From a virus, in the IMG/VR virus record IMGVR_UViG_3300021961_000025: a DNA stretch of 64,000 nt; one strand, given 5' to 3'. This document shows positions 1 to 64,000 of the stretch, piece by piece (position 1 is the stretch's first letter; each line of letters starts with the position of its first letter). Below the pieces are notes generated by a model. The model saw only the letters and a list, made by a program, of their open reading frames with translations. It was not told the DNA's origin and did not search any database. The translations under genes were made by a program, and so were the position numbers.

Positions 1-2
1 TT

Positions 3-236
3 GACTTTAAAACTTCTTCAAAACCAAAAACGAGGGAGATGATTGCGAACTACTTTATGCAAACATCTGCTTATGCTGTTTGTTTTGAAGAATTATTTGG
101 AAGACCCATTGAAAGAATGTTAATTATTATGTCTGTCAAAGATCAAGGCATTGACATCTTTGAGGGTAAGCGAGATGACTATATCGATGGCTTTAAAAAG
201 CTGAGAATTGAATATAAACAATGGAAGGGAATATAA
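3..236 (+). CDS. PD-(D/E)XK / Cas4-like phage exonuclease, 3' part (5' end outside window)
   Basis: Frame is open from position 3: DFKTSSKPK...YFMQTSAYAVCFEE, matching the DFKT and QxxAY motifs of T4-like Cas4-type exonucleases. Confidence 0.75.
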   Translation, partial: DFKTSSKPKTREMIANYFMQTSAYAVCFEELFGRPIERMLIIMSVKDQGIDIFEGKRDDYIDGFKKLRIEYKQWKGI

Positions 237-237
237 G

Positions 238-759
238 ATGAAACTACAAGATGTTTTATTCTACATGCGAGAGCGTGATGAATCGATCGGTGGAGACAAT
301 CCTTACAAGTGGGTTTATAAGCATACAAATGATTTGTTTGCGAATAAGAAAGTTGTAATTTTTGGTCTTCCTGGAGCATTCACACCTACCTGTTCCAACT
401 CACAACTACCTGAATATGAACAACGTCATCAAGAGTTTAAAGATCTTGGTGTTGACGAAGTTTGGTGTACGTCTGTTAATGATGCGTTTGTAATGCATCA
501 ATGGGCGAAGTCACAAAACCTTGTTCATACAAAGTTGTTGCCTGATGGAAATGGAGACTTTGCGAAGTCTATGGGTATGCTAGTAGATAAACGTAATCTT
601 GGATTCGGACATCGTAGCTGGAGATATTCTATGTTGGTTGACAACATGGAAGTCAAAGCGATTTTCAAAGAACCAGATCTAATGGATAACTGTCCATACG
701 ATCCATTCTTTGTATCAGATGCTGACCAAATGATTGCGCATTTAAAAACAGTATGCTAA
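238..759 (+). CDS. Peroxiredoxin, Prx5/redoxin family
   Basis: FGLPGAFTPTCS peroxidatic-Cys motif, SVNDAFVM, DGNGDF, RSWRYSM; start moved to ATG 238 after the exonuclease stop. Confidence 0.92.
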   Translation: MKLQDVLFYMRERDESIGGDNPYKWVYKHTNDLFANKKVVIFGLPGAFTPTCSNSQLPEYEQRHQEFKDLGVDEVWCTSVNDAFVMHQWAKSQNLVHTKLLPDGNGDFAKSMGMLVDKRNLGFGHRSWRYSMLVDNMEVKAIFKEPDLMDNCPYDPFFVSDADQMIAHLKTVC

Positions 760-2033
760 ACAACGAACTAAAACCTTTTAGTCTTGGTGAGAGCAATAAG
801 AAAGTTATTGCTACATACGATTATTGGATTGAATACGAGGGAGGTTCTAAATCCCTCGAAATTCAATCTGGTAATGCTGCATTTACTTTAGGGTATAATC
901 ATAATAAACTAAAACAACACATCTTTGACAATAAGGTTGATTTTGTTCGAGGTAATACTGGAGAGTCTTCTGAATTAGTAGATTCTCTTTCAGATTTATT
1001 ATGCAATATTTCTAATATGAAATCTATTGCTTATGCTGTAAGTGGTAGTGATGCTAACGAATCAGCAATTAATGCTGTGGATCGTTACTGGACTTCTAAA
1101 GGTGCACATCGTCCATACATTATATCAATTGCTCCTTGTTATCACGGAACAACGTATACCACAAAGACATTATCAACAGAATTAGAAAGACCAAACTATA
1201 GTGGATGGTCTGAGTTTAATAGAACAAGAGTTATTCTTGGTAAACGTTGGGAGGATGTTAAAGACCAACGTGCAAACGAATTATATAAGATAGCCAAACT
1301 TAAAGAGTATCTACAAACACACAGTAAAGAGACAGGTGCGATTATATTAGAATCGATACCTTGGAATGATCAAATTGCTCCCTACAGTAAAGAGTTTTGG
1401 CTAGACATTGAAGCACTTGTAGACGAATACGATATTCTTTTTATATTGGATGATGTAGCTGGATGTTTCGGTAAGAACGAAAGACTATTTACACATCAGT
1501 ATTTGTCTATTCGACCAGATATTATTACCATTGGTAAATCACTTACGAATGGTTATGTTCCTTTAAGTGCTAGTTTACATAATGATAAAGTTTCAAGTAT
1601 GATTGCTAGTAAGACATGGGAACACGGACATACGTGGCAACCTACAATGAATGGTGTAGTTGCTGCACATATTTGTTTGATGGAACATATTCAACACATT
1701 GAAGATAACAAACATAAGTATATTGGCGAACAGTTAGATGCATTAGGTAATGAGTTAGTACAAAAAGGTTTATCCGATGGATTCGTAAGACAAGGATCTT
1801 TTATGGGTATTAATACCTTTGGTATTGACGTAAGTTTAGCTAAACTATCAAATGCTGGTCTTGCAGCAACAACTGCAGCAGATCAAATAAAATTGGTAGT
1901 ACCAACTATTGCCAATGATAACTATTTTACAGAATTAAAAACCAGAGTTTATAATTTACTAGATGATGTTTATGCTTCTAAAAGAGCAATGGAAGAAACA
2001 CTCAAAGGTTATATGAACTCAACGAGAGTATAG
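753..2033 (+). CDS. Class-III PLP-dependent aminotransferase (BioA/ArgD-like fold)
   Basis: SGSDANESA, YHGTT, LFILDDVAGCFG, PDIITIGKSLTNGYVPLSA (PLP lysine), HGHTW. Confidence 0.88.
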   Translation: MLNNELKPFSLGESNKKVIATYDYWIEYEGGSKSLEIQSGNAAFTLGYNHNKLKQHIFDNKVDFVRGNTGESSELVDSLSDLLCNISNMKSIAYAVSGSDANESAINAVDRYWTSKGAHRPYIISIAPCYHGTTYTTKTLSTELERPNYSGWSEFNRTRVILGKRWEDVKDQRANELYKIAKLKEYLQTHSKETGAIILESIPWNDQIAPYSKEFWLDIEALVDEYDILFILDDVAGCFGKNERLFTHQYLSIRPDIITIGKSLTNGYVPLSASLHNDKVSSMIASKTWEHGHTWQPTMNGVVAAHICLMEHIQHIEDNKHKYIGEQLDALGNELVQKGLSDGFVRQGSFMGINTFGIDVSLAKLSNAGLAATTAADQIKLVVPTIANDNYFTELKTRVYNLLDDVYASKRAMEETLKGYMNSTRV

Positions 2034-2041
2034 GAGATACA

Positions 2042-2530
2042 ATGACAGATAATGTAAATATCAAAGAACAAGAAGTGGAATCGTTTGATCCATGGTATAT
2101 TAATTATTCCGTAGGAATCCCAACCTTTGCACATAAATTAAAAGATAGATTAATTGCATTTGAAAACTATGATCATGCAAATGAGATTGGTTTGGTAACT
2201 GCAGTTTGTAATCATCAAATTGAGATGATGCACGATATCACACAAGATTACTTTGATGACTCATTAGTAGAAGAACGTGATACAGTAATGACTATTATCT
2301 CAGAAACTATTCCTGCATTAATGAAAAACGATATGCATGGATTTGTTTCAGGCACACCACAAGAACTAAGAATTAGATATGCTTGTGCTTTATGTTTTAA
2401 TAAAGCAGATATGCTAGACAGTCAATTCCTAGAACAATTAAATAGAGTGTCAGAAGAGTCCCTCGGACACGTGTCAAAAGAGATTGATGAAATTGTTGCT
2501 GTGACTACTACTATTATCAAGTTAGCATAA
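2042..2530 (+). CDS. Divergent AhpD-like (alkylhydroperoxidase/CMD fold) protein
   Basis: IPTFAHKLKDRL resembles the AhpD N-terminal IPDYAKDIKLNL; EERD helix; CALC (CxxC); SD AGGAG; near a peroxiredoxin. Remote resemblance only. Confidence 0.45.
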   Translation: MTDNVNIKEQEVESFDPWYINYSVGIPTFAHKLKDRLIAFENYDHANEIGLVTAVCNHQIEMMHDITQDYFDDSLVEERDTVMTIISETIPALMKNDMHGFVSGTPQELRIRYACALCFNKADMLDSQFLEQLNRVSEESLGHVSKEIDEIVAVTTTIIKLA

Positions 2531-2534
2531 TTGT

Positions 2535-2672
2535 GTGGAGAAAGAGATACAAGAGTTTCTATCATATTGGGAAAGACGTGGAATTAAACTTCCTAATCCA
2601 GAAATGTATCCTAAGTGTTTTGAATATTACGTTAAGATTTACAAGTATTACAAGAGCAGAGGAACTGCCTGA
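2535..2672 (+). CDS. Small hypothetical protein, 45 aa (MEKEIQEFLSYWERRGIKLPNPEMYPKCFEYYVKIYKYYKSRGTA); absent from ORF track
   Basis: Manual translation GTG to TGA; fills the intergenic gap; LPNPExYPxxFxYYVK resembles small proteins of T4-like phages. Confidence 0.65.
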   Translation: MEKEIQEFLSYWERRGIKLPNPEMYPKCFEYYVKIYKYYKSRGTA

Positions 2673-2706
2673 TTTACTTGCAAGAAATTAAAGAATATAC
2701 TAAATA
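2673..2706 (+). promoter_or_regulatory. Overlapping sigma70-like promoter (TTTACT-17-TATACT) and late promoter (CTAAATA 2700-2706) upstream of tmRNA
   Basis: -35 at 2673-2678, -10 at 2696-2701, late box overlapping the -10. Confidence 0.6.
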
Positions 2707-2710
2707 ATAT

Positions 2711-2947
2711 GCTTGAGTTGATGACTCTGCTTGGAAGATACTTGGACGTGGGTGCGATTCCCACCACCTCCACCATAAACACATTTACTGAGTGTGCTTA
2801 TGATGGGGGTGATTTTAGGTTCGACAGGTTTACGAAGATCAGACGAGATGACAGCAAAACACAAACGCAAACGAAAACTTTGCACTTGCTGCCTAATTTA
2901 GGCTGACGGAGTTTCGGTAGGTTTCTTGGCAACAGAATAACCTACCA
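2711..2947 (+). ncRNA. ssrA: Circularly permuted (two-piece) tmRNA: acceptor piece ~2711-2775, intervening segment 2776-2804, coding piece 2805-~2947, tag ANENFALAA
   Basis: T-arm GTGGG-TGCGATT-CCCAC, then CACCTCC-A-CCA (ends 2775), precedes the 5' end GGGGGTG (2805); 7-bp acceptor stem with G3.U70; tag ORF GCA AAC GAA AAC TTT GCA CTT GCT GCC TAA at 2867-2896; terminal hairpin GGTAGGTT/AACCTACC. Confidence 0.95.
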
Positions 2948-2975
2948 CTTTATTAACTTTTATAATAGGAGAACG

Positions 2976-3275
2976 ATGAGACCAAATAATAGAAACTTTC
3001 GAGGTGGAAACAAATTCGGCAACAAACATTTCGACAACAAGAGAAATAGCCGACCAGAAAGACCGAGAGAGCAAGGACTCATGGTTTATGTTGAAGATAA
3101 TAACATTGAAAAAGCGATCCGTAAATTAAGACGTAAAGTAGATCGTTCAGGTTTGATGCGTGATATTAGAGAAAAACAATATTATTCTAAACCTAGCGAA
3201 ATACGTAAAGAGGCAAAGAAACAAGCCATCAAACGTTTTAAGAAAAACCAAAAACTTAGAGAAGAATTGAGATAA
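2976..3275 (+). CDS. rpsU: Ribosomal protein bS21 with N-terminal extension
   Basis: VYVEDNNIEKAIRKLRRKVDRSGLMRDIREKQYYSKPSEIRK is the bS21 signature; SD AGGAG. Confidence 0.92.
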   Translation: MRPNNRNFRGGNKFGNKHFDNKRNSRPERPREQGLMVYVEDNNIEKAIRKLRRKVDRSGLMRDIREKQYYSKPSEIRKEAKKQAIKRFKKNQKLREELR

Positions 3276-3281
3276 GAAATT

Positions 3282-3575
3282 ATGGCAGACAAAGACAAAC
3301 AGGTAGATGTTTCTCAGCTGAAATTCAATAAAGATATGAATCTTGGTAAGAAAGATCCTAAGAAATACTCCCCTACTGCTATTATGCGTCCTAAAACTAG
3401 AACGTATCCTGTTGAAGAAATTTTCTTTGACATTGAGGGAGATCCTGAACACGTCATTATGAAAATTCCTGAAGCGATTGCAGAAGATGCAGATTGGAAA
3501 GAGGGTGATACTATCTCTCTAACCATGTTGCCTGATCGTCAAGGATTTGTAATGAAGAAGATAAAGGTAAAGTAG
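3282..3575 (+). CDS. AbrB/MazE-like swapped-hairpin DNA-binding protein
   Basis: VIMKIPEAIAEDADWKEGDTISL matches the IPxxIxxxxxWxEGDx pattern. Confidence 0.65.
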   Translation: MADKDKQVDVSQLKFNKDMNLGKKDPKKYSPTAIMRPKTRTYPVEEIFFDIEGDPEHVIMKIPEAIAEDADWKEGDTISLTMLPDRQGFVMKKIKVK

Positions 3576-3655
3576 AAAAGAAGTGACAGCCACCTCTACT
3601 ATGCGAATAAAAAGAAACAAGTTGAAGCAATTGACCAACACAGAAAGGAAACTGT

Positions 3656-4249
3656 ATGTGGAAAACGAGAACTTTAATAATGCCTTTGATAGCGACAGTA
3701 ATATTATCGATGGTTTTATATTATCCACCAAATCAAGCGAGTGCGGACACCAATCCCGATCTTGATCTAGTCTATCCCAAGTATAAAAAGAATGTAAGTG
3801 CTTGGACTTATGAAGATGTAGAATGTTTAGCAAAAAACATCTACTTTGAATCTGGTACTGAATCCATGACAGGAAAGATAGCTGTCGGATTAGTTACTTT
3901 AAATAGAGTCAACGACTCACGATTCCCCAATAGCGTATGCGAAGTCATTTACCAAGGACCAACCAGTAAATGGCATAAAGAAAATTCTGGTAAGATCGTA
4001 CCTATCAAAAACAAATGCCAATTCAGTTGGTATTGTGATGGTAAGTCCGATGAAATATCAGAACGAACTCGTATGTCTTATAATTTTCAACAAAGTTTAG
4101 ATGCTGCCTATAAGGTGCTGTCTGGATACTACTCTGGTATGGTTGAGGGTGCTACGCACTATCACGCAGACTATGTTAAACCTTATTGGAGAACAGAATT
4201 AACGTATGTAGCTAAGATTGATAGGCATATTTTCTATCGACACGACTAA
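3656..4249 (+). CDS. SleB-like cell wall hydrolase (Hydrolase_2) with N-terminal hydrophobic signal/anchor
   Basis: CLAKNIYFES, AVGLVTLNRV, FPNSVCEVIYQG, CQFSWYCDG, GATHYHADYVKPYW, IDRHIFY. Confidence 0.92.
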   Translation: MWKTRTLIMPLIATVILSMVLYYPPNQASADTNPDLDLVYPKYKKNVSAWTYEDVECLAKNIYFESGTESMTGKIAVGLVTLNRVNDSRFPNSVCEVIYQGPTSKWHKENSGKIVPIKNKCQFSWYCDGKSDEISERTRMSYNFQQSLDAAYKVLSGYYSGMVEGATHYHADYVKPYWRTELTYVAKIDRHIFYRHD

Positions 4250-4270
4250 AAAAGACTAAAAAACTTGCAG

Positions 4271-4297
4271 AAAACCCTCTTTTTTGGAGGGTTTTTT
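4271..4297 (+). terminator. Rho-independent terminator
   Basis: AAAACCCTC-loop-GAGGGTTTTTT hairpin with T tail after the hydrolase gene. Confidence 0.8.
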
Positions 4298-4371
4298 GTT
4301 ATTATTTTATAAAACGTTGATTTTACAGGGTTTTTTTCTGAAAAAAAGATGAAAAAAGTTGAAGAAAAGTG

Positions 4372-4400
4372 TTGACTTTTATGTTGACTTGTAGTATAAT
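4372..4400 (+). promoter_or_regulatory. Early sigma70-type promoter with upstream A-tracts
   Basis: TTGACT-17-TATAAT; A-tracts at roughly 10-bp spacing in 4341-4368. Confidence 0.88.
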
Positions 4401-4451
4401 AGTCGGTGTTAGGGTTGAAGAATTCCTAATTAACACATAACAAAAGGATAT

Positions 4452-4685
4452 ATGATGATAAACGTGAAAAAGAAAATTGAAAAGTTGTTGAATCAAGGAT
4501 ACGATTCCTTTGAGATCGCAGAGAAAATGTCGATCGATGTTAACGAAGTAGAAAAGCTGATTGCTGATATCTATGATGCTAATGATGAAGCACCGATTCT
4601 TGCCTATGAAGAAGACGATACTTCTATAAACGATATACTTTACGAAAACGGATTTGATCTACCGAACAACTCATACTATGAATAG
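4452..4685 (+). CDS. Small HTH-like early protein with acidic tail
   Basis: IEKLLNQGYDSFEIAEKMSIDVNEVEK resembles a helix-turn-helix; SD AAGGA. Confidence 0.55.
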   Translation: MMINVKKKIEKLLNQGYDSFEIAEKMSIDVNEVEKLIADIYDANDEAPILAYEEDDTSINDILYENGFDLPNNSYYE

Positions 4686-4965
4686 ACTAATAGCTGTGAA
4701 GAATTGGGTAGTTTCGGACTTCAGAGCCTACCCACTAAGATTTACATTAGAAGTTCTAGCATGGGCATGTTCTATAGGTGTATCAATTGGAATGGCAGTA
4801 ACAGTTCCAAACCCTCCTCTAATTATATTTTATCCTATCTGGATCGTAAGCTGTGCTACGTATGCATGGTGTGCCTATACACGTAAATCTTTTGGACTCC
4901 TAGCAAACTATATCTTTCTAACAGGGATTGATATGGTAGGGTTAACAAGGTTAATTTTAGCATAA
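4678..4965 (+). CDS. Hypothetical multi-pass membrane protein
   Basis: About three hydrophobic segments; likely start ATG 4678 overlapping the upstream gene end. Confidence 0.6.
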   Translation: MNRLIAVKNWVVSDFRAYPLRFTLEVLAWACSIGVSIGMAVTVPNPPLIIFYPIWIVSCATYAWCAYTRKSFGLLANYIFLTGIDMVGLTRLILA

Positions 4966-4973
4966 AATAAGTG

Positions 4974-5002
4974 TTGACTTTTGCAAAAAAGTGTAGTATA
5001 AT
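4974..5002 (+). promoter_or_regulatory. Early sigma70-type promoter
   Basis: TTGACT-17-TATAAT. Confidence 0.88.
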
Positions 5003-5008
5003 AGTAGT

Positions 5009-5551
5009 ATGAAAATTGAAAATGAGGTTTATATGATGGACTTGACTACTTATATCGCAGAACAAAATGCAAAGACTCAAGCATGGATCGATGAAGATCC
5101 TGCTAATCGTTGGGCAAGTATGATCATTACAGATATACAATTCTGGAATGATCAAGGTATCTACACTGTTGAAGATATGAAACGTCACGATTTAGAAACA
5201 TACATTTGGGATGCTTACAAAGATGCTAATGGCATTCGTCCTCGTTTTATGAATTTCTCTGCTATGTCTACAGAAGAGTTGCAAGCTGAAGCAGACTATC
5301 TTTCAAATCAAATCAAAAAACAAATCGAAGAAGAAAAGAAAGAACAATCTCTTGCAAAAGAGCAGTTCGAAGAACACATTAACTGTATGATTACTAATCA
5401 TAACGTAGATGAGAAAACTGCTATTCGTTGGGATATGCAAGCTGAGAACACTGATCCAGTTAACGAACAAGACGTTGAACACTATTACTGGAACAAAGGA
5501 TTGTCCATGGAAGAGATTCGATCTTACATGGCTAAATATAAATACATATGA
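5009..5551 (+). CDS. Hypothetical early phage protein
   Basis: 180-aa ORF with YIWDAYKDANGIRPRF motif; the true start may be 5033 (SD GAGG). Confidence 0.7.
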   Translation: MKIENEVYMMDLTTYIAEQNAKTQAWIDEDPANRWASMIITDIQFWNDQGIYTVEDMKRHDLETYIWDAYKDANGIRPRFMNFSAMSTEELQAEADYLSNQIKKQIEEEKKEQSLAKEQFEEHINCMITNHNVDEKTAIRWDMQAENTDPVNEQDVEHYYWNKGLSMEEIRSYMAKYKYI

Positions 5552-5781
5552 AAATAAAATATACGTTTTTTATACTATTAATCGGCATTGGACTTTACAT
5601 AGTTTGCGATTGGTATAAATACAAAAAAGCAAGACTGTTCTACTACGACAAAACCGATTGTTTAGTATCAGCTAAATATAAAGACGTACCACTTGAGCAA
5701 GGATGGGGAGTTTACATTTGCAAACGTGGTGATGAAGTAAAAACAGAAATTTTAATGGATCCAGCTAAATTAGAGAGGTAA
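5548..5781 (+). CDS. Hypothetical protein with N-terminal membrane anchor
   Basis: ATGA overlap with upstream stop; FFILLIGIGLYIVC. Confidence 0.6.
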   Translation: MKIKYTFFILLIGIGLYIVCDWYKYKKARLFYYDKTDCLVSAKYKDVPLEQGWGVYICKRGDEVKTEILMDPAKLER

Positions 5782-5787
5782 TAATCT

Positions 5788-6222
5788 ATGGAAGAAGAAA
5801 TGAAGACTATGGTTGAAACGACTACAATTGTAGAGAATGACGAAGTTGAAACAACCGAACCTGTAAGAAACTTGTATCGTTATACATTTATTCTAAAAGG
5901 TAAAAAGACTTGGACTACTGACGCAGAGTCAGAAGAAGAGGCAAAACAAAGATTCGAAGAAGATACTTTTATCAATGGTAATCCGATTATCGATATTATT
6001 GAAAACGAACTTCCTGTTCCAGAACCAGTTGATCTTGGTTACAGAGAAATGAAATCTACTAAGGTAATCTTAGAAAAAGGTGAAGAATATCTAACCGATC
6101 AGAAAGCACAATTTGCTAAAATGTTTGCTGAAGCATCTAAACAAAAGGTTGATGGTGCGACAGAGAACGTTGCTGTAGAGATCGAAACTGCTGTAAAGAA
6201 AACAACAAAAAAGAAAAAATAG
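5788..6222 (+). CDS. Hypothetical acidic protein with lysine-rich tail
   Basis: SD GAGG, tight gene packing. Confidence 0.65.
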   Translation: MEEEMKTMVETTTIVENDEVETTEPVRNLYRYTFILKGKKTWTTDAESEEEAKQRFEEDTFINGNPIIDIIENELPVPEPVDLGYREMKSTKVILEKGEEYLTDQKAQFAKMFAEASKQKVDGATENVAVEIETAVKKTTKKKK

Positions 6223-6225
6223 TTG

Positions 6226-6254
6226 TTGACTTTTGAGTGAACCTGTAGTATAAT
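6226..6254 (+). promoter_or_regulatory. Early sigma70-type promoter
   Basis: TTGACT-17-TATAAT. Confidence 0.88.
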
Positions 6255-6267
6255 AGGTTTTTAGATT

Positions 6268-6492
6268 ATGGAGAATATTATGTTTAAACTAGCTTACTGT
6301 GACTATATTGCTGCTACGATTAGTAAGGCTCTACTTGGTGAAGCAAAACAAGTAACATCGCTTATTAAGAGTGCATCACATCCTCAAATGGATTTACATC
6401 CAGATGAAGGGTACTTCCTTTCTACCAAAAAGACCATTGAAGTCGAAGACGTCCATGGTAAACAATATCGTGTTACGGTAGAGGAACTATAA
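6268..6492 (+). CDS. Hypothetical protein
   Basis: ORF directly after the promoter; SD GGAG before the internal Met at 6280. Confidence 0.65.
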   Translation: MENIMFKLAYCDYIAATISKALLGEAKQVTSLIKSASHPQMDLHPDEGYFLSTKKTIEVEDVHGKQYRVTVEEL

Positions 6493-6493
6493 T

Positions 6494-6877
6494 ATGGGAC
6501 TAATGCCTGCATGGTTTTCGACTACCAACAATGGTCGTAAAAAAGTGAAAATCAAGAAAAAACCTGGATGGGAAAAACGACAAGCAGAACACGATGCTTG
6601 GCTACGAAAACACAATGCTCATCCTGATCAGTTAAAAGGCAAAGAACTAAGGGGAGTGGTAACACTTCCATGGGAGGCAAGTGGGTATGTCGTACGAGAG
6701 ACACCTCACTATCCTAGTCGATCAACAGGTGGGTTTGCACCTTGTACAAAAAAAGAACCAATGGTTTACAGTGGCGAACGAAAACTACTTGGTATAGCTA
6801 CAATGCATAAGTCGAATATGGTTCCAGTTTTTGAGGAGCAGGATGCAAAAGACATCGCTAGAATGCGAAGAGGTTAA
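6494..6877 (+). CDS. Hypothetical basic protein of T4-like phages
   Basis: YSGERKLLGIATMHKSNMVPVF motif; SD GAGG. Confidence 0.7.
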   Translation: MGLMPAWFSTTNNGRKKVKIKKKPGWEKRQAEHDAWLRKHNAHPDQLKGKELRGVVTLPWEASGYVVRETPHYPSRSTGGFAPCTKKEPMVYSGERKLLGIATMHKSNMVPVFEEQDAKDIARMRRG

Positions 6878-6881
6878 ACAT

Positions 6882-7070
6882 ATGTTTATAGACATGGGAT
6901 ATGTTGCAGTATTTTTTGCATCACTCATTGGCTACTTGGGTTATCTAATGGGTAAATGGAAATACAGAGATCTAGTCGAAACAGTCGTCAATCAATTAAT
7001 TGAAGATGGCTATCTTAAGTTAGATGAACAGACAGACGAACTGATTCCGTGGAAAGAGTGGAAAAAATAA
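6882..7070 (+). CDS. Small membrane-anchored hypothetical protein
   Basis: SD GAGG before ATG 6882; TM segment followed by LIEDGYLK. Confidence 0.6.
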   Translation: MFIDMGYVAVFFASLIGYLGYLMGKWKYRDLVETVVNQLIEDGYLKLDEQTDELIPWKEWKK

Positions 7071-7071
7071 G

Positions 7072-7100
7072 TTGACTTTCAAGACAAAATAGAGTATAAT
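7072..7100 (+). promoter_or_regulatory. Early sigma70-type promoter
   Basis: TTGACT-17-TATAAT. Confidence 0.88.
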
Positions 7101-7111
7101 ATATTATAACA

Positions 7112-7402
7112 ATGGAGAAAAATATGATGGTTGAGTTGAGTAAGATCCAAAGCGAATTGCCAATGCTTTCGCTACAGCGTGATGTGAAAAAGATTAACGA
7201 GTACAAGACGTTCTTGACAACTCAGCGTGAGAAACTTGATCGTTGGTTTGACAAGTATCTTGATATGTTCGATAAAGATATGAAACCAGAAGAAGGAACT
7301 ACTCCTGTCTGGAATATGTATCGTAAGAAGTATAAAGAGTATGAGAGCATTGATTATATGATTAAGACAACTGAGTTTTATCTCTCGAAAGCACGAGTAT
7401 GA
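7112..7402 (+). CDS. Hypothetical protein
   Basis: ORF after promoter, overlapping the gp33 start (ATGA). Confidence 0.65.
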   Translation: MEKNMMVELSKIQSELPMLSLQRDVKKINEYKTFLTTQREKLDRWFDKYLDMFDKDMKPEEGTTPVWNMYRKKYKEYESIDYMIKTTEFYLSKARV

Positions 7403-7629
7403 TTTTTAAAGATGCTCAAAACTTTGCAATGTATATCGAAAAGGAAGTTATCAACAAAGGTAAGAATGGTGGCTTTACTCATTTAGATGCAATCATTGCG
7501 TACTGTGAAGTAAATTTTATCGAACCCTCTGATATCAAACATCTAATCAAAGGACCACTTAAAGAGAAATTAGAAGTTTGTTATCAGGACTTGAACTACT
7601 TACCTAAAACAGCTAAGCTGGATATGTAA
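7399..7629 (+). CDS. gp33: Late transcription coactivator gp33
   Basis: FAMYIE...DAIIAYCE...I...LKEKLE...LNYLPK; gp33-gp59-gp32 synteny. Confidence 0.88.
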   Translation: MIFKDAQNFAMYIEKEVINKGKNGGFTHLDAIIAYCEVNFIEPSDIKHLIKGPLKEKLEVCYQDLNYLPKTAKLDM

Positions 7630-8246
7630 TGAATGGTTATGAAGTATACAAATTACACCTACGTATTAAACTGCATTATCGGAACTACTCCTTTGATGCC
7701 TTTACGACAAATGTAGGGAGAAAACCTTATGCTAGTTACACGCAACGAAATGATATGGGTTTATATGAAAAACTTGGTAAAAGATTTAAGACACCATTTG
7801 AATGTATTGAGTATTTCGTTTCCAATTTATCTTATGGAAATGATAGCGTACTCTATACTGGTAGTGTCGGTGATGATTACTGGAAGTCTTGGTTAAAATA
7901 CAAGGAATCATTATCTCAAAGTTTCCAAAACGATCTCGATGTAATTACATTACATTGTGAAAAGAATCGAAAAGAGATTACTTCTCTATTTGATTTTGAG
8001 GAAAAGGGAATACCAGAAGTGTTTAAACTGTTACTTGGACGAAAGGTAGCAGTGCAAAGTTTGGTAATCCTTAACAGTTACAGACCATTCTTTGATAACT
8101 GGAAGTCTAGCGATATCATCTTTGAAGATGATGCTAAACGAGTTGTCAAAACAAGTGGCTTTGTAAAATTCCCTAGTGCAAAGCTGGGAAAAGGTTTCGA
8201 TATTTTTCGTCGTGATTTATCGGAACTAAATATTATGGGTATGTGA
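7629..8246 (+). CDS. gp59: Helicase loader gp59
   Basis: YEVYKLHLRIKLHY...RND...EKLGK; lies between gp33 and gp32. Confidence 0.82.
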   Translation: MNGYEVYKLHLRIKLHYRNYSFDAFTTNVGRKPYASYTQRNDMGLYEKLGKRFKTPFECIEYFVSNLSYGNDSVLYTGSVGDDYWKSWLKYKESLSQSFQNDLDVITLHCEKNRKEITSLFDFEEKGIPEVFKLLLGRKVAVQSLVILNSYRPFFDNWKSSDIIFEDDAKRVVKTSGFVKFPSAKLGKGFDIFRRDLSELNIMGM

Positions 8247-8247
8247 T

Positions 8248-8276
8248 TTGCTTTGCAAGAAACATACTAATATAAT
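8248..8276 (+). promoter_or_regulatory. Sigma70-type promoter for gp32 (late box CTAAATA also at 8226-8232)
   Basis: TTGCTT-17-TATAAT. Confidence 0.7.
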
Positions 8277-8311
8277 AACAACATACGACATATTAACATA
8301 CGGAGAAACAT

Positions 8312-9232
8312 ATGGATATTAATACACTTAAGAAACTTCGCAATGATGACTTCAGCAAAATTGCTGGCGAATTCGAAAAACTTGCGAACCCTCAAGCAAC
8401 ACAATCCCAAAACTCAAACGAAGATACTAGATTCTGGAGACTTGATCCAGATAAAGCTGGTAATGCAACTGCAGTAATTCGTTTCCTACCTCGAGTTGAG
8501 GGTGACGAACTACCATGGGTACGAGTATTTTCTCATGGATTCCAAGGACCAACTGGTAAGTGGTACATTGAAAACTCATTGACTACTATCGGTGGAAAAG
8601 ATCCTGTCGGAGAATTAAATTCAAAACTATGGAACTCTGGTATTGAAGCAAATAAAGAGATCGCTCGAAAACAAAAGAGACGTCTTGGTTATATTGCTAA
8701 CGTACTAGTGATTTCAGATCCTAAACATCCAGAAAACGAAGGACAAGTAAAACTGTTCAAGTTTGGTAAGAAAATCTTTGATAAGATTATGGACAAAGCA
8801 CGTCCAACTTTCGAAGATGAAAAGCCAGTAAACGTTTTCGATCTTTGGGAAGGTGCTGACTTTAAAATCAGAATGCGTAAAGTAGATGGTTATTCTAACT
8901 ATGATCAGTCTGCGTTTATGGAACCTGCTGCATTACACAGTGGTGAAGAATCTGCACTATTGGAAGTTGTAGGAAAACAACATAAACTTTCTGAATTTGT
9001 CTCACCTGATAAGTTCAAATCTTTCGAAGAACTTCAAAAACGTCTTAACGATGTGTTAAGTGGTGAGTCGGCTCCAAGCACTAAACGTGCTGCAGATATG
9101 GATGACGAACCAGTAGCTGTCGCTAAACCTGCACCGAGCAAACCTGCTCCTGCTTTGGCAACAAAGAATGCAGATTCTGACGATGACGCTGACGTGATGT
9201 CTTACTTCCAGAAAATTGCTGAAGCAGAATAA
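8312..9232 (+). CDS. gp32: Single-stranded DNA-binding protein gp32
   Basis: DTRFW..DKAGN..AVIRFLP, HGFQGPTGKWYIENS, FKFGKKIFDKI, NYDQS, acidic C-terminal tail. Confidence 0.97.
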   Translation: MDINTLKKLRNDDFSKIAGEFEKLANPQATQSQNSNEDTRFWRLDPDKAGNATAVIRFLPRVEGDELPWVRVFSHGFQGPTGKWYIENSLTTIGGKDPVGELNSKLWNSGIEANKEIARKQKRRLGYIANVLVISDPKHPENEGQVKLFKFGKKIFDKIMDKARPTFEDEKPVNVFDLWEGADFKIRMRKVDGYSNYDQSAFMEPAALHSGEESALLEVVGKQHKLSEFVSPDKFKSFEELQKRLNDVLSGESAPSTKRAADMDDEPVAVAKPAPSKPAPALATKNADSDDDADVMSYFQKIAEAE

Positions 9233-9260
9233 TCAGTAATAGACTTATCGTTATATAATT

Positions 9261-9291
9261 AAAGTGGGGGACTTTCGTCCCCCATTTTTTT
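9261..9291. terminator. Probably bidirectional Rho-independent terminator between convergent units
   Basis: AAAG-TGGGGGAC-TTTC-GTCCCCCA-TTTTTTT. Confidence 0.88.
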
Positions 9292-9475
9292 AATTTCTTC
9301 TTCTCCACCTTTTGTTCCATATCCAATTATTAAACTTACTGGCATATTTCTCGACTTTATTCCAAAACCAGCCGAAGATACCTCTATGCCAAAACCAATG
9401 ATCATATCGTTTGTGGTGGAATAAGAACTTCTTTTCCTTATTCATATTTTGCATTAACTCCCACATTGTCAGCAT
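9290..9475 (-). CDS. Small Trp-rich basic hypothetical protein
   Basis: Abuts the HAD gene stop and ends at the terminator; 8 Trp in 61 aa. Confidence 0.55.
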   Translation of the reverse strand: MLTMWELMQNMNKEKKFLFHHKRYDHWFWHRGIFGWFWNKVEKYASKFNNWIWNKRWRRRN

Positions 9476-10114
9476 TTATTGTTTTATCGTCCTAATAGAT
9501 CCATCTTCAAGTGCAAGATACGCACTGAATTGTATAGTAGGGAACATTCTTTTCATTTTCAAAAATTCTCTTAGATTATTCAAATCATCATCAATCATTC
9601 TTACTCGTGCATATCGCTTAGTCATTAAGTAAGCACGAATAATTAACATCTTCTTTATCGCAGGTACATCAATGTCGCCAATCATACCTGCTCTTTCAAC
9701 ACGAACTTTGTCGATGTCGAAACCATATTTCCTAAAAGTCGCTAAAAACTTATCACGATGATCGAAGTTATTTCGAGCAGTGATAATAATTACTCGGCTT
9801 AAAGGATTCTTAATACTGTTCGCTAGAATTGCTTTAGCTTTCGCCATCATCTTTGCAATTGGAACAGATTCTTTATAAAACTTAGCAGCATCTTTAAACT
9901 GCTTATAATCGTATACTTCACCTTGCTTCAGTTTGTAGCTATTATATTCAGAAGTCGATAACTCTCGAGTTACTTTTTGTAACTTCGTATCATAGACCGC
10001 AATTTTAGCCGTAGTACGAAATAAAGTATCATCAATATCAAAGACAGTAAGTCCACCATTTTGATATTCCTCCGATTCCTTCAAGAAACCTTTTAGTGAG
10101 AGCAATTTGGACAT
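9476..10114 (-). CDS. HAD-superfamily phosphatase/nucleotidase-like protein
   Basis: Motif I VFDIDDTL, motif II IITAR, Lys in AIKK, motif IV MIDDD. Confidence 0.82.
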   Translation of the reverse strand: MSKLLSLKGFLKESEEYQNGGLTVFDIDDTLFRTTAKIAVYDTKLQKVTRELSTSEYNSYKLKQGEVYDYKQFKDAAKFYKESVPIAKMMAKAKAILANSIKNPLSRVIIITARNNFDHRDKFLATFRKYGFDIDKVRVERAGMIGDIDVPAIKKMLIIRAYLMTKRYARVRMIDDDLNNLREFLKMKRMFPTIQFSAYLALEDGSIRTIKQ

Positions 10115-10116
10115 TA

Positions 10117-12024
10117 CTAAAATGCTCCCACGTATGCTCTACTGCTATTGTATTGACTACGTACAGTAGAATCAGTATTTCTTACAGGGATCGACACAGT
10201 ATTAACTGATGTCGATACATTGTTGTTAGAAGTAGGTGCAACGACTGTATTTACGTTACCACCTCCACCAGCAGATTCATCTCTTGCTGCTGATGTCATT
10301 GCTGAAGCATTAGTAACTATTGTTCCATCGGAATTCATATAGCCACCAGCTTGAACAAATGATGTCATTCTACGCCATGGAGCCTCACCGAGTGCATCCA
10401 TTGCTTTTTCTAATTTGTCTGCGTCAACGTCTGCGAAAGACGCCATTGATAAACCGAGTTGATCTAATCCTGCTGCTGCTGCTTGAATACCTGCACCAGC
10501 TTCACCAATCTTAATTAATTGTTCAACAGGAGTATCCTGTCCGAAAGAAAGTAATTTTGTAACTAGATTACCCAAGCCAGCAAGAACGTTACCTGCAGCA
10601 AACGCAACCATTGATGCACCAATTGCTGTAATACCTGCAGCAACAGCTAATAGATTACCACCATCAAGTTCTCCTAGTCTTTCTAGACCAGTAGTCATTG
10701 AGTTCATACCCTCGCCGATTGCTTGCATTGCTTCGCCGATAATCCAAAGAGCACCACCCATTAAGCCAAGAGCAACTGCACCAGCGATAATTAGTGGAGC
10801 AGCAGTACCTGCGATTGCACCAATAACACCCACACCTGCGAGAGTTAATAAACCTTTAGCAACAGTATCCCATCCGATACCTTCAAATGCTTCAAGTGCT
10901 TTACTTGCTAACCACATTACACCTGTAATTGCTGCAAGTCCTAATGCACCCATTAACATAGATCCAGATGCTTTACCTGCGATAACTCCAATAACAGCAA
11001 GTGCACCTATTGTACCTACACCTTTAGCTAGAGTTTCCCAATCTAGATCTTCAAAATTACTTAATGCTTTACTTACAATCCATAAAGCACCTGCGATACC
11101 GACTAAACCTAATGCACCTTTAAGCAATGATCCAGCCATACCACCGAAACCTTTAATTCCTTCTCCAATTTTACCCATAAGTCCACCACCACCTCCAGCA
11201 GCAGGTTGTGGATTTCCTGGAGTGCCACCTCCAGCAGATGCTCTAGTGTTGGCTTCAATTTTTTCTAGGATGTCATTTTGACTATCCATTTGACGAACAT
11301 TTTCCAAGTGCTGTTCTTTTTCTTCTGCACTTGGTGCTGGACCAACTTCTTCTCCAGTAGCACTATCTACCTTTTCAGGTTGAATAGTTGAGAAGTTTTG
11401 GTCTGTAGCAAACCTTGCACGAATGTCAGTATTACCGACAACTTGTAGCATTTCATCTCTGCTTGCTAAAAGTTTAGAACCTTGTTCTGTACGAGCAATT
11501 TGCTCTTCATTCATCCCAGCATCTTTAAAGTACTGGAGTTCTTTATTTGTTTTAGATAAATTTCTTCTTGCGTCGTAGTTCGCTCCAAAGTCTAAAGCGA
11601 GTTCTTCATTAGATTTGGTCGATCCTAATCTCTTTTGTTGTTCTACGAATTCTGATTTGGCAATTGATTTATTAAAGAGACCACCGAAGTTAAATGCTTT
11701 CATTAAACCTCGTCCTGGATTTTTAATAAAATCACCGAAAGGTTTTACGAATCCTTTAATGCCATCGACCATTCTTGCGATTGGACCACGAATCTCTTGT
11801 ATTCCGTCAGTCAAATCTTTAATCGCAGCAAGAGATTTCTCATCAAACTCGATTTGATCTTTTCTAAGTTTTAACATTTCAATGTTACTTCTTAGAAGTT
11901 TTTCGTCTAAAATCGATGCCTTTGATGCGATCTCTTTTACAGTTGTGGTTTTATTCTGTTCAAGAGCACGTGACTGCTCTAACAGAATAGTACCCATACC
12001 TGCGTTGTTTGGTTCGATAGCCAT
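10117..12024 (-). CDS. Tail tape measure protein (gp29-like position)
   Basis: Helical N-terminus, Gly/Ala-rich amphipathic repeats (W.T.AKG), C-terminal VVAPTSNNN typical of T4-like TMPs; follows gp26/gp51. Confidence 0.72.
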   Translation of the reverse strand: MAIEPNNAGMGTILLEQSRALEQNKTTTVKEIASKASILDEKLLRSNIEMLKLRKDQIEFDEKSLAAIKDLTDGIQEIRGPIARMVDGIKGFVKPFGDFIKNPGRGLMKAFNFGGLFNKSIAKSEFVEQQKRLGSTKSNEELALDFGANYDARRNLSKTNKELQYFKDAGMNEEQIARTEQGSKLLASRDEMLQVVGNTDIRARFATDQNFSTIQPEKVDSATGEEVGPAPSAEEKEQHLENVRQMDSQNDILEKIEANTRASAGGGTPGNPQPAAGGGGGLMGKIGEGIKGFGGMAGSLLKGALGLVGIAGALWIVSKALSNFEDLDWETLAKGVGTIGALAVIGVIAGKASGSMLMGALGLAAITGVMWLASKALEAFEGIGWDTVAKGLLTLAGVGVIGAIAGTAAPLIIAGAVALGLMGGALWIIGEAMQAIGEGMNSMTTGLERLGELDGGNLLAVAAGITAIGASMVAFAAGNVLAGLGNLVTKLLSFGQDTPVEQLIKIGEAGAGIQAAAAGLDQLGLSMASFADVDADKLEKAMDALGEAPWRRMTSFVQAGGYMNSDGTIVTNASAMTSAARDESAGGGGNVNTVVAPTSNNNVSTSVNTVSIPVRNTDSTVRSQYNSSRAYVGAF

Positions 12025-12033
12025 CTAATTACC

Positions 12034-12228
12034 TTATCGTTTTTTCATCTTTTGTTGTTCGTAACGTTGTTTTTCTTCCTCGAGATGTTTGACTAACATA
12101 TGCACATAAATCTCTCTCTCGAAAGGCATCATTTCTTCCACCTCAGTCAACGAATATTTATGATATTGCATCATTGCAAAGTTAGTCTTGTAATGATTCA
12201 TTAAAGACTCGTGGCTGAGGTTAATTAA
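12034..12228 (-). CDS. gp51: gp51-like baseplate hub assembly protein; open -1 frame from 12228, first ATG at 12201; absent from ORF track
   Basis: Manual translation LINLSHESLMNHYKTNFAMMQYHKYSLTEVEEMMPFEREIYVHMLVKHLEEEKQRYEQQKMKKR. Confidence 0.85.
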   Translation of the reverse strand, partial: LINLSHESLMNHYKTNFAMMQYHKYSLTEVEEMMPFEREIYVHMLVKHLEEEKQRYEQQKMKKR

Positions 12229-12962
12229 AAAAAACTTTGTAACCCTTCCAGCTTCGAGACGTTATGATGTTTACATACAGGACAATCGTACTCAACTGTC
12301 TTAGTTAACTTCGGCATAGTGTTGAAAAACTTTTGTAGTTTCGCAAACTGTTCAGAAGTTAAATTCTCTACGAATTGTAACAACTCTTCTTTTGTAGAAT
12401 CTTTAGAGTGGTATACTTCCTCGCCTTTATAAATTTGATCAATACTCTCAGCCATAATGCCGAAAATACTAGCGATCAACTCAGCGTTTTTACCATCTGT
12501 TTGTTTCTGAATACTAGTCAGAGCCTCAACTGATGGATACTTCATTACCACACCTACATCGTCAAACAAACTAATCTTGCTAGTATGTTCTAGATTCTTT
12601 TCTACTGTAATTCCTGTAATGTCGATGCTAACCTTTACTTTTGCTTTATCGTTATCTTTACACGATGGTTGCTGACAGCTAAAGATTAACTCAACTAATT
12701 CTCCTACTGACTTCGCACGAATTTGAGTAAACAAATACTCTAGATCGAACGTAGCTAGTTTTTCTGTATTTACATCCTTATCAATTATGCAATTTGTAAT
12801 TACATTCCTCAGAGTGTTGACCATAACTTTAGGATCTTCTGACTGCTGAGCAATAAGTAATGCTTTTTCATCTTTTACTAGAAAAGGACGGAACTTAACT
12901 TCCTTCTCTAAACTTGGTACAACTACGGTATACGTAGGAGTACTCGAAATAGGCAAAGCCAT
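12225..12962 (-). CDS. gp26: Baseplate hub assembly chaperone gp26
   Basis: MALP...FRPFLVKDEKALLIA, DLEYLFTQIRAKSVGE, FFNTMPKL, CxxC, GLQSFF. Confidence 0.92.
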   Translation of the reverse strand: MALPISSTPTYTVVVPSLEKEVKFRPFLVKDEKALLIAQQSEDPKVMVNTLRNVITNCIIDKDVNTEKLATFDLEYLFTQIRAKSVGELVELIFSCQQPSCKDNDKAKVKVSIDITGITVEKNLEHTSKISLFDDVGVVMKYPSVEALTSIQKQTDGKNAELIASIFGIMAESIDQIYKGEEVYHSKDSTKEELLQFVENLTSEQFAKLQKFFNTMPKLTKTVEYDCPVCKHHNVSKLEGLQSFF

Positions 12963-12965
12963 AAT

Positions 12966-13391
12966 TTATTCTCCTTTTAATTTACCAATCATTTTATTTA
13001 ATTCAGATGTAGATCCAACAAAGATTGCGTTGTTGGTTACACTTCTCGCATCAGATCCCTTGTCTTTTTTATCATCAAAGGATTGTCGTTGCTTATGTAA
13101 TTCCATTAATTGTTGGTTTACATCAGCTAGTTGCTTGATCATATTACCCACCACTTCAAATGCTCTTGGGTGTTCTGATTGTTTTGCAACTTCTAAAGCG
13201 TGAAGTAATGCTTCTTCACCCTTTTCTAGTAGATTGTGTAAATTACCACGACTGTCGTTATAATCACTATCAATCTTATCTAAATTCTTATCAACTGGAG
13301 CCACCTCACGTTTAGGCATTACTTCAATTGGATTCTCTATTGGTTTTTCTAAACCAAATGTTTCACTTAAATTATTATCTATTTTTGTCAT
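12966..13391 (-). CDS. gp16: Terminase small subunit gp16
   Basis: EHPRAFEVVGNMIK and TNNAIFVGSTSEL motifs. Confidence 0.9.
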   Translation of the reverse strand: MTKIDNNLSETFGLEKPIENPIEVMPKREVAPVDKNLDKIDSDYNDSRGNLHNLLEKGEEALLHALEVAKQSEHPRAFEVVGNMIKQLADVNQQLMELHKQRQSFDDKKDKGSDARSVTNNAIFVGSTSELNKMIGKLKGE

Positions 13392-13401
13392 TTTTTATAC
13401 C

Positions 13402-14253
13402 TTATGCACTAACGTCTAGTGGATTCGCTGCTGCCCATTGAGCCATAGGATCAGTTGTTGGTTCTTCTTGCCCCACTGGAGTTGCTGAAGAAATTGGATT
13501 ATTAAATTGGTTTTCTTGCTGTACTGCTAGATTATTAAAACTTTCTTGGTAGTTATCCCATGCATTCATATAATCATTCGGAACAGAAGTTGTCTGTGCA
13601 GTAATTTGTGATGCAACATCGCCAATTGAAGTAGAAAATATTGCTGCTTGTTCTATTTGTTCATTATTAGGTTTTCCGAAGAATGTTGTCGTAAAATATT
13701 TATATTGAATCGTTACGGAAATTTTTAATAGATCACGTGATGTACTATCTAACTGCATTGATGCAACTGTTTTTGGATATGCTTCGTGTAAAGTAATAGC
13801 ATAACGATGTAAATTTTGAACATCATATACGTGAATAGTAATAGGTGCGACATAGTCGTTGTAGTAACTCATGTGTCTTGTATACGGATCTTGAATTACG
13901 TTTAGCCATCCTTCCCAAAATCTACGAACATGCATTTGATTGTCAACAAAAAAAGTAAGAGTTACTGTATCAAACAATTTCTCGTATGGCATTTCACGAT
14001 ATTCGCCAAACGTTCTTGCTTGTGTTGATGCAAAGTTAAGTCCAGGAAGTTGGGCTGAATCACAAAATAAAAATAGATCACGAGTAGTGAAATCTGTATT
14101 AATAACACGACCACGTGATGGAGATCTTACAACTTCTAATGATCGTGGTGGAGTTATAACTACACCAAATCTATTTGCACGTGCTAGTCCTCCAGTTTTT
14201 ACCTTAGAGATAAAATCGGATAAATTTAATACTGGTGCTTCGTTAACTGACAT
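13402..14253 (-). CDS. gp54: Baseplate tail-tube initiator, gp54-like (tube fold)
   Basis: GLARANRF.V.I, CDSAQLPG, YYNDY, L.EAYPKTV; start coupled (TAATG) to the gp2 stop. Confidence 0.7.
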   Translation of the reverse strand: MSVNEAPVLNLSDFISKVKTGGLARANRFGVVITPPRSLEVVRSPSRGRVINTDFTTRDLFLFCDSAQLPGLNFASTQARTFGEYREMPYEKLFDTVTLTFFVDNQMHVRRFWEGWLNVIQDPYTRHMSYYNDYVAPITIHVYDVQNLHRYAITLHEAYPKTVASMQLDSTSRDLLKISVTIQYKYFTTTFFGKPNNEQIEQAAIFSTSIGDVASQITAQTTSVPNDYMNAWDNYQESFNNLAVQQENQFNNPISSATPVGQEEPTTDPMAQWAAANPLDVSA

Positions 14254-14852
14254 TATACTCTCCCAAAACTTTCTGCCCATACTGCTTGTTTGCTAGCACC
14301 TGTAAATCTTTCTACAGGTAACATCATCGCAGTAAACCACTGGCTTGCGTCTACTTCTAAAAATTGACTCTTAACGTGGCTAATTAAATACTTATGAACA
14401 CAAGGTTTGGCTAAAGCAAGTCTACTTGCTGATTTAACAGTTGCCCATTGAAACTTTAATCGAGTTGTTTGATCCATCTTTGTGTTTGTTGAATACGATA
14501 ATAAACGATCTAATAAACGAACACGAAGTATATAAGGCAAGTAATGCATATTTAACCCTATAAAACTATCTGCTGTTCTATCAAAAGGAAATACCAAAGG
14601 GAACTGATCCCAATAAGGAAGATCGTCCTTACCTTTTGCTTCATAAAAGAACATGTATAACTTTCCAGGCATTACACGATTCTTTAATTGTGCGTCTGAG
14701 CCACCTCCTGCTCGCATCAACTTATTAGGTTGAATACGTGCACGATTTAGTTCAACAGCTTGTTTGTTGAACCAACTTTGTGCTTTCTTTGCTATGTTTC
14801 GATCTTGCTGATACTTTGCAAAGACGTCTGATGCTGTTTGTGCTTTTGCCAT
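14253..14852 (-). CDS. gp2: DNA end protector protein gp2
   Basis: PGKLYMFFYEAKGKDDLPYWDQFPLVFP, GLNMHYLP, CVHKYL. Confidence 0.92.
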   Translation of the reverse strand: MAKAQTASDVFAKYQQDRNIAKKAQSWFNKQAVELNRARIQPNKLMRAGGGSDAQLKNRVMPGKLYMFFYEAKGKDDLPYWDQFPLVFPFDRTADSFIGLNMHYLPYILRVRLLDRLLSYSTNTKMDQTTRLKFQWATVKSASRLALAKPCVHKYLISHVKSQFLEVDASQWFTAMMLPVERFTGASKQAVWAESFGRV

Positions 14853-14869
14853 ATTATTATTTAGTTATC

Positions 14870-15307
14870 CTATGCTAATCCTAATTCGTTTTCTGTAAGA
14901 ACTATAAACTGATACCCTCTATCTTCAGCGTATTTACGAGCAAACTCCCATTTCGCTTGGTTTATTACGTAATCCTTTGCTTCATTTAGGTATCTAACAG
15001 TCCTTCTTCCAGGAAAAATAGGTGGTTTTGTTTGATTAAATGGTTTAATTTCTACTAAATAAGTCTTGAGTAGTCCATCTTTATCACGGACTTGTATTTG
15101 AAAGTCTACGAAATAACGATGTATACGATTGTCGATCGGTGACCGATAAGGTATAATCGTCTCTTCGGACTTCCAACTTATAACAGATGAGGTTCTGTCG
15201 CACCAGTTTGCAAATCTGGTCTCCCACGAACTTCGCATTATAATACTAGTAGGATCCCCTTTATATTTTTCAGGGAACATGGGTTTATATTTTCGTTTAT
15301 GATACAT
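14870..15307 (-). CDS. gp4: Head completion nuclease gp4
   Basis: KYKGDP..I.MRSSWE, WKSEE..IPYRSP.D..HRYFVDF, EIKP, NQAKW. Confidence 0.93.
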   Translation of the reverse strand: MYHKRKYKPMFPEKYKGDPTSIIMRSSWETRFANWCDRTSSVISWKSEETIIPYRSPIDNRIHRYFVDFQIQVRDKDGLLKTYLVEIKPFNQTKPPIFPGRRTVRYLNEAKDYVINQAKWEFARKYAEDRGYQFIVLTENELGLA

Positions 15308-15310
15308 CGC

Positions 15311-15378
15311 CTAAATAATCTATGTAGTTAAGAAAAAACAATTCGCATTCTATTTAGTTCATGCGTAAACATATTTAG
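15311..15378. promoter_or_regulatory. Opposed late promoters: CTAAATA on + at 15311-15317; CTAAATA on - at 15351-15357 and 15372-15378
   Basis: T4-type late boxes in the gp4/gp48 divergent gap. Confidence 0.7.
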
Positions 15379-15394
15379 TAGGAATAACTAACAA

Positions 15395-16567
15395 ATGGCA
15401 TTTCTAGATCCAATTTCAGACGCTAACATCGGCAATACCTCTTCAGGTAGTGCAGCAGAATCATATAAACCAGAGGAACATACGTATCCTTCGGATTTGC
15501 TAGGTGTAGGTGAAAATGGAGTTAATCAATATGGTAACAACTATGTTATGTTCTATATTAATGTTCAAGAAGATTCTAAGTTAGTTAGAGACAATCCTGG
15601 ATCTACAATTCCGAATGTAACAAGTCGAGTTGGTAGAGATCTAAATGGAAGAGGATATACGAATGCAGCAGTTATCGGAGCAAATACTGGCGCAAGTTTA
15701 ATAGCTGGTACTTTTATTGGTGATGCTTTAGGAGTTCGAGGTGGTGGACCAATTGGAGCAGCAATAGGATTTGGAACAAGTACTTATCTATCTGATATGA
15801 CTGCATCAGATGTTACAAATGGTTTAGACACTGCCAGTGCAGCAGCACAAAGAGAATTTAGTAAGCCACTTAAAAGACTTAAAACAGCAATCGCATTACA
15901 CTTACCAAATAACTGGGCTATTCGTTACGGTGTTAATTACGAAGATACCGATACAATGGGTGCACAAGCAATGATGGCAGGTGGTACTGCTCTTGTTAAT
16001 GCTGGGGTAAATACTGTCGGTGCATTTTCTGAGGGTGGTATAACTGGAGCAGCATCATCTCTTGGTAGAGATTTAGCTAGAGATCTTGGACCAATTGCAG
16101 CATCTGCAGGACTTGCAGCAAGTCCATTAGGAGATTCTTTATCTGCTCTTTCTGGTGTCGCATCAAACCCTAAAAAAGAACAAGTGTTCAAAGGTGTTGA
16201 TTTTAGATCATTCACTTTTGATTATCAGTTTTATCCTCGTGATTTAACAGAAACAGACAACGTTAAAAGAATTATAGACGAATTCAAGTACCATATGCAT
16301 CCTGAGTTTAAAGATGCTAGTGGTTTCTTATTTACTTATCCATCTGAATTTGATATTTACTATTATGCAGGTGGAAACGAAAACGATTATGTGCATAGAC
16401 ACACAGCTTGTGTATTAACATCAATGAACGTAAACTATTCTCCACAAGGACAGTTTACTTCTTTTGCTAATGGTGCACCTACTCAAATCAACTTAACGCT
16501 TGAGTTTAAAGAACTTACAATTATGACTAGAGAAACTTTAGCAGCAACTGGTGAGGTAGTTAAATAA
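15395..16567 (+). CDS. gp48: Baseplate tail-tube cap gp48
   Basis: NPKKEQVFKGVDFRSFTFDYQFYPR, IIDEFKYHMHP, CVLTSMNVNYSP, LTLEFKE. Confidence 0.88.
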   Translation: MAFLDPISDANIGNTSSGSAAESYKPEEHTYPSDLLGVGENGVNQYGNNYVMFYINVQEDSKLVRDNPGSTIPNVTSRVGRDLNGRGYTNAAVIGANTGASLIAGTFIGDALGVRGGGPIGAAIGFGTSTYLSDMTASDVTNGLDTASAAAQREFSKPLKRLKTAIALHLPNNWAIRYGVNYEDTDTMGAQAMMAGGTALVNAGVNTVGAFSEGGITGAASSLGRDLARDLGPIAASAGLAASPLGDSLSALSGVASNPKKEQVFKGVDFRSFTFDYQFYPRDLTETDNVKRIIDEFKYHMHPEFKDASGFLFTYPSEFDIYYYAGGNENDYVHRHTACVLTSMNVNYSPQGQFTSFANGAPTQINLTLEFKELTIMTRETLAATGEVVK

Positions 16568-17058
16568 TGGCTTACTTCCAAAAATTCCCTAAGATTTATT
16601 ATCAGTTAAAAGAAAACAATAAAGATGTATTGAAAGTTTTATCTGATATTACTACAAATGTTAGAGTTAAAAAGCAAGCACTTTCTGGCTTAACAATGTG
16701 GCAATACTACGATATGAAAGATGGTGAAACACCAGAAATCGTAGCAGAAAAGTTTTATAAGAATGCAGAACTACACTGGGTAATTATGTTAGTTAATGAT
16801 CGTTATGATGTTTATAATGATTTTCCTTTAACAGCTACAAACTTAGAATCACTTATTATTAGTAAGTATACTAATCCTAGTGCAACAAAGCATTATGTTA
16901 AAGATGGTCTTGTTGTTGATTCATCAACACAAGGTGCTATTCCATTAAGTTATAGAGATTGGGAAATAGCAGAGAACGAGAAAAAAAGAAGAATTAAAAT
17001 GGTTGAGCCAAATTTAGTATTTGGATTATTGGAACAATTTGATAGATTGATTAAGTAG
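16567..17058 (+). CDS. gp53: Baseplate wedge protein gp53
   Basis: YFQKFPKIYY, DGETPEIVAEKFY..LHWVIMLVN, ENEKKRRI. Confidence 0.92.
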   Translation: MAYFQKFPKIYYQLKENNKDVLKVLSDITTNVRVKKQALSGLTMWQYYDMKDGETPEIVAEKFYKNAELHWVIMLVNDRYDVYNDFPLTATNLESLIISKYTNPSATKHYVKDGLVVDSSTQGAIPLSYRDWEIAENEKKRRIKMVEPNLVFGLLEQFDRLIK

Positions 17059-17059
17059 T

Positions 17060-18343
17060 ATGCCTAGTAATTTACGATTTGCAGGAGACGTCTCAGTTTC
17101 CCAGCTAGAAATAGTTGGTAAAAAAGGTAAAGTAGACGTTCGAATGCTAATGATGAATATGACGATCTTTGAGGATCTATTCTCTCCTTTTATATCAGGG
17201 AATATCGTTCTTAATGAATCGTTAGATTTAATTAATCAACTCCCACTTATCGGTGAAGAGTATCTGGAGATGCACGTCTATACTCCAGGATTCGAAGGAT
17301 CCCCAGAAAAAGAATTCAAAGGTAGATATTACGTCTACAAACTATCAGAACGTATGAGTGCAAATGATCGTTCTGTTGCCTACACACTTCATTTTATTTC
17401 TACTGAAGCAATTAAAGATGTAAACTTAAGATTACGTTCGGCACAATCTGGCTATTGTCACGATATTATTAAAAGAATTTTAGTTGAAGATCCAATAGGA
17501 CTTACTTCAATTAAATCAGTAAACATTGAAGATACTGCAAATGGTATTAAGTTTGTTGCTAATGATTGGAGTCCTGTTGACTGTATACAATACACTTGTG
17601 CACAATCAGTAAGTAAAAGAAACATTGGTTCATTTTTATTCTTTGAAAACAGAGATGGATTTAACTTCCTATCATTAAACACTTTGTATCGTCAATCAAC
17701 TATGCAAAGTTTTATTCAAGATAACTATCGTCGTGATATTGATAGTCAAGGTAAAGGTAGTCGTAATCCAAACGAAGATTATAAACGTGTTACGAATATG
17801 CTAATTCCAGAGGGATTTAATTTTATTGAACGTATTAATATGGGTATGTATAGATCTAATTTAACCTCTTATGACTTCGTAACGAAAAGATTTAAAACAT
17901 TTAAGTATGATGGTTATACTAACTTTAATGCTTATCCTCATTTAAATAACTTTCCATTAATGAGTGGTAATGCCTTAGCAACAGCAGAGGCAGCACACTT
18001 TAATAACTTTACTCATTATGGTTTACACAATGGTTATGGCGATACTTCTAATACGCCATTCTATTTACAAAGAAGAAGTTTATTAGCACAAGCTGAAGCA
18101 TTTAGAGTAGAAATTACTGTTCCAGGAAGAACAGATTATACTGTCGGTAAAGTAGTTGATTTAACAACTTATCGTGCACAGCCAGTTAGTAATCGTCCTG
18201 GAGAAAATGCAGAAGATGTTGATCCAACTATTTCAGGTAAGTATATGGTTGGTACAGTAACTCATCGAATTAATGCGAAAGAACATACTTGCGTAATGCA
18301 ACTAATTAAAGATTCATATGTAACTGACGTGGAGAATTTATAA
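17060..18343 (+). CDS. Baseplate hub protein (gp27-like position)
   Basis: IFEDLFSPFISG, FLFFENRDGFNF, SGKYMV..VTH; lies between gp53 and gp5. Confidence 0.65.
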   Translation: MPSNLRFAGDVSVSQLEIVGKKGKVDVRMLMMNMTIFEDLFSPFISGNIVLNESLDLINQLPLIGEEYLEMHVYTPGFEGSPEKEFKGRYYVYKLSERMSANDRSVAYTLHFISTEAIKDVNLRLRSAQSGYCHDIIKRILVEDPIGLTSIKSVNIEDTANGIKFVANDWSPVDCIQYTCAQSVSKRNIGSFLFFENRDGFNFLSLNTLYRQSTMQSFIQDNYRRDIDSQGKGSRNPNEDYKRVTNMLIPEGFNFIERINMGMYRSNLTSYDFVTKRFKTFKYDGYTNFNAYPHLNNFPLMSGNALATAEAAHFNNFTHYGLHNGYGDTSNTPFYLQRRSLLAQAEAFRVEITVPGRTDYTVGKVVDLTTYRAQPVSNRPGENAEDVDPTISGKYMVGTVTHRINAKEHTCVMQLIKDSYVTDVENL

Positions 18344-18344
18344 T

Positions 18345-20810
18345 ATGATGTTATATACAGGTAAAGTAGAAAACAGAAACGATCCTCTTAAACTTGGTAG
18401 ATGTCAAGTTCGAGTAATGGGAGTTCACACTTCTGATGCTTCGGTATTACCAACTCACGATCTTCCATGGTCACATCCAGTAAACCCTGTTGCCTCAAGT
18501 TCAGTAGGTGGCGTGGGTATTTCAAGTACAGGTATTCAAGAAGGAAGTATTGTTATTGTTTGGTTTGCTGATGGCGATAAGAGTCAACAGCTACCAATTA
18601 TTCTAGGATCTGTTGCTGGTATTCCTCAAGATGATTCAGCAAATCCTTTATCAGTTCAACAAAGCGAAATTACCTTTGATGAAAATACACAACAGGCTGT
18701 AATTCCTAACGTTCCTGAACCAGATGTTACTGGAGAGCCAGCAGATCTTAACAATCAATTAACAGGTGCAAGACCAGCAAGAACATTTACTTTGTCTGAT
18801 GCTGGTGTAAATTTAATTAAACAATTCGAAGGATTTAGTGCAACTGCTTATGTTGACAACACACAATATTCTATCGGTTATGGTTCTGGTACTTGGAGAG
18901 GACAACCTGTCACTCCATCATATCCTGGAACAGTAACTGAGGCAGAGGCTGCACAAGAATTAAAATCATTAGCTGAAAAAACTTTTGGTTCAGCAGTTAA
19001 ACGTAATGTTCGTGCATTAATTACACAACAAATGTATGATGCGATGGTTTCGCTTTCATACAATATTGGTACAGGTGGCTTTGGTCGTTCAACTGTTGTC
19101 GCTGAAATTAATAGACAAAATTATGAAGCATCTGCGTCTGCATTTAATATGTGGAACAAATCTGCTGGTAACGTTTTACCTGCATTAGTTCGTAGACGTA
19201 GAGCCGAAGAACAATTTTTCTTAAGTGGTGGTATACCAAACGGATCTGGTGATACAGTTCCTGCTGCTGGTTATGAAGGTAATACTGGAAACACAGCTGT
19301 AGGTGATGCAGCACCAGATGGTGGAATTATTGGTAATCCTACTTCAGTTCAATCAGGTAACTATGGTGCAAGTACTGGAGTTCCAAGTTATTTTAATGAA
19401 CCAGATACCAACCGACTAGCAAGACACGAAGATATTGATAAGACTTCTGTCTATCAAAAAGAAGCAGGACGTTGGAGAGGTGCAGAAAGATTTGATGGAA
19501 CAACTTGGAATCAACCTGAGATTCCTTACAACTCAGATTATCCATTTAATAAAGTAACTGCGACAGAATCAGGACACGTATTCGAATTAGACGATACACC
19601 TCGTGCTGAACGTATTAATTTATATCATCGTACAGGTTCATACTATGAAATCGATCACAATGGTACTCAAATAAATCGAACAGTTGGAGATCGTTATGAC
19701 TTCAACGAAAGAAATCACTATGAAGCATTACATGGTTCTAAGATTATGTATGTTGAGGGTGAAGTCGATGTTGTAGTTAAGAATGGCGCAAAATTAAATA
19801 TTCAAGGACAATGTGATATCGTTGTCAACGGAAACGCTAACGTAACTGTTGGTGGAAATATGGATGCTCGTGTGCAAGGTAATACCGATTTACAAGTCGG
19901 TGGTGATATGAGCACAGCAGTTAAGGGAGATTATAGAGTTCGTGCTGATAGTATTTACTTAGAGGCAAGAGGAACATACAACGTTAATGGTGATGCTGGA
20001 GTTAAAATTGATGGCTCTAGAATTGACATTGGTAATGGTGCTCCAAGAACTGGACTTGGTACTCCTGTAATTGACGTTGACGCAAAAGATAACGAAATGC
20101 CAGAGTTTACTCCATTGATTGTTAACTCACGTAGCGCAAGACAAAGAGAATCGTATGAGGTTCCAGAAGAGGGTAACTCTACACCATTCAGAGACTTTAA
20201 CGTTAATCGTGGCTTGTATGATGCTGATGAATTAGATCAAGGAACAATTAGTAATCAATCTAATCCTGTGGCTAATGCAGAAACACAAGAAGTCGTTCAA
20301 AGTTGTGATGTTATCTACAATATGGATAACTTTGCAAATAGTTTACAACTTTCTTCGCACTTCCAGTTAGGTGCGTTTACGAAAAACGGATCACGTCCAC
20401 CTGTCAATCAACAGGGATTAACTAAACAACAAATAGTTTGTAATCTAAAAGGACTTTCTGAGAATATACTTGAACACGTATTATCATTATATCCTAATAT
20501 GACAATTACCTCTGGCTTTAGACGTCCAGGAGATGTAGCGAATTCTTCTAGAACATCACAGCATTATCTTGGTCAAGCAGTTGATATTGTATTGTCAGGT
20601 TTTACTAGACAACAGCACTTTGATGCTGCTGCAAGATTAGTTGAAACTTTACCTGCTGGATTTGATCAGGTTATTTTAGAATATGCTGGAACGAGAACAG
20701 TATGGATTCACCTAAGTTGGAAATACGATGGTAATCGTAAATCTTTCTTTACGATGAGAGACCATAGAACTGTTGCTCAGAACTTTGCTTATATTGCGGA
20801 AACTGCTTAA
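18345..20810 (+). CDS. gp5: Baseplate central spike gp5: OB-fold, GH24 lysozyme, beta-helix, C-terminal peptidase M15
   Basis: GKVENRNDPLKLGRCQVRV.G.H; LIKQFEG..YVD...IGYG; YPFNKVTATESGHVFELDDTP; VxG repeats; ITSGFR..SQHYLGQAVD..WIHLS. Confidence 0.93.
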   Translation: MMLYTGKVENRNDPLKLGRCQVRVMGVHTSDASVLPTHDLPWSHPVNPVASSSVGGVGISSTGIQEGSIVIVWFADGDKSQQLPIILGSVAGIPQDDSANPLSVQQSEITFDENTQQAVIPNVPEPDVTGEPADLNNQLTGARPARTFTLSDAGVNLIKQFEGFSATAYVDNTQYSIGYGSGTWRGQPVTPSYPGTVTEAEAAQELKSLAEKTFGSAVKRNVRALITQQMYDAMVSLSYNIGTGGFGRSTVVAEINRQNYEASASAFNMWNKSAGNVLPALVRRRRAEEQFFLSGGIPNGSGDTVPAAGYEGNTGNTAVGDAAPDGGIIGNPTSVQSGNYGASTGVPSYFNEPDTNRLARHEDIDKTSVYQKEAGRWRGAERFDGTTWNQPEIPYNSDYPFNKVTATESGHVFELDDTPRAERINLYHRTGSYYEIDHNGTQINRTVGDRYDFNERNHYEALHGSKIMYVEGEVDVVVKNGAKLNIQGQCDIVVNGNANVTVGGNMDARVQGNTDLQVGGDMSTAVKGDYRVRADSIYLEARGTYNVNGDAGVKIDGSRIDIGNGAPRTGLGTPVIDVDAKDNEMPEFTPLIVNSRSARQRESYEVPEEGNSTPFRDFNVNRGLYDADELDQGTISNQSNPVANAETQEVVQSCDVIYNMDNFANSLQLSSHFQLGAFTKNGSRPPVNQQGLTKQQIVCNLKGLSENILEHVLSLYPNMTITSGFRRPGDVANSSRTSQHYLGQAVDIVLSGFTRQQHFDAAARLVETLPAGFDQVILEYAGTRTVWIHLSWKYDGNRKSFFTMRDHRTVAQNFAYIAETA

Positions 20811-21343
20811 TGGCTGTCGTTGTAAGTATAAGCGAAACTGGATTTCCTGGAGTAGCTGATCCTGGAAGTCATGGCTTATATAACTTTAGTCCAGTAAGAG
20901 AATATCTTGATAAAACTTGGGTTGGAACAGCAACTTTATCCTCTACGATCGTTGGTGGTAGCCTAAATATAACTGATATTAGTATTAGTCCATACTCTGA
21001 AATGGTGACTTATACTATTAATGGGAATAGCGTATCGATTGAAGGAGAGTTTGTAGAGATCTTTTTAAATAAGAAGTGGGACTTTCGTATGTTAAATGGA
21101 ACTATCCAAACAGACGTAAATCTCAATACTCTTAAAGACGAGTTTGGTGTTATCTATTATACACCTGATTCTTTGACACATAAAACTATAACCTATACTA
21201 TAAATTATAGCGAAACCGATCCATTAGCTGGATCAACGAGTGGCTCAGTTTCTATTACACAATCGATTGTTAATGATTGGGATACTGGAAAAGAACTACT
21301 TGCGTCTTATGTTAATAAAAGTATTGTAAACGAGATAAAATAA
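20810..21343 (+). CDS. Hypothetical structural protein
   Basis: TAATG coupling to gp5 and PAAR; beta-rich. Confidence 0.6.
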   Translation: MAVVVSISETGFPGVADPGSHGLYNFSPVREYLDKTWVGTATLSSTIVGGSLNITDISISPYSEMVTYTINGNSVSIEGEFVEIFLNKKWDFRMLNGTIQTDVNLNTLKDEFGVIYYTPDSLTHKTITYTINYSETDPLAGSTSGSVSITQSIVNDWDTGKELLASYVNKSIVNEIK

Positions 21344-21642
21344 TGCCAGCTACTGCAATTAAACAAGGACAATCTACTGGGCACGGATGTTTTCCTCCGA
21401 CTGCTGCGATTGGTGCTTTTGCAGTTAAAACCTTTGTTACTGGTAAGGAATGTCAACTCACTGGCGTAACGACTTATCAATCTCATAGCTGTGGAACAAC
21501 AACCCATAGTGGAGGAGCGAGAAAGGTTAGTTCTGGTAGCAGTATAGTATTCATAGAGGGCAAACCTGCAGTCCGTATTGGCGATAGTATTGCTTGTGGT
21601 GATAAAGTTGCAGGTGGTAATCCAAAAGTCTTTATGGGATGA
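21343..21642 (+). CDS. PAAR-like spike tip protein (gp5.4-like)
   Basis: STGHGCFPP, HSCG..H, GSSIVFIEGKPAVRIGD.IACG, G.PKVFMG. Confidence 0.9.
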   Translation: MPATAIKQGQSTGHGCFPPTAAIGAFAVKTFVTGKECQLTGVTTYQSHSCGTTTHSGGARKVSSGSSIVFIEGKPAVRIGDSIACGDKVAGGNPKVFMG

Positions 21643-21654
21643 CTAAATAATTAG

Positions 21655-22047
21655 ATGGCAAACACAACACGTATATTTAAAGATCTCGACTTAATGTTTA
21701 CTGCTCACCCAGTAACTGGAGACGTCGCACGTAAATATGACGAGAATGCCATTAAACAGGCAGTTAAGAATTTAATTCTTACACAGAATTACGAGCGTCC
21801 TTTTCATAGCGAAATAGGATCTCAAGTAAGAGCATTGCTATTCGAAAACGCAACACCGATGACGAAAGCATTGCTAAAGAAAACGATTACGGATGTAATT
21901 AATAACTTTGAACCAAGAGTAAATTTACTAGATGTGGGAGTGCAGTTTTTAGAGGACAGAAACGCAGTTAATATTGAGATTTTATTTAAGATTAAAAATA
22001 CCTTTACTCCACTAACAGTTAATCTTGTCCTAGAGAGAACACGATAA
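21655..22047 (+). CDS. gp25: Baseplate wedge subunit gp25
   Basis: FKDLDL.F..HPVTGD, AIKQAVKNL..T...ERPF.SEIGS, FEPRV. Confidence 0.95.
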   Translation: MANTTRIFKDLDLMFTAHPVTGDVARKYDENAIKQAVKNLILTQNYERPFHSEIGSQVRALLFENATPMTKALLKKTITDVINNFEPRVNLLDVGVQFLEDRNAVNIEILFKIKNTFTPLTVNLVLERTR

Positions 22048-23897
22048 TGGCAACTGATAACAAAAGAATAAAAGTTACAGAATTAGACTTTGATCAAATT
22101 AAGTCTAATCTAAAAAACTATTTAAAGGCACAAAATCAATTTAGCGATTATGATTTTGAAGGCTCTGGTATGTCTGTATTATTAGACGTCCTAGCTTACA
22201 ACACACACTATAATGCGTTGTATCATAATATGACAGTAAACGAAATGTTCCTTGATTCTGCTGTTAAACGTTCAAGCGTAGTATCTCTTGCCAAGATGCT
22301 AGGTTATACTCCTCGTTCTGCTCGTGCTCCTCGTGCAACTCTAAGTATTACTGCATCAAGCGTACCAAACAATCCTAACATTTTAACTCTACCACGTGGC
22401 TCTTCTTTTAGAACTACTGTGGATGGAGTCAATTATATTTTCAATACTGATACACCTTACAGCGTTACTCGTTCTGCTACTAATACTTACGTATTTAATA
22501 ACGTAGAAATTATTGAAGGAACTTTAGTATTAAACAAATATACTGTTTCTGCTGCAGCACAATATATCGTTGATAACGCTAACGCAGATTTATCTACTCT
22601 TAAAGTAGTTGTTCAAGAAGATCCAAACTCTTCATCAGTTGTAACTTATATTTCTGATATTGGTTTAACTGAAATCAAACCAGAAACTCGTGCATTCTTT
22701 ATTAAAGAAGTTGACGAGAATAAATTTGAAATTTATTTTGGTGATGGTCTTGTTGGATATAAACCACCTAATGGTGCAATCGTATCTTTAGAATATGTTG
22801 TAACAAATAAAGGTAATGGAAACCAAGCAAGAATCTTTACTTACACAGGAAGTGCTTTTGGTTCTGGTGCTAACGTAAACATTACAACTGTATCTCGTGC
22901 ACAAGGTGGACAAGATGAAGAAGGAATTGATTCAATTAAATATAATGCATCAAGAAGTTATGCTGCACAAAACAGAGCAGTAACTGCTGATGACTATAAA
23001 GTTATTCTACCAAAACTCTTTAGTAATATTGAAGCCATTTCAGTTTGGGGTGGAGAAGAAAACGATCCACCAATTTATGGTAAAGCATATATTTGTGTCA
23101 AGCCAATTAGTGGCGCAACCCTAACAAACGACACAAAAGAAAAAATTAAAAACAATCTATTAAAATCAAAGAACGTCGTTTCTATTTTACCTGAAATAGT
23201 CGATCCTGACTATCTAAGTATTATAGTTGATTCAACAGTTTATTATAACTCGTCTGCAACTTCTAGATCTGCAGCAAGTATCAAAGCGATCGCAGTTGAT
23301 ATTATTAAGCGTTATAATCAAGAAACATTAAATAAGTTTGACTCTGTATTTCGTCATTCTCGTTTAGTGCGTGACATCGATGGTGCTGAGGAGAGTATTG
23401 TTTCGAACGTCACAAAAATTGATTTGCGCTATGAAGTTACACCAAACTTTAACACTGTGTCAAAATATAGGGTGTCTTTGAACAACCCAATCTACCACGA
23501 AGCAAGTTCGGTGATCAACTCATATGTCGCAATTACATCATCTGGCTTTAAAATATCTGGTAATACTAATACATTCTTCTTAGAAGATAATAGTGTTGGT
23601 CAGATTCGTATGTTCTATTTGACTGCAGGAAATGAAAAGATTTACAATCCAACTTCTGTTGGAACTGTAAATTATGCAAATGGAATTATTGAATTAAACA
23701 ATCTATCAATCTCTTCAGGTAATGCTGATGGTAAAATAGTATTATTTATTGAGCCAGCATCTTATGATGTTGTTTCTGTGAGAAATCAATTAACTAATAT
23801 TCGTGAACAGGATATTGTAGTTAATGTTATTGCTGATAGAGTTGCGAGTGGAGAAAGTCCATCTGGTAACGAATACATCCATACTGTAAGTAGGTAA
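22047..23897 (+). CDS. gp6: Baseplate wedge subunit gp6
   Basis: ELDFDQIK, DYDFEGSGMSVLLDVLAYNTHY, FGDG, QNRAVTADDY, WGGEENDPP.YGK. Confidence 0.96.
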   Translation: MATDNKRIKVTELDFDQIKSNLKNYLKAQNQFSDYDFEGSGMSVLLDVLAYNTHYNALYHNMTVNEMFLDSAVKRSSVVSLAKMLGYTPRSARAPRATLSITASSVPNNPNILTLPRGSSFRTTVDGVNYIFNTDTPYSVTRSATNTYVFNNVEIIEGTLVLNKYTVSAAAQYIVDNANADLSTLKVVVQEDPNSSSVVTYISDIGLTEIKPETRAFFIKEVDENKFEIYFGDGLVGYKPPNGAIVSLEYVVTNKGNGNQARIFTYTGSAFGSGANVNITTVSRAQGGQDEEGIDSIKYNASRSYAAQNRAVTADDYKVILPKLFSNIEAISVWGGEENDPPIYGKAYICVKPISGATLTNDTKEKIKNNLLKSKNVVSILPEIVDPDYLSIIVDSTVYYNSSATSRSAASIKAIAVDIIKRYNQETLNKFDSVFRHSRLVRDIDGAEESIVSNVTKIDLRYEVTPNFNTVSKYRVSLNNPIYHEASSVINSYVAITSSGFKISGNTNTFFLEDNSVGQIRMFYLTAGNEKIYNPTSVGTVNYANGIIELNNLSISSGNADGKIVLFIEPASYDVVSVRNQLTNIREQDIVVNVIADRVASGESPSGNEYIHTVSR

Positions 23898-23899
23898 CA

Positions 23900-26530
23900 A
23901 TGGCTTTAGTTAAGGCAACAGCATCCACCGTAGTAAAGGATCAAGTCCCTGAGTTTATCAGAGACGAGAATGAGAATTTTACTGCCTTTTTAAAAGCATA
24001 CTACGAGTGGTATGAGGACGTTTACATTCCTCAAAATAGTATTGAGGATATTCGTGACGTTGACGAAACTATTGATCAATTTGTTCAATATTTCAAAAGC
24101 GAAATTATGTCGCCTATTCCTCAGGCAGTACTTTCGGATAAAAGATTTTTAGCAAAACAAATTAAACAACTATACCTTACTAAAGGTACAGTAGATTCTT
24201 ATAAGTTTTTATTTCGAATTCTATTTAATGAAGACTCTGAATTATATTTCCCAAAAGTGGATATGTTACGAGTCTCGGATGGTAAATGGGATGAGAAACC
24301 TATTTTACGTATTGAAGTTACACAGGGTGAGCCAAGTGATTTAATTGGTCTAACAATTAATCAAGCAATTCCTGTTGCTGGTGGAACAACACTTAGAAGT
24401 TCTGCTCGAGTAGAAAACGTTATTCAAACTCGAATTGCAGCAACACAAGTTACTGACTTAGTTCTAGCGAATGAAAGTATTAAAGGTAATATTCTTGCTG
24501 AAACAGATGACAGAACATATGAAGTTACTGCAACTACATCTAATGGTTCAGTTATTCGTGGTAATGTTTTATCAATTCTAAAAGGATTCACTATTAAGAA
24601 TGGTGGATCTTATTATAAGATTGGTGATTTAGTTGACGTATCAGACAGTGGACAAAATAATACCACTGCTCGTGCTGAGGTTGCTGAAATTGGAACTGGT
24701 AGCGTAGATAAAATTACTATCGCTTCAGGTGGTAGTGGATATGAAGTAGGTGATGAAGTTATTTTCGATAACACTAACACTGGTGGACCAGCAAATAGTC
24801 CTACTCTTTCTGCTCGTGCGAGAGTTAGTGAAGTAGATAGAGATTCTATATTACTAGAAGATGGTAGTAAACTTTTAGGCGAAGCAAGACACGAATTAGA
24901 TATTGAAACATCAAACACTGGTGCGATTGTTACAGTAGACATTTTATATGGTGGTGACTTTTATAAAACACTACCTGTTCTTAGTTTACCAACAAACAAT
25001 GGACGTACAGGTGGTAAACTTTTAGCGACTTCAACTACGATTGGTCGTATTACAAAAATTATCGTTCCTGACTTTGGTATCGATTATATTAATCCACCTA
25101 AAGTTATTACACCACTTTATGCAGTTATTAAAAACCCAACTGGATTATTCCTTGTTGGCGAAACTGTTAGTGCACTTCCTCAATTACTTGTTTCTGAATC
25201 AGGAGATGAAGATAATATCGTTTTGGAAACTGGGGAAAAGTTTGTATTAGAAAAACAACAAAACGCTACAGGTATTGTAGAAGATTTAGATGACGTATTA
25301 CATTTAGTTAAGATTAAAAATGCAACGTCATTAGATAGAGTTTTATTAGAAGATGGCTCAGGTTATCTTTTAGATTCTGACGAAGATGTAATCGTACAAG
25401 AATCAAGTGGACAGTTTACAGATCGTATGAGAATACGTTCTAACATAACTTCTTATGAAGCAACAGTTACAAGTGTTAATGAACCTAACATTGTTGCAAA
25501 AGTAGGATCAGTTGGTTATACTGTTGGTAACTTTATTGGTGCTGATGGTAAGATCTCTGAAAGTTCTAAGAGAATTCAAGATAGTAAATATTATCAAGAT
25601 TACTCTTATGTAATTAAGATTGGTCAATCAATTAATATCTATCGTGATGCAGTTAAGAAACTCTTGCATCCGATTGGCTTGGCTCTATTCGGTGAAGTTC
25701 AGATTCAAAGTATTTTAGATGCTTCTGTTCCTCAATTCCAACCTGGAGCAGCACTTAGACGTAATCTGTTTAGTCAGGTTATTAAGGGTATAATTGATGC
25801 AAAAGTGAAAGCTGTGGGTAATTATCGAACTGCAGGGGAAGACTTACCGAATGTCGATAAAGAAAAAATTACACTTTACATCACAGATTTCATTACAAGT
25901 GTGCTAAATATATACGTATCGGCTAGTGAATTCTTGCCAATATTACATATACCGAATCTAACACCATTAGAAGTTTATTTGTTAGATTTAAGAACCGAAG
26001 TTAGACAAAGTCAAAAGACAGTAGTAAATGTTAAGAAACTAGAGTCTTTTGCTTCGTTACAAACTACAGCTAAGATTCTATATCAAAGAGTCTTGCAAGA
26101 TCCTTCCAGTGTTTCTGGAACATTCTTGAAAGACTTAGAAAGATATAAGTTTACCTATAAACCCTCTGCAGCAGGGACTAAATATGCTAATGAGGGTGGT
26201 ACTCCAGCATTTACTACAAATGCGTATGGAGTGGCTGGGACTTACCCAAGTCCTAACTATAACTACTTTACTATTGGCAACACGCAAATTAAAGACTTTG
26301 CGAATTTGACTGTAGCAGAGATAATAAATAATCCTTATAAGCGAGTAAATTATGCTATCGAAACTGAATTGGGAATTGTCAAGTTACCTGCAAGTGCATT
26401 GCGATTCTCTACAGACGATATTAGATTTACTTGGGATGACACGTTTACGATGGATGCAGATTCAGTAACAATCGACTCTGAACAATACACCATGGATAAC
26501 GATGTCCTAAAATTTGACTTATACACTTAA
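23900..26530 (+). CDS. gp7: Baseplate wedge initiator, gp7-like
   Basis: PEFIR..F..FLKAYYEW, KGTVDSYKFLFRILF, IQDSKYYQDYSYVIK, LLHPIG; lies between gp6 and gp8. Confidence 0.78.
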   Translation: MALVKATASTVVKDQVPEFIRDENENFTAFLKAYYEWYEDVYIPQNSIEDIRDVDETIDQFVQYFKSEIMSPIPQAVLSDKRFLAKQIKQLYLTKGTVDSYKFLFRILFNEDSELYFPKVDMLRVSDGKWDEKPILRIEVTQGEPSDLIGLTINQAIPVAGGTTLRSSARVENVIQTRIAATQVTDLVLANESIKGNILAETDDRTYEVTATTSNGSVIRGNVLSILKGFTIKNGGSYYKIGDLVDVSDSGQNNTTARAEVAEIGTGSVDKITIASGGSGYEVGDEVIFDNTNTGGPANSPTLSARARVSEVDRDSILLEDGSKLLGEARHELDIETSNTGAIVTVDILYGGDFYKTLPVLSLPTNNGRTGGKLLATSTTIGRITKIIVPDFGIDYINPPKVITPLYAVIKNPTGLFLVGETVSALPQLLVSESGDEDNIVLETGEKFVLEKQQNATGIVEDLDDVLHLVKIKNATSLDRVLLEDGSGYLLDSDEDVIVQESSGQFTDRMRIRSNITSYEATVTSVNEPNIVAKVGSVGYTVGNFIGADGKISESSKRIQDSKYYQDYSYVIKIGQSINIYRDAVKKLLHPIGLALFGEVQIQSILDASVPQFQPGAALRRNLFSQVIKGIIDAKVKAVGNYRTAGEDLPNVDKEKITLYITDFITSVLNIYVSASEFLPILHIPNLTPLEVYLLDLRTEVRQSQKTVVNVKKLESFASLQTTAKILYQRVLQDPSSVSGTFLKDLERYKFTYKPSAAGTKYANEGGTPAFTTNAYGVAGTYPSPNYNYFTIGNTQIKDFANLTVAEIINNPYKRVNYAIETELGIVKLPASALRFSTDDIRFTWDDTFTMDADSVTIDSEQYTMDNDVLKFDLYT

Positions 26531-26547
26531 AACCAGGAGAAACTAAA

Positions 26548-27948
26548 GTGGCAGCAATTATCACATCCAAGTTCCGAATTCATAATGCGGAACAGTTCAA
26601 AGAGGCTTTCGGCGAAACCTCTGCGACTAATATGTATCTCGGAATTGGTCGTCCTCAATCATGGACGGACGATAATCTTCCAGATACTCCAAAAGACACA
26701 GTTAGTGACGAATTCTACTATTGGGACGATATGATCGCTCTCAAGAGAATTCAAGAGTCTGACGTAACCCTTGCAATTCCAAGAAGAGATTGGACTTCAG
26801 GTAAGTACTACGACATCTATCGTCACGACTACAATGGCACTACAGCTGGAGTTAACATTGACTCTGGTGGTGCTACAACTCCAAGCACTTTGTTTGGCGC
26901 AAACTTCTTTGTCATTACAGACGAATATAACGTTTACAAATGTGTTGACAACGCAGGAGGTTCTGCTTCTACAGACAAACCAACAGGACAAGGAACAACT
27001 GTTATTACCACTAACGATAACTACAAGTGGAAATATATGTACAGTGTTTCTCCTTCTGATGTGCTGAAGTTCGTTTCAACAGATTTTATTCCAGTTAAAA
27101 AACTAGGTACAAATCCTGGAGCAACTGATGCTTACTACAATCAATACTTGGTTGAGCAAGCAGCAATCGATGGTAAATTAGATCACATCGTTATGACTAA
27201 CGTTGGATCTGGTTATACCTCTGTTCCTACAGTAACTATTACTGGTGATGGTACTGGTGCGACAGCAACTGCTGTTCGTGACGCAGGTACTGACACAATC
27301 ACAGGTATTACAATTACTGCTGGTGGTTCAGGTTATACTTACGCAACTATCACTGTAACAGGTGGTGGTGGATCTAATGCTACAGCTACAGCTATCGTAT
27401 CACCAAAAGGTGGACATGGTGCTGACGCAGTAGAAGAATTAGGTGGTTTTTATGTTCTTATGAACGTTCGTTTAGAATATTCAGATGGACAAGGCGACTT
27501 CCCAGTAGATAACGACTATCGTAGAATCATGCTTGTTCGTGATCCAACCAACTTTGGCGTTTCAACTATTGCAACTCTATCAACTCGTACTGCTACTTCC
27601 TCAATGGGCTACAGCGCATTGTCAGGTACAATCGTAAATGATAGAACGTTTACAGGTGGAACATCTAACGCAGTTGGACGTATCGTTTCTATTGATACTG
27701 CAACTAACACTGTTCGTTACATCCAAACTGGAACTGACAACCCATCAGGTGTTGCTTTCCAAACTGGTGAAACAATTACAATGAATGATGTTAATGGTGC
27801 ACCTACTGTAACAACATGGACTTCTGGTACTTTAACTAATCCAGAAATTCAACCAGATTCTGGTGATGTAATCTATGTTGAAAACCGTAGACCAATCAAT
27901 CGTGCAGATGATCAAATCGAAGATATTAAAATTATCGTCGAGATGTAA
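26548..27948 (+). CDS. gp8: Baseplate wedge subunit gp8
   Basis: AIITSKFRIHNA, YNVYKC, YKWKYMY, FIPV, ENRRPI.R..DQIEDIKII; GTG start with SD AGGAG. Confidence 0.9.
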   Translation: MAAIITSKFRIHNAEQFKEAFGETSATNMYLGIGRPQSWTDDNLPDTPKDTVSDEFYYWDDMIALKRIQESDVTLAIPRRDWTSGKYYDIYRHDYNGTTAGVNIDSGGATTPSTLFGANFFVITDEYNVYKCVDNAGGSASTDKPTGQGTTVITTNDNYKWKYMYSVSPSDVLKFVSTDFIPVKKLGTNPGATDAYYNQYLVEQAAIDGKLDHIVMTNVGSGYTSVPTVTITGDGTGATATAVRDAGTDTITGITITAGGSGYTYATITVTGGGGSNATATAIVSPKGGHGADAVEELGGFYVLMNVRLEYSDGQGDFPVDNDYRRIMLVRDPTNFGVSTIATLSTRTATSSMGYSALSGTIVNDRTFTGGTSNAVGRIVSIDTATNTVRYIQTGTDNPSGVAFQTGETITMNDVNGAPTVTTWTSGTLTNPEIQPDSGDVIYVENRRPINRADDQIEDIKIIVEM

Positions 27949-27997
27949 TGCTAAATATCTTTGGATATTTTATAATTAACAGGTAAGAGACAAACGA

Positions 27998-30900
27998 ATG
28001 GCAATCAATTTTAACGTAGCACCATATTTTGACGACTATCAAGATGCGAAGAAATTTCTTCGTGTCCTGTTTCGTCCAGGATATTCAGTTCAGGCTAGAG
28101 AATTAACACAACTACAAACTATTTTACAAGATCAAGTATCACGTTTTGGTGATCACGTCTTCAAGAATGGTTCAATGGTTGTTCCTGGATCAGTTAACGT
28201 TGATAATCAAGTCCACTTCGCTAAACTCGAAGATTTGTATAATAACGAATCTGTTAGATCTTACCTAACACAGTTCCGTAGTAAAATTGTCACTGGAGTA
28301 ACTTCAGGTGTGAAAGCACTTGTTGTTGATACATCTGAGTGCGGATGTATGGTTGCTGGAGACAGCGATATTGCTACGTTGTATTTCAAAATTGAAAGCA
28401 CAGCTGATGATGGAGTAACTAAGAGATTCATTCCTGGAGAAACTCTTACTGCACTTGCAAGCGACAATACAACGACTGCTAACTATCGTTTAACCACAAG
28501 CCAAGTTGGTGACATTTCTGTTCAAATTAGAACATTCGGTGACACTGGTAACGTTGGTACTTCATACACAGAAAATGAAGCATCAGATGTACTAGGTTAT
28601 GGCTACGCTGTTGAAGTAAAACAAGGTATTTACTTTATTGATGGATTCTTCGTTCAAAACGATGAATTACACTTATACATTGGTAGATTTAATAATAAAC
28701 CTACAGCACGTGTTGGATTTGAAGTACTTGAACAAATCGTAACACCAGAAGATGATACTTCATTAAACGACAACGCACAAGGATCAAATAACTATGCTGC
28801 TCCTGGAGCACATCGTTATAAAATTGATTTAGCTTTAAAACGACTAGCACTTAATACTACCGACTCAGTTAAATTTATTGAGTTGCTACGTGTAGTTGAT
28901 GGTCGTGTTCAGCACAAAGTTGAAAAGACAAGTTATGCTGAATTAGAAAAAACTTTTGCTCGTCGTACCTATGACGAATCTGGTAACTACGAAGTTAACA
29001 AGTTCCGTTTATCTGTTCGTGAACATTTAGACGATGGAGTTAACAATGGTGTTTATGATGCACGTCCATCAAGTGGTGCATTAACCGATAAGACTTACGG
29101 TAACACTAATCAAATCGCATTAGTTGTAGATCCTGGAAAAGCATACGTACAAGGTTACGAAGTTGAAGGAACAATTACACAATACGTTGCAGTTAATAAA
29201 GCAAGACCAATTAATGGTGTTGAGAATGGACATATTGTTCGTTTAGATGATCAACCTATTGGTACTCCAGTTGGTAACTACGCATTAGTTGATACTATTC
29301 GTGGTGTTCCAGATCTTGTAAACTTTGAAACAGTTTACTTATGGAATGGTACTGATCCATGGGGTTCACCTCCAACAGTTGGTACTTCTACAAACGTAGG
29401 CAAAACTGGTTTAGTTGGTACAGCTAGAGTTAGATCTTTCCAATTACACAGTTCAGCTTATTCCAATAGTGCTCACTACAAAATGTCTTTCTTCGATATT
29501 CAAATGGAAGAAGGATTTACTTTTGAGCGTGATGCAAAATGGATTACTGACGCTGGCAATACTGGCACAATCGATTTCTATGCAAACCTAGCACAATATG
29601 GCTCAGGTGGTGTATTAGTTAATGGTACTGCTGCTGGAACATCTGGCAGTGCAACAATTACTGGTTTCGGTACTAAATTCCTAACTGATTTTAAAGTTGG
29701 TGATGCTATCGTTCTTGGTGGTAACTTCGTTGGTTTCGTAACTAACATCGCAAGTCAAACAGAATTAACTATTGATTCAAACCTAACTGCTCCACAAGCA
29801 GGTACTGGTGGTGCTCAAACTTTAACTCGTGGTGATTCAAGACTCTACGATGTTGAATACGATACACTCCTATTTAAAACAGGTTATCAAAATACAAAAA
29901 CATTACGTGGAAAAGATAATCTAACAGGACAAGATACTGTTAAGTCAAGTACACAAACTGTTCGTCGTACAATCACTGCTTCAGCTGATTCAGTAACGAC
30001 TGACTGGTCATTTACTTTGACCAATACAAACGAATTCTTCTTGAGCGATCAAGACTTAGCAAACTTTACATTGTTCGATAATGTTACTGATCAAATCGTA
30101 AACATTACTTCAGCAATGATTAGTTTTGATGACGACGCAAATAGAAAAACAATTACTATTTCTGGCTCATTAGCTAGTTTAACTGCAAGTCGTTCATACA
30201 CTTTAATTGCTTCAATTCTACAAATCGGTGTTCAAGCAGCAGAGAAAATTAAAACTGCAACTGCTTACACTGCTACTGTTACAACTAAGAAATCTGTAAC
30301 TGCGAAGAATGTTATTCTTCCTCATGCTGATATTTTAGAAGTCACTGAAGTTTTAATGACTCCAGGAGACTATGCTACATTTAATGCAGCAAACTCTGTA
30401 GATATTACTAATAACTTTACGTTAGACAGTGGTCAACGTTCAACTCACTATCAAGCTGGTGCTTTAGTACTTAAAGAGGGTGCTTCTGTTCCTACTGGTG
30501 CTTTACAAGTTAAGTATCGTTATTTTGCTTATAGTAGTTCTGGTAACTATTTCTCTGCAGACTCTTACAATACTACAATTGATTACGAAGATATTCCTTC
30601 ATTCAAAGTTCGTGCTAATGATGGCACAGTTGAAGAAGTATACTTACACGACGTAATTGATTATCGTCCAGTAATTAGTGGACTAAACAGTTTCAAACCA
30701 GAGATTCCAAAAATTGGAACGGACTTCAATACTTCTCTTGCTTACTATCTACCAAGATTTGATAAGGTTGTATTAGATTCAGTCGGTCGTATTAATGTTA
30801 TCGCTGGTGTTCCTGCTCTTGATCCTAAAGAGCCAGAAGATCCAAAAGAGGGTATGGTATTAGCAACTGTTATGCTACCTGCCTACACTAAATCTGCATC

Positions 30901-33900
30901 TGATGTAAAAGTTTATCAAAGAGATAATCGTCGTTACACAATGCGTGATATTGGTCATCTAGAAAGAAGAATTAAGAATCTAGAATACTATGTTTCTCTA
31001 AACTTACTTGAAAGAGAAACAGAGCAACTATCAATTAAAGATGGTACTACTGGTATTGATAGATTTAAAAACGGATTTATTGTAGATCAATTTACTGGTC
31101 ACGGAATTGGTGACGTAAAACATCCTGACTATAAAATTGCAGTTGATATAGGCAGACGTGAATTACGTCCAATGCACTTTACTTCTGCTTTAGAAGTTAT
31201 TGAGGATTTAGAATCTGCACAACAAAGAGCGACTAGAGATTATCAGCGTACTGGTGATTTAATTACTTTACCTTACACTGAAGAATTGTTTATCTTTAAT
31301 CCAAACTCTTCTCGTTCAATTGATATTAACCCTTACAAAATTGGTGCGTTCAAAGGTGAGGTAATTCTTTCACCAGAGGGCGACAACTGGAAAGACACTG
31401 ATCGTCGTCCAGACTTACAAGTTACAGATGACAATGGCTATGATGCTATTCGATTCATGGCAGAACAATTAGGCGTAACAGGAACTCAATGGGGTGAATG
31501 GCAGAATAACTGGACAGGATCTAGTAGTTCTACTCGTACTTTCCAAACTGGTAATCCAAACCAGCGTCGTCAAACAGTTCGTGGATATCAAGAAACTGTT
31601 AGAACAGACACTGGTATTTCATCACGTGAAGGAATTAGAACTTCATTAAGTGGCGAAACTAACTCAATCGATTACGGTGATCGTGTAGTAGATATTTCTT
31701 ATCTACCTTACATGCGTCCACGTCCAGTATTGTTTGCAGTTAAGAACCTAAAATCTGATACAAGATTCTATGCTTTCTTTGATGATAAGAGAGTAGATGC
31801 TGATAATATTCGTCCAGCTGATGTATTTAAAGTTACACAAATTGTTGGTTCAACTAATATTAACTTTGATCCAACTTTTGTTAGCCAAACTATTCTAGCT
31901 GACGATCCAGCAAGATCATACAATGGTGTAATCGAGCCAGCATTTGGTAGTGGTGATATTGTTAAAAACAGTACACATACTCCAACTGTAGTTCAAACTA
32001 TTACACACATTACTGATCCTTTAGGAGCAAGTTCATTTACAATGACAGTTGCTGATGCTGCTGGTATTCTTCCAGGACATCACGTGTTCTTGTATAACTT
32101 TGATGCTGCAAGACCAAGTCCAAATGTAAGTTCATACTTTACTGAACAAAACAGAACACAGACTACTTTAACAGCTGTCGATACTACTCACTCTAAACAA
32201 TTAAACAGACGTTACTTTAAAGTAAGTGCTGTTAATGGAACTACTTTAACTTTAACAAGCACAGATGGTTCAACTATCTCTGCGTTTGATTCTTATGCAA
32301 CTACTAATTACCCTGCTGGTGATGGTGGTCGTTTATTAAGATTACAAGCAAGTGGTGTTGTTGCGTTTAGTGGTGTTGAAGATTCTTCTACTGTTATTGA
32401 TGTTCACGTAGTTAATATTAAGAATGGTTTCGCTATTGGCGAACAATTAACTGGTGAAGCAGATCTTGGCTCTGGTGCAAGAAACCGAGTAACGATTACT
32501 TCAATCAATGGTGGAACATCAACTACAACTGCTCCAACTATGAAAGCGATCGGCGATGCTGTTCGTACTGATTCATGGGGATCTGCTGTAGGTATCTTCT
32601 ATCTACCTGAAAATACTTTCCGTACTGGTGAGAGATCATTTAAACTTATTGACAACGTTAGCAACAGTGATGCCAACTTTGACTCAAAAGGTTTTGCTAC
32701 TTACTACTCAACTGGTATGAGTTTACAAAAAGAACGTACTGTTGTTAACTCACGAGATGTTAGATTCGTACAAGATCGTTTATATGAATCGATTCCAATT
32801 CGTAGAACAACTACTTCAACAAGATTACTATACAGCTATTGGACAGGACACGATCCAGTTGCACAAACCTTTGTAGTATCATCACTAGGTGGTGCATTTA
32901 TTTCTAGCGTAGATTTATTCTTCCAAGAAACAGGTAATCGTCCAGTAACTGTTGAATTAAGAACAACTAACAATGGTGTTCCTACTTCTAAGATTTTACC
33001 ATTTACAACTGTAACTAAAGATCCTTCACAGATTAATATTTCAGAAAATGGTTCAGTTTCTACTACCTTTACATTCGATGCTCCTGTATACTTACAGGAC
33101 AATGAAACTTATGCTCTTGTCGTTAAGACTGACGAACCTGGAGCGAAGTTATTCATCTCTGAATTAGGTAAAACTGATTTACAAACAAACAATATTATTA
33201 CAAGTCAGCCATTAACTGGCTCATTATACCTATCACAAAACTCAAGAGAATTTGAGATCAATCCTTTATTAGATCTTAAATTCAATATGAAGAAATGTAA
33301 GTTTGATACTGATGCAAGTGCTAACGTTGAATTAAAAGCAAGTGCTCCAGTGGTAATGAATTTACCTGAGAATCCATTTGAGTTCACACCTAACACTACA
33401 ACTGTTCGTGTGTCTCATTCAAACCATGGATTTGCTGCAGGTGATCTAGTTGTTATCTCTGGTGTAGCTGATGGATTGTATGGTGCTAACAGTACTACCA
33501 ATGGTGCAAGTGATGATCTATTAAATGGTTCACACACTGTACTAGCTACTGGTATTACTAAAGACTCATACCTAATCGCACTACAAACTACAGATTCTTC
33601 TGGAAACAGTTTACTAAGTGGAACTACTGCCAACTTTGTAAAAGGTAATTATGGTGGACAAAGTGTAAAAGCGACTAGACAATTATTCATGGATTATATG
33701 TTCTTGAAGTCAAACGATCTAAACTTCCAAGATACTTCTATCACTTGGTATGTGAATGCTGAGGACACAAGTGGTACTCGTACTGGAACATTACCGATCG
33801 TTGCAAACGAAGATTATGTGTTTGACTCTCGTAAAGTTATTAAATCTTTTGAAAATCAAAGAGTGGTGACAACGACTCCATTGTTGAAGTCACCATCTCT

Positions 33901-35242
33901 ACAACTTCACGCAGTAATTAGTTCAGATAACGAAAACGTATCTCCAGTAATTGATATGCAAAAACTTTCTGTTTATGCAATTCAAAACCTAGTTGGTAAT
34001 AAAACTGCTTCTGATCTAAACGTTCCTGCGATTGATACGCTAACACTTATTGAAGATAGTTCAGTTGTTGATACTGATACCTATGTAATTGGTAGTGGTA
34101 CTATTACAGTTAACACTGCAAGCGACAATGTAACTGGTTCAGGTACACAATTTACAACTCAAGTTAAAGTTGGAGAAACTCTACGTATCGGTAACGATGC
34201 AGTGGGTGTTGTTCTAACAATTAACTCAGACACCGATCTAGATCTAACTACAGTATCATTGATAACTTCTAGCAACTCAGCTTACAAGATTGTAGCACGT
34301 GGTTGGTTAGAGTTTGAAAACGTCAATGGTGCTGGTGTAATTAGAACATGGGTTGATGCTGCAGACAATATTTTACAAAACGCACAAATCGGATCTCAAT
34401 TAACTATCAATGGTGTTTGGTCTTCTAAAATTGACGGAACATATTTGATAAATAATGTTACAGAGTCTTCTGATTCTTCACGTTTCGCAGGTAGTGCTGA
34501 TGGTAACAAAGTAGAAATTACTTTAGCAAGTCCTTTCTATACTTTCCCATCTATTGCTTATCTAAATCTAGTAAATGACTGGATTGAATTACAATTAGGT
34601 GGTTCACAAACTTCTAGTACTTCTAGCACAAGCATTTCCTCAACGAATGATAATACTGCTTATATTACAGCAGGAGATCAGATTGTATCATCTACTGTTT
34701 ACGAAGTTGTAAATCCAGATGGTGGTAGTGAAGAAAGATTAGAAAGAAAAGTAGTTGGTACTGTTCAGTCAGTTGCTGCAGGATCTATTACGTTGACTTC
34801 AAATGCAACGATTGCTATTACTGAGGCGATGTTCGTACGTAAACCAAATCTAAACTGGTCAGTGAATCAGCTTAAGAGTTTCGTAGATGACTTTGCTCCT
34901 ACTGGCTCTTCAAACTTGGCTAACTATGTAACAAGACCATTAACGCTTTCTACTTCAGCTGACAGTGTTCGTATGTTGTTTGATGCTACGATTCCACAAA
35001 ATACAGATATTATAGTTTACTATCGTGTATGGAATGGTGACCAAGATTTAAGCAAATTAAAATGGACTAATGCAGGATTTACATCTTTATCTAAATCTGC
35101 AGTAGACTTCTTTACTGAAAGAGAAGTAAATGTAAATGATATTACTGACTTTACAAATTTACAAGTTAAGTTTGTGATGAAGTCTAGCAATACGACTTAC
35201 ATTCCTAAGATTAAAAATTTAAGAGTGGTGGCTCATAGTTAA
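27998..35242 (+). CDS. Very large virion structural protein (DUF4815/VrlC-like), 2414 aa
   Basis: FNVAPYFDDY..K.F.RVLFRPG.SVQARELTQLQ, APGAHRYKI, RRTYDESGNY, RRYTMRDIG.LE.RI.NLEYY, DPVAQTF. Confidence 0.85.
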   Translation: MAINFNVAPYFDDYQDAKKFLRVLFRPGYSVQARELTQLQTILQDQVSRFGDHVFKNGSMVVPGSVNVDNQVHFAKLEDLYNNESVRSYLTQFRSKIVTGVTSGVKALVVDTSECGCMVAGDSDIATLYFKIESTADDGVTKRFIPGETLTALASDNTTTANYRLTTSQVGDISVQIRTFGDTGNVGTSYTENEASDVLGYGYAVEVKQGIYFIDGFFVQNDELHLYIGRFNNKPTARVGFEVLEQIVTPEDDTSLNDNAQGSNNYAAPGAHRYKIDLALKRLALNTTDSVKFIELLRVVDGRVQHKVEKTSYAELEKTFARRTYDESGNYEVNKFRLSVREHLDDGVNNGVYDARPSSGALTDKTYGNTNQIALVVDPGKAYVQGYEVEGTITQYVAVNKARPINGVENGHIVRLDDQPIGTPVGNYALVDTIRGVPDLVNFETVYLWNGTDPWGSPPTVGTSTNVGKTGLVGTARVRSFQLHSSAYSNSAHYKMSFFDIQMEEGFTFERDAKWITDAGNTGTIDFYANLAQYGSGGVLVNGTAAGTSGSATITGFGTKFLTDFKVGDAIVLGGNFVGFVTNIASQTELTIDSNLTAPQAGTGGAQTLTRGDSRLYDVEYDTLLFKTGYQNTKTLRGKDNLTGQDTVKSSTQTVRRTITASADSVTTDWSFTLTNTNEFFLSDQDLANFTLFDNVTDQIVNITSAMISFDDDANRKTITISGSLASLTASRSYTLIASILQIGVQAAEKIKTATAYTATVTTKKSVTAKNVILPHADILEVTEVLMTPGDYATFNAANSVDITNNFTLDSGQRSTHYQAGALVLKEGASVPTGALQVKYRYFAYSSSGNYFSADSYNTTIDYEDIPSFKVRANDGTVEEVYLHDVIDYRPVISGLNSFKPEIPKIGTDFNTSLAYYLPRFDKVVLDSVGRINVIAGVPALDPKEPEDPKEGMVLATVMLPAYTKSASDVKVYQRDNRRYTMRDIGHLERRIKNLEYYVSLNLLERETEQLSIKDGTTGIDRFKNGFIVDQFTGHGIGDVKHPDYKIAVDIGRRELRPMHFTSALEVIEDLESAQQRATRDYQRTGDLITLPYTEELFIFNPNSSRSIDINPYKIGAFKGEVILSPEGDNWKDTDRRPDLQVTDDNGYDAIRFMAEQLGVTGTQWGEWQNNWTGSSSSTRTFQTGNPNQRRQTVRGYQETVRTDTGISSREGIRTSLSGETNSIDYGDRVVDISYLPYMRPRPVLFAVKNLKSDTRFYAFFDDKRVDADNIRPADVFKVTQIVGSTNINFDPTFVSQTILADDPARSYNGVIEPAFGSGDIVKNSTHTPTVVQTITHITDPLGASSFTMTVADAAGILPGHHVFLYNFDAARPSPNVSSYFTEQNRTQTTLTAVDTTHSKQLNRRYFKVSAVNGTTLTLTSTDGSTISAFDSYATTNYPAGDGGRLLRLQASGVVAFSGVEDSSTVIDVHVVNIKNGFAIGEQLTGEADLGSGARNRVTITSINGGTSTTTAPTMKAIGDAVRTDSWGSAVGIFYLPENTFRTGERSFKLIDNVSNSDANFDSKGFATYYSTGMSLQKERTVVNSRDVRFVQDRLYESIPIRRTTTSTRLLYSYWTGHDPVAQTFVVSSLGGAFISSVDLFFQETGNRPVTVELRTTNNGVPTSKILPFTTVTKDPSQINISENGSVSTTFTFDAPVYLQDNETYALVVKTDEPGAKLFISELGKTDLQTNNIITSQPLTGSLYLSQNSREFEINPLLDLKFNMKKCKFDTDASANVELKASAPVVMNLPENPFEFTPNTTTVRVSHSNHGFAAGDLVVISGVADGLYGANSTTNGASDDLLNGSHTVLATGITKDSYLIALQTTDSSGNSLLSGTTANFVKGNYGGQSVKATRQLFMDYMFLKSNDLNFQDTSITWYVNAEDTSGTRTGTLPIVANEDYVFDSRKVIKSFENQRVVTTTPLLKSPSLQLHAVISSDNENVSPVIDMQKLSVYAIQNLVGNKTASDLNVPAIDTLTLIEDSSVVDTDTYVIGSGTITVNTASDNVTGSGTQFTTQVKVGETLRIGNDAVGVVLTINSDTDLDLTTVSLITSSNSAYKIVARGWLEFENVNGAGVIRTWVDAADNILQNAQIGSQLTINGVWSSKIDGTYLINNVTESSDSSRFAGSADGNKVEITLASPFYTFPSIAYLNLVNDWIELQLGGSQTSSTSSTSISSTNDNTAYITAGDQIVSSTVYEVVNPDGGSEERLERKVVGTVQSVAAGSITLTSNATIAITEAMFVRKPNLNWSVNQLKSFVDDFAPTGSSNLANYVTRPLTLSTSADSVRMLFDATIPQNTDIIVYYRVWNGDQDLSKLKWTNAGFTSLSKSAVDFFTEREVNVNDITDFTNLQVKFVMKSSNTTYIPKIKNLRVVAHS

Positions 35243-35460
35243 TGGCTTTAGCTAAGATTAAAGACTACACTCATTTAAGAAAAGATTCTTCTAATGGTGG
35301 TGTAATTAATGTGGACAACGAGGCATATGTTGCGTATAAGCGACAGAAAGCATTGTTAGTAGACTCAGTAAAAGAAAAAGAGTCTATGAGAAGTGAAATA
35401 AATAGTATGAAGAAGGATTTAGAAGAGATTAAGAATCTTCTACATAAACTAGTTGGATAA
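35242..35460 (+). CDS. Small coiled-coil protein
   Basis: LRKD..NGGVIN...EINSMKKDLEEIKNLL; TAATG coupling. Confidence 0.72.
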   Translation: MALAKIKDYTHLRKDSSNGGVINVDNEAYVAYKRQKALLVDSVKEKESMRSEINSMKKDLEEIKNLLHKLVG

Positions 35461-35465
35461 CTAAA

Positions 35466-35675
35466 ATGGCAAAACAAACAACAATAACAGAAGTTACACA
35501 GGCAAACACTTTTGATCAGTGGAGGCAGAGAACTAACGAAGTTATTACTCATACCAATAATCAAGAAGATTACATTGGTGATATCGCTCAAATCGAATCA
35601 GGTAATAATAACTTAGTTGATGCAGTCAATGAAGCAAGAGGTTATTCTGTAGCAATTTCTATCGCACTGGGGTAA
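35466..35675 (+). CDS. Small structural protein (TFDQWR..TN N-terminus, SIALG C-terminus)
   Basis: NTFDQWRQRTNE motif seen in phage fibre N-termini. Confidence 0.7.
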   Translation: MAKQTTITEVTQANTFDQWRQRTNEVITHTNNQEDYIGDIAQIESGNNNLVDAVNEARGYSVAISIALG

Positions 35676-35679
35676 ATAA

Positions 35680-36003
35680 ATGGCAAACGTATTTAAGAAC
35701 GCACTTGCTCGAGACATTGGAACTTCTGCAGTAACACTTTACAGTGCTCCTGCTACGAAGAATTCTATTTGTATCGAACTAGATGTATGTAATACGACTA
35801 ACTCCGCAGTATCTTGTAGTGCTTTCATTACTAAAGGGGGAGCCGATTATTACATCGTAAAAAATGCTCCAGTCCCAGTAGGTGGAACTTTACAGATTAT
35901 CTCTGGACAAAAGATCGTGTTAGCAGACAATGACACAATAAAAATAATTTCAACAGCGACCACATCTTTAGATGCAGTTGCTTCAATTTTAGAAGACGTA
36001 TAA
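35680..36003 (+). CDS. Small beta-sandwich structural protein (MANVFKN type)
   Basis: IVKNAPVPVGGTL...KIVL...D..ASILE. Confidence 0.7.
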   Translation: MANVFKNALARDIGTSAVTLYSAPATKNSICIELDVCNTTNSAVSCSAFITKGGADYYIVKNAPVPVGGTLQIISGQKIVLADNDTIKIISTATTSLDAVASILEDV

Positions 36004-36005
36004 AC

Positions 36006-37847
36006 ATGGCTTATATTGGTTCATCAGTTATTGAAAAACTCAATACACAGATTCGTCCACGTGACGAGTTCAGCTGTAATGGTTATCAAAAAGACTATTT
36101 GTTAGCACAAGAAATTCCTGGAGGATTTGAGTCTAATCTATTAGTCGTTATCGACAACGTAATACAGGAACCTGTAACTGCGTATACTGTTGAACATGCC
36201 TATCGTTTAGTTATCTCTGGTATTCAAGAAAACAACGTTACAACTATTCCCCTTGCTAAAAGATCAAACACTGGTGTAACTGCACCATTTGAATTGTATG
36301 ATCTTGCCACTGTTTTTGCCACAGCTGGAACTATTTTATTACAACAAGTAAATATTTCGACTAACATAGTTAATGCTGAAATGACTATCGATAAAATTGA
36401 TAGTTCAAATTATACTGTTGTTGGTCTAGTTAATAGTGGATCGTTTACTGCAAATTCAACCACTGATTATCTAAGATTTAGAATTTCAGGTGGAGATTAT
36501 ATTTTTATAACTGCTTATGGTGGTGCTTCACAACAAGCATCAGATGTTCCTCCAATTGGAGTAGGTGCAGATTATTACGTTGCAGCATCTATTGGTGTTG
36601 AGGTTGAGATTCCTAAAATCTCTGATAGAATTGTACAAGGTGCAGTAACTGGTGTAGTTGCAAATGCGACTTCTAGTTATATTGACATCTTTAAAGAAAC
36701 AGACGGACAGTTTCAAACTGGCGCAACAGAATACTTTGAACCAAAATCAGTAAACTATGCTAATACTGGAACAGTAACTTATGAAAATTTAAAAGGTGGT
36801 GATTTTAATATTGTAAGTATTGAACCACTTTCATATCAGTTACTTCATTTAAATGGTATTCCAGAATTAAACCAAAAAATTTATATCAGTCACTTAGGTG
36901 GAGCAACCTATCAAACTGCACCATCAGCTGGATCAGTAACTGACTTAGCACTGTCTGATAATTTAAAAACGTTTACTGTTGATAAATACTTATCGACAAC
37001 AAACCAAACAGATTTCCTTTTAAGTAAAGAGCCAGTTTCAGTTCAAGCAATTATCGTTACAATTAACGGACAGGTGCAAACTGATACTGTTGACTATCAA
37101 TTAATTGGTGGAACAACATTAAGACTTTCCGCACCACTTGTTGCTGGTATTAAAGTTAATGTTATTCACTTAGGGTTTAGTACTGTATCAAGAAACTCTT
37201 TCGTTGATGGATCTTTAACAACAGGATCTTTACAAGATAGAGCAGTAACTGGTGCTAAGATTGCTTTAAATACTATTAAAGCCAATAACATCGAGAACGC
37301 ACAAGCGATTACTGATGCTCTTGGAGCAATGCCACTGTATACTGATACTTTTGGTACACAAATTATTCAATCACCAATTCAATTTGACTCTAGTTCTATT
37401 TTCTTAGCTGGTGGTCAACTTAAATTTCCAGGTGTACCAGTTCTTTCGACAGACGCAAATACACTAGACAGTTATTCTGAAGGAACATTTACACCAAACT
37501 TCCATATTGGTGCCTCTTCTGCTGGTATTACATGGACTACAAATGAGGGTAACTACGTTAAGATTGGTAGAATGGTTCACGTTTGTATGACGTTTAATGC
37601 TACTACCTTTGGTGGATTAACTGGAGATGTTGTTATTGACGACTTGCCTGCAATTACAAACAACACTGCAGTTCAATGCGTTGGCACAATTCAAATGGAT
37701 ACTGGAACGACTACATTTTATAGTAAAGGTATTCCAAACACTACAACTTGTCATATTGTTAAAGAAGATGGCTCTTTAATGCAGCATTCTGACTTAATCA
37801 CTGGACAAGATATTAACGTTACGATTACATATATCTCTAAAACGTAA
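36006..37847 (+). CDS. Fibre-like structural protein (MAYIG type)
   Basis: Repeated LLVVIDNVIQEP / IVTINGQVQ modules, VTGAKI repeats, C-terminal NTLDSYSEGTFTP..G.YVKIGRMVHV tip domain. Confidence 0.7.
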   Translation: MAYIGSSVIEKLNTQIRPRDEFSCNGYQKDYLLAQEIPGGFESNLLVVIDNVIQEPVTAYTVEHAYRLVISGIQENNVTTIPLAKRSNTGVTAPFELYDLATVFATAGTILLQQVNISTNIVNAEMTIDKIDSSNYTVVGLVNSGSFTANSTTDYLRFRISGGDYIFITAYGGASQQASDVPPIGVGADYYVAASIGVEVEIPKISDRIVQGAVTGVVANATSSYIDIFKETDGQFQTGATEYFEPKSVNYANTGTVTYENLKGGDFNIVSIEPLSYQLLHLNGIPELNQKIYISHLGGATYQTAPSAGSVTDLALSDNLKTFTVDKYLSTTNQTDFLLSKEPVSVQAIIVTINGQVQTDTVDYQLIGGTTLRLSAPLVAGIKVNVIHLGFSTVSRNSFVDGSLTTGSLQDRAVTGAKIALNTIKANNIENAQAITDALGAMPLYTDTFGTQIIQSPIQFDSSSIFLAGGQLKFPGVPVLSTDANTLDSYSEGTFTPNFHIGASSAGITWTTNEGNYVKIGRMVHVCMTFNATTFGGLTGDVVIDDLPAITNNTAVQCVGTIQMDTGTTTFYSKGIPNTTTCHIVKEDGSLMQHSDLITGQDINVTITYISKT

Positions 37848-37872
37848 CCTAAATAAAGAATAGAGGAAACAA

Positions 37873-38103
37873 ATGGCACTAAGTAAAGTTAAATCAAAGG
37901 GGATCCAAGACAACATTGAGTTGCAAGGTAATAACACTACGCTTGCAGTTGGACCTCAGACTGATCGTCCATTGGTTCCTAAAAAAGGGGATATTCGTTT
38001 TAACGAAACGTTAAATCGACAAGAGATTTACGATGGATTAAAATGGGATCCAATCAATGCTCAATCGCTATCTATTGCATTAAATGTGGCATTAGGTGGT
38101 TAA
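37873..38103 (+). CDS. Small fibre connector-like protein
   Basis: GDIRFNE...EIYDG.KW; ends IALNVALGG; late promoter at 37849, SD GAGG. Confidence 0.68.
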   Translation: MALSKVKSKGIQDNIELQGNNTTLAVGPQTDRPLVPKKGDIRFNETLNRQEIYDGLKWDPINAQSLSIALNVALGG

Positions 38104-38132
38104 AGATTACTAAATAAAGGTGTGATTATACT

Positions 38133-38795
38133 ATGATTGTACAATCGGTTGACGAATGGCAATGGGAAGTCGTGGCGATATCTAGACACGAGCATTTCAT
38201 TTTACAAAAGGCAACAGGTAAACAAGGCAAAGAAGGATGGATTGGTATACCAGCTGTCGAACTTTGCACCTTTACAGTTCTCAAAACAGGTCTATTATCT
38301 ATCTGTGATTGGGACAGCAAAAAAGAATTAGGAGTTATGGGACCAAACGTGAGGTTTCATTACTCTTATCTGATGGACGGATACGAGGGACGTGTCGATT
38401 ATTTTGGCAAACCTCTACCACCAAAAGAGGAAATACTTGCAACAGCGAGTAAAACTCACGTTAGACTTAAAACCGTAAGTGATGAGAGTGTATTTTATTG
38501 CATCTCCGATCCTTACGACAATATTATTTGGGATGGTGATTCTTATGTGGTCGATAAAGAAGATTACAAACATACTATCCAGCCAAGTAATACTTTGAAA
38601 TTTGTTCCATTAGACGATGGAATAAAACTAAATAATAAAAGTACCGAAAGGTATAAGATTATAAACTTAGCGATCTTTGATAAACCAATCGAGATTACAG
38701 GAAAGCTAAATAGAATGTATGCTATTGTAGCACCTAATGGTGTATACAAGAAACCTGTATCTACGCAAGATGTTCCTAGATACGTTAACGATTAA
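38133..38795 (+). CDS. Hypothetical protein inserted in the fibre cluster
   Basis: 220-aa ORF with its own late box at 38110 and SD AAGG. Confidence 0.6.
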   Translation: MIVQSVDEWQWEVVAISRHEHFILQKATGKQGKEGWIGIPAVELCTFTVLKTGLLSICDWDSKKELGVMGPNVRFHYSYLMDGYEGRVDYFGKPLPPKEEILATASKTHVRLKTVSDESVFYCISDPYDNIIWDGDSYVVDKEDYKHTIQPSNTLKFVPLDDGIKLNNKSTERYKIINLAIFDKPIEITGKLNRMYAIVAPNGVYKKPVSTQDVPRYVND

Positions 38796-38824
38796 GAACC
38801 AGAAATTTTGAACCGAGGATAAAA

Positions 38825-41800
38825 ATGCCAAAGAAACTCATTCCATTTGGATACGAAATTAACCTTGCTAATAATACCATTGGGATTCCAGGGAATTATC
38901 CAGCAGAACGTATCTTACTGATTACGAACGTAACCAAAAATAAAATTTTATATAACTTCGCAGATCCAACTGCAGGTTATACTTCAGTCATTTATGACGT
39001 AGACGATGACTACACACAGGTAAATACTGTATTGTCATTGAACGATACTGCGAACATGTCTTCGACAGCTGACGATATTCTTCAAATTTTCGTAGAAGAA
39101 GACTTCGCACGAATCGGCTTTGAAGAAGCAATGATCGACCCAGTTAACAAGTTGCGTGTATCGAATCCAGAAAACTTGATCGATACCGACTTCGAATACG
39201 GTCTACAGTCATCTAAATGGGAAACACTACAAACAGTGTTAAACATTCCTACAATCTATTCAACTTCAGGTGACACTCCACTTGAAGATTTGGTTTCTAT
39301 TATTACAACAGATGGTTCGAAACAAGTTAAAGTTACTGTTGGCGTCGACATGGATCTTAAACTCGGTGATCCTGTTGCTGTTCAAGGTACAACTAACATT
39401 TCTGCTGAAGGATACTTCCTAGTTTCTGGTATTGCTAGTACGAAGATCTTCTTCTATGAAATGGACAAAGAAGCAGTTACTTCAGAGGATATTTCTGGTT
39501 CATATTCTACTGTAATTCCTGCAAAATTCTTTGAAGGTTCTAATCTTAACCTCGATCTATCAACATCTGCTATTGTAACTGATGAAGCAAATCCTTCAAA
39601 CATTACAATTACTACTTCTGAAACTCACGGATTAAACGTTGGTACAAAAGTTTACTTACGTAATACTATCGGACCAAAAATTCTTGAGATTGCTGATCCA
39701 ACATTGACTGCTCCTGATGGACGTCCTTATGTTGACTCAGTTGCAGAATTAACAGTTACAAACACAGTTGATGCTACTACTCCAATCGGTGGTGGTGGAT
39801 ACCTAGAATTCCCTGTTGTTACATGGGACTGGGAACCAACTTATGTTAAGTATCTTTCTGCTGTTGACATTGACACAACACTAGATCAAATTACTTGGAC
39901 TGCACACGGATTGTCTGCAAACGCAGCAATTCTTTTCCAAACTCAGGTTCGTGGTCAAACCAATGCTGGTTTAGTAGATGGTACAGTTTACTACGCTAAT
40001 CCAATCGATGCTGACACAATCGAACTTTACACAGACTATCAAACTCTAGCATCTAGAGTAAACTTAACTGGTCTAGACATTACTCGTGGTCATCCACGTA
40101 TTGGTCTAGTTTACAAAGTTGAGGGTAACTCTGGTAACGATCGTTACACTTCATTCTATATGCGTAATATTCGTTCAAACGTTACTGGTTCTTATGATAT
40201 TGGAAACGTAAACAATACAAACTCTAACTCATTCACTTGGGATATTACCAACCATATGGGCACTGGACGTGTTCCAGTTGAATCAATTGTATACAACATC
40301 TACCACAGTGGTAACTTAGCTGGTGGTGGTAACTACGTTTCAACTACATTTACTGGAAGAAACTATCTTGGTTTAGGTTCAGGTAACGTTAGTTACAACG
40401 TTGGTGGTAAAGGTTCTAACACTGCAACAGAATCACCAAACTTAGACGTTACACGTTGTATCTACTTGTCTTCATCTAGATACTACATTAGTGTGACTTA
40501 CCAAGCAACTGGTTCTGTTATTACTCGAGACAAATTCGGTAACCCAACAAACAGTTTCCGTATTATTTACTATATCAGATTCCGTGACGTTCCTACTACA
40601 ATGAACGCTGACCATTCTGGTTCTGACTTATCGCAAGCTACATTCGGTTTAGGTCGTGATGCTGGAGCAAGAGTTTTTGCTTTCCAATCACGTACTCCTG
40701 GAACTGCATATCAAAACGCTGCAGATAACTATTCATATCTTGTTAACCAAAGAAACAATGGTCGTTACGGTACTGGTATTATTAGATACAACTATCAAGT
40801 AACTACTTCTAATGGTCTTGGTATTCTTACTACAAACTATAACGATCCAAACAGAGAAGAATACTCAAGCAACAGTACTCACATTTACTACGGTATGGCA
40901 AAAGACTTGTCATCTTTCCGTAACTTGATCTACGCTCAAGCACACGGACTAGAAGATGGCGATTCTGCTCTTGTTACAGTAACAAACTATTCAACTACAA
41001 ACAGATTTGCGTTTGTTGATGGTAATGGTAACTCAGTTGCTATTGCTCAAACAACATTCAATGCTACTGTTTCTGTAGTTTCTGATAACTACTTCAGATT
41101 ACAGATTAATCAGACACCAAACACTGATGATATTTCTGAATTCCCTGAAGAGTTCTCAATCGAAACACAAAAAGTTAACCCACTTTACAACTCTATCTAC
41201 ATCCAAAACCATAAGATCGTAGGTACTGCTACTGCACGTTATACTACTGCTGGTACTGTAATTGGTGGATTAACAAACAACACAATCTACTCACTACAAT
41301 ATCTAAACGACTCTCGTTTGATTGTTAAAGATGCATCTGTTGCTGACAACAGTAACTCTGCAACTACAACTGCATTTGGTTCAAGTTCTAACGCACAGAA
41401 CCAAGCGTTTACTATTGATGTTGAAACACCTATCGGATTCTTACCAGCTAACGTAACAATTACTGGTGTTCAGTTCCGTGGTGACTTCTCTGCTCGAAAC
41501 GAGTTCGTAACTCTTAACTTTGCAGACGCAACATCATACAGTATTGGTAGATCTGGTGGTCAGGATACTAGCGTATGGCTAGACGATCCAACTTGGGTTG
41601 CTAAAAACGTTTCTGCGTTGTTAGTAAACAGTGGTTCACCTGCTAAAAAATCTATTCAAGTTACTGCGTCTCCAACTTCTGCGATTAACTTTACAGTTTC
41701 TGGTATGTCACGTTGGTGGGAAATTCGTTTCCAAATCAGTGCTGTCTCTGGTGATATTCTATTATCTTCAGCTGGTAGTGGATTACAAACGTTTACTGTT

Positions 41801-44347
41801 AACTCTCTTGAAGGAGCATACGATGGTGTTTATAACATCACTTCGATTCCTACAACAAACCAATTCGTAGTTTCTGCAGACTTTGAGATTCCAAAACGAC
41901 AATACGAATTTGATGCGTTTAACGATGTGTCACAGGGTACTGACGCTATTACGTTGGGAGTTTCCTCTCCTTATACACCACACAACTTGTATCAAGGTGA
42001 GCAATTAACTTACAATCAAAACAGTCAGGCGACTGATATTATCAATAACGTCAACGTTACTGCATTGTATGCGATTCCAATTAACCAATACGAAACTCTA
42101 ATTGCAGAATCTTATGCTTCTGCTCTAGCTGGACAACGTATTCAGTTAACTCCTGCTTCAGCTACTGAAACACAATATCTAGAAACTACTTCTCTTGTTA
42201 AGTCTACAATTCAAGAGGGTTCAGTTGCTGGTGCAATCAATGGAAACAGATTAACTGGTTCTGGTACTAAGTTCTTATCAGACTACAAACGTGGTGATAC
42301 AATTTGGATCGTGGTTGATGGTCGTTTACAAGGATTTACTGTAGACGTTATTACTACTGATGAACAGTTGTACATTACTGGTACTTTCCCAGCTGCATTT
42401 GCAAATGCGGAATACTTCTTGTTAACTCAGTCTAACTTACGTCCTGATGGATACTCTCTACACAAATCATTCGATGGTGGTGTGGATATTACTGCTGGTA
42501 CTTCACCAAACAGTAAGATTGTTCGTCAATCTCGTAAGTACTTCCGTTATCAGTCTGGTAAAGGTATTCAAAACTCATACGCAATTAACTTCTCACCTGC
42601 GAAAACAGTTGCTTCATTGACTTTCTCTGATGCTACTGGTGCTAACGTAGTGACAGTTAGATGTCAAGAGCCACATAACTTAAAACTGAACGATCAGATT
42701 ATTATGTCTGAAGCTGTAGTTACTACTGGTAACAACGTATACAACGGAACATTCTCTGTTGCATCAGTTAGTGACTTGTTTACTTACACTTACCTCGTTG
42801 GTTCTGTTCCTACTCAGCAAAAAGCTGCAGGATTCCCAGAGTACTCTCGTGACTCTTGGCGTGACTCTGCAATTCGTGCAGGTATGTTCGATGATCAAAA
42901 CGGATTCTTCTTTGAATACGATGGTCAAGATCTATACGCAGTAAGACGTTCTTCAACACTACAGTTATCTGGTACAGTTAATGCGTCATTCGGTTCACAG
43001 GTTATCACTGGTAACAATACTTCGTTTACTACTCAGCTAAACGCTGGTAATAACATTGTTATTCGTGGACAGTCTTATCGAATCGTTGAAATTTCTTCAG
43101 ATAACCGATTAGTTGTTCAACCAGCTTACAAAGGTGTAACTGCAAGAAACATTAAGATTACAAAAACTGTTGATGTGAAAACACCAAGTACTGAATTCTC
43201 AGTCGACCCAATGGATGGAACTGGTCCAACTGGATACGTGTTTAACGTACACAAAATTCAGATGGCATACCACGACTACTCATGGTATGGTGCTGGTAAG
43301 ATTCGTTACGGATTCAAGGATAGAAAAGGACACGTCCATTACTTCCACGAATATATTCACAACAACAAATTGAACGAATCATACTTCCGTTCTGGTAACT
43401 TACCTGGAAGATACGAGATTGAAAATGGTAATAACCCATCTTCTGCTCCTACTCTATTCCACTTTGGTACTTCTATCATTATGGATGGTACGTTCGATGA
43501 CGACGAATCATACTTGTTTACTGCTAACTCTAAACCAATGGTGTTTGCACAGGGTGCTGCTCAGTCCTTTACGACTGCTGGTGCTTCTACTTTCGAAGAA
43601 ATTACATTAAACGCTAATCGTGTTTACGTGTATGCTCTTCCAGTAAGTGCTGCAAATGCTGCATTAGTCAAAGTGGGTCAGTTAATTTCTGACGCTAGCG
43701 ACATTCTTCCTGAGAAATCTTATGTTACTCAGGTTATTGTTTCTGGTGCAAACTCTAAAGTCTATGCTTCATACCCTGCAACTAAAGTGGTTCCAGTTGG
43801 ATACTCTCAAATTGCTAGTGGTGCTACTTTGAACATCGGTGAAACAGCGTTCGGTAATGGTTCAGTTGACTTAACTCGACCAATTCCATTAATCTCTATT
43901 CGTCTTGCTCCATCTGTTGACTCTGGTCTAACAGGTGCTGTCGGTGAACGTGAGATTATTAACCGAATGCAATTAAAACTAAAATCTGCTGGTGTTACAA
44001 CCAACAAGGACGTGGAGATCTTCTTCATCCTTAACGGATTACCAAGTAAATTGACTTATGATAAGGTTGCTGCTCCATCACTATCAGAATTGATTTCGCA
44101 CGACACAGGTGACATTATCCAACGTGGTACTGTTATCTTCTCGACTAAATCATCTGCTGGTTCGATTGAGATCGATCTTGATAAGTTGATCGACATGGGT
44201 AACTCTATTATGGGTGGTGACTCGGTGTTCCCTGCTGGTCCAGACTTATTGACTGTTGCGGTACAGCCACAAGATACTTCTGGAATTAGTAGTGCTTCGC
44301 CAATGCAGGTATCAGGAAAAATTTCTTGGTCTGAATCTCAAGCGTAA
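38825..44347 (+). CDS. Large virion/fibre structural protein, 1840 aa
   Basis: LLITNVT...YNFADP N-terminus, LIDTDFEYGLQ..KWE, repeated HGL..G modules, RQSRKYFRYQSGKG, YSWYGAG, PLISIRLAPSVD. Confidence 0.8.
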   Translation: MPKKLIPFGYEINLANNTIGIPGNYPAERILLITNVTKNKILYNFADPTAGYTSVIYDVDDDYTQVNTVLSLNDTANMSSTADDILQIFVEEDFARIGFEEAMIDPVNKLRVSNPENLIDTDFEYGLQSSKWETLQTVLNIPTIYSTSGDTPLEDLVSIITTDGSKQVKVTVGVDMDLKLGDPVAVQGTTNISAEGYFLVSGIASTKIFFYEMDKEAVTSEDISGSYSTVIPAKFFEGSNLNLDLSTSAIVTDEANPSNITITTSETHGLNVGTKVYLRNTIGPKILEIADPTLTAPDGRPYVDSVAELTVTNTVDATTPIGGGGYLEFPVVTWDWEPTYVKYLSAVDIDTTLDQITWTAHGLSANAAILFQTQVRGQTNAGLVDGTVYYANPIDADTIELYTDYQTLASRVNLTGLDITRGHPRIGLVYKVEGNSGNDRYTSFYMRNIRSNVTGSYDIGNVNNTNSNSFTWDITNHMGTGRVPVESIVYNIYHSGNLAGGGNYVSTTFTGRNYLGLGSGNVSYNVGGKGSNTATESPNLDVTRCIYLSSSRYYISVTYQATGSVITRDKFGNPTNSFRIIYYIRFRDVPTTMNADHSGSDLSQATFGLGRDAGARVFAFQSRTPGTAYQNAADNYSYLVNQRNNGRYGTGIIRYNYQVTTSNGLGILTTNYNDPNREEYSSNSTHIYYGMAKDLSSFRNLIYAQAHGLEDGDSALVTVTNYSTTNRFAFVDGNGNSVAIAQTTFNATVSVVSDNYFRLQINQTPNTDDISEFPEEFSIETQKVNPLYNSIYIQNHKIVGTATARYTTAGTVIGGLTNNTIYSLQYLNDSRLIVKDASVADNSNSATTTAFGSSSNAQNQAFTIDVETPIGFLPANVTITGVQFRGDFSARNEFVTLNFADATSYSIGRSGGQDTSVWLDDPTWVAKNVSALLVNSGSPAKKSIQVTASPTSAINFTVSGMSRWWEIRFQISAVSGDILLSSAGSGLQTFTVNSLEGAYDGVYNITSIPTTNQFVVSADFEIPKRQYEFDAFNDVSQGTDAITLGVSSPYTPHNLYQGEQLTYNQNSQATDIINNVNVTALYAIPINQYETLIAESYASALAGQRIQLTPASATETQYLETTSLVKSTIQEGSVAGAINGNRLTGSGTKFLSDYKRGDTIWIVVDGRLQGFTVDVITTDEQLYITGTFPAAFANAEYFLLTQSNLRPDGYSLHKSFDGGVDITAGTSPNSKIVRQSRKYFRYQSGKGIQNSYAINFSPAKTVASLTFSDATGANVVTVRCQEPHNLKLNDQIIMSEAVVTTGNNVYNGTFSVASVSDLFTYTYLVGSVPTQQKAAGFPEYSRDSWRDSAIRAGMFDDQNGFFFEYDGQDLYAVRRSSTLQLSGTVNASFGSQVITGNNTSFTTQLNAGNNIVIRGQSYRIVEISSDNRLVVQPAYKGVTARNIKITKTVDVKTPSTEFSVDPMDGTGPTGYVFNVHKIQMAYHDYSWYGAGKIRYGFKDRKGHVHYFHEYIHNNKLNESYFRSGNLPGRYEIENGNNPSSAPTLFHFGTSIIMDGTFDDDESYLFTANSKPMVFAQGAAQSFTTAGASTFEEITLNANRVYVYALPVSAANAALVKVGQLISDASDILPEKSYVTQVIVSGANSKVYASYPATKVVPVGYSQIASGATLNIGETAFGNGSVDLTRPIPLISIRLAPSVDSGLTGAVGEREIINRMQLKLKSAGVTTNKDVEIFFILNGLPSKLTYDKVAAPSLSELISHDTGDIIQRGTVIFSTKSSAGSIEIDLDKLIDMGNSIMGGDSVFPAGPDLLTVAVQPQDTSGISSASPMQVSGKISWSESQA

Positions 44348-44359
44348 GGGGGAGAAATC

Positions 44360-44962
44360 GTGCCTTATCTTGGAAGAGAACCAACATACGGAAGTTTCGA
44401 GAAACAGGTGTTCGCTACTAATAATAGCGACACCTCGTTCCTCCTAGACTATCCTGTTGGTAGTGCATCAAGTGTACTGATTACAAAAGATGGTTTAGTT
44501 TTAACACCTGAAGTTGATTATACAATTTCTGGTGGTGGATCGACAATCAATATTTCTGGTGCTGCTCTTGCATCTTCTGTTAAATTAGTTGCTGTCTTTT
44601 TATCAAAACAGCAATCAGTAAACACAGTAGCTGACAGTTCGATCACTGCTTCAAAATTATCGACTGGTCCAAGAAAGTCTGTTGTTAATTCGTACGAGAT
44701 TATTTCTGCTAGCCAAACTCTAATTGCTGGTAATCACTATTTCGCTGATGGCTTAGGTGCAACTATTAATCTAGTTTTACCTGTTGCGTCATTAGGCGAC
44801 ACTGTGCGTATTGCAAAAGTAGGTGCTACTGGAACAGTTAATATTGTTCCAAATACAGGACAAAAGATTGAGGGTGCGACTGTAGTAAGTCAAACTCTAA
44901 CAAGTTACGAAACTAATACCTATGTGTATACAAATACAACATATGGATGGGTTAGAAATTAA
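44360..44962 (+). CDS. Structural protein (MPYLG type)
   Basis: MPYLGREP, DSSITASKL, C-terminal VYTNTTYGW. Confidence 0.7.
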   Translation: MPYLGREPTYGSFEKQVFATNNSDTSFLLDYPVGSASSVLITKDGLVLTPEVDYTISGGGSTINISGAALASSVKLVAVFLSKQQSVNTVADSSITASKLSTGPRKSVVNSYEIISASQTLIAGNHYFADGLGATINLVLPVASLGDTVRIAKVGATGTVNIVPNTGQKIEGATVVSQTLTSYETNTYVYTNTTYGWVRN

Positions 44963-44990
44963 ATTCTAACTAAATAAGAAGAGAAACGGA

Positions 44991-45329
44991 ATGGCAATAA
45001 TAGTAGATTTCTTTATCGATCAAGGATCTGATTATGAGAACATCATAACTATTAATGATAGTTCTGGATCACCACGTAATCTGACTGGATATACTGTGGC
45101 GAGTCAAATAAGAAAAGGACATGGATCAACTACAAGTTATCCATTTACTGCTGCTTTGTTTGGAAATGATCCAGCGACTGGAAGAATTATATTAACTCTG
45201 ACTAATACTCAGACTTCGGCAATTCCTGCTGGTAGGTATGTTTATGATATTGAATTAACATCTCCTGCAGGTAAAAAGTCTAGAGTCATAGAAGGAATAG
45301 TAACTTTAAGTCCAGAAACAACGAGGTAA
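44991..45329 (+). CDS. BppU-like small adaptor protein
   Basis: IDQGSDY, NLTGYTVASQIRK, GRYVYDIEL, RVIEGIVTLSPETTR. Confidence 0.7.
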   Translation: MAIIVDFFIDQGSDYENIITINDSSGSPRNLTGYTVASQIRKGHGSTTSYPFTAALFGNDPATGRIILTLTNTQTSAIPAGRYVYDIELTSPAGKKSRVIEGIVTLSPETTR

Positions 45330-45332
45330 TAA

Positions 45333-45620
45333 ATGTCAACAGTAACAACCAACTTAAATACGCAAGAAGGAAGTACGCTAGAGACACAGGTTACTGCTGC
45401 TGATACTACGAGTTCAGGTAGTAGTACAAGTTCCTCGACGTCATCTGGTCAAATAACATCAGGGCAGACTTCTGGTCTCCCACTCTCTGAAAACTCGGAA
45501 GTAGACGTAGTAGCAGAGGGATTAGTGAATGGTTCAGTATTGGTGTACCGATCCACAACGTCAAAATGGACGTCTACCATAAACCTCAATGCTCAAAACA
45601 TGGACGCTGGGGAATTCTAA
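45333..45620 (+). CDS. Small Ser/Thr-rich structural protein
   Basis: NGSVLVY..TTSKW, ends MDAGEF; SD GAGG. Confidence 0.65.
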   Translation: MSTVTTNLNTQEGSTLETQVTAADTTSSGSSTSSSTSSGQITSGQTSGLPLSENSEVDVVAEGLVNGSVLVYRSTTSKWTSTINLNAQNMDAGEF

Positions 45621-45639
45621 AAATTAGGAGATATAACAA

Positions 45640-47484
45640 ATGGCATCGTTAATTAGAATTAAAAGATCTTCCGTAGCAGGTAATCCAACTACCCTTGCTG
45701 CTGGAGAACTTGCATATTCAGCGTTACCTGACAATGGCTCAAATGGTGGCGAAAGACTGTATATTGGTATTGGTACTGAGACAAATGGTAATGCTGCGAA
45801 TCACTACGTGGTTGGTGGTAAATATTTCACAGACAGTATTGATGCAGCAACATCTGCAAATACTGCTAACACAATTATTAAACGTGATGCGAATGGCGAC
45901 TTTGCTGCTGGCACAATCACTGCAACAAGATTTTCTGGTGCAATCGATGGCGCAGGCATTGACGTTAACTCGGTTACATTAGGCACACAAACAACTGGTA
46001 ATTACCTAGCAACTTTAGCAGATGCTGGTAACTCAAACTTAGTCGTTGTTGGCTCAGGATCTGAAACTGCTGCTGTAACATTAGATCTTTCTGATACTGG
46101 TGTAACTGGTGGACAGTACGGATCTGCAACAGCAATTCCTCAGATTACAGTTGACGCAAAAGGACGTGTCACTGCTGCTGGAACAATAAACGTAGCGACT
46201 TCATTATCTGTTAATGCCGAGTCAGGCACAGGTGATGGTGTTGATCTATTAACTGATTCACTTACAATCAATGGTGACGCAAGTCATCTTTCTACTTCGA
46301 TTACAGGCGACACAGTAACTATCTCCTCAGATGCCACTGAATTAAATACTGCTAGCACAATCGTTGCGAGAGATGCAAGTGGAAACTTTTCTGCTGGAAC
46401 AATTACTGCTAACTTAACTGGTAACGTGACTGGTGATGTAACTGGTGACATTACTGGTGATGTAACATCTTCAAACGTAATTATCTCTGGTGGATCAATC
46501 GACACAACAATGATTGGTGCTGTTGATCCTGCATATGGTGCATTCACTACTTTACAAGCTACTACTCCATCTTTCACTGGTAATCTAGACATGAACAGCA
46601 ACAACATCGTGAATGTTGCTGAACCAACACAATCACACCATGCTGCGACTAAATCATATGTTGATGCTGTTAAGACTGGTTTAGATGTTAAAGATTCAGT
46701 TAAAGTTGCGACTACTGAAAACATTGCTCTTGATGGAACTCAAGCAAGCGTCGATGGTGTTGCATTGACTGATGGCGATCGTGTTCTTGTTAAGAATCAA
46801 ACTGATCAAACAGAAAATGGTATCTACGTAGTTTCAACTTCTGGAAACTGGTCTCGTTCAACTGATGCTGACAACAATCCTGGAAACGAAGTTTCTGGTG
46901 GTATGTTTACTTTCGTTGAATCAGGAACTGTAAATGCTGACTCAGGTTGGGTATTATCTAACGTAACTGGTAATGCTGTTCTTGGTACTGACAGTTTACA
47001 ATTCTCTCAGTTCTCTGGTGCTGGTCAAATTATTGCTGGTATTGCTTTAAGCAAAACTGGTAATACTATTGACGTTAACGTTTCTACTAATGGTGGTCTT
47101 AATGTAAATGGTTCAGATCAATTAGAATTAGATTCAAATGTATCTGGTGCTGGTTTAACATTAACAAATGGTGTTCTTGACGTAGTTGGTACTGCAAATA
47201 GAATTACTGTTAATGCAAATGATATTGATATTGCTTCAACTTACGTTGGTCAAACATCAATTACAACTTTAGGTACTATCGATACTGGTACATGGGAAGG
47301 AACAACTATTGCTGCTGGTTATGGTGGTACTGGTTTATCTTCTTACACAGTAGGTGACTTAGTATACGCAAGTGGCGCAACTACTCTAGCTAAATTAGCA
47401 ATGGGTAATGCTGGCACTGTGTTACAAGTTAATAGTGCTGGTAGTGCATTGACTTACGGAGATCTTGATGGTGGTACTTATTAA
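45640..47484 (+). CDS. Tail fibre protein
   Basis: IRIKRS..GELAY N-terminus, ITVDAKGRVTAA, AATKSYVD, DRVLVKNQT..ENGIY, ends DGGTY. Confidence 0.8.
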   Translation: MASLIRIKRSSVAGNPTTLAAGELAYSALPDNGSNGGERLYIGIGTETNGNAANHYVVGGKYFTDSIDAATSANTANTIIKRDANGDFAAGTITATRFSGAIDGAGIDVNSVTLGTQTTGNYLATLADAGNSNLVVVGSGSETAAVTLDLSDTGVTGGQYGSATAIPQITVDAKGRVTAAGTINVATSLSVNAESGTGDGVDLLTDSLTINGDASHLSTSITGDTVTISSDATELNTASTIVARDASGNFSAGTITANLTGNVTGDVTGDITGDVTSSNVIISGGSIDTTMIGAVDPAYGAFTTLQATTPSFTGNLDMNSNNIVNVAEPTQSHHAATKSYVDAVKTGLDVKDSVKVATTENIALDGTQASVDGVALTDGDRVLVKNQTDQTENGIYVVSTSGNWSRSTDADNNPGNEVSGGMFTFVESGTVNADSGWVLSNVTGNAVLGTDSLQFSQFSGAGQIIAGIALSKTGNTIDVNVSTNGGLNVNGSDQLELDSNVSGAGLTLTNGVLDVVGTANRITVNANDIDIASTYVGQTSITTLGTIDTGTWEGTTIAAGYGGTGLSSYTVGDLVYASGATTLAKLAMGNAGTVLQVNSAGSALTYGDLDGGTY

Positions 47485-47509
47485 TAAATAGTAAGTAAGG
47501 AAACCATCA

Positions 47510-47839
47510 ATGGCAAACGTAATTAAAATCAAAGGCTCTGGAGTTGCTAGTTCAACTCCATCCTCTCTTGAATATAGAGAGTTAGCATTAAACTATGCTG
47601 ACAAAAAACTTTATTTCAAGGACAGCACTGGTGCTATCGATTTCTTCGATGCATCTGCTGGTGGCGTAACTGATAACGTACTTAACGATACAGTTATACA
47701 CGGAGTCTTTCCAACTGGAGACTATGGCGACTTTGGTGTTGGGACACTTGATGCGTTTGGAATAAGAACAAACTTTAAAACCTATGAATGCATGGGTGGA
47801 ATTGGGTATCTACGTCAGATAGATCTTGGTTCATTATAG
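47510..47839 (+). CDS. Small fibre-associated protein
   Basis: IKIK...PSSL...ELALNYADKKLYFKD N-terminal module; ends IDLGSL. Confidence 0.7.
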   Translation: MANVIKIKGSGVASSTPSSLEYRELALNYADKKLYFKDSTGAIDFFDASAGGVTDNVLNDTVIHGVFPTGDYGDFGVGTLDAFGIRTNFKTYECMGGIGYLRQIDLGSL

Positions 47840-47853
47840 TTAGGGAAATTTAG

Positions 47854-49371
47854 ATGCCAACACAAATACAACTTAGACGTGGAACTGCGACACAAAACAA
47901 TGGCTTTACAGGTGCTGTTGGTGAAGTCACAGTAAACACTACGAATTATGCTCTACGTGTGCATGACGGATCCACACAAGGTGGCGTCGAACTTGCACTT
48001 AACGATTTAACAAACGTAAACACTTCTGCTGCTCTTAGCTTAGCAAGTATTACAACTACTGGTAATGTTGATGTTGGTGGCAATTTAACCGTAACTGGTA
48101 CTACAACTTTTAATGGTGGAACACTAACACTCGGTGATGCTGATACAGACAATGTTGTCTTCGGTGCCGACGTTCAATCAAGTATTATTCCTGATGCTGA
48201 CGATTCTTATGCATTAGGTACTTCTGCAAAGAAATGGTCTGATTTACATGTCGTTGATATTACTGCGACAGGAAATCAAACTATTGGTGGCACATTAGGT
48301 GTCAGCAATTTAGCAACACTTCATTCTTTATCTGTAACTAACAATGCCACTGTAAGTGGTAATGTTGAAGCAACTGGAAACTACCTATCTGCTGCAGGTA
48401 ATCTAACTTTAACTTCTGGTAATGCATCAATCGGTGGCACTTTAGGTGTTACTGGCGTATCTACGCTTGATAGTTTATCCGTAACAAATAACGCAACAGT
48501 TGGTGGAAGTTTAACCATCACTGGCGATTTACAAGTTGACGGAACAACAACTACTATTAACTCTACTACTTTAGACGTTGATGATATTAACATCACAGTT
48601 GCTAAAGGTGCTGCAAATGCTGCTGCTGCAAATGGTGCAGGTTTAACAGTAGATGGTGCTGACGCAACATTCACTTATACTTCTGCAGACGATCGTTGGA
48701 ATATTAATAAAGGTATGAACATCACAGGTGCTTTGGTACCTACAACTGATGTTACATACGACTTAGGTACTTCTTCACTACGTTGGAAAGATCTATACCT
48801 ATCAGGAAACACTATTGATTTAGGTGGAACAAAACTTTCACTAGATGCAAACTCTAACATCTCAGTTACAGATGGTAGTGGTAATCTTAAAAAATTAAAC
48901 GTAGAAGAATTAGAATTCGGTACAGGTGCGAACAAAAGACGTTTACGTATTCGTTCAGGCAAACTTCGTTTCGACGATGGTGACGACACTGACGAATCTG
49001 CGATTAAAGCAGACTTAATTAAAAACACTGCTGACGACTTAGCTGAAGGAACTACAAATCTTTACTACTCTGATGCAAAAGTTCAAACAAAATTAGCAAG
49101 TATTTCTGGTAACATCGTTCCAGATACAAATAATACTTATGATCTAGGTAGCGATACCAATCAATTTAGACACTTATACCTTTCTGGTTCCTCAATGTTT
49201 ATGGGTACTACAAGGGTTTCAATGCACGCTAATGGCTACTTAGTATTCAATGCTGATCATGCGAATAATTATCCATCATCAGCAGATTCTTCAGTAGCTA
49301 CATCAACTAACGGAATTGGGGCTACTTCAGGATTCGCTGTAGCAATGGCTATTGGTCTTGGGGGTATGTAA
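47854..49371 (+). CDS. Tail fibre with Mtd N-terminal-like domain
   Basis: MPTQIQLRRGT...FTGAVGEVTV.T....RVHDG..GG; repeated YDLG...W..LYLSG modules. Confidence 0.8.
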   Translation: MPTQIQLRRGTATQNNGFTGAVGEVTVNTTNYALRVHDGSTQGGVELALNDLTNVNTSAALSLASITTTGNVDVGGNLTVTGTTTFNGGTLTLGDADTDNVVFGADVQSSIIPDADDSYALGTSAKKWSDLHVVDITATGNQTIGGTLGVSNLATLHSLSVTNNATVSGNVEATGNYLSAAGNLTLTSGNASIGGTLGVTGVSTLDSLSVTNNATVGGSLTITGDLQVDGTTTTINSTTLDVDDINITVAKGAANAAAANGAGLTVDGADATFTYTSADDRWNINKGMNITGALVPTTDVTYDLGTSSLRWKDLYLSGNTIDLGGTKLSLDANSNISVTDGSGNLKKLNVEELEFGTGANKRRLRIRSGKLRFDDGDDTDESAIKADLIKNTADDLAEGTTNLYYSDAKVQTKLASISGNIVPDTNNTYDLGSDTNQFRHLYLSGSSMFMGTTRVSMHANGYLVFNADHANNYPSSADSSVATSTNGIGATSGFAVAMAIGLGGM

Positions 49372-50351
49372 TGGCAGTTACAACTCGCCAAGGACTTAAA
49401 GATTATGCCTTACGTGCACTTGGTGCACCTGTTATAGAAATTAACGTTGCTGAAGAGCAATTAGAAGACAGAATCGATGAGGCTCTAGACTATTTCAACA
49501 TCAATCACTGGGATGGTTCTGAAAGAGCATTCCTTCAACATAAAGTTGTTGGTTCAACACTAACATTCTCCTCTGGGTCAGGTACATCGTTTATAGATGG
49601 CGAAACGATTACAGGTAATACGTCAGGAGTATTCGGAGTAGTTCAAAAAAATACAAGAACTGCTACTACTCTACAGTACGATTACTCTAGAAAAATTACA
49701 AACAATTTAAAAGAAAAAGCACCTTTCGTAGTTGGCGAAACTGTCGTTGGTGCTTCATCTGCTGCAACTGCGATTATTGGAAGTATTACTTTAGGTGATA
49801 TTGAGAATCGTTACATTCCAATTCCAGATAGCACTTATGGTGTTAATAAAGTATTTTCTTTATACTCTGGTTCTTCTACTATGAAGAACATTTTTGATTT
49901 ACAGTATCAATTAAGATTAAATGATCTTTATGATTTAACTGCCACTTCAGTTGTTTATTATACGACTGTAATGAATCATCTACAAATGTTAGATACTCTA
50001 TTAAATGGTGCAGTATTGTATCGTTTCAATCGTCTATCAAATCGTTTATACATTGATATGGATTGGGGATTTGAAGCACAAGTAGGAGATTACATTTTAG
50101 TTGATACATATAAAGCAATGGATCCAGCTACATTCAATAGAGTGTATAATGAACCATGGCTAAAGAAATATGTAACAGCATTATTCAAAATGCAATGGGG
50201 AGCAAACCTTAAAAAGTTTAGTGGTTTATCTCTTCCAGGTGGTGTATCTATCGATGGCGATGGTATATACAACGAAGCAATGAATGAGAAAAATGCTTTA
50301 GAAGATGAATTAACAGGTAAGGCAGCACCATTAGAATTTTTTGTGGGGTAA
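49371..50351 (+). CDS. gp13: Neck protein gp13
   Basis: LRALGAPVIEINV..EQLEDRIDEAL, WLKKYVTALFK.QWG.NL.KF.G..LPGGV. Confidence 0.95.
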   Translation: MAVTTRQGLKDYALRALGAPVIEINVAEEQLEDRIDEALDYFNINHWDGSERAFLQHKVVGSTLTFSSGSGTSFIDGETITGNTSGVFGVVQKNTRTATTLQYDYSRKITNNLKEKAPFVVGETVVGASSAATAIIGSITLGDIENRYIPIPDSTYGVNKVFSLYSGSSTMKNIFDLQYQLRLNDLYDLTATSVVYYTTVMNHLQMLDTLLNGAVLYRFNRLSNRLYIDMDWGFEAQVGDYILVDTYKAMDPATFNRVYNEPWLKKYVTALFKMQWGANLKKFSGLSLPGGVSIDGDGIYNEAMNEKNALEDELTGKAAPLEFFVG

Positions 50352-50354
50352 ACG

Positions 50355-51515
50355 ATGTCAGGACGTAATACTTACATCGGACAGGGAAACACCTCCGAAC
50401 AGAATTTATTGGAAGACTTAATCATTGAAAGTCTTTCAATTTATGGACAAACTTTATATTACCTACCAAGACAGTATGTAAATAAAGATATTATTCTTGG
50501 CGAGGATACGCTAAGCAAATTTATTAATGCTTATCCTATCGAAATGTATTTTGAGAACGTTTCTCAATTCGATGGACAAGGTCCATTTTTACAAAAGTTT
50601 GGATTGTTTATGGAACAATCCGCAAACCTCACTGTAAGTCGTCGTAGATGGCAACAGTTAGTTGGACAATACGGAAATACATTTGTTCCTAATCGTCCAA
50701 ACGAGGGAGATTTACTTTACTTTCCATTGACTAAAGGTTTGTTTGAAATTAAGTTTGTTCAACATCAAGATCCTTTTTATCAATTAGGAAAGTTATACGT
50801 TTATAAATTACAAGTTGAATTGTTCCAGTATGCTAGTGAGAAGATCGATACAGGTATTGCTGAGATTGATGCGTTTGAAACATTGAAAACGTTTACGACA
50901 GATCCTACTAGAACAAATGCTATGTTTGTTGATAGTATTACTGTTACCAATGTAGGTAAAGGTTATACTACTACACCAACATTAACATTTACTGGTGGTG
51001 ATTTTAAAACTGCAGCAACTGGTACTTTAACAATAGATACGTTGATTAATTCAGGTAAGATTAATGGAGTTAATTTGACAGCGACAGGTTCAGGATATAA
51101 ATCTGCACCAACGCTAACCATTTCGGCTCCGACAGGCACACAGGCTACAGCAACAGCGAATCTTGTTGGCGATACAATTGGAACTATTTCGATTGTTAAT
51201 GCTGGAAGATTCTATAAAACTGGTACGACAGTAACGATTGGTGGAACTGGTTCAGGTGCAACAGCAACTGCGACTATTTCTTCAACTGGTATTATTGAAG
51301 CGATTGTTGTAACAAATCCTGGAAGTGGATATACAAGTGCAACAGTTACTATCTCTGCTCCGAACGATTTGATACAAGCTACAGCGACTGCGGAGATTGA
51401 CCTAAATATAGATGCACAGGGTGGTTATGCTGACAATACTGCTCTTAAAGTTGAGCGTACTCACGATGGTAAACGTGTGGCATGGTCTGAAGATAATCCG
51501 TTTGGAGACTTTTAA
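50355..51515 (+). CDS. gp14: Neck protein gp14 with inserted Gly/Thr-rich repeats
   Basis: EQNLLEDLIIESL.IYG, PIEMYF, RPNEGDLLYFP, FEIKFVQH..PFYQLGK, ends NPFGDF. Confidence 0.93.
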   Translation: MSGRNTYIGQGNTSEQNLLEDLIIESLSIYGQTLYYLPRQYVNKDIILGEDTLSKFINAYPIEMYFENVSQFDGQGPFLQKFGLFMEQSANLTVSRRRWQQLVGQYGNTFVPNRPNEGDLLYFPLTKGLFEIKFVQHQDPFYQLGKLYVYKLQVELFQYASEKIDTGIAEIDAFETLKTFTTDPTRTNAMFVDSITVTNVGKGYTTTPTLTFTGGDFKTAATGTLTIDTLINSGKINGVNLTATGSGYKSAPTLTISAPTGTQATATANLVGDTIGTISIVNAGRFYKTGTTVTIGGTGSGATATATISSTGIIEAIVVTNPGSGYTSATVTISAPNDLIQATATAEIDLNIDAQGGYADNTALKVERTHDGKRVAWSEDNPFGDF

Positions 51516-52255
51516 TGTTAAACCATGCACCATTTTATCACGAAACTATAAGAAACGTTATTGTTGGTTTCGGCAAGATGTTTTCGGACATCAAGATACA
51601 AAGAATTAAAGATTCTACTGGACAAGTAGAGCAAGAGATTGCAGTACCAATTGCATATGCTCCAAAAGAAAAGTGGATTCAACGTGTAGAACAAGATCCT
51701 AATTTAGATGACGGAATCACCTACACTACTTTACCTCGTCTTTCTTTTGAAATGACTGGTATGAGTTACGATCCATTACGTCGTTTAAATAGATTAGCAT
51801 CTATTCAAAAAAGCACGACTACTGGTAGAGATAAAATTTGGGCACCAGTGCCATATAACATTGATATTGCGTTATATGCATTGACTAAGACTACGGAAGA
51901 TGGTTTACAAATTGTTGAGCAAATCGTTCCGTATTTTACACCAGAGTTTACAATGTCTGTTCAAGGAATGAGAAGTCCTTTAGATATTGTAACTGATGTG
52001 CCAGTGATTTTAAACAGTGTCTCATTTGTAGATGACTACGATGGAACATTTGAAATAAGAAGATTTGTTACTTGGACACTAAACTTTACTTTGAAAATTA
52101 ATCTATTTGCAGGTGCAGACGATAGTGGAAAAGTTATAACAAAAACATTAGTAGACTTAGGTAATCCAGACGAACAACATGAATCAAGAGGAAACCTAAA
52201 TAACTTTGAGATAACCGATAATGGATGGACTGCAACCTTTAAAGCAGATTCATAG
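51515..52255 (+). CDS. gp15: Tail sheath stabilizer/terminator gp15
   Basis: FYHETIR..IVGFG.MF, VPIAYAPKEK, LPRLSFEM, PVPYN, QIVEQIVPYF.P. Confidence 0.95.
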   Translation: MLNHAPFYHETIRNVIVGFGKMFSDIKIQRIKDSTGQVEQEIAVPIAYAPKEKWIQRVEQDPNLDDGITYTTLPRLSFEMTGMSYDPLRRLNRLASIQKSTTTGRDKIWAPVPYNIDIALYALTKTTEDGLQIVEQIVPYFTPEFTMSVQGMRSPLDIVTDVPVILNSVSFVDDYDGTFEIRRFVTWTLNFTLKINLFAGADDSGKVITKTLVDLGNPDEQHESRGNLNNFEITDNGWTATFKADS

Positions 52256-52265
52256 GAGATAATAA

Positions 52266-53201
52266 ATGGCAAAACAGGTACTTAATATTGGACTTACGCC
52301 CAACGATGGCACAGGGGATACTCTGCGTATTGGTGGCGATAAGATACAGGATAACTTTGATGATCTTTACCTTGCTTTAGGTGCAGGAACTTCAGCAACT
52401 GGTTCTGTTAAAATCGCTATTCCAGACACAGGTAATACTACTGGACAAGTTCTAAAATATGACGGAACAAATTATGTTCCATCATCAGACATTAACACAA
52501 ACACAACTTACGCTGTCAGTGCAGAAACTGATGCAGGTGGAGTAAACATTCGTCTTTCAGGTAGCGATGCTACTACGGATGATGTATTACTGGTTCCTGG
52601 AACTGGTTTAACTATTGTACGTACAACCGATAGCGAAATTACTTTTACAAACACAGTTTCAAATACAACTTACAACGTTTCAGTTGAATCAATTGTAGCT
52701 GGTACAAAGACTTTACGTCTAACAGGTTCTAATGCTACTATTGATGATATTACTGTTACACAAGGTACTGGTATTACATTAAGTTCAGCATCAACGTCAG
52801 AAATGACAATTACTGCTGCAATGCATAAAGTAAACGATCAAACTGGTGAAGTATGGACTTATCCTTACTATCAATTTGGTGGTGCTGGTCCAACTGACTA
52901 TACAGTTTATGGAGATGGTTTCCCAACAGCTGGTGTTGCCGATCCAGACATCTACGTATATCGTGGACATACTTACAGATTTAAAAATTTAATTCCATCT
53001 GAAGTCGTAGAGATTTTAGATTCATCCAATGCGCAACCTGCTGCTGATTATATTTCTTCAACTGGTGCAGTGCGTAACGAAGCAGACCAAGACGAATATA
53101 TTTTATTTAAAATACCACAAAACGCTACTCCAGGAAATGCATTTAAATATAGATCTAAATCAAATCCAGGATCAATGTTAGGTAACATTGTTGTAGTCTA
53201 A
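52266..53201 (+). CDS. Structural protein with gp9/gp10-like N-terminus and cupredoxin-like C-terminus
   Basis: MAKQVLNIG..PNDGTGDTLR.GG.KI..NF..LY; C-terminal YVYRGHTYRF...SMLGNIVVV. Confidence 0.7.
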   Translation: MAKQVLNIGLTPNDGTGDTLRIGGDKIQDNFDDLYLALGAGTSATGSVKIAIPDTGNTTGQVLKYDGTNYVPSSDINTNTTYAVSAETDAGGVNIRLSGSDATTDDVLLVPGTGLTIVRTTDSEITFTNTVSNTTYNVSVESIVAGTKTLRLTGSNATIDDITVTQGTGITLSSASTSEMTITAAMHKVNDQTGEVWTYPYYQFGGAGPTDYTVYGDGFPTAGVADPDIYVYRGHTYRFKNLIPSEVVEILDSSNAQPAADYISSTGAVRNEADQDEYILFKIPQNATPGNAFKYRSKSNPGSMLGNIVVV

Positions 53202-53215
53202 ACTAGGATGAATAA

Positions 53216-54802
53216 GTGGCTCAATTTTATAATGCAAACTATAACTTAAAAGCATCTGGTGTCCCTGTTCAATATACACCTGAGCAGGTTAAAGAATACA
53301 TTAAATGTAAAGGCAATCCAATTTACTTTATTGAGAACTACTGTCAAATTGTATCTCTTGATAAAGGTTTAGTTCCCTTTAAGTTATATGATTGTCAAAG
53401 AGAAAAAGTAAAATTAATTACTGAGAGTCGTAAAGTGATTCTCATGGAAGGTAGACAGCAGGGTAAAACGATTACCTCTGCTGCATGCATATTACATTAT
53501 ACAATTTTTAATGATAACGTGACTGTGGCTGTTCTTGCCAACAAAGCAACTGCAGCAAGAGAAGTTTTAAGTCGTTATCAATTAATGTATGAGCATCTAC
53601 CTCAATGGTTACAACAAGGTGTTACAACTTGGAATAAGGGTGACATTGAATTAGAAAATGGTAGTAAGGTATTTACTGCTGCTACTTCTAGTTCTGCTAT
53701 TCGTGGTAAGTCAGTTAACTGGCTATATGTGGATGAGGCTGCAATTATTCCGAATACGATTGCTGATGAGTTTTTTACTTCAGTATATCCTACAATTTCT
53801 GCTGGTGAAACTACCAAGATTTTGTTAAGTTCTACGCCTATGGGGTATAATCACTTCTGGAAGTTTTGGAGTGATGCGGAACAAGGATTAAACGGATTTA
53901 AGACACTATTCATTCCTTACAATAAGATTCCTGGAAGAGATGAAAAGTGGGCTGAGCAACAGAGATCTCTGTTAGGTGAATTAAAGTTTAACCAAGAAGT
54001 ATTATGTCAGTTTCTTGGTTCTAGTTTAACTTTAATCAATGGTAATGCTTTAGGGCAAATGGCTCCAAAAGCATTTATCAAACAAATGGATGGTCTAGAC
54101 ATTCTTGCTGAGCCAAAAGAACGTAACATATATTACATTGTTGCAGACGTCAGCAAAGGTTTAAATGGTGACTATTCTGCGTTTACGGTAATTGATACTA
54201 CGAAAGTACCTTTTGAAGTCGTAGCGAAGTACCGAAGTAATAAAGTAAGTCCAATGCTCTTTCCTAGCATTATTGCAAAGGTAGCAAAGGAATATAATAT
54301 GGCATTTGTGTTGATTGAGGTGAACATTAGCGACCAAGTAGCATATATCCTATATAATGAGATAGAATACGAAAATATGATTTTTGTTTCTAAAACTTCA
54401 AAAGGACAGAGAATCTCTAGTGGTTTTGGAAGCAGTAATTCGCAATTGGGAGTAATAACCGACAAAAGAGTTAAGAGGATAGGTTGTTCTCAGTTGAAAC
54501 AATTGATAGAAGAGAAGAAACTTCTAGTTCAAGATGTTGATATTATAAGTGAATTATCAACATTTATAGAAAAACGAGGATCGTTTGCAGCCGACGAGGG
54601 CTATCATGACGATCTTGCAATGACATTAGTATTGTTCGGATGGTTGACTTCGGATCCCTACTTTAAGGATTACAACGACGTTAATCTACGACAGGAGATG
54701 TATGAGAGCCAAATGAAGCAGATCGAAGACGAACTGACTCCCTTTGGGTTTTATGACGATGGAACGAGCGAGCATGATGACAAGAAATTGCTCAACTTCT
54801 AA
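53216..54802 (+). CDS. gp17: Terminase large subunit gp17
   Basis: RQQGKT Walker A, LYVDEAA Walker B, SSTPMG, DVSKG..DYSAF, HDDLAM. Confidence 0.97.
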   Translation: MAQFYNANYNLKASGVPVQYTPEQVKEYIKCKGNPIYFIENYCQIVSLDKGLVPFKLYDCQREKVKLITESRKVILMEGRQQGKTITSAACILHYTIFNDNVTVAVLANKATAAREVLSRYQLMYEHLPQWLQQGVTTWNKGDIELENGSKVFTAATSSSAIRGKSVNWLYVDEAAIIPNTIADEFFTSVYPTISAGETTKILLSSTPMGYNHFWKFWSDAEQGLNGFKTLFIPYNKIPGRDEKWAEQQRSLLGELKFNQEVLCQFLGSSLTLINGNALGQMAPKAFIKQMDGLDILAEPKERNIYYIVADVSKGLNGDYSAFTVIDTTKVPFEVVAKYRSNKVSPMLFPSIIAKVAKEYNMAFVLIEVNISDQVAYILYNEIEYENMIFVSKTSKGQRISSGFGSSNSQLGVITDKRVKRIGCSQLKQLIEEKKLLVQDVDIISELSTFIEKRGSFAADEGYHDDLAMTLVLFGWLTSDPYFKDYNDVNLRQEMYESQMKQIEDELTPFGFYDDGTSEHDDKKLLNF

Positions 54803-54820
54803 TCCTGAAAACTTGATTTT

Positions 54821-54828
54821 CATAAATA
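54821..54828 (+). promoter_or_regulatory. Late promoter for gp18 (CATAAATA)
   Basis: T4-type TATAAATA variant in the intergenic gap. Confidence 0.7.
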
Positions 54829-54889
54829 TAACGTATGAATGTGCTCCTCAGCATCATCATAACATGTCCATGTAATAAGGAGAATTAAA

Positions 54890-56584
54890 ATGGCATTCCA
54901 ACTTAGTCCTGGAGTAGTTGTAAAAGAGAAAGATTTCTCTACAATCGTACCTGCTGTTGCAACATCAGCTGGTGCTTTCGTAGGTAAGTTCGGATGGGGT
55001 CCAATTGACGACGTAGTACAGATCGTTTCAGAAAACAATCTAGTAGAACGTTTCGGATCACCTGACGATAATAACTTTGAATCTTTCTTCACTGCAGCAA
55101 ACTTCCTATCTTATGCAAATAACTTATTAGTAGTACGTGCAGATTCCACAGATGCAAAAAACGCTGTTGTTTCTGGTACTGCAGTTAAAATCAAAAATGC
55201 TGACGATTATGTAGCAACCTATTCAAATGGTGCTGCTAGCGTCGGTGAGTTCGCAGCAAAATGGGCTGGTACTCGTGGTAATTCATTAAAAGTTTCAATG
55301 TCGGATGCTTCAACGCATGCGACTTGGGTTTACAAAGATGAATTCGAACGTGCTCCTAGCACTTCTGCTTGGGCGACTCAAAATAATGCTACAAACGATG
55401 AAGTGCACGTAATCGTCATTGACGAAGATGGCGCATTTACTGGCGTTGCTGGCACTATTCTAGAAAAATTCGCACACGTTTCTAAAGCATCAGGTGCAAA
55501 GAAATTTGACGGATCAAATAATTACTACAAAGACGTAATCAACAGTCAATCAAGATATGTTTGGTGGATGGATCATCCTACTGGAGCAGGTAATAGTTCT
55601 GCTTTAGCATGGGGTGCTGCTGTTTCTGCTGGAGCATACGATGATATGGCTGCTGTAGTTACTGCATCTATGACTGGTGGTGTTGATGGTTATTCAGCAA
55701 TCACTGCTGGTGACATCCAAGATGGCTTAGCACTATTTGCTAATGATGAGTTATATGACATCTCATTAGTAATGATGGGTAAAGCAAGTGCAGTTAACTC
55801 AACTTACGCAATTAACAATATCGCTGAAGTTCGTAAAGACTGTATGGTATTCGCTTCACCAGAAACTTCTACAGGTGATGTAATCACTACTGCTAGTTCT
55901 ACTGCTGTAGCTGATATAATTACTTACCGTAATGCATTACCATCTACTTCTTACGCAGTTTGTGATACTGGTTCTAAGTATCAATACGACAGATACAATG
56001 ACAAATACAGATATGTTCCATTAAATGGTGACGTAGCTGGTCTATGTGCTCGTACTGATTACGCTCAAGATCCATGGTATTCACCTGCTGGTGCTTCACG
56101 TGGTCAAATCAAAAATGTAGTTAAACTAGCTTTCAGTCCAAATAAAACTGAACGTGATACATTGTATCAAGCTGGTGTAAACCCTGTGGTAACATTCCCA
56201 GGACAAGGCACTCAGTTGTTTGGTGATAAAACTCTATTGAATGCTCCTAGTGCATTTGATCGTATTAACGTTAGACGTTTATTCATCGTTCTAGAAAAAG
56301 CAATTGCTATTGCTGCAAAAGCACAGTTGTTTGAATTCAATGATGCATTTACTCGTCAACAGTTTAAAAACGCAGTTGAACCTTTCTTAAGAGATGTTCA
56401 AGGACGTCGTGGTGTAACTGACTTCCGTGTAGTTTGTGACGAAACAAACAACACATCAGAAGTTATCGATCGCAACGAGTTTGCTGCTGATATCTTTATT
56501 AAACCAAATCGTTCAATCAACTTCATCAACCTTACATTCGTTGCTGCTCGTAGTGGTGTAAACTTCGATGAAATTGGTGGATAA
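54890..56584 (+). CDS. gp18: Tail sheath protein gp18
   Basis: LSPGVVVKEKD, PWYSPAG..RG, FGDKT, FDRINVRRLF, FEFND, IKPNRSINFI. Confidence 0.97.
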   Translation: MAFQLSPGVVVKEKDFSTIVPAVATSAGAFVGKFGWGPIDDVVQIVSENNLVERFGSPDDNNFESFFTAANFLSYANNLLVVRADSTDAKNAVVSGTAVKIKNADDYVATYSNGAASVGEFAAKWAGTRGNSLKVSMSDASTHATWVYKDEFERAPSTSAWATQNNATNDEVHVIVIDEDGAFTGVAGTILEKFAHVSKASGAKKFDGSNNYYKDVINSQSRYVWWMDHPTGAGNSSALAWGAAVSAGAYDDMAAVVTASMTGGVDGYSAITAGDIQDGLALFANDELYDISLVMMGKASAVNSTYAINNIAEVRKDCMVFASPETSTGDVITTASSTAVADIITYRNALPSTSYAVCDTGSKYQYDRYNDKYRYVPLNGDVAGLCARTDYAQDPWYSPAGASRGQIKNVVKLAFSPNKTERDTLYQAGVNPVVTFPGQGTQLFGDKTLLNAPSAFDRINVRRLFIVLEKAIAIAAKAQLFEFNDAFTRQQFKNAVEPFLRDVQGRRGVTDFRVVCDETNNTSEVIDRNEFAADIFIKPNRSINFINLTFVAARSGVNFDEIGG

Positions 56585-56608
56585 ATAGAAGGATAGGAGA
56601 AAAATAAA

Positions 56609-57202
56609 ATGGCAAATATTGCAGATTTTAAAGCACACTTGATTGGTGGGGGCGCAAGACCCAATCAGTTCCGTGTTGAGTTATCCTTTCCAGGTTACGT
56701 CACAGCTGGTATCGTGGCAGCAGCACAAGGGCAATTTTTATGTAAATCAGCACAGTTACCTGCATCTACTATTGAGAACTTAGCAGTTCAATATCGTGGT
56801 CGTGCAGTAAACTTTGCAGGTGAGCGTACTTTTGCTACTTGGACAGTTGCTATCTACAATGACACTAGCTTTAACATTCGTAACGCAATGGAAAGATGGT
56901 CAAATGGTATTCAAAATTACACAACTACAAATGGTCGTGTAAATCCAAATGATTACCAAGTAGACATGAATGTAAGACAATTGGATCGTAATGGTGCAAT
57001 TGTGAAGTCTTACAAGTTTGTTGACGCATATCCGATCTCTATTGGACCAGTCCAATTAGATTACGATACTACTAACGCACTTGAGACTTTTGACGTAGAG
57101 TTCCAGTTCAACTACTTTGAGAGTGATACTGCTACATCTACTGGTGTTGGCGTGAACGTTTCGATCGATACTCCGATCGGATCTTTCCCAATCAACATCT
57201 AA
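56609..57202 (+). CDS. gp19: Tail tube protein gp19
   Basis: GGGARPNQFRV, LPAST, AGERTF..WT, QLDRNG, AYP. Confidence 0.95.
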   Translation: MANIADFKAHLIGGGARPNQFRVELSFPGYVTAGIVAAAQGQFLCKSAQLPASTIENLAVQYRGRAVNFAGERTFATWTVAIYNDTSFNIRNAMERWSNGIQNYTTTNGRVNPNDYQVDMNVRQLDRNGAIVKSYKFVDAYPISIGPVQLDYDTTNALETFDVEFQFNYFESDTATSTGVGVNVSIDTPIGSFPINI

Positions 57203-57229
57203 TAATTAAATAATAATTGAGGAGTTGTA

Positions 57230-58774
57230 ATGGAGTTATTTGGTTTTGAGATCAAGAAAAAACTACAAAAGGATATTCCTTCAGTAGTTCAACCGAGTCA
57301 AGATGATGGTTCAACAGTACTTACTGATGTATCAGCTTACTACGGTGTCACACTTGATCTAGACGCTTCAATACGTGGCGAGAACGATCTTATTAAAAGA
57401 TATCGTGAAGTCGCTCAATATCCAGATTGCGATAATGCAATTGAAGATATCGTAAATGAAGCTGTAGTTGCAGAAGATGATGCACCATCAGTAGACATTG
57501 TTCTAGATGATGTTGAATTATCAGAAGGCATTAAAAACAAAATACGTGACGAATTTTATGAGGTCTACAAGTTATTAGATTTCGATGCCAGAGGGCATGA
57601 CTTATTTCGTACTTGGTATGTAGATGGTCGTTTATACTTCCATCTACTACTAGACGAGAAACGTCTGAAAGCAGGTATCGCTGAAACTCGTTACATTGAT
57701 CCACGTAAGATACGTAAGATCAAAAACGTTAAAAAAGAAAAGAATGCGCAAGGTGTTGAAGTTGTAAAAGAAGTAGAAGAATACTACATTTACAATGACA
57801 AGGGTATTACTGATGCGACTTCACAAGGTGTGAAGTTAAGTTTAGATTCAGTAGTATTCTGCCCATCTGGGAACATTGATCAGTCGTCTAATATGACACT
57901 GTCTTATTTGCACAAAGCAATTAAGCCAGTCAATCAGTTAAAGATGATTGAAGATGCGGTAGTTATCTATCGTATTTCTCGTGCTCCAGAGCGTAGAATT
58001 TTTTACATTGATGTAGGTAATATGCCGAAGATTAAGGCTGAACAATACGTCAATGATATTATGAATAAGTTTCGTAATAAAGTAGTTTACGACGCAACGA
58101 CTGGTGAAGTCCGAGATGATCGTAAACATCTTTCAATGATGGAAGATTTTTGGATGCCTCGTAGAGAGGGTGGTAAGGGTACAGAGATTACTACTTTACA
58201 AGGTGGACAGAACTTAGGTGAGATTGCTGATATTCAGTATTTCCAACGTAAGTTATATCAATCATTGAATGTTCCTATGACTAGACTTGTTTCTGAAACA
58301 GGTTTTACTTTAGGAAGAGCAAGCGAAATTACGAGAGACGAAGTTAAGTTTTCTAAGTTTATTGATCGTTTAAGACGTAAATTTAGTCAGTTGTTTTTAG
58401 ATATCCTTAGAGTGCAATGTATTGTTAAGGGTGTTATGTCAGCTGAAGACTGGGATGAATATTCTAGTGATATTCGATTCGACTTCTTGAAAGATAATTT
58501 TTATGCTGAGATCAAAGATAATGAGATTTTGCAACAACGTATTAATATGCTACAACAGATGGAACAGTATATTGGTAAGTATTACTCTATTGACTGGGCT
58601 CGTAAAAATATCTTAAGACAATCTGAGGACGATATTAAAGAAATCGATAAACAGATTGTGGATGAAAAAGATGAGATCGAAGATATGCAGGGTGCACAAA
58701 CTGCTGAGACTGATGAAAACAAACAAGATGAACAAGAAGTTGAAGATAAAATGAAGGAGAATACTGATGAGTAG
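57230..58774 (+). CDS. gp20: Portal protein gp20
   Basis: WYVDGR, YLHKAIKPVNQL.MIEDA.VIYRISRAPERRIFYIDVGN, EDFWMPRREGGKGTEI. Confidence 0.98.
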   Translation: MELFGFEIKKKLQKDIPSVVQPSQDDGSTVLTDVSAYYGVTLDLDASIRGENDLIKRYREVAQYPDCDNAIEDIVNEAVVAEDDAPSVDIVLDDVELSEGIKNKIRDEFYEVYKLLDFDARGHDLFRTWYVDGRLYFHLLLDEKRLKAGIAETRYIDPRKIRKIKNVKKEKNAQGVEVVKEVEEYYIYNDKGITDATSQGVKLSLDSVVFCPSGNIDQSSNMTLSYLHKAIKPVNQLKMIEDAVVIYRISRAPERRIFYIDVGNMPKIKAEQYVNDIMNKFRNKVVYDATTGEVRDDRKHLSMMEDFWMPRREGGKGTEITTLQGGQNLGEIADIQYFQRKLYQSLNVPMTRLVSETGFTLGRASEITRDEVKFSKFIDRLRRKFSQLFLDILRVQCIVKGVMSAEDWDEYSSDIRFDFLKDNFYAEIKDNEILQQRINMLQQMEQYIGKYYSIDWARKNILRQSEDDIKEIDKQIVDEKDEIEDMQGAQTAETDENKQDEQEVEDKMKENTDE

Positions 58775-58988
58775 TATTAGATCACTCATTGACGCAATTG
58801 ATTCTGGTAACAGTATTGAAATTGAAAACAGTTTTAATGCTGGTATGGCTGCAAAAGTTAGCGATAAACTAGATTCTATTCGTAAAGACGTTGCGCAAAT
58901 GATGTTTAAGAACAAAGATGTGGTTGCTGAACCAGAAGTTACTGCTTCACAAGCACAGGTAGAGACTCAAACAGATGAGAAGGCATAA
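58767..58988 (+). CDS. Prohead core protein, gp67-like
   Basis: LIDAIDSGN...F...M..KV...L; directly after the portal gene. Confidence 0.65.
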   Translation: MSSIRSLIDAIDSGNSIEIENSFNAGMAAKVSDKLDSIRKDVAQMMFKNKDVVAEPEVTASQAQVETQTDEKA

Positions 58989-58993
58989 CAACT

Positions 58994-59536
58994 ATGTCAA
59001 AAGGGTTTTGTCAATTTACGCAGACAATACGAGAGCAATCTAATATTGCTGATCGTTTCATTTGCTATGGCAAAACTGTTTGTGTCTTTAAAGATTTTTC
59101 CGTTGCGATCGACGGAGTAAAGTTAGAAGAAGAGTTTAGATCGCTAGAAGAAGCACGAAAGTTTATACGAAAATACGTTTATAACAATAAAATTATAGAA
59201 AGTATTGATACGGATATACCTAGTACAAAAGTAGCAAACTACATTAAACAATACCATAATGTGGATAAGGTTAAAGATACTTTAATAGAATCATACCTCG
59301 AACTTGCTTCTTCTGGCACTTTTTCTGTAGATCCAGTGATTACCGAGATTAAGAAATCACAGTTATCTACATTTGCAAATAAAATAGAGTATGTTCTTGA
59401 AGACAACACTAAGATAGCAATTGATGTTGGGACACAGGAACTACTAAATAATTATTTGAAGAATAAAAATGAAGTTGTTACTTACATGCGTGAGAATAAA
59501 ACAAACTTCATGGCTGTATTAAGAGGAGTAATTTAA
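58994..59536 (+). CDS. Hypothetical head-region protein (gp68 position)
   Basis: Between gp67-like and gp21; N-terminal F..F...IRE. Confidence 0.55.
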   Translation: MSKGFCQFTQTIREQSNIADRFICYGKTVCVFKDFSVAIDGVKLEEEFRSLEEARKFIRKYVYNNKIIESIDTDIPSTKVANYIKQYHNVDKVKDTLIESYLELASSGTFSVDPVITEIKKSQLSTFANKIEYVLEDNTKIAIDVGTQELLNNYLKNKNEVVTYMRENKTNFMAVLRGVI

Positions 59537-59944
59537 ATGGCTGCAACGACAACAATATTGTCAAAATCACATAATAAAGCAATGGTTAGAGTTGTTGCCA
59601 CTGCTGCTGCAGATAACGACACTGTCGATATTTCGGCAGACTTACTTGCTACTAACGAGACTCAAACTGGCACTGCTAAAGTGCACATCGGTAGAGTACT
59701 ATACTCGACTGGTTCGGATGTTAAGATTACACGTAATAGTGTAACAGTTGCACATTTATATGGCAACGGATGGGTTGAAGAAACTTGGTGGAATATTAAC
59801 GATCAAGAAGATCAAGATATTACAGTAACATTCGGTGGCGCAGGTATGGTAGTTTTAGAACTTAAAAAAGTATCTGGATATAACAGTCCAGTAGAAACTG
59901 AGATTTACGGTTCCTACGACGATACTACAACTGTCGGAGCGTAA
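59537..59944 (+). CDS. Hypothetical virion protein
   Basis: SD GAGGAG; C-terminal VLELKKVSGY. Confidence 0.65.
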   Translation: MAATTTILSKSHNKAMVRVVATAAADNDTVDISADLLATNETQTGTAKVHIGRVLYSTGSDVKITRNSVTVAHLYGNGWVEETWWNINDQEDQDITVTFGGAGMVVLELKKVSGYNSPVETEIYGSYDDTTTVGA

Positions 59945-59950
59945 ACAATT

Positions 59951-60604
59951 ATGAAACTGATTAGAGAACATACCGAAGAAGTTAAATACTTGGTCGAAGC
60001 ACCAGTCGGTAAAGAAAAGAATTATTTCATTGAAGGTGTATTCCTTCAAGCAGAAATGAAAAACAGAAATGGACGTAGCTATCCTTTGGAAGTTATGCAA
60101 AAAGAGGTAGGACGTTACACTTCTGAGTATATTAATAAAAATCGTGCATACGGAGAATTAGGACATCCTGATACTCCATCGATTAATCTAGATCGTGTTT
60201 CGCACATGATCAAAGAGTTGAGACTTGAAGGCAGTAACTTTGTCGGCAAGGCAAAAATTATGGATACACCATATGGTAAGATTGTAAAAAGTCTTATTGA
60301 CGAGGGTGCGAATCTCGGTGTGTCTTCTAGAGGGATGGGTTCTTTGAAAACAACGTCAGACGGAACACAAGTTGTTCAAGATGACTTCATGCTAGCAACT
60401 GCTGCAGATATTGTAGCAGATCCAAGTGCACCAGATGCATTTGTTCGTGGAGTTATGGAGGGCAAGGAGTGGGTATTCGTTGACGGAAAATTTATTGATG
60501 CAGATATTGCTGCTATCAAACGTAATATACAGAAAGCAACCTCTAAACAATTGGAGGAGGCAAAAGCATATGCGTTTGCACAATTCCTGCGTAAAATTCA
60601 ATAA
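59951..60604 (+). CDS. gp21: Prohead protease gp21
   Basis: MKLIRE, IEGVFLQAE.KNRNGR.YP, GELGHP, GVSSRGMGSL, DIVADPSAPDA. Confidence 0.97.
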   Translation: MKLIREHTEEVKYLVEAPVGKEKNYFIEGVFLQAEMKNRNGRSYPLEVMQKEVGRYTSEYINKNRAYGELGHPDTPSINLDRVSHMIKELRLEGSNFVGKAKIMDTPYGKIVKSLIDEGANLGVSSRGMGSLKTTSDGTQVVQDDFMLATAADIVADPSAPDAFVRGVMEGKEWVFVDGKFIDADIAAIKRNIQKATSKQLEEAKAYAFAQFLRKIQ

Positions 60605-60646
60605 TTACTAAATATAATGAGAACTCATTAGTTAAGGAGAAACAAA

Positions 60647-61750
60647 ATGTCAATCGAGCAAAAAATTGCTGAACTTCTAGAAGAGTCTAAAAAAGCACAA
60701 GAAGTTGCTGCTACTCTAGAAGAGGCTGTAGGTGAAGACGAAAAGCAAGAAGAAGTTGCTGAAGTTGTAGAACCTGCTAAAGAAGAAGAAATTTCCATTT
60801 CTGAAGAAGAAGTGATCGACGAGTCTAAGAAGAAACCTATGAAAGAAGAGGATGACGAGGACGAAGAAGATGACGACAAAGAAGAAATGAAAAAAGACGA
60901 CGAAGACGAAGATGAAGATGACGATAAGGAAGATAAGAAAAAATCTCCTATCGAATTTAAAAAAGGCGAAAAAGAGAAAATGAAAGAAGAAACAGAAACT
61001 GCTGAAGACGAATTCACAGTAGACGTATCTGATGACGTTAAGGCTCTTTTAAATGGCGAAGAACTTTCAGAAGAGTTCCAAGCTAAAGCTAAAACCATTT
61101 TCGAAACTGTTGTTGTATCTCGTGTAAAACAAGAAGTTGCACGAGTAACCGAAGAATTGAAAGCAGAAAATGAGAAATCATTGGAAGCGATTAAAGAGGG
61201 ACTTGTTGAAAAAGTTGATGGATACCTCAACTACGTAGTTGAGCAGTGGATTGAACAAAATGAAATTGCCCTTGAATCTGGTATGAAAAATGAAATCCTA
61301 GAGAACTTTGTTTCTGGTCTTAAGAATCTATTTGAAGAGCATTATATCGATATTCCTGAAGAGAAATTCGATGTACTTGGCGATTTACAAGAACAAGTAA
61401 ATACTCTTACAAATAAACTTAACGAACAGACAGAAGTAAATGTTAAAATGTCAGGCACTATCAATGATATGAAACGTGCTGAGATTGTTTCTAACGAAGC
61501 AAAGGAAATGACTGAAACAGATGCTGAAAAGTTTAAAGGGTTAGTCGAAGACTTATCTTACGAAGATGTTGATTCATTTACGAAGAAAGTCAAAACTATA
61601 CGTGAAAACTACTTTGCTAAAAAGGCAACTAGTGTTAATGTTAAGTCTGTAGTTTCAGATGAGCCAGTAACAAATCTTCAAGAGGAAAAATATGTTGATC
61701 CTACTATGAAGAAATATACTGAAATGCTTAATCTGTCACGTAAGTCTTAA
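60647..61750 (+). CDS. gp22: Prohead core scaffolding protein gp22
   Basis: LSEEFQAKAKTIFE, VDGYLNYVVEQW, LKNLFEEHYIDIPEEK, IRENYF; acidic N-terminus. Confidence 0.95.
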   Translation: MSIEQKIAELLEESKKAQEVAATLEEAVGEDEKQEEVAEVVEPAKEEEISISEEEVIDESKKKPMKEEDDEDEEDDDKEEMKKDDEDEDEDDDKEDKKKSPIEFKKGEKEKMKEETETAEDEFTVDVSDDVKALLNGEELSEEFQAKAKTIFETVVVSRVKQEVARVTEELKAENEKSLEAIKEGLVEKVDGYLNYVVEQWIEQNEIALESGMKNEILENFVSGLKNLFEEHYIDIPEEKFDVLGDLQEQVNTLTNKLNEQTEVNVKMSGTINDMKRAEIVSNEAKEMTETDAEKFKGLVEDLSYEDVDSFTKKVKTIRENYFAKKATSVNVKSVVSDEPVTNLQEEKYVDPTMKKYTEMLNLSRKS

Positions 61751-61781
61751 TTTAACTTTTTCAACTTAAGGAGAAACTATC

Positions 61782-63050
61782 ATGGATCGTAAAGATCTTC
61801 TAAAAAAATGGGCTCCCATCCTTGAACACGATGGCGTTGCTCCAATTAAAGATAGCTATAGAAAAGAAGTAACTGCTGTTCTTCTAGAGAACCAAGAAAA
61901 ATCTCTACGTGAAGAAAAGCAAGCACTTTTCGAAGCTACTCACAGTAACGCTGCAGGTGCATTACCTGATGCTGGTGGTGTTGCTAAATTCGACCCAGTA
62001 CTAATTTCATTAGTACGTCGTGCTGCTCCTCAAATGATCGCTTATGACGTTTGTGGTGTACAACCAATGACTCAGCCAACTGGTTTGATTTTTGCTATGA
62101 AAGCAAAATACTCATCTCAAGGTGGTACTGAAGCATTATTCAATGAAGCTGACACAGACTTCTCTGGTACAGGTACTCACGCTGGTGCAAACCCAGTTGA
62201 TGGTACTTACACTACTGGTGAAGGTATGACAACTTCTGCTGCTGAAGGTTTAGGTGATGGAAGCACTTTCAATGAAATGGCTTTCTCAATCGAGAAAACT
62301 TCAGTAACTGCTAAGTCACGTGCTCTTAAAGCAGAGTACACTGTTGAATTAGCGCAAGATCTTAAGTCAGTACATGGCTTAGATGCTGAAGGAGAATTAT
62401 CAAATATTCTTTCTACAGAAATTCTTGCTGAGATCAACAGAGAAGTAATCAGAACTATCTACACATCTGCTAAAACAGGTGCTGCTGTAGGAACTGCTGC
62501 TTCTGGTACTTTTGACTTAGACGTAGACGCTAATGGACGTTGGTCTGTTGAGAAATTCAAAGGACTATTGTTCCAAATCGAACGTGAAGCAAATGCTATC
62601 GCTCAAGCTACTCGTCGTGGTAAAGGTAACTTCATCATCTGTTCATCAGATGTTGCAAGTGCTTTAGCTATGGCTGGTGTACTTGACTACGCTCCAGCTT
62701 TAAATACTAGCTTAAATGTTGATGAAGCATCAACTACTTTCGCTGGTGTTCTAAATGGACGTTACAAAGTATATGTTGATCCATATGCTGCGAACCAAGC
62801 ATCTTCACAGTACTTCTTAGTAGGTTACAAAGGCTCTTCAGCATTCGATGCTGGTATGTTCTACTGCCCATATGTACCTCTACAATTAGTACGTGCAGTT
62901 GATCCTGCTACTTTCCAGCCCAAAATTGGCTTTAAGACCAGATACGGCATGGTTGCGAATCCTTTCACATCTCTTGATGGGTCTGGTAATGGTTTGGCTG
63001 CAGGTCAAAACTACTATTATCGTAAGGTCAAGGTTGCCAATTTAATGTAA
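61782..63050 (+). CDS. gp23: Major capsid protein gp23
   Basis: KKWAPIL, DPVLISLVRR, GVQPMTQPTGLIFAM, KSRALKAEY, YCPYVPL, FQPKIGFKTRYG. Confidence 0.98.
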   Translation: MDRKDLLKKWAPILEHDGVAPIKDSYRKEVTAVLLENQEKSLREEKQALFEATHSNAAGALPDAGGVAKFDPVLISLVRRAAPQMIAYDVCGVQPMTQPTGLIFAMKAKYSSQGGTEALFNEADTDFSGTGTHAGANPVDGTYTTGEGMTTSAAEGLGDGSTFNEMAFSIEKTSVTAKSRALKAEYTVELAQDLKSVHGLDAEGELSNILSTEILAEINREVIRTIYTSAKTGAAVGTAASGTFDLDVDANGRWSVEKFKGLLFQIEREANAIAQATRRGKGNFIICSSDVASALAMAGVLDYAPALNTSLNVDEASTTFAGVLNGRYKVYVDPYAANQASSQYFLVGYKGSSAFDAGMFYCPYVPLQLVRAVDPATFQPKIGFKTRYGMVANPFTSLDGSGNGLAAGQNYYYRKVKVANLM

Positions 63051-63076
63051 TCTGACTTTCGGTAGTAACCGAAGTT

Positions 63077-63106
63077 AAAGAGGGGGACTTGTTCCCCCTC
63101 TTTTTT
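63077..63106 (+). terminator. Rho-independent terminator after gp23
   Basis: AAAGAGGGGGA-CTTGT-TCCCCCTCTTTTTT. Confidence 0.9.
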
Positions 63107-63149
63107 AGACAATATTCCAACCAAAGATTAGAGATTACTAAATAGAATT

Positions 63150-63752
63150 ATGATCGTTTATAAAGTAACAAATCAAATCAATAACAAAATCTACGTAGGC
63201 ATCACAACGAAGTCTATGGAGGAGAGGTTCAAGTTACACTCTACGTTTAATCGTAAAGGACTCGGACAGGCTATCACTAAGTATGGTGCAGAGAATTTTA
63301 TCATTGAACAAATAGATACTGCGGACACCCACGAAGAATTAACGCAAAAAGAAATTGATTGGATTGCTAAACTAACTCCACAGTATAATCTTACAAAAGG
63401 TGGTGATGGAACTATTGGATATAAACATTCTGACGACTTTAGAGAATATAGAAAAACCGTAATGCAAGGAAACACCTACCACGCTATGCCACACACTGAA
63501 GAATCTAAAAAACTGATATCTAAAAAGTTAAAAGGTAATACTAATAAAAAAGGAAAGACTGGTGCTAAACTTTCCGATGCTTTTAAAGAAAGACGTAGGG
63601 AAATTATGTTAGAAAACAACCCTGCAAAAGACATAAATATTCGTAAAGTTTTGTCTAAAAAAGCACTCATCAAACATCCCTGCCCACACTGTGGTAAGAC
63701 GATGAACGCAGGGAATCTATCACGCCACGTTAAAATATGCGAGAAAATATAA
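63150..63752 (+). mobile_element. Free-standing GIY-YIG homing endonuclease (Seg-like) with NUMOD3-like repeats and C-terminal zinc finger
   Basis: IVYKVTNQINNKIYVGIT..R, E..WI, YNLTKGGDG, HSDDF / HTEESKKLIS, CPHCGK...H...C. Confidence 0.9.
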
Positions 63753-63910
63753 TGATCTGTCCTGTATGCCAAGACGTATTTAAAACTGACGAAGATTTAA
63801 TTAACCATTTAATTACAGTAGAGAAGTGGCAAAGAGAGGACTTCGAAAGACTTATTAACATCGGTATTCTCTCGAGACACGAAATCGAGGAGTTATTGAG
63901 TCCTAAATAA
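63752..63910 (+). CDS. Small zinc-finger-like protein, 52 aa (MICPVCQDVFKTDEDLINHLITVE...); absent from ORF track
   Basis: Manual translation; TAATG-coupled to the endonuclease; CxxC-F-L-H spacing. Confidence 0.55.
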   Translation: MICPVCQDVFKTDEDLINHLITVEKWQREDFERLINIGILSRHEIEELLSPK

Positions 63911-63950
63911 TAAGATACCTAAATAATAATACATCTACGGAGAAACACAA

Positions 63951-64000
63951 ATGACTGCTACAGCTGGTAACTTTCCCTCGAATATAAATCCATTAAATCC
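63951..64000 (+). CDS. 5' end of probable tail completion protein gp3 (truncated by window end)
   Basis: MTATAGNFPSNINPLNP; SD GGAG; two CTAAATA boxes at 63903 and 63919; usual position downstream of gp23. Confidence 0.55.
   Translation, partial: MTATAGNFPSNINPLN

Follow-up and report, generated by a model that had tools for sequence, protein, structure and literature searches.

Does a single gene of a T4-like myovirus, through a -1 shift close to its stop codon, supply what T4 makes from genes 26 and 51? The question is raised by a locus on the minus strand of a 64,000-nt viral sequence (the window, by which we mean that whole stretch), in which a 245-codon ORF of the gp26 family ends in CAA AGT TTT TTT TAA (sequence and ORF list) and gp51-like sequence continues in the -1 frame. 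The initial annotation of this DNA had proposed that both a gp26 and a gp26-51 fusion are made, by ribosomal or transcriptional slippage on the T-run that meets the stop codon. The features needed to follow the argument are as follows, all on the minus strand:

12225-12962, minus: short form, gp26-family gene (TAC-N type), 245 codons plus the stop TAA at 12225-12227
12228-12234, minus: slippery heptamer T TTT TTT in X XXY YYZ phase, within the T-run 12227-12234
12034-12228, minus: -1 frame extension, 64 codons (12037-12228) plus a stop at 12034-12036
12243-12249, minus: SD-like purine element GGAAGGG, candidate 5' stimulator, 8 nt upstream of the heptamer
12212-12221, minus: 5' arm of a long-range helix, starting 6 nt after the heptamer
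12140-12149, minus: 3' arm of the long-range helix, inside the extension coding sequence
12199-12201, minus: first ATG of the -1 frame, codon 10 after the slip, 24 nt past the gp26 stop
10117-12024, minus: tape-measure-like gene, 635 codons, starting 10 nt after the extension stop

The T-run is 8 nt long (12227-12234), and the heptamer directly abuts the stop codon. From 12261 the -1 frame meets no stop until 12034-12036, and the predicted products are 245 aa for the short form and 245 + 64 = 309 aa after a -1 slip. When checked against the sequence and the ORF list, the gp26 end, the length of the run, the phase of the heptamer, the 64 codons and the two product lengths were all as the initial annotation had given them.

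The short form and the gp51-like extension

The short form matched PF12322 (T4_baseplate) over residues 9-245 with an E-value of 6.9e-62, above the curated cut-off, and phrog_150 with an E-value of 2e-66, bearing out its assignment to the gp26 family. Its start codon has an anti-SD duplex of -8.7 kcal/mol. An AlphaFold2 model of the short form (pLDDT 92.5) was then compared with known structures. Residues 1-87 of the model matched 3FGX (Rbstp2171; Z 8.0, rmsd 3.8 Å over 86 residues) and 2OB9 (HK97 gp13; Z 7.8, rmsd 4.1 Å over 84 residues), both of which are tail assembly chaperones (Pell et al. 2013, as cited in PMC9603447), and the next match had a Z of 4.5. Identity to the two chaperones is only 10-14%, the Foldseek E-value for the same fold comparison is just 0.5, and a Z near 8 counts as borderline in the guidance given with the tool. 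At that borderline level of similarity, the model is consistent with a tail-assembly-chaperone-like fold of the N-terminal domain. The ~155 further residues had no clear structural match. A PDB sequence search returned nothing meaningful, and NCBIfam gave zero matches for the short form, the extension and the tape-measure-like protein.

The part of the gp26-family protein that is not chaperone-like carries four cysteines, C96, C101, C227 and C230 (C-x4-C and C-x2-C), of which C227 and C230 are nearly invariant across the family. Judged by this spacing, the four residues are a probable zinc site. The labels given by JGI to relatives include 'rubrerythrin' and 'ribosomal protein L44E', probably because of the Cys motif.

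The peptide encoded in the -1 frame matched phrog_634 ('baseplate hub assembly catalyst') with an E-value of 2.7e-25, from its residue 2. It also matched positions 236-281 of phrog_150, which are the final 46 positions of that family. Against the T4 proteins, it aligned with residues 204-249 of gp51 (BLASTP E 9e-5), and a profile comparison with the gp51 tail gave a similar result (hhalign E 4.4e-5, probability 69%). The gp51-like character claimed for the peptide is thus upheld. The domain arrangement of the T4 proteins accounts for the double phrog match: T4 gp26 (208 aa) consists of PF12322 alone, and T4 gp51 (249 aa) has PF12322 at residues 1-201 followed by a C-terminal tail. Since gp51 is a gp26-like domain plus a tail, the single gene here would stand for both T4 genes 26 and 51. 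By homology, the short form would be the equivalent of gp26, and the long form made after the shift that of gp51. The gp51-type tail is joined to the PF12322 domain only if the -1 shift happens, and a search of the 64-kb window found neither a second PF12322 gene nor a second gp51-type tail.

The predicted structure of the tail has three helices (pLDDT 87). Helix 1 begins at residue 2 of the extension, upstream of the window's ATG at codon 10, and the nine codons upstream of the ATG at 12201 encode the first half of this predicted helix.

Conservation of the slippery site and the probable route to the long form

To see how the junction is kept, we compared relatives found through protein searches of IMG/VR and metagenomes, through DNA pattern matches and in the records of named phages. 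All 72 of the 72 distinct related junctions combine a long gp26-type ORF with the tail in the -1 frame, and all 72 have NNT TTT TTY in phase, 0-8 codons ahead of the stop; as with every count across these related sequences, the 72 are not phylogenetically independent. The heptamer, the -1 phase and the U-run noticed in the window are conserved across these junctions, well beyond what chance would give. The codon before the two Phe codons varies (AGT, TCT, AAT, GAT, GCT or ACT), so that the residue ahead of the two Phe can be Ser, Asn, Asp, Ala or Thr, but it always ends in T. In four higher-G+C phages (phiM12, PhiW-14, Ps15 and the KVP40-like vibriophage D482), Phe elsewhere in the gene is encoded by 10 TTT versus 33 TTC codons, whereas the heptamer retains TTT.

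The same signature could be followed at the protein level in a library of 1.8 billion proteins. Among the 150 nearest cluster representatives, 136 have FF within the last 14 residues, followed by 0-8 residues. The remaining 14 comprise 12 that end in a similar F-L motif and two that are truncated or divergent. The F-L motif is what a TTT TTG/A variant would encode, and such a variant is seen in Rhizobium phage RL38J1, whose heptamer is TTTTTTG. Other named phages with an in-phase heptamer are the cyanophages RN05-S and S-B43, Sinorhizobium phage phiM12, Delftia phage PhiW-14, Stenotrophomonas phage Ps15, a KVP40-like vibriophage, Cronobacter phage LPCS28 and Aeromonas phage ZPAH1.

In the Ackermannviridae (Menlow, Kuja) and in Vibrio phage K448 the tail is likewise in the -1 frame, with a run that is shorter or broken. 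These lineages may use single-tRNA slippage or reinitiation. The sites in Klebsiella phage Menlow, Vibrio phage Kuja and Vibrio phage K448 read ATT TTC, CTT TTT C or CTT TTC, and in K448 an ATG overlaps the stop.

From this anatomy, a programmed -1 ribosomal frameshift is the probable main route to the long form. The gene at 12225-12962 (minus) would then code for a T4-like myovirus's tail assembly chaperone. For most ribosomes, termination at the UAA would yield the short form of 245 aa, equivalent to T4 gp26. The others, a minority, would slip back one base on U UUU UUU (12228-12234), after which both Phe-tRNAs could re-pair; pausing may be increased by the stop codon that then occupies the A site. 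The slipped ribosomes would read 64 codons in the -1 frame, giving a 309-aa long form with the architecture of gp51, i.e. a PF12322 domain with a helical C-terminal tail. By analogy with lambda gpG and gpGT, we infer that the product of the following tape-measure gene would be coated by both forms, and that the added tail would bring in a further tail or hub component.

Two candidate stimulators flank the heptamer, and together they probably raise the slip rate. Upstream, the GGAAGGG at 12243-12249 has an anti-SD duplex of -6.0 kcal/mol. An SD-like element of the GGAGG or GAAGG type was present ~8 nt upstream in 51/51 distinct junctions scored, with a mean anti-SD duplex of -6.95 kcal/mol at the element compared with -1.21 kcal/mol in the rest of the same genes (median percentile 0.02, n = 51). 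The Glu codon within the element is GAG in 35 cases versus GAA in 18; elsewhere in the genes the ratio is reversed, at 474:1170. The element overlaps a nearly invariant Gly codon, so that protein and RNA constraint are inseparable in these comparisons.

Downstream, the 45 nt that follow the heptamer fold better than shuffled sequences (mean z -1.33, n = 26), whereas the 40 nt upstream show no excess structure (mean z 0.00). The downstream structure begins 4-8 nt after the heptamer. In the window, the fold of 12128-12227 has an energy of -24.9 kcal/mol (z -4.1), and the 10-bp helix 12212-12221 / 12140-12149 was recovered in an RNAalifold consensus of 24 clade members. Covariation in this helix amounts to two compensatory pairs, one of them in the window only (U-A to C-G), a level equalled by 13-16 of 500 shuffles, and there is a C.A mismatch in four sequences, the window included. 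Because both arms lie in coding sequence, RNA-level selection is not cleanly split from protein constraint. Most of the window's clade lacks a compact hairpin in the 45 nt that follow the heptamer, and the long-range helix is seen only in folds of 100-110 nt.

The type of 3' element varies from clade to clade. A marine clade (the L030-L040 group) has a compact G+C-rich hairpin of 6-8 bp (z ~-4) that starts ~4-5 nt after TTTTTTC. In clades L015, L019, L026 and L027, the same region pairs with conserved Pro-Trp-Glu codons ~95 nt downstream.

The -1 frameshift of E. coli dnaX is driven by a heptamer with an SD-like element ~10 nt upstream and a 3' stem-loop. The predicted layout in the window has the same three parts, with the helix beginning 6 nt beyond the heptamer and the SD-like element 8 nt ahead of it. 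It involves another heptamer in another gene, however, and the window's helix encloses ~62 nt rather than forming a compact hairpin; also, the zero-frame stop abuts the heptamer.

The strongest competing explanation is that the shift occurs during transcription. Were the host RNA polymerase to add one U on the 8-T run, the same 309-aa fusion would be made, and this could act alone or alongside ribosomal slippage. Bacterial polymerases do slip on such runs, examples being A or T runs in E. coli, Thermus dnaX and Shigella mxiE, and the 8 T found in the window and in 36 clade contigs are near the known slipping lengths and may permit a degree of polymerase slippage. As the product of either route is identical, conservation of the -1 frame does not discriminate between them. 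The details of the site are more telling. Polymerase stuttering needs a run of ~9 or more, or a shorter one with a 5' hairpin, but 41 of the 72 distinct junctions have just 6 T (TTTTTTC), which is short for a polymerase, and there is no excess of 5' hairpins (the upstream mean z of 0.00 above), which is where nascent-RNA hairpins act. Moreover, the run is always NNT TTT TTY and never NNV TTT TTT, a phase that a polymerase would not need, and both the conserved SD-like element and the 3' structure are of a kind that works on ribosomes. The 6-T junctions in re-pairing phase, the SD-like element and the presence of 3' rather than 5' structure thus favour the ribosome over the polymerase, and we regard transcriptional slippage as unlikely to be the main route, at roughly the level of a serious minority view. 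The initial annotation had left both routes open; the results lean towards the ribosomal one, short of proof. The combination of heptamer, SD-like element and 3' structure makes the family a testable case for ribosomal versus polymerase slippage. Separately, a reading of the T-run as part of an intrinsic terminator was ruled out, there being no upstream hairpin.

Within the window's own clade the site has a form that bears on the mechanism. Most other sampled T4-like lineages have U UUU UUC and then 1-8 further codons before the stop; among the sequences compared, the 8-U run abutting the stop and the long-range 3' helix are specific to the window's clade. Since the stop abuts the 8-U run here, unlike in those other lineages, classical tandem-tRNA slippage might not apply. 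There is some chance, though a small one, that in this clade the amount of long form depends on termination competing with P-site slippage (a 'shifty stop'), or on polymerase stuttering, and it might even be adjusted by translation factors of the phage itself. If so, tail chaperones would have a mechanistic variant that has not been described for them. With programmed ribosomal frameshifting as the preferred explanation, the value of the window lies in confirmation and in this clade-specific variant, with 8 U against the stop.

Coding sequence ahead of the first ATG

A third explanation holds that no fusion is made, and that a separate 55-aa gp51-like peptide is produced from the ATG at 12201, by initiation or by termination-reinitiation. 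An ATG does exist 24 nt after the gp26 stop, database records annotate such small ORFs as genes of their own, and the stop of some distant phages shares bases with an ATG (TGATG or TAATG). The sequence between the slip site and the ATG points the other way. Across 24 distinct sequences of the window's clade, third positions vary in 12 of the 14 codons after the slip, compared with 4/14 for first and 3/14 for second positions, and pairwise comparison of the same codons gave 1120 synonymous versus 415 nonsynonymous differences. By this pattern of substitution, the stretch that separates the slip site from the first ATG evolves as coding sequence. The initial annotation had suspected that gp51-like sequence begins upstream of the first Met; the alignment and the periodicity agree, and the sequence is conserved there.

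The ATG itself is poorly kept. Depending on the member of the window's clade, the -1 frame reaches its first ATG at codon 2, 10, 15 or 20. There is no ATG ahead of the conserved tail core in 25 of the 72 junctions, and none of ATG, GTG or TTG in 17 of the 72. The SD before ATG 12201 is also weak, with an anti-SD duplex of -2.5 kcal/mol versus the -8.7 kcal/mol at the gp26 start, in keeping with the earlier remark that the gp51-like ORF lacks a convincing SD. Taken together, the third-position periodicity, which covers the nine codons that encode half of helix 1, the mobile or absent ATG, the start of the helix upstream of it and the weak SD make independent initiation unlikely. In addition, the T4 gp51 tail works fused to a PF12322 domain. 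We consider separate proteins improbable.

An assembly artefact, in which a true run of 9 T has lost one base and the gene is really continuous, is the least credible explanation: homopolymers are error-prone in some sequencing chemistries, but a pattern scan found 36 independent contigs of this clade in IMG/VR with a run of exactly 8 T and none with 9 T, which excludes an assembly error for practical purposes, its three 7-T matches are unrelated DNA, and every other clade likewise needs a -1 shift, with a long in-frame form in 0 of the 150 nearest cluster representatives. A word search for long in-frame proteins sharing words with the extension found none, which is weak evidence.

Known systems, annotation records and neighbouring genes

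T4 gp26 and gp51 are hub assembly chaperones that are absent from the virion (Leiman et al. 2010, PMC3004832). The proteins of the window belong to the same family (PF12322, phrog_150), the long form having the domain order of gp51 and the short form that of gp26. The genetic arrangement is different. In T4, genes 26 and 51 are separate, as the initial annotation had said, and also divergently transcribed, with no slip site, whereas the window has one gene and a -1 shift. T4 also has genes 27 and 28 between 51 and the tape measure gene 29; in the window, no gene lies between the extension and the tape-measure-like gene. Involvement in baseplate-hub assembly is known from T4 genetics only.

[quoted passage not shown] According to work citing that paper, some T4-like phages have a short gene and a separate long fusion gene, with no frameshift. 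As described there, such phages, like T4, obtain the short/long pair without a frameshift, and the window represents the one-gene, frameshift form. To the extent that the 2022 paper is reflected in the work that cites it, the identity of the gene is already published and not new in kind, and the novelty implied by the initial annotation was too high. Our literature search, which reached PMID 34826709 via citing papers, found no other report.

The lambda slip site is G GGA AAG, compared with U UUU UUY in the window and its relatives. The window resembles lambda gpG/gpGT in its predicted short and long forms, overlapping frames and a heptamer near the end of the short ORF. It also shares the order of chaperone, extension and long tape-measure-like gene, and the N-terminal fold is chaperone-like at the borderline level given above. 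The analogy drawn with lambda G/GT is thus backed by conserved gene order and, at that level, by the fold. The proteins have no sequence similarity, however, and that of the window is about twice as long, with an extra Cys4 domain. A conserved -1 frameshift is a known property of the chaperone genes of long-tailed phages (Levin et al. 1993; Xu, Hendrix and Duda 2004, both as cited in PMC2147016).

Cyanophage and marine vibriophage gp51 proteins were found to be only ~20% of the length of T4 gp51, lacking the first ~200 residues, in an account that mentions no frameshift (Sullivan et al. 2010, PMC3037559). A frameshift would explain these short 'gp51' proteins, the missing 200 residues coming from the upstream gp26 gene. 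T4 would then be the exception, and the one-gene form would be that used by most T4-like lineages.

None of the 13 named phage records inspected has a joined CDS (ribosomal-slippage join). The tail is left unannotated in Cronobacter phage LPCS28 (3169-3333), Aeromonas phage ZPAH1 (3196-3360) and Menlow (3241-3400), and in Synechococcus phage RN05-S (3121-3210) only a 29-aa fragment of it is called. Since several records omit or truncate the extension, annotation pipelines could be corrected.

The gene after the extension was called the tape measure in the initial annotation. This holds in part. The label is drawn from a weak match of the protein (10117-12024) to phrog_4372 (E 5e-8), from its size, from Gly/Ala-rich hydrophobic repeats and from its position; against it, BLASTP detected no similarity to T4 gp29, and there was no Pfam or NCBIfam match. 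A long gene (530-890 codons) follows the extension in 16 of the 20 relatives checked, and its sequence diverges fast: an alignment of seven tape-measure-like proteins had 15-27% identity, too poor for use. The hydrophobic repeats lie at about residues 290-480.

Upstream of the chaperone gene, a small-terminase-like gene is found at 12966-13391 (minus; PF11053 E 5e-10, phrog_445 E 3e-39). It lies between the tail-tube-family and chaperone genes, an unusual spot for a packaging gene, inside a tail/hub block. The tail-tube-family gene (phrog_45, gp54/gp19-like; 13402-14280, minus) and that of the DNA end protector (gp2-like, phrog_429; 14253-14852, minus) overlap by 28 nt. The order gp2, tube-like, (terminase small), chaperone, tape measure is common to phiM12 and KVP40-like phages, minus the terminase insert.

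Follow-up and report, generated by a model that had tools for sequence, protein, structure and literature searches.

Our analysis of a 64,000-nucleotide stretch of viral DNA (IMG/VR virus record IMGVR_UViG_3300021961_000025; "the window" hereafter means this whole stretch) suggests that a run of adjacent genes probably encodes a multi-protein tail fibre that would assemble end to end, in gene order. At each junction between the four linked genes a short C-terminal motif (here called the tail) is followed by a conserved N-terminal module (the head) in the next protein. The phage carrying this cassette is a T4-like myovirus, and megablast found no close phage relative. Re-reading the sequence gave the ORFs, starts and ends at all three junctions exactly as the original prediction had listed them:

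44360..44962, + strand: tail-fibre-like protein, 200 aa, just 5' of the cassette; its membership of the chain is uncertain
44991..45329, + strand: Ig-like protein, 112 aa, resembling the T5 p132 / DT57C LtfC collar
45333..45620, + strand: adaptor, 95 aa, ending ..NMDAGEF, its N-terminal half Ser/Thr-rich, without a head module
45603..45617, + strand: tail 1, D-A-G-E-F, the final five residues of the adaptor
45640..47484, + strand: fibre protein, 614 aa, starting MASLIRIKRS and ending ..LDGGTY, with head 1 N-terminal and tail 2 C-terminal
45640..45798, + strand: head 1, of the RIKRS..GELAYS type, residues 1-53 of the 614-aa protein
47467..47481, + strand: tail 2, D-G-G-T-Y, the final five residues of the 614-aa protein
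47510..47839, + strand: connector, 109 aa, starting MANVIKIKGS and ending ..IDLGSL
47510-47656, + strand: head 2, residues 1-49 of the connector
47822-47836, + strand: tail 3, D-L-G-S-L, at the end of the connector
47854..49371, + strand: distal fibre protein, 505 aa, starting MPTQIQLRRG, without a tail motif
47854-47997, + strand: true Mtd_N head, residues 1-48 of the 505-aa protein
49333-49368, + strand: hydrophobic C-terminal motif ..AMAIGLGGM of the 505-aa protein

The 112-aa protein has an Ig-like fold superposable on p132 and LtfC (a family of ~110-140 aa) and is the putative anchor of the fibre chain; sequence searches of the PDB with this ORF and with the 109-aa connector returned nothing relevant. 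The 95-aa adaptor matches PHROG 13853 (1.2e-5). Its tail has relatives ahead of the same head type in locus L005 (DSGEF) and in Limnohabitans phage DC31 (ESGQY), and the counterpart small first-in-chain proteins of other phages end in DGGN[FY]. The 614-aa protein matches several fibre and structural PHROGs, and its gene shares 73% DNA identity with a gene of phage DC31; in the PDB sequence search it retrieved only a mid-region motif of 'tail fiber gp9' (23sh). The 505-aa protein matches Pfam End_tail_spike (1.2e-5), and A-I-A-L-G ends similar to its own are found on many head-only proteins. Upstream, residues 1-107 of the 200-aa protein match PHROG 18673 'tail fiber protein' (9.6e-8); it carries neither head nor tail motif, has zero Pfam matches and nothing relevant in the PDB sequence search, and BLASTP revealed no similarity to BPP-1 Bbp9.

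Both motifs are rare in the window and coincide at the same three junctions. A D-x-G-x-[FYL] C-terminus occurs in 3 of the 69 called ORFs, with 0.05 expected from composition. When N-terminal modules were scored with a head HMM, only three ORFs of the window matched (E from 1e-12 to 5e-23; 1.3e-12 for head 1, residues 1-53, and 4.5e-23 for head 2), each directly downstream of a tail ORF. The original prediction had seen one tail motif and one head motif repeated at three junctions and had read the gene order as a daisy-chained fibre. Each junction does pair a tail with a head, far beyond chance, and the gene-order reading is partly supported; the single repeated motif pair does not survive, however, since the three junctions belong to three recognisably different classes.

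Across phage loci the pairing of tail and head holds generally. The 109-aa head pattern drew 80 IMG/VR loci, in which the gene upstream of the head usually ends in DGGTF; among 367 non-redundant junctions from loci chosen by head, a tail lies upstream in 22-26 of 34 head-positive cases vs 4 of 333 head-negative ones (Fisher 6e-23, although p-values here overstate independence because metagenome loci are phylogenetically redundant). The positions are strictly terminal: DGG[TNSV][FY] was found 85 times at a C-terminus and never internally (332,000 residues), 304 of 305 heads lie at ORF starts, and every head begins at residues 1-6 in the top 150 of 29,471 cluster representatives that bear one. 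Starting from the other side, an IMG/VR scan for DGGTF followed by a stop gave 80 matches, 78 of which close a long ORF in frame. Of 75 such loci, 41 have a head beginning no more than 200 nt further on, and 10 others have one beyond a single small ORF; with DGGNY-stop, 51 of 60 loci have a head within 200 nt. The pairing has exceptions on both sides, as about one third of DGGTF tails have no following head (some precede small coiled-coil ORFs or a gp13-like neck gene) and ~40% of heads lack a canonical upstream tail, roughly half of these having variants such as NGG.F or DAG.F.

Tails and heads are also matched by class. DGGN[FY] tails go with RIKRR..NAELA heads, DGGT[FY] tails with IKIKRS heads, and DLG[SG][LIV] tails with QLRRG/true Mtd_N heads. 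The commonest tail is DGGT[FY], with an IKIKRS-type head after it at 40 non-redundant junctions and never one of the NAELA type. Ahead of NAELA heads the tail carries N at position -2, never T (p 1.2e-5), and QLRRG heads come after DLG-type tails (p 1.3e-5). A class prediction made before the DGGNY-stop scan was borne out by it. In addition, six proteins carry both elements fused in one chain, with ..T-I-D-G-x-x directly before an internal second head. We read tail and head as a single structural module that seems to have been split in a loop.

Since the tail-head pairing recurs across many unrelated phages, it most likely marks non-covalent fibre joints. A different reading takes tail and head as two separate marks of one fibre-gene family: the tail would simply finish a C-terminal mini-domain, the head would do no more than trimerise the protein at its N-terminus or anchor it in the virion, the genes would be adjacent through inheritance of tandem blocks, and each product would attach to the virion separately, giving several fibres or branches. 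We regard this as unlikely, for the gene order is polar (a tail-only adaptor, then head-plus-tail proteins, head-only proteins last), the tails sit on upstream proteins that are unrelated to each other and range from 61 to 3412 aa, the head class is predictable from the tail class, and the two motifs are contiguous in the fused proteins. Mtd, moreover, is known to reside at the fibre tip (PMC2408619).

The junction could alternatively be conserved as a nucleic-acid element, for instance a linker at which modules recombine and are shuffled, or a signal for translational coupling. Several details would fit: stop and next start overlap (TAATG) at class-1 junctions, the Gly-Gly codons often read GGAGG, Shine-Dalgarno-like, ~10 nt upstream, and one natural recombinant has its break exactly at the head boundary (loci L024 and L025 are homologous up to codon 44 of the head gene, beyond which 4 kb has been replaced). 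Nevertheless, each of the two Gly positions is encoded by any of the four Gly codons, and Asp, Phe and Tyr each use both of theirs; therefore selection acts on the protein, and on this synonymous variation we rejected a DNA-level signal. Conservation is at the amino-acid level across lineages of 36-60% GC. Intergenic gaps run from -1 to >150 nt in all frames, and this variation in length and frame also led us to reject fusion by read-through or frameshift. An explanation at the DNA level is highly improbable.

The original prediction had described all three heads as Mtd-N-like, and the matches differ from head to head. The head of the 505-aa protein scores 47.9 bits with Pfam Mtd_N (PF18454), above the gathering score of 26.3 (residues 5-41, 1.3e-12), and residues 1-90 match the Mtd crystal structures 1yu0-1yu4 (phmmer, 2e-7). 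The 614-aa and 109-aa heads have no Pfam Mtd_N match at E<=0.1, and an HMM search of the PDB with IKIKRS and RIKRR heads alone does not retrieve Mtd; their link to it is through profile-profile comparison only, in which the IKIKRS/RIKRR class aligns with the QLRRG/Mtd_N class over 42 columns from residue 1 (hhalign, 92.5%, E 4.7e-7). An AF2 monomer of the 109-aa connector has four short strands in residues 6-47 (pLDDT 76-89), and fold searches with the monomer head model gave weak, non-specific matches (Foldseek to 1yu1, E 3.9).

The small head proteins encoded after a tail, 66-110 aa in length and with the 109-aa connector among them, might not be structural links but assembly chaperones or caps, binding the C-terminal tip of the upstream fibre in the manner of tail fibre assembly (Tfa) proteins. 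Tfa genes lie directly 3' of a fibre gene, and the small head genes occupy the same position; many of the small proteins consist only of a head and a short hydrophobic end (..A-I-A-L-G), and residues 50-109 of the connector model are of low confidence. However, the same head occurs on long fibrous proteins of up to ~1500 aa, no Pfam chaperone family is matched, and both in the window and in locus L078 the small protein has a C-terminal tail of its own, with a further head after it. A Tfa-like role is quite improbable, and would in any case be a variant of the end-to-end fibre model, because binding of tail to head is still required.

Taken as an end-to-end fibre, the cassette may assemble as follows. 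The 112-aa Ig protein would form an anchoring collar on the phage tail, like p132 or LtfC, and hold the 95-aa adaptor, whose free C-terminal motif, h-D-[GA]-G-x-[FY]-COOH, would be exposed. Onto this the 614-aa fibre would close its trimeric N-terminal module, which spans ~45 residues from Met1, includes a G-E-L-A strand as well as a basic I-x-I-K-R-S one, and is presumably homologous to the N-terminal beta-prism of Mtd. The second tail, at the C-terminus of the 614-aa protein, would take the head of the 109-aa connector, and the 505-aa distal protein would in turn dock through its Mtd_N head on the connector's own tail. From sequence we infer a trimer-on-trimer geometry for the tail-head contact, and electrostatic pairing of the tail Asp and carboxylate with Lys/Arg of the head. 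In structural terms each joint would restore a single module, split in a loop and continuous in some proteins. With at least three cognate classes used in a fixed order, assembly would be ordered and unambiguous, and because the joint would be non-covalent and the head conserved, recombination at the edge of the head could swap distal parts, in line with the L024/L025 recombinant. A broader proposal, for which we see even chances, is that the split module, h-D-G-G-x-[FY]-COOH plus an Mtd_N-like head, is widespread, arose by fission of continuous fibre proteins and provides at least three orthogonal connectors that specify subunit order across podo-, sipho- and myoviruses, with heads in ~29,000 protein clusters and a natural breakpoint for host-range exchange.

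For most fibre genes of uncultured phages the annotation stops at 'hypothetical' or 'tail fiber', with the joining partners unstated. If our reading is correct, subunit order and fibre architecture could be read from the sequence of thousands of marine and freshwater phages, the exchange of distal receptor-binding parts between unrelated phages would be accounted for, and a structural role would follow both for the N-terminal domain of Mtd and for the C-termini, so far unexplained, that many fibre proteins carry. Literature searches with the motif strings and for docking between Mtd_N and tail fibres found no published description.

The closest known arrangement is that of BPP-1, where Bbp9, a putative tail fibre protein, ends in ..ADLGGIA, resembling the ..IDLGSL of the window, and is followed by the gene for Mtd, whose N-terminal domain has a bona fide Mtd_N counterpart in the 505-aa head. 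The same class is found in Pelagibacter phage HTVC008M (..VDLGSVA, then a head starting MPTALQLRRG), and the entire four-gene cassette is present in Limnohabitans phage DC31. In BPP-1 the distal ends of the fibres carry the Mtd trimers (PMC2408619, PMC3240598); cryo-EM data are quoted as pointing to two such trimers on each fibre (PMC2408619), which would not be a simple 1:1 coaxial chain. We found no description in the literature of the Bbp9 C-terminus as a docking partner for Mtd. Unlike BPP-1, the window has neither a C-type-lectin variable domain nor a DGR, and it contains three chained joints rather than one.

At the proximal end, the resemblance is to the T5 p132 and DT57C LtfC collars, which go with the side fibres LTFpb1 and LtfA-LtfB. 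Such a collar is a dodecameric ring that surrounds a p140-like ring of the tube and holds the side fibres by their N-termini. p140 and p132 have been called a landmark of T5-like phages only (PMC10038345), whereas the fold of the 112-aa protein indicates that a T5-type anchoring protein also exists outside that group: the window phage is a T4-like myovirus, and related cassettes are carried by unrelated contigs. The first fibre piece also differs, being in the window a separate 95-aa adaptor.

The likeness to the T4 long tail fibre is functional only. In gp34-gp35-gp36-gp37 several proteins are likewise joined end to end, and gene order equals proximal-to-distal order. None of the six cassette ORFs matches the Pfam families of gp34-gp37, and the T4 joints do not pair a short C-terminal motif with a conserved N-terminal beta-prism, nor are they reused across many phage types. 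Finally, in TP901-1 (BppU-BppL) and in the anchor and branch RBPs of G7C, CBA120 and Klebsiella phages, conserved N-terminal anchors dock exchangeable distal parts. The window shares this principle, as a conserved N-terminal anchor domain would let interchangeable receptor-binding parts dock on an adaptor.

Four consecutive plus-strand genes make up the cassette, and their limits and termini agree exactly between the original prediction and the ORF calls.

ORFs of the fibre cassette, with their terminal motifs
45333-45620, + strand: 95-aa ORF, C-terminus ..NMDAGEF
45640-47484, + strand: 614-aa ORF, N-terminus MASLIRIKRS, C-terminus ..LDGGTY
47510-47839, + strand: 109-aa ORF, N-terminus MANVIKIKGS, C-terminus ..IDLGSL
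47854-49371, + strand: 505-aa ORF, N-terminus MPTQIQLRRG

The tail motif, D-x-G-x-[FYL] at the C-terminus, is found in three of the 69 called ORFs of the window (those of 95, 614 and 109 aa), where composition leads one to expect 0.05. Within the window, tails and heads pair one to one, since an HMM of the Mtd_N-like N-terminal head, built from related loci, matches only the three ORFs directly downstream of the tailed ones. The claim of three tail-head junctions in a row therefore holds, although not that the same pair recurs each time, as three differing tail/head classes are involved. Both Pfam and a sequence search of the PDB identify the head of the 505-aa protein as Mtd_N; the heads of the 614- and 109-aa proteins were recognised neither by Pfam nor by HMM search on their own, and profile-profile comparison relates their class to the Mtd_N class with 92.5% probability. 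A model of the head monomer has four strands (residues 6-47), with weak fold matches.

The adjacency expected across phage loci was recovered well above background whether loci were picked by head or by tail. In the 80 IMG/VR loci picked with the 109-aa head pattern, the upstream gene mostly ends in ..DGGTF; after redundancy removal (367 junctions), a tail lies upstream of 22 (strict motif) to 26 (loose motif) of 34 head-positive junctions vs 4 of 333 head-negative ones (Fisher 6e-23, a value that overstates independence because many metagenomic loci are related). A second junction in the same loci, unused for selection, joins a small ..DGGNY protein to a fibre starting MANTLRIKRR. Conversely, scanning IMG/VR for DGGTF-stop gave 80 loci, with 78 of the 80 matches closing an ORF of at least 60 aa in frame; in the 75 loci whose downstream sequence is long enough, a head begins within 200 nt in 41 and follows one small intervening ORF in 10 more. 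For DGGNY-stop, the head lies within 200 nt in 51 of 60. Tail-less junctions in the tail-picked loci have a head next in less than 3% of cases, and about a third of tails are without an adjacent head. The upstream proteins bearing tails are of at least 12 unrelated kinds, from 61 to 3412 aa. Behind around 14 DGGTF-ending fibre genes comes a small coiled-coil ORF of 63-83 aa that shares a conserved ..YNQKI..LTNQNILLEAKL.. stretch (loci L092, L101-L103, L118, L131, L133, L136, L148, L162, L164, L166), in several cases with a head gene directly after it; this ORF is a candidate assembly factor or spacer.

Across loci, DGGN[FY] tails precede RIKRR..NAELA heads, DGGT[FY] tails precede IKIKRS..GELA heads, and DLG[SGA][LIV](A) tails precede the QLRRG/QFRGG heads of the true Mtd_N class. 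In non-redundant counts of position -2, NAELA heads follow N in five cases and T in none, and other heads follow T in 41 cases and N in two (p 1.2e-5); DLG-type tails are likewise associated with QLRRG heads (p 1.3e-5), both values overstating independence for partly related loci. The DGGNY-to-NAELA pairing was predicted ahead of the DGGNY scan and confirmed by it, and L078, an unrelated contig, shares the window's class order. At the first junction of the window (DAGEF to RIKRS..GELAYS), DSGEF and ESGQY take the place of DAGEF in relatives, and here the class boundary is fuzzy.

Each motif keeps strictly to its own terminus: in unique ORFs totalling 332,000 residues, all 85 occurrences of DGG[TNSV][FY] are C-terminal and none internal, and 304 of the 305 matches to the head lie at the start of an ORF. 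Among 1.84 billion cluster representatives, 29,471 head-bearing proteins were retrieved (E<=1e-3), and in all of the best 150 the head begins at residues 1-6. The sole internal head within the loci (L084, 5662-6927) starts at residue 113, behind a coiled-coil N-terminal region and without a tail-like motif ahead. The tail-head junction could be a nucleic-acid signal, but all four glycine codons are in use at both Gly positions of the tail, which argues for selection on the protein. At class-1 junctions, such as L007 4915-4925, the DGGNY stop codon shares bases with the following start codon (TAATG), and the Gly-Gly codons are often GGAGG about 10 nt upstream, so that they may double as a ribosome-binding site for the downstream gene.

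Some proteins contain a second, internal head, which in six of them directly follows a tail-like ..T-I-D-G-x-x (for example ..TIDGED then NTILLKRS, or ..YIDGNE then PNKIYLKRS), with the aromatic end and the Met-Ala absent at the join. These fused proteins suggest that tail and head adjoin each other within a single module, continuous or split over two polypeptides, and are the strongest indirect evidence for tail-head contact. Tail and head could also be independent hallmarks of one fibre-gene family, inherited as a block, a reading that the polarity, the class pairing and the fused forms all oppose. Contigs L024 and L025 run collinear, with 84-86% identity, until codon 44 of the head gene, then differ over a 4-kb segment with different distal genes, and regain homology at codon 57 of the 68-aa gene; the break is a module exchange exactly at the head boundary.

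From these sequences we infer the tail-head binding, the geometry of the joints and a collar role for the 112-aa protein (44991-45329). The chain would start with this collar and the 95-aa adaptor (tail 1), continue with the 614-aa fibre (head 1, tail 2) and the 109-aa connector (head 2, tail 3), and finish with the 505-aa distal fibre, bearing the Mtd_N head and a hydrophobic end. Every joint would be a split module, the basic strand at the N-terminus of the following trimer binding the free C-terminal h-D-G-G-x-aromatic (h, hydrophobic), and the distinct classes would enforce assembly order. If the small head proteins were instead Tfa-like caps or chaperones, tail-head binding would still be needed.

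The 505-aa protein ends in ..AMAIGLGGM (49333-49368) and a 76-aa ORF (37873-38103) in ..LNVALGG. A hydrophobic ..A-[ML]-[AS]-I-A-L-G(G) ending is common on head-only proteins, often of just 66-75 aa (loci L110, L112, L119, L122, L138, L143, L156, L157; proteins P0025, P0058, P0090), and the ..IALG(G) type looks like the usual terminus of a chain's last protein. Other recurrent C-termini of head-bearing proteins, ..IRF[FY]MEVI (P0007, P0015, P0029, P0040, P0044, P0054), ..SAIITMDIG[AV] (P0009, P0086, P0111) and ..TWVALGDL[QS]A (P0010, P0037, P0069), may be additional terminal motif classes.

For the 112-aa protein (44991-45329), the 'BppU-like adaptor' said to head the series seems right at the level of the fold, but p132/LtfC-like is the better name. 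In more than 20 loci a member of this family is encoded immediately ahead of the chain. The p132/LtfC collar protein forms an Ig-like ring of twelve subunits, to which the side fibres are grafted (PMC10038345), and in DT57C the N-terminal strands of LtfA thread into LtfC sheets (PMC10713586). Whereas p140 plus p132 has been described as a landmark restricted to T5-like phages (PMC10038345), the p132/LtfC-like protein occurs here outside them, in a T4-like myovirus as well as unrelated freshwater phage contigs.

The window itself belongs to a T4-like myovirus, with baseplate genes and giant structural proteins upstream of the cassette and, after it (49371-54802), gp13-, gp14- and gp15-like neck/sheath-stabiliser genes, a gp9/10-like gene and the large terminase. 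The gp9/gp10-like baseplate-fibre connector gene (52266-53201; Pfam T4_gp9_10_N, 3e-8) is located between the gp15-like gene and the terminase, apart from the baseplate cluster. No close cultured relative of the window was found at the DNA level. Over 45655-47336, the 614-aa gene shares 73% DNA identity with positions 4855-6458 of Limnohabitans phage DC31 (PQ492658), a 76-kb freshwater phage, a sign that the fibre cassette may have moved horizontally between unrelated phages. DC31 holds the entire cassette, whose proteins have 119 aa, 93 aa (C-terminal ESGQY), 590 aa (carrying both a head and DGGTY) and 119 aa (carrying a head).

No description of the tail motif, its pairing with Mtd_N-like heads or the cognate classes was found in a literature search that covered few subscription journals. 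The T4 long fibre and DT57C are known cases of multi-protein fibres whose subunit order is mirrored by gene order, and branched receptor-binding proteins have N-terminal anchor domains. In Pelagibacter phage HTVC008M, a 629-aa protein with the C-terminus ..VDLGSVA precedes one of 1068 aa whose N-terminus reads MPTALQLRRG. Bbp9, the putative tail fibre of BPP-1, has ..ADLGGIA at its C-terminus, and Mtd is the next gene; Mtd trimers occupy the distal tips of the BPP-1 tail fibres (PMC2408619, PMC3240598), and there may be two of them per fibre.
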